Below are positions 1 to 10,197 of a stretch of DNA of 10,197 bases, piece after piece. A program made the position numbers and the translations under genes. Within the stretch, counting starts at the first letter, position 1. Each line of letters opens with the position of its first letter. The DNA comes from Neoechinorhynchus agilis (taxonomy: Eukaryota > Animalia > Acanthocephala). The notes below the pieces were generated by a model. The model made no database searches, was not told where the DNA came from, and saw only the letters and a program-made list of their open reading frames with translations. Location: positions 1 to 10,197 of the forward strand of contig JBMGUZ010000081.1 in assembly GCA_051530055.1 (NCBI GenBank), read 5' to 3'.

Positions 1-20
1 TATTGCCATAAAATTCGGAT

Positions 21-119
21 ACGACGATGCTCGAAACCTCCATTTAACACTTTAGGGCATCGAATGCGAATTTTGATGGTAGCAATAATATTTTCCTGAG
101 CTTTTTATTGCTCATCCAT
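21..119. repeat. Dispersed duplicate of 8459-8574 (non-TE-looking flank sequence)
   Basis: 21-96 aligns to 8459-8534 at 72/76 identity. After an indel, 100-119 (gctttttattgctcatccat) is identical to 8555-8574. Confidence 0.9.
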
Positions 120-720
120 CCTTTCATTCTTCGAACAAGAAGTCTCTATCGATTTCTAATAAAATGCTGTCCAAAGATCGTAGAAACAGATTTTCAAGCT
201 TTCGTGTTTCGCTATGAAATATTCCAATATGTCTAAAAAGCGGGGTTGTAGTTATTTTTCCTGAAAGAAGACCATTGGCTTGAAATGACTTGAAGAATAT
301 CGTTAATGCTTTTTATTGCCTCGAAAAAGCATAGGCGTTGTATACTAAGTAGAATTTGCGATGGAAACTCTTGACTCGATTTCAATGAAGTTAATTTTTG
401 AATACACGATTTGTTTTAATGACTTTTATATCTATCTCACTTTGATTTTTAGCAAAGATTCAAATATACTTGTATTGAAAGGTAAAAATTAATTATAATT
501 TTAGCCTTTTAAGCTCTGTTGGATTCATCGCAACTTTCAAAGTAAGGTGTTTATTGACGAGATCATAGATAGCGAAGAGCGTAAGAAGTTTTTCTCCGTG
601 AGTTAAGGTAAGGCTCACTTTTCAAAGAACATCAAAAGAGTATCGATTTTCGCTAACGAACTCTCACTGCGAAAAACAGCTTTCTAACCTTCACTTCTAT
701 CTCGAAACAATTTACAGTAA

Positions 721-787
721 GTTGCGGCCTCAGGCCAAAGCCCAATGACGAGTACAGTGTCCGCTCGGACACTTCAGAGGGCAACGA
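721..787. other. GC-rich structured island of unknown function
   Basis: Hairpin agtgtccg-ct-cggacact, small hairpin ggcc-tca-ggcc, and alternative closing stems gccc/gggc or gttgc/gcaac, all in AT-rich context. Confidence 0.35.
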
Positions 788-1551
788 AAAAAATTAAAGA
801 AAAGTTTTGTATCCATCGATGAAGATTTCTGTTTGTTTCAATTCCACAATTCGGGATTAAAATGGACATTGAAGGTGTCAATGTGACCGCGAAGCATCGA
901 CATCCTGAAGGAAATGAATTCATATTTCCAAAAACCAATTCTAGCATTTACGCAAAAGGTTTTATAACTTTAGCTTTTCGCCAGAAAGATTACATTAACG
1001 TTTCATTTGACTTTGTTTCTTCAACTGTTAAAAAAATACATTATCTTAACCGGTCGAACACTTTCGAGTGTACCAATGAACAAAAATTTATGCCAATTTG
1101 ATCGCATTATTAATAAAACGCGTTATGTTCCTTCTACAAATCGAAACCAAATCAATAACAAATCATTAATTTTGTATTTTTTCATGTCGACCAGAAAATA
1201 ATGTTAAAACAATGAATTAAACTCGTTAAGACGACTAAGTGACGGAATCAATGGATATGGACGAAGACATGGGTGGATTTTCATTCATGGAGTGAGCCAT
1301 GAACACCTCGGGAACATACAACGAAAACCTCAACATCGTGCGAATTCAAGGGATTCACAGTACCTCGATACCAAGTTAAAAAATGACCATTTTGGATCTC
1401 AATAACGACGAACCCCGTTCAACCCAGGGAATCCCTTAACAAGGCTTACGCAGCGCCGTAGCTCAAATCACTCAAAGACGATTACAATCATATTAAGTCA
1501 TTTTCGCTTAATGGTTTAGTTTTGAAAATTCACTTCATCTCCGATTTATTT

Positions 1552-1836
1552 AAGAAACAAAGGATATACCCCTGCAGTCCTCCCCCTTTGTCGAGCAGCA
1601 TTTCTTGGGATCATTGTTGAATGCGCCGTTTGCCAGATTTGAGGTGCTGAGCCACCATTCATTATCGGTATGATTTTTCTGGCAATAGATTCAAACCTCA
1701 GTACCTCTGCCATTATCCCATCTGGGCCTGATTCACGTCCCGCACGCATCATTTTCGCCGCAGCGATCGCTTCCTTCACGGAAATCGGTCCAGTGAAGTA
1801 TGCCTCAGTGCTTGGGACGATTGTGCCTTTTGGAAG
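1552..1836 (-). pseudogene. RT domain 0-1 fragment of the same LINE
   Basis: ISVKEAIAAAKMMRAGRESGPDGIMAEVL...PQIWQTAHSTMIPR, then a frameshifted CRGISFVS matching the YRGISLLS motif typical of RTE-clade RTs. Confidence 0.8.
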
Positions 1837-2196
1837 CGCCTCATCATCCGACGAGGAGGTCGGTGAATATACGCCAAAAGCATAGAGATTTCTCGACCGA
1901 TGCTTTATGCTGACACGAAGGATTCGGTCAGTTATAATATTGCATAGTGCTGAGTGTCGGAGACGGGGTGATAAACAAACGCCTACACCTCCATTTCCTC
2001 GACTGTCCGCAGATAGGTAAGATAATGACCAGCCTCCTCCTAAATCCTCCTGATTTACGTCTCAGTCTGATTGCCCTCTTATGCGCAATTCTTGTGAAAA
2101 CACAAGATCCATTCTGGCGTCCCTTGCCAATTTGGCCAGGGTTCACCTACGCCATTGCGCTAGCAGACTCCTACAATTCAAGGATCTGATTCGTAG
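1837..2196 (-). pseudogene. Apurinic-like endonuclease (APE) N-terminal half of the LINE
   Basis: My translation: LRIRSLNCRSLLAQWRR*TLAKLARDARMDLVFSQELRIRGQSD*...LSYLSADSRGNGGVGVCLS...DRILRVSI...FGVYSPTSSSDDEA. It contains the APE motifs SxN, QE, GGVG and YSPT. Two in-frame stops. Confidence 0.8.
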
Positions 2197-2618
2197 TCCT
2201 CTTCTGTTTGAAATAGCTGGGTCAAAGGGCTCACGGCTGTCAGCGCCACCTGAACAGTCCGTACCCACCACGGTGATGAGCTTCGACTGACGCTTTCGTT
2301 GCCTCCAGCGACAGTTTCGCCCATTTCGACGCTCAAGTCGTCGGCGAGAGCTACGACGCCCTCGCTTTTTCCCGTTGCACTGGTGGATTTTGTTGCTCCC
2401 GTTCGCTGTCGCATCACCAATGGAGCGGCACACCGACCCCCGCGTTGACAGGCTACTATCAGTAGCTGTCTGGCCGCCGGAGCTGCTTCTTTTACGTGAC
2501 CGACAAGAATCAGTAACATCAAGTCCGATCATCGTGAAAGAGGCTCGTAGAGTTCTCGGCGAACATCCTAAGCTTAAAATGTCCGATATGTGAATGCCGG
2601 GAATGTGATTGGCCGTCT

Positions 2619-2673
2619 GTACTAACAAACTGATGATGAACCCGACGAGCTTCGAAACGTCTTTAATAAATAC
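2619..2673 (+). ncRNA. Minimal type-I hammerhead ribozyme motif (PLE-type), orphan
   Basis: CTGATGA core 2630-2636, extra T, stem II GAA(2638-40)/TTC(2651-53), GAAA 2654-57, palindromic stem III ACGT 2657-60, cleavage after C2661. Stem I is aaa/ttt plus distal gta/tac. AATAAA at 2665-2670. Confidence 0.7.
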
Positions 2674-3181
2674 TCATTTACCGGGTGTAGACTCCTAACT
2701 ATAGTTAGGCAAATTAATTGCTTCGATGAAACCCCGCGTGCTCTTTCCCTTTACGGGAGGAATTAAATTCTGGTCAGCATTACACTGGCCTTGTAGAGCT
2801 CGTTTCCAACTGAACAAGGATAGAGGTAGGATCAAATCACTCCTTCCCAACTCTTCTCAATGGTATCGCGTTGTCTCTAAGAAAAAATTCGTACCTTCGC
2901 AGCAAGCAGCCACATCGTGGATTAAAACCTCGGGCCTCAACAACGTGGTCAAAACTCTTTGTGACTTTCATTCTGAAGAATGCTTACCAGCATTATATGC
3001 AGTTTCCTTGCCTGTCAAACCAAGACGCCATGATCTTTAAGCCTCTGATATTGTTCAATGGTGGAGATCAAGGGATAAGATTTTCGATAACGGCTCATCA
3101 ATATGTTTGAAAGCCACGAATGTACTCGACAAGGCCAACGTACCTGAGAAGACCAACGCTGCCGAGCTCAAACGCGTCTCT

Positions 3182-4130
3182 ATTGGCGTGTGTCCGGTTT
3201 GCGATAAGTCTTTAAATTAACAAAGTTTAGGTTTTGTTTGCCAACGGTCCCAGGGATCTCCGCTGTAGCGGGTCTGGTTCTCCACCACAATCCCTGGGAC
3301 CTCTCAGATCACCACTGACTCTATTTCGATACCTGATATAGTGCGGGTTCTGCTCAGGAACGTCCTGAAACGGATCCCAAGGGGCGCAAGACATCAGGTC
3401 GCCAAAACATTCACGGGATTCATTAACGATTGCCTCCAAAATAACTGTGCGCCATCATTGACATGGCTCTTCGCATTCCCGCGCTTAGTCTTTTGTACCA
3501 GTGATGATTCTGAAGTGTCGTTGACTCCTTCGAACAGATATTTCACAATTTCGAAATGAAATTTCGCGAGGTTAGTAAGGGACCCACGAAGGAAGGGTTT
3601 CTTTGCCGTTTTGAGGGATTTTCAGAACGCCCTTTACTCTTTCAATAGAGAATGTATGTTCTGTACAATTAGGGATCACGTACCAGAAGCCTTCCAGTAT
3701 TTTCTCAATGCCTACGGGACCGCGACTCCTTTGCTTTTTGAAGACCACCTCATTTGGTCCGAAAGAGGAGTGCAGCATGGAGATCCTCCCGGTCCAATCG
3801 CATTCTCCCAACAGTAAATCCAATAGCGCACTCTCTCCATTCCAGCTCCAGCGCTTGGTATTTGGATGCGGCTACGCTCGGAGGTGATTCCTCCGTTGTA
3901 CTGTGCGATTTGGAGACGCCGATTAGGGAGACCTCGAGAATGGACATAGAGCTCAGACTCCAGAGCAACTCAGCCTCTTGGGTAGTTGCGTATTTGATTC
4001 AAATGTGGAAGCTGAGATCGGCCGCATCATACCGAAACTTTCGTTGCTGTGTGATAGGGTCAGCGCTCTCTCGGCTCACGAAGCATTATTTCTGATAAAG
4101 AACGCACTCTTTACCCCGAAATAGGCCTTC
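3182..4130 (+). mobile_element. CRE-like (REL-type) non-LTR retrotransposon, left part, decayed
   Basis: N-terminal Zn-finger CPVC...GPRDLRCSGSG (frameshifted); VLKRIPRGAR; RDFQNA; WSERGVQHGDPPGPIAFS (3767-3787); WYLDAATLGG (YLDD to YLDA, 3859-3870); LLGSCV...AHEALFLIKNALFTPK. Several frameshifts and apparent internal deletions near 3550 and 3955. The true 5' start may lie further left. Confidence 0.85.
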
Positions 4131-5384
4131 GATCACGATCTTATTGGATTAACTATACTTTTTAATTCCATATTGCAAATAGGACATCCTCCAAAAGCTT
4201 GGCTGGAGAACAAAACAATTCTCCTACCAAAGAACAATTCGAGCTCTCGATCATATACGGATCCAAAATCTGTGCGGCCGATCACAATATCGTCGATTTT
4301 ACTACGAATTTTCCACCGTATAATACTCGCAAGATTACGAACAGCATGCCCTGTGTCTGGACATCAAACAGCGTTTGACAGTACATCATGCTTATCAAAC
4401 ATCCTTATATTAAGGAGTCTTATGAAGCAAAAGCGTTACGAAAAGAAACCGCTCCATATAGCGGTACTAGACATTACGTCCGCATTTGACACGGTAAGTC
4501 ATGAAACTGTGTCCAGAACATTACGAGAGCGCGACTGCCCTCCTTATTTACGGCGATATCTTATGGAGGTGTTAATGTCTTCGCACACCCGGCTACATCT
4601 ACCTAACTCGAAACCGTCGGACCCTATTTATTTTCGCCGAGGCGTTAAGCAAGGTGATCCTCTGTCGCCATTTATTTTTGCATTATGCATTGATGATGCG
4701 CTTCAGCAGGTGGACAGGTTAGGTCTGGGTAGCTTAATAAGATCTCGTCGTCTAAGTCAGCTTGTATATGCAGACGATATTCTCTTGCTTTCAGATCAGA
4801 AAAAAGACTTACAATCCATGATTGATCGGCTATCATCTCTTTTAAAGGAAAAGGATTTACATTTTTCGCCACACAAATGTAGGACTTACTCCCAATCGTA
4901 CATTAACGGCAACAAAATAATTGCACACGACCCTCAATTCGAAATCGATGGAATGAAGCTGAACACAATATTAAACGGTGATCCAGTGCAGTATCTCGGA
5001 GGCACTCCTTGGATGCCTACAACAATTGACTCCATCAAGAATGATATTACTCATTTATTCTTAAAAACCAAGGAAGCAGGCCTAAGACCAACACAAGCAG
5101 CGCATCTAATTAACGACTACGGACTGCCCCAAATTATAGCAAAACTTCAGGCAGCTCATGACATTTCCGTATCAAACATTGATACAGTCGAACAATTCTG
5201 GCGGACCAAGCTGAGGAAACTTTTATTTTTACCTCACTTTCTGAACGATGGTGCAATATTCCTGCCCCTGAACAAAGGTGGTCTAGGATACAAATCTATT
5301 AAACAATCAGTCATGGATATGCGACTAAAAGTATACAAACGCAAAGAAACGTTGCTCCGAACTCGAAATTTTATCGGAATATAA
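4131..5384 (+). CDS. Reverse transcriptase domain of the R2-like element (5'-truncated; frameshifts near its end)
   Basis: PKAWLENKTILLPK, RPITISSILLRIFHRI, LDITSAFDTVSH, RGVKQGDPLSPFIF, intact YADD (4767-4778), KC, YLG, LPLNKGGLG. The frame is open from 4125, upstream of the track start at 4173. Confidence 0.85.
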   Translation, partial: DHDLIGLTILFNSILQIGHPPKAWLENKTILLPKNNSSSRSYTDPKSVRPITISSILLRIFHRIILARLRTACPVSGHQTAFDSTSCLSNILILRSLMKQKRYEKKPLHIAVLDITSAFDTVSHETVSRTLRERDCPPYLRRYLMEVLMSSHTRLHLPNSKPSDPIYFRRGVKQGDPLSPFIFALCIDDALQQVDRLGLGSLIRSRRLSQLVYADDILLLSDQKKDLQSMIDRLSSLLKEKDLHFSPHKCRTYSQSYINGNKIIAHDPQFEIDGMKLNTILNGDPVQYLGGTPWMPTTIDSIKNDITHLFLKTKEAGLRPTQAAHLINDYGLPQIIAKLQAAHDISVSNIDTVEQFWRTKLRKLLFLPHFLNDGAIFLPLNKGGLGYKSIKQSVMDMRLKVYKRKETLLRTRNFIGI

Positions 5385-6231
5385 AAAAACTGTCCAAAAA
5401 TATTTCGAAGGACTTGGTTCGACTGAAGAAATTATTGATACCGCGCGCGCTAAGGCACTGCATATTTCGAGTAACATCAATAAGTGGACGAAAGCGAAGA
5501 CGCAATCGCAAGGAATTGAATCGTTCACAAATGGAAACTTCGAACGAAAATCTTTATCATTCCGATACAGACAAGACAGCCACAAACATTACAAGGAATT
5601 GGTAAAGATGCGATTCCAATTGCTCGAAGTAGGCGCGAATTTGGCAACAATAGACCACGACAGGACGAGGAAATGTCGACATTGTTCAGCCGAAGCTGAA
5701 ACACAAATGCATGTGCTAAACAGCTGCCCCTACAGTACGGGCATGATGATAGAGCGCCATGATGCCGTACAAAATCGATTCATATGGGCTCTAAACAAGA
5801 GATGGGGTTCTCGGTATGAAGTACTAACCGAGAATCGTATCCACGATCCTGGAGGGCAGCTGTACAAACCGGATGCTATATTGGTCGATAGAAACGCGAA
5901 AAAAGCAATCATAACTGACTTTGCCGTATACTATGAAACTACAAATGAACGGGCAGAGGAAATTATGAATGCGAAGGAGGACAAATATAAGGCCATTAAA
6001 GAAGAGGTAGCCATAAAGCTGGGATTTGCTCCTCACCGCGTATCGACAATGGGCCTCGCCGTCGGCTCAAGAGGCACATATTCAAATGGAATAACAAGGC
6101 GGCTCAATATCATTGGTCTATCCTCAGGCACCGCACTAAACATGGCTTCAACGGCAGCGGAAAAAAGCCTCAAGACATTCCACGTCTTCATGAGCAGAAG
6201 CCGAAGGACGAATCATCTTTATACAACTTAA
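5329..6231 (+). CDS. C-terminal region of the R2-like ORF: CCHC zinc knuckle + restriction-like endonuclease
   Basis: The frame of track ORF 5599..6231 is open from 5329: KWTKAKTQSQG, CRHC(5674)...HVLNSC, ERHDAV, KPD (5866-5874), DFAVYYE, KEDKY, GSRG. It joins the RT frame by a +1 shift somewhere in 5329-5384. Confidence 0.85.
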   Translation, partial: KYTNAKKRCSELEILSEYKKTVQKYFEGLGSTEEIIDTARAKALHISSNINKWTKAKTQSQGIESFTNGNFERKSLSFRYRQDSHKHYKELVKMRFQLLEVGANLATIDHDRTRKCRHCSAEAETQMHVLNSCPYSTGMMIERHDAVQNRFIWALNKRWGSRYEVLTENRIHDPGGQLYKPDAILVDRNAKKAIITDFAVYYETTNERAEEIMNAKEDKYKAIKEEVAIKLGFAPHRVSTMGLAVGSRGTYSNGITRRLNIIGLSSGTALNMASTAAEKSLKTFHVFMSRSRRTNHLYTT

Positions 6232-6239
6232 AGAAAAAG

Positions 6240-6949
6240 AGGAAAGCAACATTCTTCAAGCATAAGGAAGGATTGGCTGAGCTCGACGACAAGGTGAGGG
6301 CTTGTCTCGAGCGTATTTTAAATGTACAGCTCTCAGATGAGGCGTGGCGACAATCTTCATTGTCTGTGTCATCTAAGGGAATGGGCATTCGGGCGCCAGT
6401 AGACCTTGCCTTGCCATCCTTTCTTGGATCGTTTGAGGGGAGTCAACCAATAGCGAAGAAAATTCTGAGGGAAAAGTTTTGTCTTGGCCAAGAATTTGTG
6501 GTGGCAGTTGAGGAATGGTACCAGCATGCAGGCGCTAACCATGTTCCCGTGAATGGCCTCAGACAGTTGATCTGGGAAAGGCCCTTCGCCGCGAGAACTC
6601 ACAGCTCTCTACTTTCAGGTTTTCGCGATCGGGTCGTCCGAGCTAGATTGTCGGCAATTTCGACACGAAAATCGGGGCGTGGTTGGAGGCTGTACCTCTG
6701 GCATCCTTGGGAACTCTTCTCACTGATGAGGTAACGAGGATCGCAGTTTCCTTAAGACTTGGTCTCCCGATAAGCACGCACCATCGCTGTCGATGTGAGT
6801 CTTTGGTTGATGATTTTGGGCGATACGGTTTCGTTTGCCAAAAGTCAGGAGGAATGTTCTCACGCCATTCTGAGATCAATAGCGTAATTTCTTGGGGTTG
6901 AGAACGGCGAACTTCCCCAACATCTTGGAACCCACCAATCTTTGTCGAC
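6240..6949 (+). mobile_element. CRE-like element, right part (thumb, CCHC knuckle, start of REL), 3'-truncated
   Basis: RKATFF...LDDKVRACLERILNVQLSDEAWRQSSLSVSSKGMGIRAPVDLALPSFLGS; frameshift; EAVPLASLGTLLTDEVTRIAVSLRLGLPI..HRCRC..VDDFGRYGFVC..SGGMFSRHSEIN; frameshift; LEPTNLCR. It stops before the expected DGKRPDG. Confidence 0.85.
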
Positions 6950-7499
6950 ATCTCTTTCTAGATTTTCATTTGCAAGACATTTGTAAAATTCTGCTTTTTA
7001 AAATTTACTTAAGGTCATGATGCCTTGCGATTCACTGATTATTGATAATCTCATACGAGAATTTGTTAATTTGGAGGGTCTCTGTTTCCTTAGATGTGAA
7101 AAGGTGACCAAGTTATCATTGGCGGCCTTGGAGATAATATTATTCATTTCAGTTAATTTTATACAGATTAGATTTTATTTGATGGTTTGAAATTAATGAT
7201 ATTCTTGTCATAGAAAACCACTTTAGTCTTTAGATCGAACTGTCCAAATTCAAATAAAATAAGATCGTGTCCCATGGATTTCTGATCTAGAATTTGAGCC
7301 CTCACTCTCACTGTCGATCGACCAAGCGGGTTAATGCATCTTGAAGGTACTGAGCAGCGAAACCAACTGAATTGGAAATCACATTCTTTAGGTAAAGCAT
7401 TACGAAACTGTTCACAAATACGTCCATCTTCCCAATGTAGACGACTCGAATCTGTTCTTGTGCGCACTGAACACATTTAGTCTAATAGTTGGCATTACT

Positions 7500-7666
7500 C
7501 CAGAAAGTGCCATCCAAGTTAATCTTAATGTTGACATCTAGGAATGGTAAGGCAACCCATTATTCTTGTTCGTGTGTCCATTGTATGTGCTTGTTCATCC
7601 CAATAAGTTCTTTGTTCAGTTGGGGACCGTGCTCCCCATTAAACAAGGTGCCCCACATCAGGTCGT
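7500..7666 (-). pseudogene. Inverted PLE RT segment (from the DD motif to the RT7 region)
   Basis: Minus-strand frame not in the ORF track: (.)DLMWGTLFNGEHGPQLNKELIGMNKHIQWTHEQE*WVALPFLDVNIKINLDGTF. This matches the PLE pattern N..H..I.FT.E.E...LPFLDV. Confidence 0.8.
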
Positions 7667-7667
7667 T

Positions 7668-8368
7668 CCTTGGATCTCTGCCCAACCACAAAAATACAAG
7701 ATATCAAGGATTCGATCGCTATTTATCAGGGCATATCGATACTGCTCAGACGATGGTACCCCTCAAGAACGAACCGGATCGACTATGGAATATCTTCAGA
7801 AAAGGTGGGTACCCAAAGAAATACATCGCAAGAGCGAGGAAGGATGCAAGGCTAATTAAAACAAGGGAATCAATGGCAACTGAGGAAAAAAGATACATTG
7901 TAGTCCCATGCATAAATGGGGATTGGAATTCAAAGATGGAATCTCTAATCAAACGACTTGACACAAAAAAGGAATGCAAATTATATTGGACAAAAAAGGG
8001 CGTACACAAAACAGTCTCTTAGGACCCGAAAAAGAGGAAATGATCAATTCCCACACCTAGACTGCGATCAATCTTATATCGGACAAACATATAATATCAA
8101 GAGACGATTGACGAAACATCGAAAAGCAGTCAGCAAAATTACGAATACGAACTCGACAATAGTTCATCACATCATAGATAATGGACATAGGATCAATTTT
8201 GAGAGGGCTGAAATCCTTGCGAGGAACGGAAACCGTAGGGACAGGACTGCGATGGAGGCCACTTTTATTCAACAATTAAACACATCCACGCATAATAAGG
8301 CCGATTACACCCTCAACCTACGGGTACCGCCCGATATATTCACGAGGGGGCAAAAGATTCAACAGTGA
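7668..8368 (+). pseudogene. PLE thumb + linker + GIY-YIG endonuclease, frameshifted
   Basis: PWISAQPQKYKISRIRSLFIRAYRYCS; shift at the C-run 7759-7762; LKNEPDRLWNIFRKGGYP...YIVVP; stops, then shift near 8056; LDCDQSYIGQT (YIGQT 8075-8089)...RRLTKH...HHIIDNGHRINF...MEATFI. Confidence 0.85.
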
Positions 8369-8377
8369 CCGTGTGAA

Positions 8378-8438
8378 TGTATTTTAGATTCTGAAGAAGG
8401 CCAGCGAGCAGGCCGAAAATTCAAGTTGATAAAATACA
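8378..8438 (+). ncRNA. Minimal type-I hammerhead ribozyme at the PLE-1 3' end
   Basis: CTGAAGA 8391-8397, extra A, stem II GGCC/GGCC with loop AGCGAGCA, GAAA 8415-18, palindromic stem III AATT 8418-21, cleavage after C8422. Stem I is tt/aa plus tgtatttta(8378-86)/taaaataca(8430-38) around an internal loop. Confidence 0.85.
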
Positions 8439-8458
8439 ATCTTTCATTGCCAAGTCCT

Positions 8459-8574
8459 ACAACGATGCTCGAAACCTCCATTCAACACCTTAGGGCATCG
8501 AATGCGAATTTTGATGTTAGCAATAATATTTTCCAGATATTATTTTTGGAAAAAGCTTTTTATTGCTCATCCAT
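8459..8574. repeat. Duplicate of 21-119; spacer between PLE-1 and PLE-2
   Basis: Direct alignment to 21-119 (72/76 identity, then 20/20 after an indel). Confidence 0.9.
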
Positions 8575-8575
8575 T

Positions 8576-8709
8576 CCATTTTTGATGGAAACAAGCCGGA
8601 TTACAGATTGAAGCTTCGGATTCCACCCGATAAGATCAACGTGTGATAGTTTTTGGCATTCCCTGCCCCTCCTTTTTTAGAATTGCTGAAGAAGATCCTA
8701 GTTTGGATC
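8576..8709 (+). repeat. 5' pseudo-LTR of PLE-2 (direct repeat of 10065-10197; true right end unknown)
   Basis: Near-identical to 10065-10197, differing by one substitution and a short pyrimidine-tract change. It contains the last EN codons, the stop and the HHR, as expected for a PLE pLTR. Confidence 0.92.
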
Positions 8710-8723
8710 GAAATATTCAATTC
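8680..8723 (+). ncRNA. Minimal type-I hammerhead ribozyme in the PLE-2 5' pLTR
   Basis: Stem I gaattg(8680-85)/caattc(8718-23); CTGAAGA 8686-92; extra A; stem II GATCC/GGATC with loop TAGTTT; GAAA 8710-13; palindromic stem III ATAT 8713-16; predicted cleavage 8717/8718. AATAAA at 8724-8729. Confidence 0.88.
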
Positions 8724-8764
8724 AATAAATTAATTCTTTCTTCAAATTCCCATATCTCAAACAT

Positions 8765-9922
8765 ATGGATTTTATCTTCAACAGTATAAAGCAGATATAT
8801 GGGGAGTCTGCTCTTCAAGCGGTAAGGGAATTGGACAAATTTGGTCTGAGGAATATGAGATCACTGATGGCTCTTGATTTCTTAAGGGACTGCAAAAACT
8901 ATGGTGTTTTTCCAAGTTTCCTTCATCTAAGATCACCTGCTCTTGGTTTTGACAATTCGCTACGGAAAAAGTACATGATGGAGCGCATGCTTGATAATAC
9001 TATTTCATGTATGGTCAACAATGTCAAAAACAATTCGATCTCCTATAATAACTGCATAGAGAATGTCAATAGATGGATAAGTTCAGAATATTGTCAACTT
9101 GTAGAGTTCTGTGTCAAAGATCACATGGATATCGAAGAAAAAGCTATTTTGAATCGCCATATTCGAAAGCTTAATCGACTGACCCAGAATAGATTTTATA
9201 CTGCTTCTGATCACAAGAATGAGGTATATAATATGTCGAACATTATTCTGCCAGACGAAGTACTGGAGCTACTTAGTTATGGTCCCGATTTCATTCCTTA
9301 TACGCCACCTAAGAAGTTTGAATACAGAATCAAGCTAGAGAAACTTGCAACACGACTCGAATATGATAATCTGAATATACCAACTTGGAAGATAGAACAG
9401 TACTATGATTCAGTTATTAAAAATAGGAATGTTAACTCTAACATCTCCCGGAGAATGCAGCGTGGAATGGACCTTCTCAGGGACATCAAGGATGTAGTTT
9501 TGGTCAAGATCGATAAGGGGTATGGATATTGTATTGCGAATTCACAACAATATCGAGAAGCGGGTCTCGAAATCCTCAACGGTAATGAGTTTGAGCAGCT
9601 CAGTACATGCCAAACAAAAAGTCGTGAAAGGGAATTCAACTCATTTATTTTGAGATTGAAAAATCAAGGGAAGCTTCCTCCTGATGATTATAGAGCACTT
9701 CGCTCTACTGATGCAAAAACGCCCAGACTACACCTTAACGCCAAGGTACACAAAAACCCTATTAGGTTTCGACCTATAGTGGCTGCCCACTCGGCATTCT
9801 GTACTGATATGTCTCGAAAAATAGCAGATATGCTACGTAGTATAATGGGATCTTCCGATAATACTATTGATAATGGTAAGGATTTCATATCAAGACTTCG
9901 ATCGGACAAACGAACGATCTAA
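8765..9922 (+). CDS. PLE polyprotein N-terminal region + RT domains 0-2 (truncated by deletion)
   Basis: FLRDCKNYGVFPSFL; VYNMSNIILPDEVLELLSYGPDFIP; KIDKG; PRLHLNAKVHKNPIRFRPIVA. No stop over 385 codons. Real homology ends at ~9900. Confidence 0.85.
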   Translation: MDFIFNSIKQIYGESALQAVRELDKFGLRNMRSLMALDFLRDCKNYGVFPSFLHLRSPALGFDNSLRKKYMMERMLDNTISCMVNNVKNNSISYNNCIENVNRWISSEYCQLVEFCVKDHMDIEEKAILNRHIRKLNRLTQNRFYTASDHKNEVYNMSNIILPDEVLELLSYGPDFIPYTPPKKFEYRIKLEKLATRLEYDNLNIPTWKIEQYYDSVIKNRNVNSNISRRMQRGMDLLRDIKDVVLVKIDKGYGYCIANSQQYREAGLEILNGNEFEQLSTCQTKSREREFNSFILRLKNQGKLPPDDYRALRSTDAKTPRLHLNAKVHKNPIRFRPIVAAHSAFCTDMSRKIADMLRSIMGSSDNTIDNGKDFISRLRSDKRTI

Positions 9923-10135
9923 ATAGGAGAATTCAGGAGCACAGGCGATCGATAAATAGAAAGAATGGCATGAGTTCTGCAGTGGTCTCACACGTTGTGA
10001 ATACTGGACATCATATCGAGATTCAGTCGTGTGGTCATGGAAGCTGTGTATATCCAGTCGTCATCCATTTTTGATGGAAACAAGCCGGATTACAGATTGA
10101 AGCTTCGGATTCCACCCGATAAGATCAACGTGTGA
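9901..10135 (+). pseudogene. C-terminal half of the PLE-2 GIY-YIG endonuclease
   Basis: From 9901: IGQTNDLNRRIQEHRRSINRKNGMSSAVVSHVVNTGHHI. After a frameshifting deletion near 10020: FSRVVMEAVYIQSSSIFDGNKPDYRLKLRIPPDKINV* (stop 10133-10135). Homologous to track ORF 7958..8368. Confidence 0.85.
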
Positions 10136-10197
10136 TAGTTTTTGACATTCCCTGCCTCTCTCTTTTAGAATTGCTGAAGAAGATCCTAGTTTGGATC
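10065..10197 (+). repeat. 3' pseudo-LTR of PLE-2 (cut by the window end)
   Basis: Direct repeat of 8576-8709. Confidence 0.92.
10168..10197 (+). ncRNA. Second copy of the PLE-2 hammerhead motif (incomplete in window)
   Basis: gaattg-CTGAAGA-A-GATCC-TAGTTT-GGATC is identical to 8680-8709. The GAAA and stem III would lie beyond 10197. Confidence 0.7.

Follow-up and report, generated by a model that had tools for sequence, protein, structure and literature searches.

Among Penelope-like elements (PLEs), insertion as partial tandems that form pseudo-LTRs (pLTRs) with a hammerhead ribozyme inside them is the rule (PMC8557442; PMC4209133). The features of the minimal PLE hammerhead have been listed (PMC4209133), and in vitro these ribozymes are reported to cleave at very low rates, even as dimers (PMC4209133, PMC6765202); the efficient cleavage as dimers stated in the preliminary description of the present locus overstates this literature. 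Metazoan non-LTR retrozymes, in comparison, are non-coding. Their monomers measure 170-400 nt and lie in multi-copy tandem arrays, their hammerheads are canonical and make loop-loop contacts, and they occur as circular RNAs (Cervera & de la Pena 2020, PMC7229834). On the strength of pLTR phylogeny, a 2026 preprint infers that ribozyme-flanked non-autonomous elements originate from PLEs, without an intermediate stage having been caught (10.64898/2026.07.22.740005). Internally deleted PLEs are also on record: Chlamys-3_cRei is a transcribed PLE copy with a 2.8-kb internal deletion, and the MRC1-type elements are non-autonomous Chlamys elements (PMC8557442).

Herein, we describe a PLE copy at the end of a 10,197-nt stretch of DNA (the window). 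To judge from homology, the region is a copy of a canonical PLE with a C-terminal endonuclease (EN), designated family B, whose closest relatives are found in the acanthocephalan Neoechinorhynchus agilis. It is probably a young, dead, internally deleted copy. The features are listed in Table 1. A direct repeat of 134 nt, with three substitutions and one indel between its copies, flanks the open ORF. The repeat consists of two segments (8575-8677 / 10064-10166 and 8672-8709 / 10160-10197) with 96-97% identity, spaced by 1489 and then by 1488 nt, and the divergence between the pLTRs by substitutions is 2.2%. Over its first ~70 nt the repeat corresponds to the 3'-terminal part of the EN coding sequence, with stops at 8644-8646 and 10133-10135. 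The two pLTR copies of the preliminary description are thus a direct repeat, as stated, but one that is EN-coding rather than non-coding LTR over these ~70 nt. A repeat that begins inside the EN coding 3' end is expected of a 5'-truncated upstream tandem unit, and partial tandem insertion accounts for the pLTRs.

The upstream pLTR is such a 5'-truncated unit. It contains the last ~23 EN codons (stop TGA), a hammerhead and a 41-nt leader (8724-8764) before the ATG; its reading frame ends ...SSIFDGNKPDYRLKLRIPPDKINV before the stop and is homologous to the EN C-termini of families A and C. The 1488-nt series of repeat, ORF and repeat is visible for 1.13 units within the window. C8686 and C10174 do lie 1488 nt apart, and both are the C of CUGAAGA. 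The bracketing of the ORF by two hammerheads had been presented as special; however, an ORF between two repeats with one hammerhead each is the standard canonical PLE partial tandem (PMC4209133, PMC8557442). Immediately upstream lies a copy of a different family, A, with remnants of the thumb and linker, a GIY-YIG EN (7958-8368), its own hammerhead (~8378-8438) and a tail to 8574 that recurs at window positions 20-119. The family B unit adjoins this tail at a common TCATCCAT / TCCAT microhomology. The locus lies within a nest of decayed transposons.

Table 1. Features of the family B copy and its upstream neighbor (window coordinates)
Feature	Position	Strand	Basis
PLE family A copy, 5'-truncated, frameshifted, different family (context)	7560..8574	+	
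Upstream pLTR, PLE family B	8575..8764	+	Direct repeat with 10064-10197
Complete minimal (helix-III-less) type I hammerhead	8680..8723	+	Sequence, fold, descriptor, cross-family comparison, published min-HHR features (PMC4209133)
Intact 385-aa ORF	8765..9922	+	Open for 385 codons; homology to full-length PLE proteins
Deletion junction 1	9900..9901	+	L001 read-through; P0017 residues ~400-712 without counterpart
GIY-YIG endonuclease middle fragment (IGQTNDLNRRIQEHRRSINRKNGMSSAVVSHVVNTGHHIE)	9901..10017	+	Frame 1; Pfam and PLE endonuclease alignment
Endonuclease C-terminal fragment (SRFSRVVMEAVYIQSSSIFDGNKPDYRLKLRIPPDKINV, stop)	10013..10135	+	Frame 2
Downstream pLTR, cut by the window end	10064..10197	+	Direct repeat with 8575-8709

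The ORF keeps the native start codon and is free of stops, as first described. It represents the N-terminal ~45% of a PLE polyprotein, stopping just before motif A of the reverse transcriptase (RT), and comprises the PLE N-terminal region (a GxKF/Y-like GPDF and the DKG motif KIDKGYG) and RT motifs 1-2 (AKVHKNPIRFRPIVAA). In alignments, GPDF, KIDKGYG and AKVHKNPIRFRPIV have counterparts in full-length PLE proteins. An exhaustive search of a representative protein library with the ORF yielded 1274 matches. In PLE proteins of 800-870 aa, residues ~10-400 align to ORF residues ~5-380, and full-length PLE proteins match the ORF only through their residues ~30-400; for protein P0017, residues 32-399 map to window positions 8780-9901 (tblastn). 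Protein P0002 is 95% identical to the ORF in the exhaustive search. The word-indexed protein search returned a single distant match and missed P0002; the index is therefore lossy for this genome. The ORF had no significant match in Pfam or among PDB sequences. Neither the word-indexed nor the exhaustive protein search with the ORF returned a protein carrying the junction C-terminus, and no protein record was found for the exact 385-aa product, nor for the products of ORFs of 320 and 207 aa. Beyond the deletion junction the ORF runs on for seven out-of-frame codons (RSDKRTI and stop), and the protein terminates in ...FISRLRSDKRTI.

The junction was located by comparison with L001, an N. agilis sequence 90% identical to window 9066-9903. 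L001 is collinear with the window up to 9903, then continues for ~930 nt through RT motifs A, B and C (...DFISRLR/SNLGSTYTMVSADVTSLFTKIP...GLAMGSPLAP...VRYVDDTFIF...), and rejoins the window at 10020. Since L001 reads on from the same point into the RT motifs, the breakpoint at 9900/9901 is confirmed. Approximately 310 codons (~920 nt) are lost there, namely RT motifs 3(A)-7, the thumb, the linker and the GIY / Zn-knuckle half of the EN. The ORF ends with DFISRLR ahead of motif A, and the RT catalytic core (motifs 3/A, 4/B, 5/C with YxDD, 6 and 7) and thumb are absent. As the RT core is absent here and present in L001, the copy is a defective member by descent and not a functional one. The comparison with L001 and with full-length PLE proteins thus upholds the identification as a Penelope derivative devoid of the RT core and thumb.

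From 9901 onward the sequence reads IGQTNDLNRRIQEH..., which is the YIG half of GIY-YIG. The proposed fusion to the second half of this domain exists as a junction, L001 marking where it lies; however, it is out of frame. The frame shifts from 2 to 1 at the junction, and since the EN middle fragment is in frame 1 and the ORF in frame 2, the fragment is not translated from the ORF. What remains of the EN is its middle, from YIG to GH.I, and its C-terminal part in a different frame, the GIY and Zn-knuckle part being gone. The middle fragment matched Pfam GIY-YIG below the curated cut-off (E = 0.0046); its alignment with four PLE endonucleases, in which the I, G, T, R, H and H columns are kept, is convincing. 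The PLE endonuclease alignment also bears out the second lesion suspected earlier in the EN remnant, a frameshifting one: at ~10017-10021 the frame changes, and ~11 codons fewer are present than in family C. Both termini are kept and the internal coding region is gone, an arrangement like that of short internally deleted elements (SIDEs). Canonical splicing was rejected as the origin of the deletion, because the deleted segment starts with CTCTAA and not with GT.

The hammerhead in the first repeat has a stem I of 6 bp (8680-8685 / 8718-8723, GAAUUG/CAAUUC), the C3-A9 core CUGAAGA (8686-8692) followed by an extra A at 8693, a stem II of 5 bp (8694-8698 / 8705-8709, GAUCC/GGAUC), G12-A14 as GAA (8710-8712), the palindrome AUAU (8713-8716) and U8717 as H17. 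Cleavage is predicted between 8717 and 8718. The minimal PLE core (C3U4G5A6N7G8A9, G12A13A14, A15.1-U16.1 and an H17 other than G) is complete, and all published hallmarks are present: the extra nucleotide between A9 and G10.1, the G10.1-C11.1 pair and the palindromic 15.1-16.1. Stems I and II fold at -12.8 kcal/mol (z = -3.1, RNAfold). The core pattern CTGANGA...GAAA alone was discarded as evidence, with 3 matches against 1.3 expected (not significant), and a strict structural descriptor of the minimal hammerhead was therefore used instead. The descriptor found one site in the window and none in 1000 dinucleotide shuffles. No hammerhead family of the Rfam covariance models matched the window at E <= 10. 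This is expected, as helix III is part of the Rfam models and is missing from minimal PLE hammerheads, and is no argument against the motif. Across 4-5 PLE families of the same genome, stem II differs in sequence and is always complementary (GAUCC/GGAUC, GUCCA/UGGAC, GGCC/GGCC, GAACC/GGUUC), and the palindrome varies (AUAU, AAUU, ACGU).

The visible part of the second hammerhead (10168-10197) comprises the 5' strand of stem I, the core and stem II. The two hammerheads had been called identical. This holds for the 30 of 44 nt inside the window; the remainder, GAAAUAUU and the 3' strand of stem I, lies beyond 10197, and the repeats as a whole differ by the substitutions and indel given above. 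The GAAAUAUUCAAUUC of the second copy falls past the window end; the family pLTR in L001 does go on with GAAATATTCAA. The structure of a double-hammerhead dimer is non-nested across its two strands; folded without constraints (RNAcofold), the dimer has its minimum in a domain swap at -26.6 kcal/mol, compared with -25.6 kcal/mol for two monomers.

L001 is the sole other family B copy reached, and it is without the deletion; searches for family B proteins through the RT core and through the linker and EN found none. Two further loci, L002 and L003, carry a different PLE family with 65% nucleotide identity; in L003 (family C) the RT and EN are in one frame over 10232-12040, within a tangled PLE cluster that also includes partial copies in inverted orientation (9714-9968 and 12060-12401). 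Neither the junction nor the hammerhead had any match (0) in metagenome scans, which are uninformative because the collections do not include this host. We assume that the deletion junction is single-copy. The dN/dS of the ORF, which the preliminary description had proposed to compute, is 0.40 between the window copy and L001 (9 synonymous and 14 non-synonymous differences, p = 0.04), which shows past constraint on the N-terminal region; whether this acted before the deletion or later cannot be assigned. The ratio was set aside as evidence of selection on the deleted form, because the divergence includes active ancestors. With family C as outgroup, the non-synonymous changes I to T and P to Q are private to the window copy.

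The dead-copy reading, a fallback in the preliminary description, is the better supported one; the functional reading preferred there, in which a retrozyme-like non-autonomous unit is mobilised in trans and releases an RNA of 1.49 kb, finds no support here. The locus consists of a 5'-truncated unit upstream, which forms the pLTR, followed by a 5'-complete unit and by the start of a further repeat, and the hammerhead in each repeat is the normal one of the family. The copy in the window has lost ~920 nt between RT motif 2 and the EN YIG motif and bears a small frameshifting EN lesion; the deletion would have arisen through either template switching in reverse transcription or a later genomic deletion. 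As a result of the RT and EN losses, neither a reverse transcriptase nor an endonuclease is encoded, and the copy is incapable of autonomous transposition. If the copy is transcribed from the pLTR, the hammerheads could in principle pair via their AUAU palindromes, and the paired hammerheads could excise a 1488-nt RNA, from C8718 to the equivalent of U10205. That the N-terminal ORF is still open is most likely due to the youth of the copy, and selection for a truncated protein is not required. If a 1155-nt ORF evolved unselected for the time given by the pLTR divergence, it would be intact with a probability of ~0.08-0.23, lower if the copy is older. An intact ORF is thus compatible with youth; as an objection to the dead-copy reading, this 8-23% chance is not comfortably high. 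Most PLE insertions are 5'-truncated. A 5'-complete copy with an open ORF of 385 codons is therefore uncommon, which also speaks against a dead copy.

The main idea of the preliminary description would be a propagating non-autonomous subfamily, in which the RT-less 1.49-kb unit is excised, perhaps circularised, and reverse-transcribed in trans by full-length B or C elements. The N-terminal protein might then persist by helping its own RNA, analogous cases being short internally deleted R2 elements or half-LINE elements that keep the first ORF only. We consider such a subfamily unlikely. The unit does keep both termini, the hammerhead, the native start codon and an intact ORF, and the same genome also contains near-full-length relatives (a family C element in L003, a B-family RT in L001). 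There are also precedents: non-autonomous Chlamys PLE derivatives with pLTRs and head-to-tail arrays are documented (PMC8557442), retrozymes have been proposed to derive from PLE pLTRs (10.64898/2026.07.22.740005), and trans mobilisation is known of R2 derivatives that carry a ribozyme and an internal deletion (PMC3414825). However, no second copy bearing the junction was found, the one relative seen, L001, being without it, and the 1.13 visible units are no more than any PLE insertion shows. Moreover, the stretch of EN left between the lesions is ballast of no use to the unit, as is typical when a deletion happens by accident and not of a streamlined parasite. The truncated protein ends in the RT fingers, between motifs 2 and 3, and is thus unlikely to be an independent folding unit. 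It is a shade less likely still that the unit is a founder or member of a propagating RT-less PLE subfamily that encodes an N-terminal/RT1-2 protein, is excised by its hammerheads and mobilised in trans by full-length B or C elements, and so represents a coding intermediate between autonomous PLEs and non-coding retrozymes.

Host co-option, in which a truncated regulatory protein (for instance, a dominant-negative inhibitor of PLE transposition) is kept by selection, would agree with the intact ORF and with a dN/dS below 1 against L001. Selection on active ancestors explains that dN/dS signal, though, and the private non-synonymous changes in the window copy, its position among decayed transposons and the lack of any orthologue or paralogue with the junction C-terminus in the protein searches make co-option extremely improbable. 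The joins at 9900/9901 and ~10019 could also have been made by the assembly, through a collapsed or mis-joined tandem or inverted PLE cluster. Tandem and inverted PLE insertions are known to trouble assemblies (PMC8557442), L003 holds a tangled cluster with inverted partial copies, and two odd joins fall within 120 nt. Yet neither join is at a repeat boundary, no long common sequence is present that could mislead an assembler, a related assembly is chromosome-scale (16.4-Mb contig), and the flanks are collinear with L001 on both sides; an artefact is very unlikely.

As it stands, the finding matters little: retrotransposon copies left defective by internal deletions are commonplace, and for PLEs a hammerhead in either pLTR is the norm. 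Its modest value is as a clean, well-formed example of the minimal PLE hammerhead in Acanthocephala, and in the fact that several PLE families of one genome share a single hammerhead architecture whose stems covary. If the junction proved to be multi-copy, it would document the origin of ribozyme-flanked non-autonomous elements from PLEs.

Compared with retrozymes (PMC7229834; Li et al. 2026 preprint, 10.64898/2026.07.22.740005), the unit is likewise RT-less, AT-rich, delimited by type I hammerheads and tied in evolution to PLE pLTRs. It differs in its length of 1488 nt, its 385-aa ORF and endonuclease debris, its 1.13 units visible before the window end and its minimal hammerhead, in which helix I is open without a loop 1 and helix III is missing. 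By the published definition (PMC7229834), it departs from retrozymes in most of the defining features, namely size, non-coding status and the canonical type I hammerhead. Chlamys-3_cRei and the MRC1-type elements resemble it in having an internally deleted ORF and a retained pLTR (presumably with promoter and termini), with the potential for pLTRs and head-to-tail arrays. Unlike it, they belong to green algae and to the N-terminal-EN clade and are mostly hammerhead-free, and amplification is documented for MRC1, whereas the window unit is known from one copy. The R2 SIDEs (Eickbush & Eickbush 2012, PMC3414825) likewise derive from an autonomous retrotransposon by internal deletion and retain a 5' self-cleaving ribozyme as well as the 3' end on which reverse transcription depends. 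They are multi-copy, in contrast to the single known copy here, their ribozyme is HDV-like, and R2 is a retrotransposon of a different class.

The closest likeness is to the canonical PLEs with a C-terminal EN (Penelope/Poseidon-Neptune type; Cervera & de la Pena 2014, PMC4209133; Craig et al. 2021, PMC8557442). Unlike them, the window copy is without RT motifs 3-7, the thumb, the linker and the first half of the endonuclease, and since the linker is the clade-diagnostic part, the likeness holds at the level of canonical PLEs. At that level, it extends to the N-terminal GxKF/Y-like and DKG motifs, RT motifs 1-2, the GIY-YIG remnant, the direct pLTRs formed by partial tandem, the insertion next to another PLE and, in each repeat, a type I hammerhead of the minimal form, in which A9 is followed by an extra nucleotide and helix III is palindromic.

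The window DNA is eukaryotic and rich in transposons, and the Penelope-like element (PLE) unit examined here, assigned to family B, is flanked by direct repeats at 8575–8709 and 10064–10197 (96–97% identity), spaced 1489 nt start to start and 1488 nt past a 1-nt indel. When the two repeats were aligned together with a related locus, they showed three substitutions and one indel across their common 134 nt; the indel and one of the substitutions were assigned to the first copy, and the other two substitutions to the second. Between the repeats, an ORF at 8765–9922 starts with ATG and runs for 385 codons with no internal stop. Pfam and PDB searches with this ORF returned nothing significant, an indexed protein search gave one weak match, and an exhaustive phmmer search gave 1274 matches, in which the first ~400 residues of 800–870 aa proteins aligned to the whole ORF. 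The multiple alignment identified the ORF as the PLE N-terminal region, with a GxKF/Y-like GPDF, a DKG motif (KIDKGYG) and RT motifs 1–2 (AKVHKNPIRFRPIV), ending at DFISRLR directly before RT motif A. The close matches were P0002 (95% identity) and P0003 (60%), both hypothetical proteins of the acanthocephalan Neoechinorhynchus agilis; exact look-ups found no record for the window's own ORF products.

The preliminary description placed an RT fusion to the second half of a GIY-YIG domain at 9900/9901. The left breakpoint was confirmed by L001, an N. agilis chromosome locus with a decayed, 5'-truncated family B copy: it matches window 9066–9903 at 90% identity, runs ~930 nt further past the ORF match (...DFISRLR/SNLGSTYTMVSADVTSLFTKIP...QKDGLAMGSPLAP...VRYVDDTFIF...FLDV...VYRK) through RT motifs A to 7 and beyond, and meets the window again at 10020. 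Right of the breakpoint, frame 1 reads IGQTNDLNRRIQEH...NTGHHIE, a stretch that matches PLE GIY-YIG endonucleases (EN) over their YIG-to-GH.I portion, as described. Since the ORF is in frame 2 and the EN remnant in frame 1, translation past the junction gives RSDKRTI and then a stop. The second, frameshifting EN deletion was also recovered: the frame changes at ~10017–10021, where ~11 codons are absent relative to a copy of another PLE family, C, at locus L003. Frame 2 then encodes the EN C-terminus, (S)RFSRVVMEAVYIQSSSIFDGNKPDYRLKLRIPPDKINV, up to a stop at 10133–10135. Since the repeat starts at 10064, its first ~70 nt belong to the 3' end of the element's coding region, as expected of an "LTR" formed by an upstream tandem unit truncated at its 5' end. 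Relative to the PLE protein P0017, ~310 codons were lost, and an intact unit would measure ~2.4 kb.

Both C8686 and C10174 are indeed the C of CUGAAGA, one per repeat copy. Of the second hammerhead, 30 of 44 nt (10168–10197) are in view and identical to the first, while its GAAAUAUU and helix I 3' strand fall past the window end; the pseudo-LTR (pLTR) of the L001 copy continues with GAAATATTCAA. The described identity of the two hammerheads thus stands for the visible part and is likely for the whole. The minimum-energy fold (RNAfold) consists of helices I and II (−12.8 kcal/mol, z = −3.1). Rfam models did not detect the motif at 8680–8723. By itself, the core pattern is not uncommon in the window; a descriptor demanding all hammerhead features found exactly one site there and none in 1000 dinucleotide-preserving shuffles.

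Hammerheads of the PLE type in the window and in compared N. agilis loci
Feature	Sequence	Position	Strand	Details
Hammerhead inside first repeat (family B)	Window	8680–8723		GAAUUG-CUGAAGA-A-GAUCC-UAGUUU-GGAUC-GAA-AUAU-U-CAAUUC; helix I, 6 bp; helix II, 5 bp, closed by G10.1-C11.1; core C3–A9, then one unpaired A; G12–A14 present; self-complementary AUAU replaces helix III; H17 = U8717; predicted cleavage between 8717 and 8718
Hammerhead of family A	Window	~8378–8438		
Hammerhead	Window	2630–2670		
Hammerhead	L002	1597–1625	−	
Hammerhead	L003	9714–9743	−	

The same architecture occurs in other PLE families, namely in family A, in the motif at 2630 and in others at L001–L003. In all PLE-type hammerheads detected across the window and these loci, one unpaired nucleotide (A or U) lies between A9 and G10.1, and a self-complementary tetranucleotide (AUAU, AAUU or ACGU), differing among hammerheads, replaces helix III. 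Helix II covaries between families, its sequences varying yet staying complementary. This shared architecture, with differing complementary helices and palindromes, supports a conserved RNA element. The claim of efficient cleavage as dimers was too strong for the literature consulted (PMC4209133, PMC6765202), where in-vitro rates are reported as very low even for dimers. The third hammerhead-like motif of the window, at 2630–2698 (CUGAUGA-U-GAACC...GCUUC-GAA-ACGU-C), has an 82%-identical counterpart at L003 6269–6347 (−) with a perfect helix II (GAACC/GGUUC); in the window, no PLE coding sequence turned up next to the motif.

An ORF between two repeats, each with its own hammerhead, is the standard layout of canonical PLEs, which often insert beside one another (PMC8557442, PMC6765202). 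The bracketing by two hammerheads noted earlier is inherited from the family and did not arise with the deleted derivative. Here the unit adjoins a decayed PLE of family A, meeting its tail at a short common TCATCCAT/TCCAT. At this join (8567–8580, TCATCCAT/TCCAT), TCATCCAT is in both partners and TCCAT occurs twice, which points to a 5' join by microhomology or to a short duplication at insertion. The family A pLTR tail occurs twice, at 20–119 and 8458–8574 (8.4 kb apart, 90% identity, with a 21-nt exact block), so the window start probably lies within a further family A repeat, and the B unit starts exactly where the second tail copy ceases to match the first. Elsewhere in the window, an R2-like non-LTR element at ~4140–6240 (RVT_1 E = 7e-36), whose downstream ORF carries a CCHC knuckle together with a PD-(D/E)xK-like motif of restriction-type endonucleases, appears nested in another, decayed LINE (~3240–4130 and 6240–6900); YLDD and thumb-like pieces of that LINE flank it on both sides. 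An unclassified ~690-nt repeat at 337–1025 matches L001 1038–1725 at 91% identity.

The sole other family B copy seen, L001, keeps the RT core, and no additional proteins of family B came up in protein queries with the family RT core or with linker plus EN. The junction and the hammerhead each had 0 matches in metagenome scans, as expected; the collections do not hold the host. At L003 10232–12040, a near-full-length family C relative has RT and EN in one frame, so potential helper elements are present, and no more can be claimed. It belongs to a tangled family C cluster (L003 9714–12690), in which an inverted 5'-truncated copy with its hammerhead lies upstream; near 12060 an inverted N-terminal fragment breaks the near-full-length copy, and beyond this fragment come the EN C-terminus and a degenerate hammerhead.

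Divergence of the pLTRs corresponds to ~1.1% per lineage. With a stop-creating share of substitutions of 3–4.5% (from the ORF's own codon content) and an assumed indel-to-substitution ratio of 0.1–0.2 (~0.2 in the L001 copy), an unselected ORF would still be intact with probability ~0.08–0.23, or 0.01–0.07 at twice the age, a wide interval based on four events. Between the window and L001, dN/dS was 0.40 (9 synonymous and 14 non-synonymous differences; p = 0.04), a value that owes as much to selection on active ancestors as to any other cause. Polarised against family C, the window copy has at least two private amino-acid changes. None of these observations requires selection on the truncated protein, which would end inside the RT fingers.

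We regard the region as probably a canonical PLE copy that is young and non-functional through internal deletion, arranged in the usual partial tandem and equipped with a well-formed minimal hammerhead; the dead copy offered earlier as a fallback is the better-supported reading. That the unit represents a propagating non-autonomous PLE subfamily is improbable, and no datum in this analysis supports it. Such a subfamily, if real, would have parallels in R2 SIDEs (PMC3414825) or in the Chlamys elements that are non-autonomous (PMC8557442), and would agree with a recently proposed descent of retrozymes from PLE pLTRs (10.64898/2026.07.22.740005). The deleted PLE copy itself departs from the retrozyme definition in size, coding content and hammerhead type (PMC7229834).
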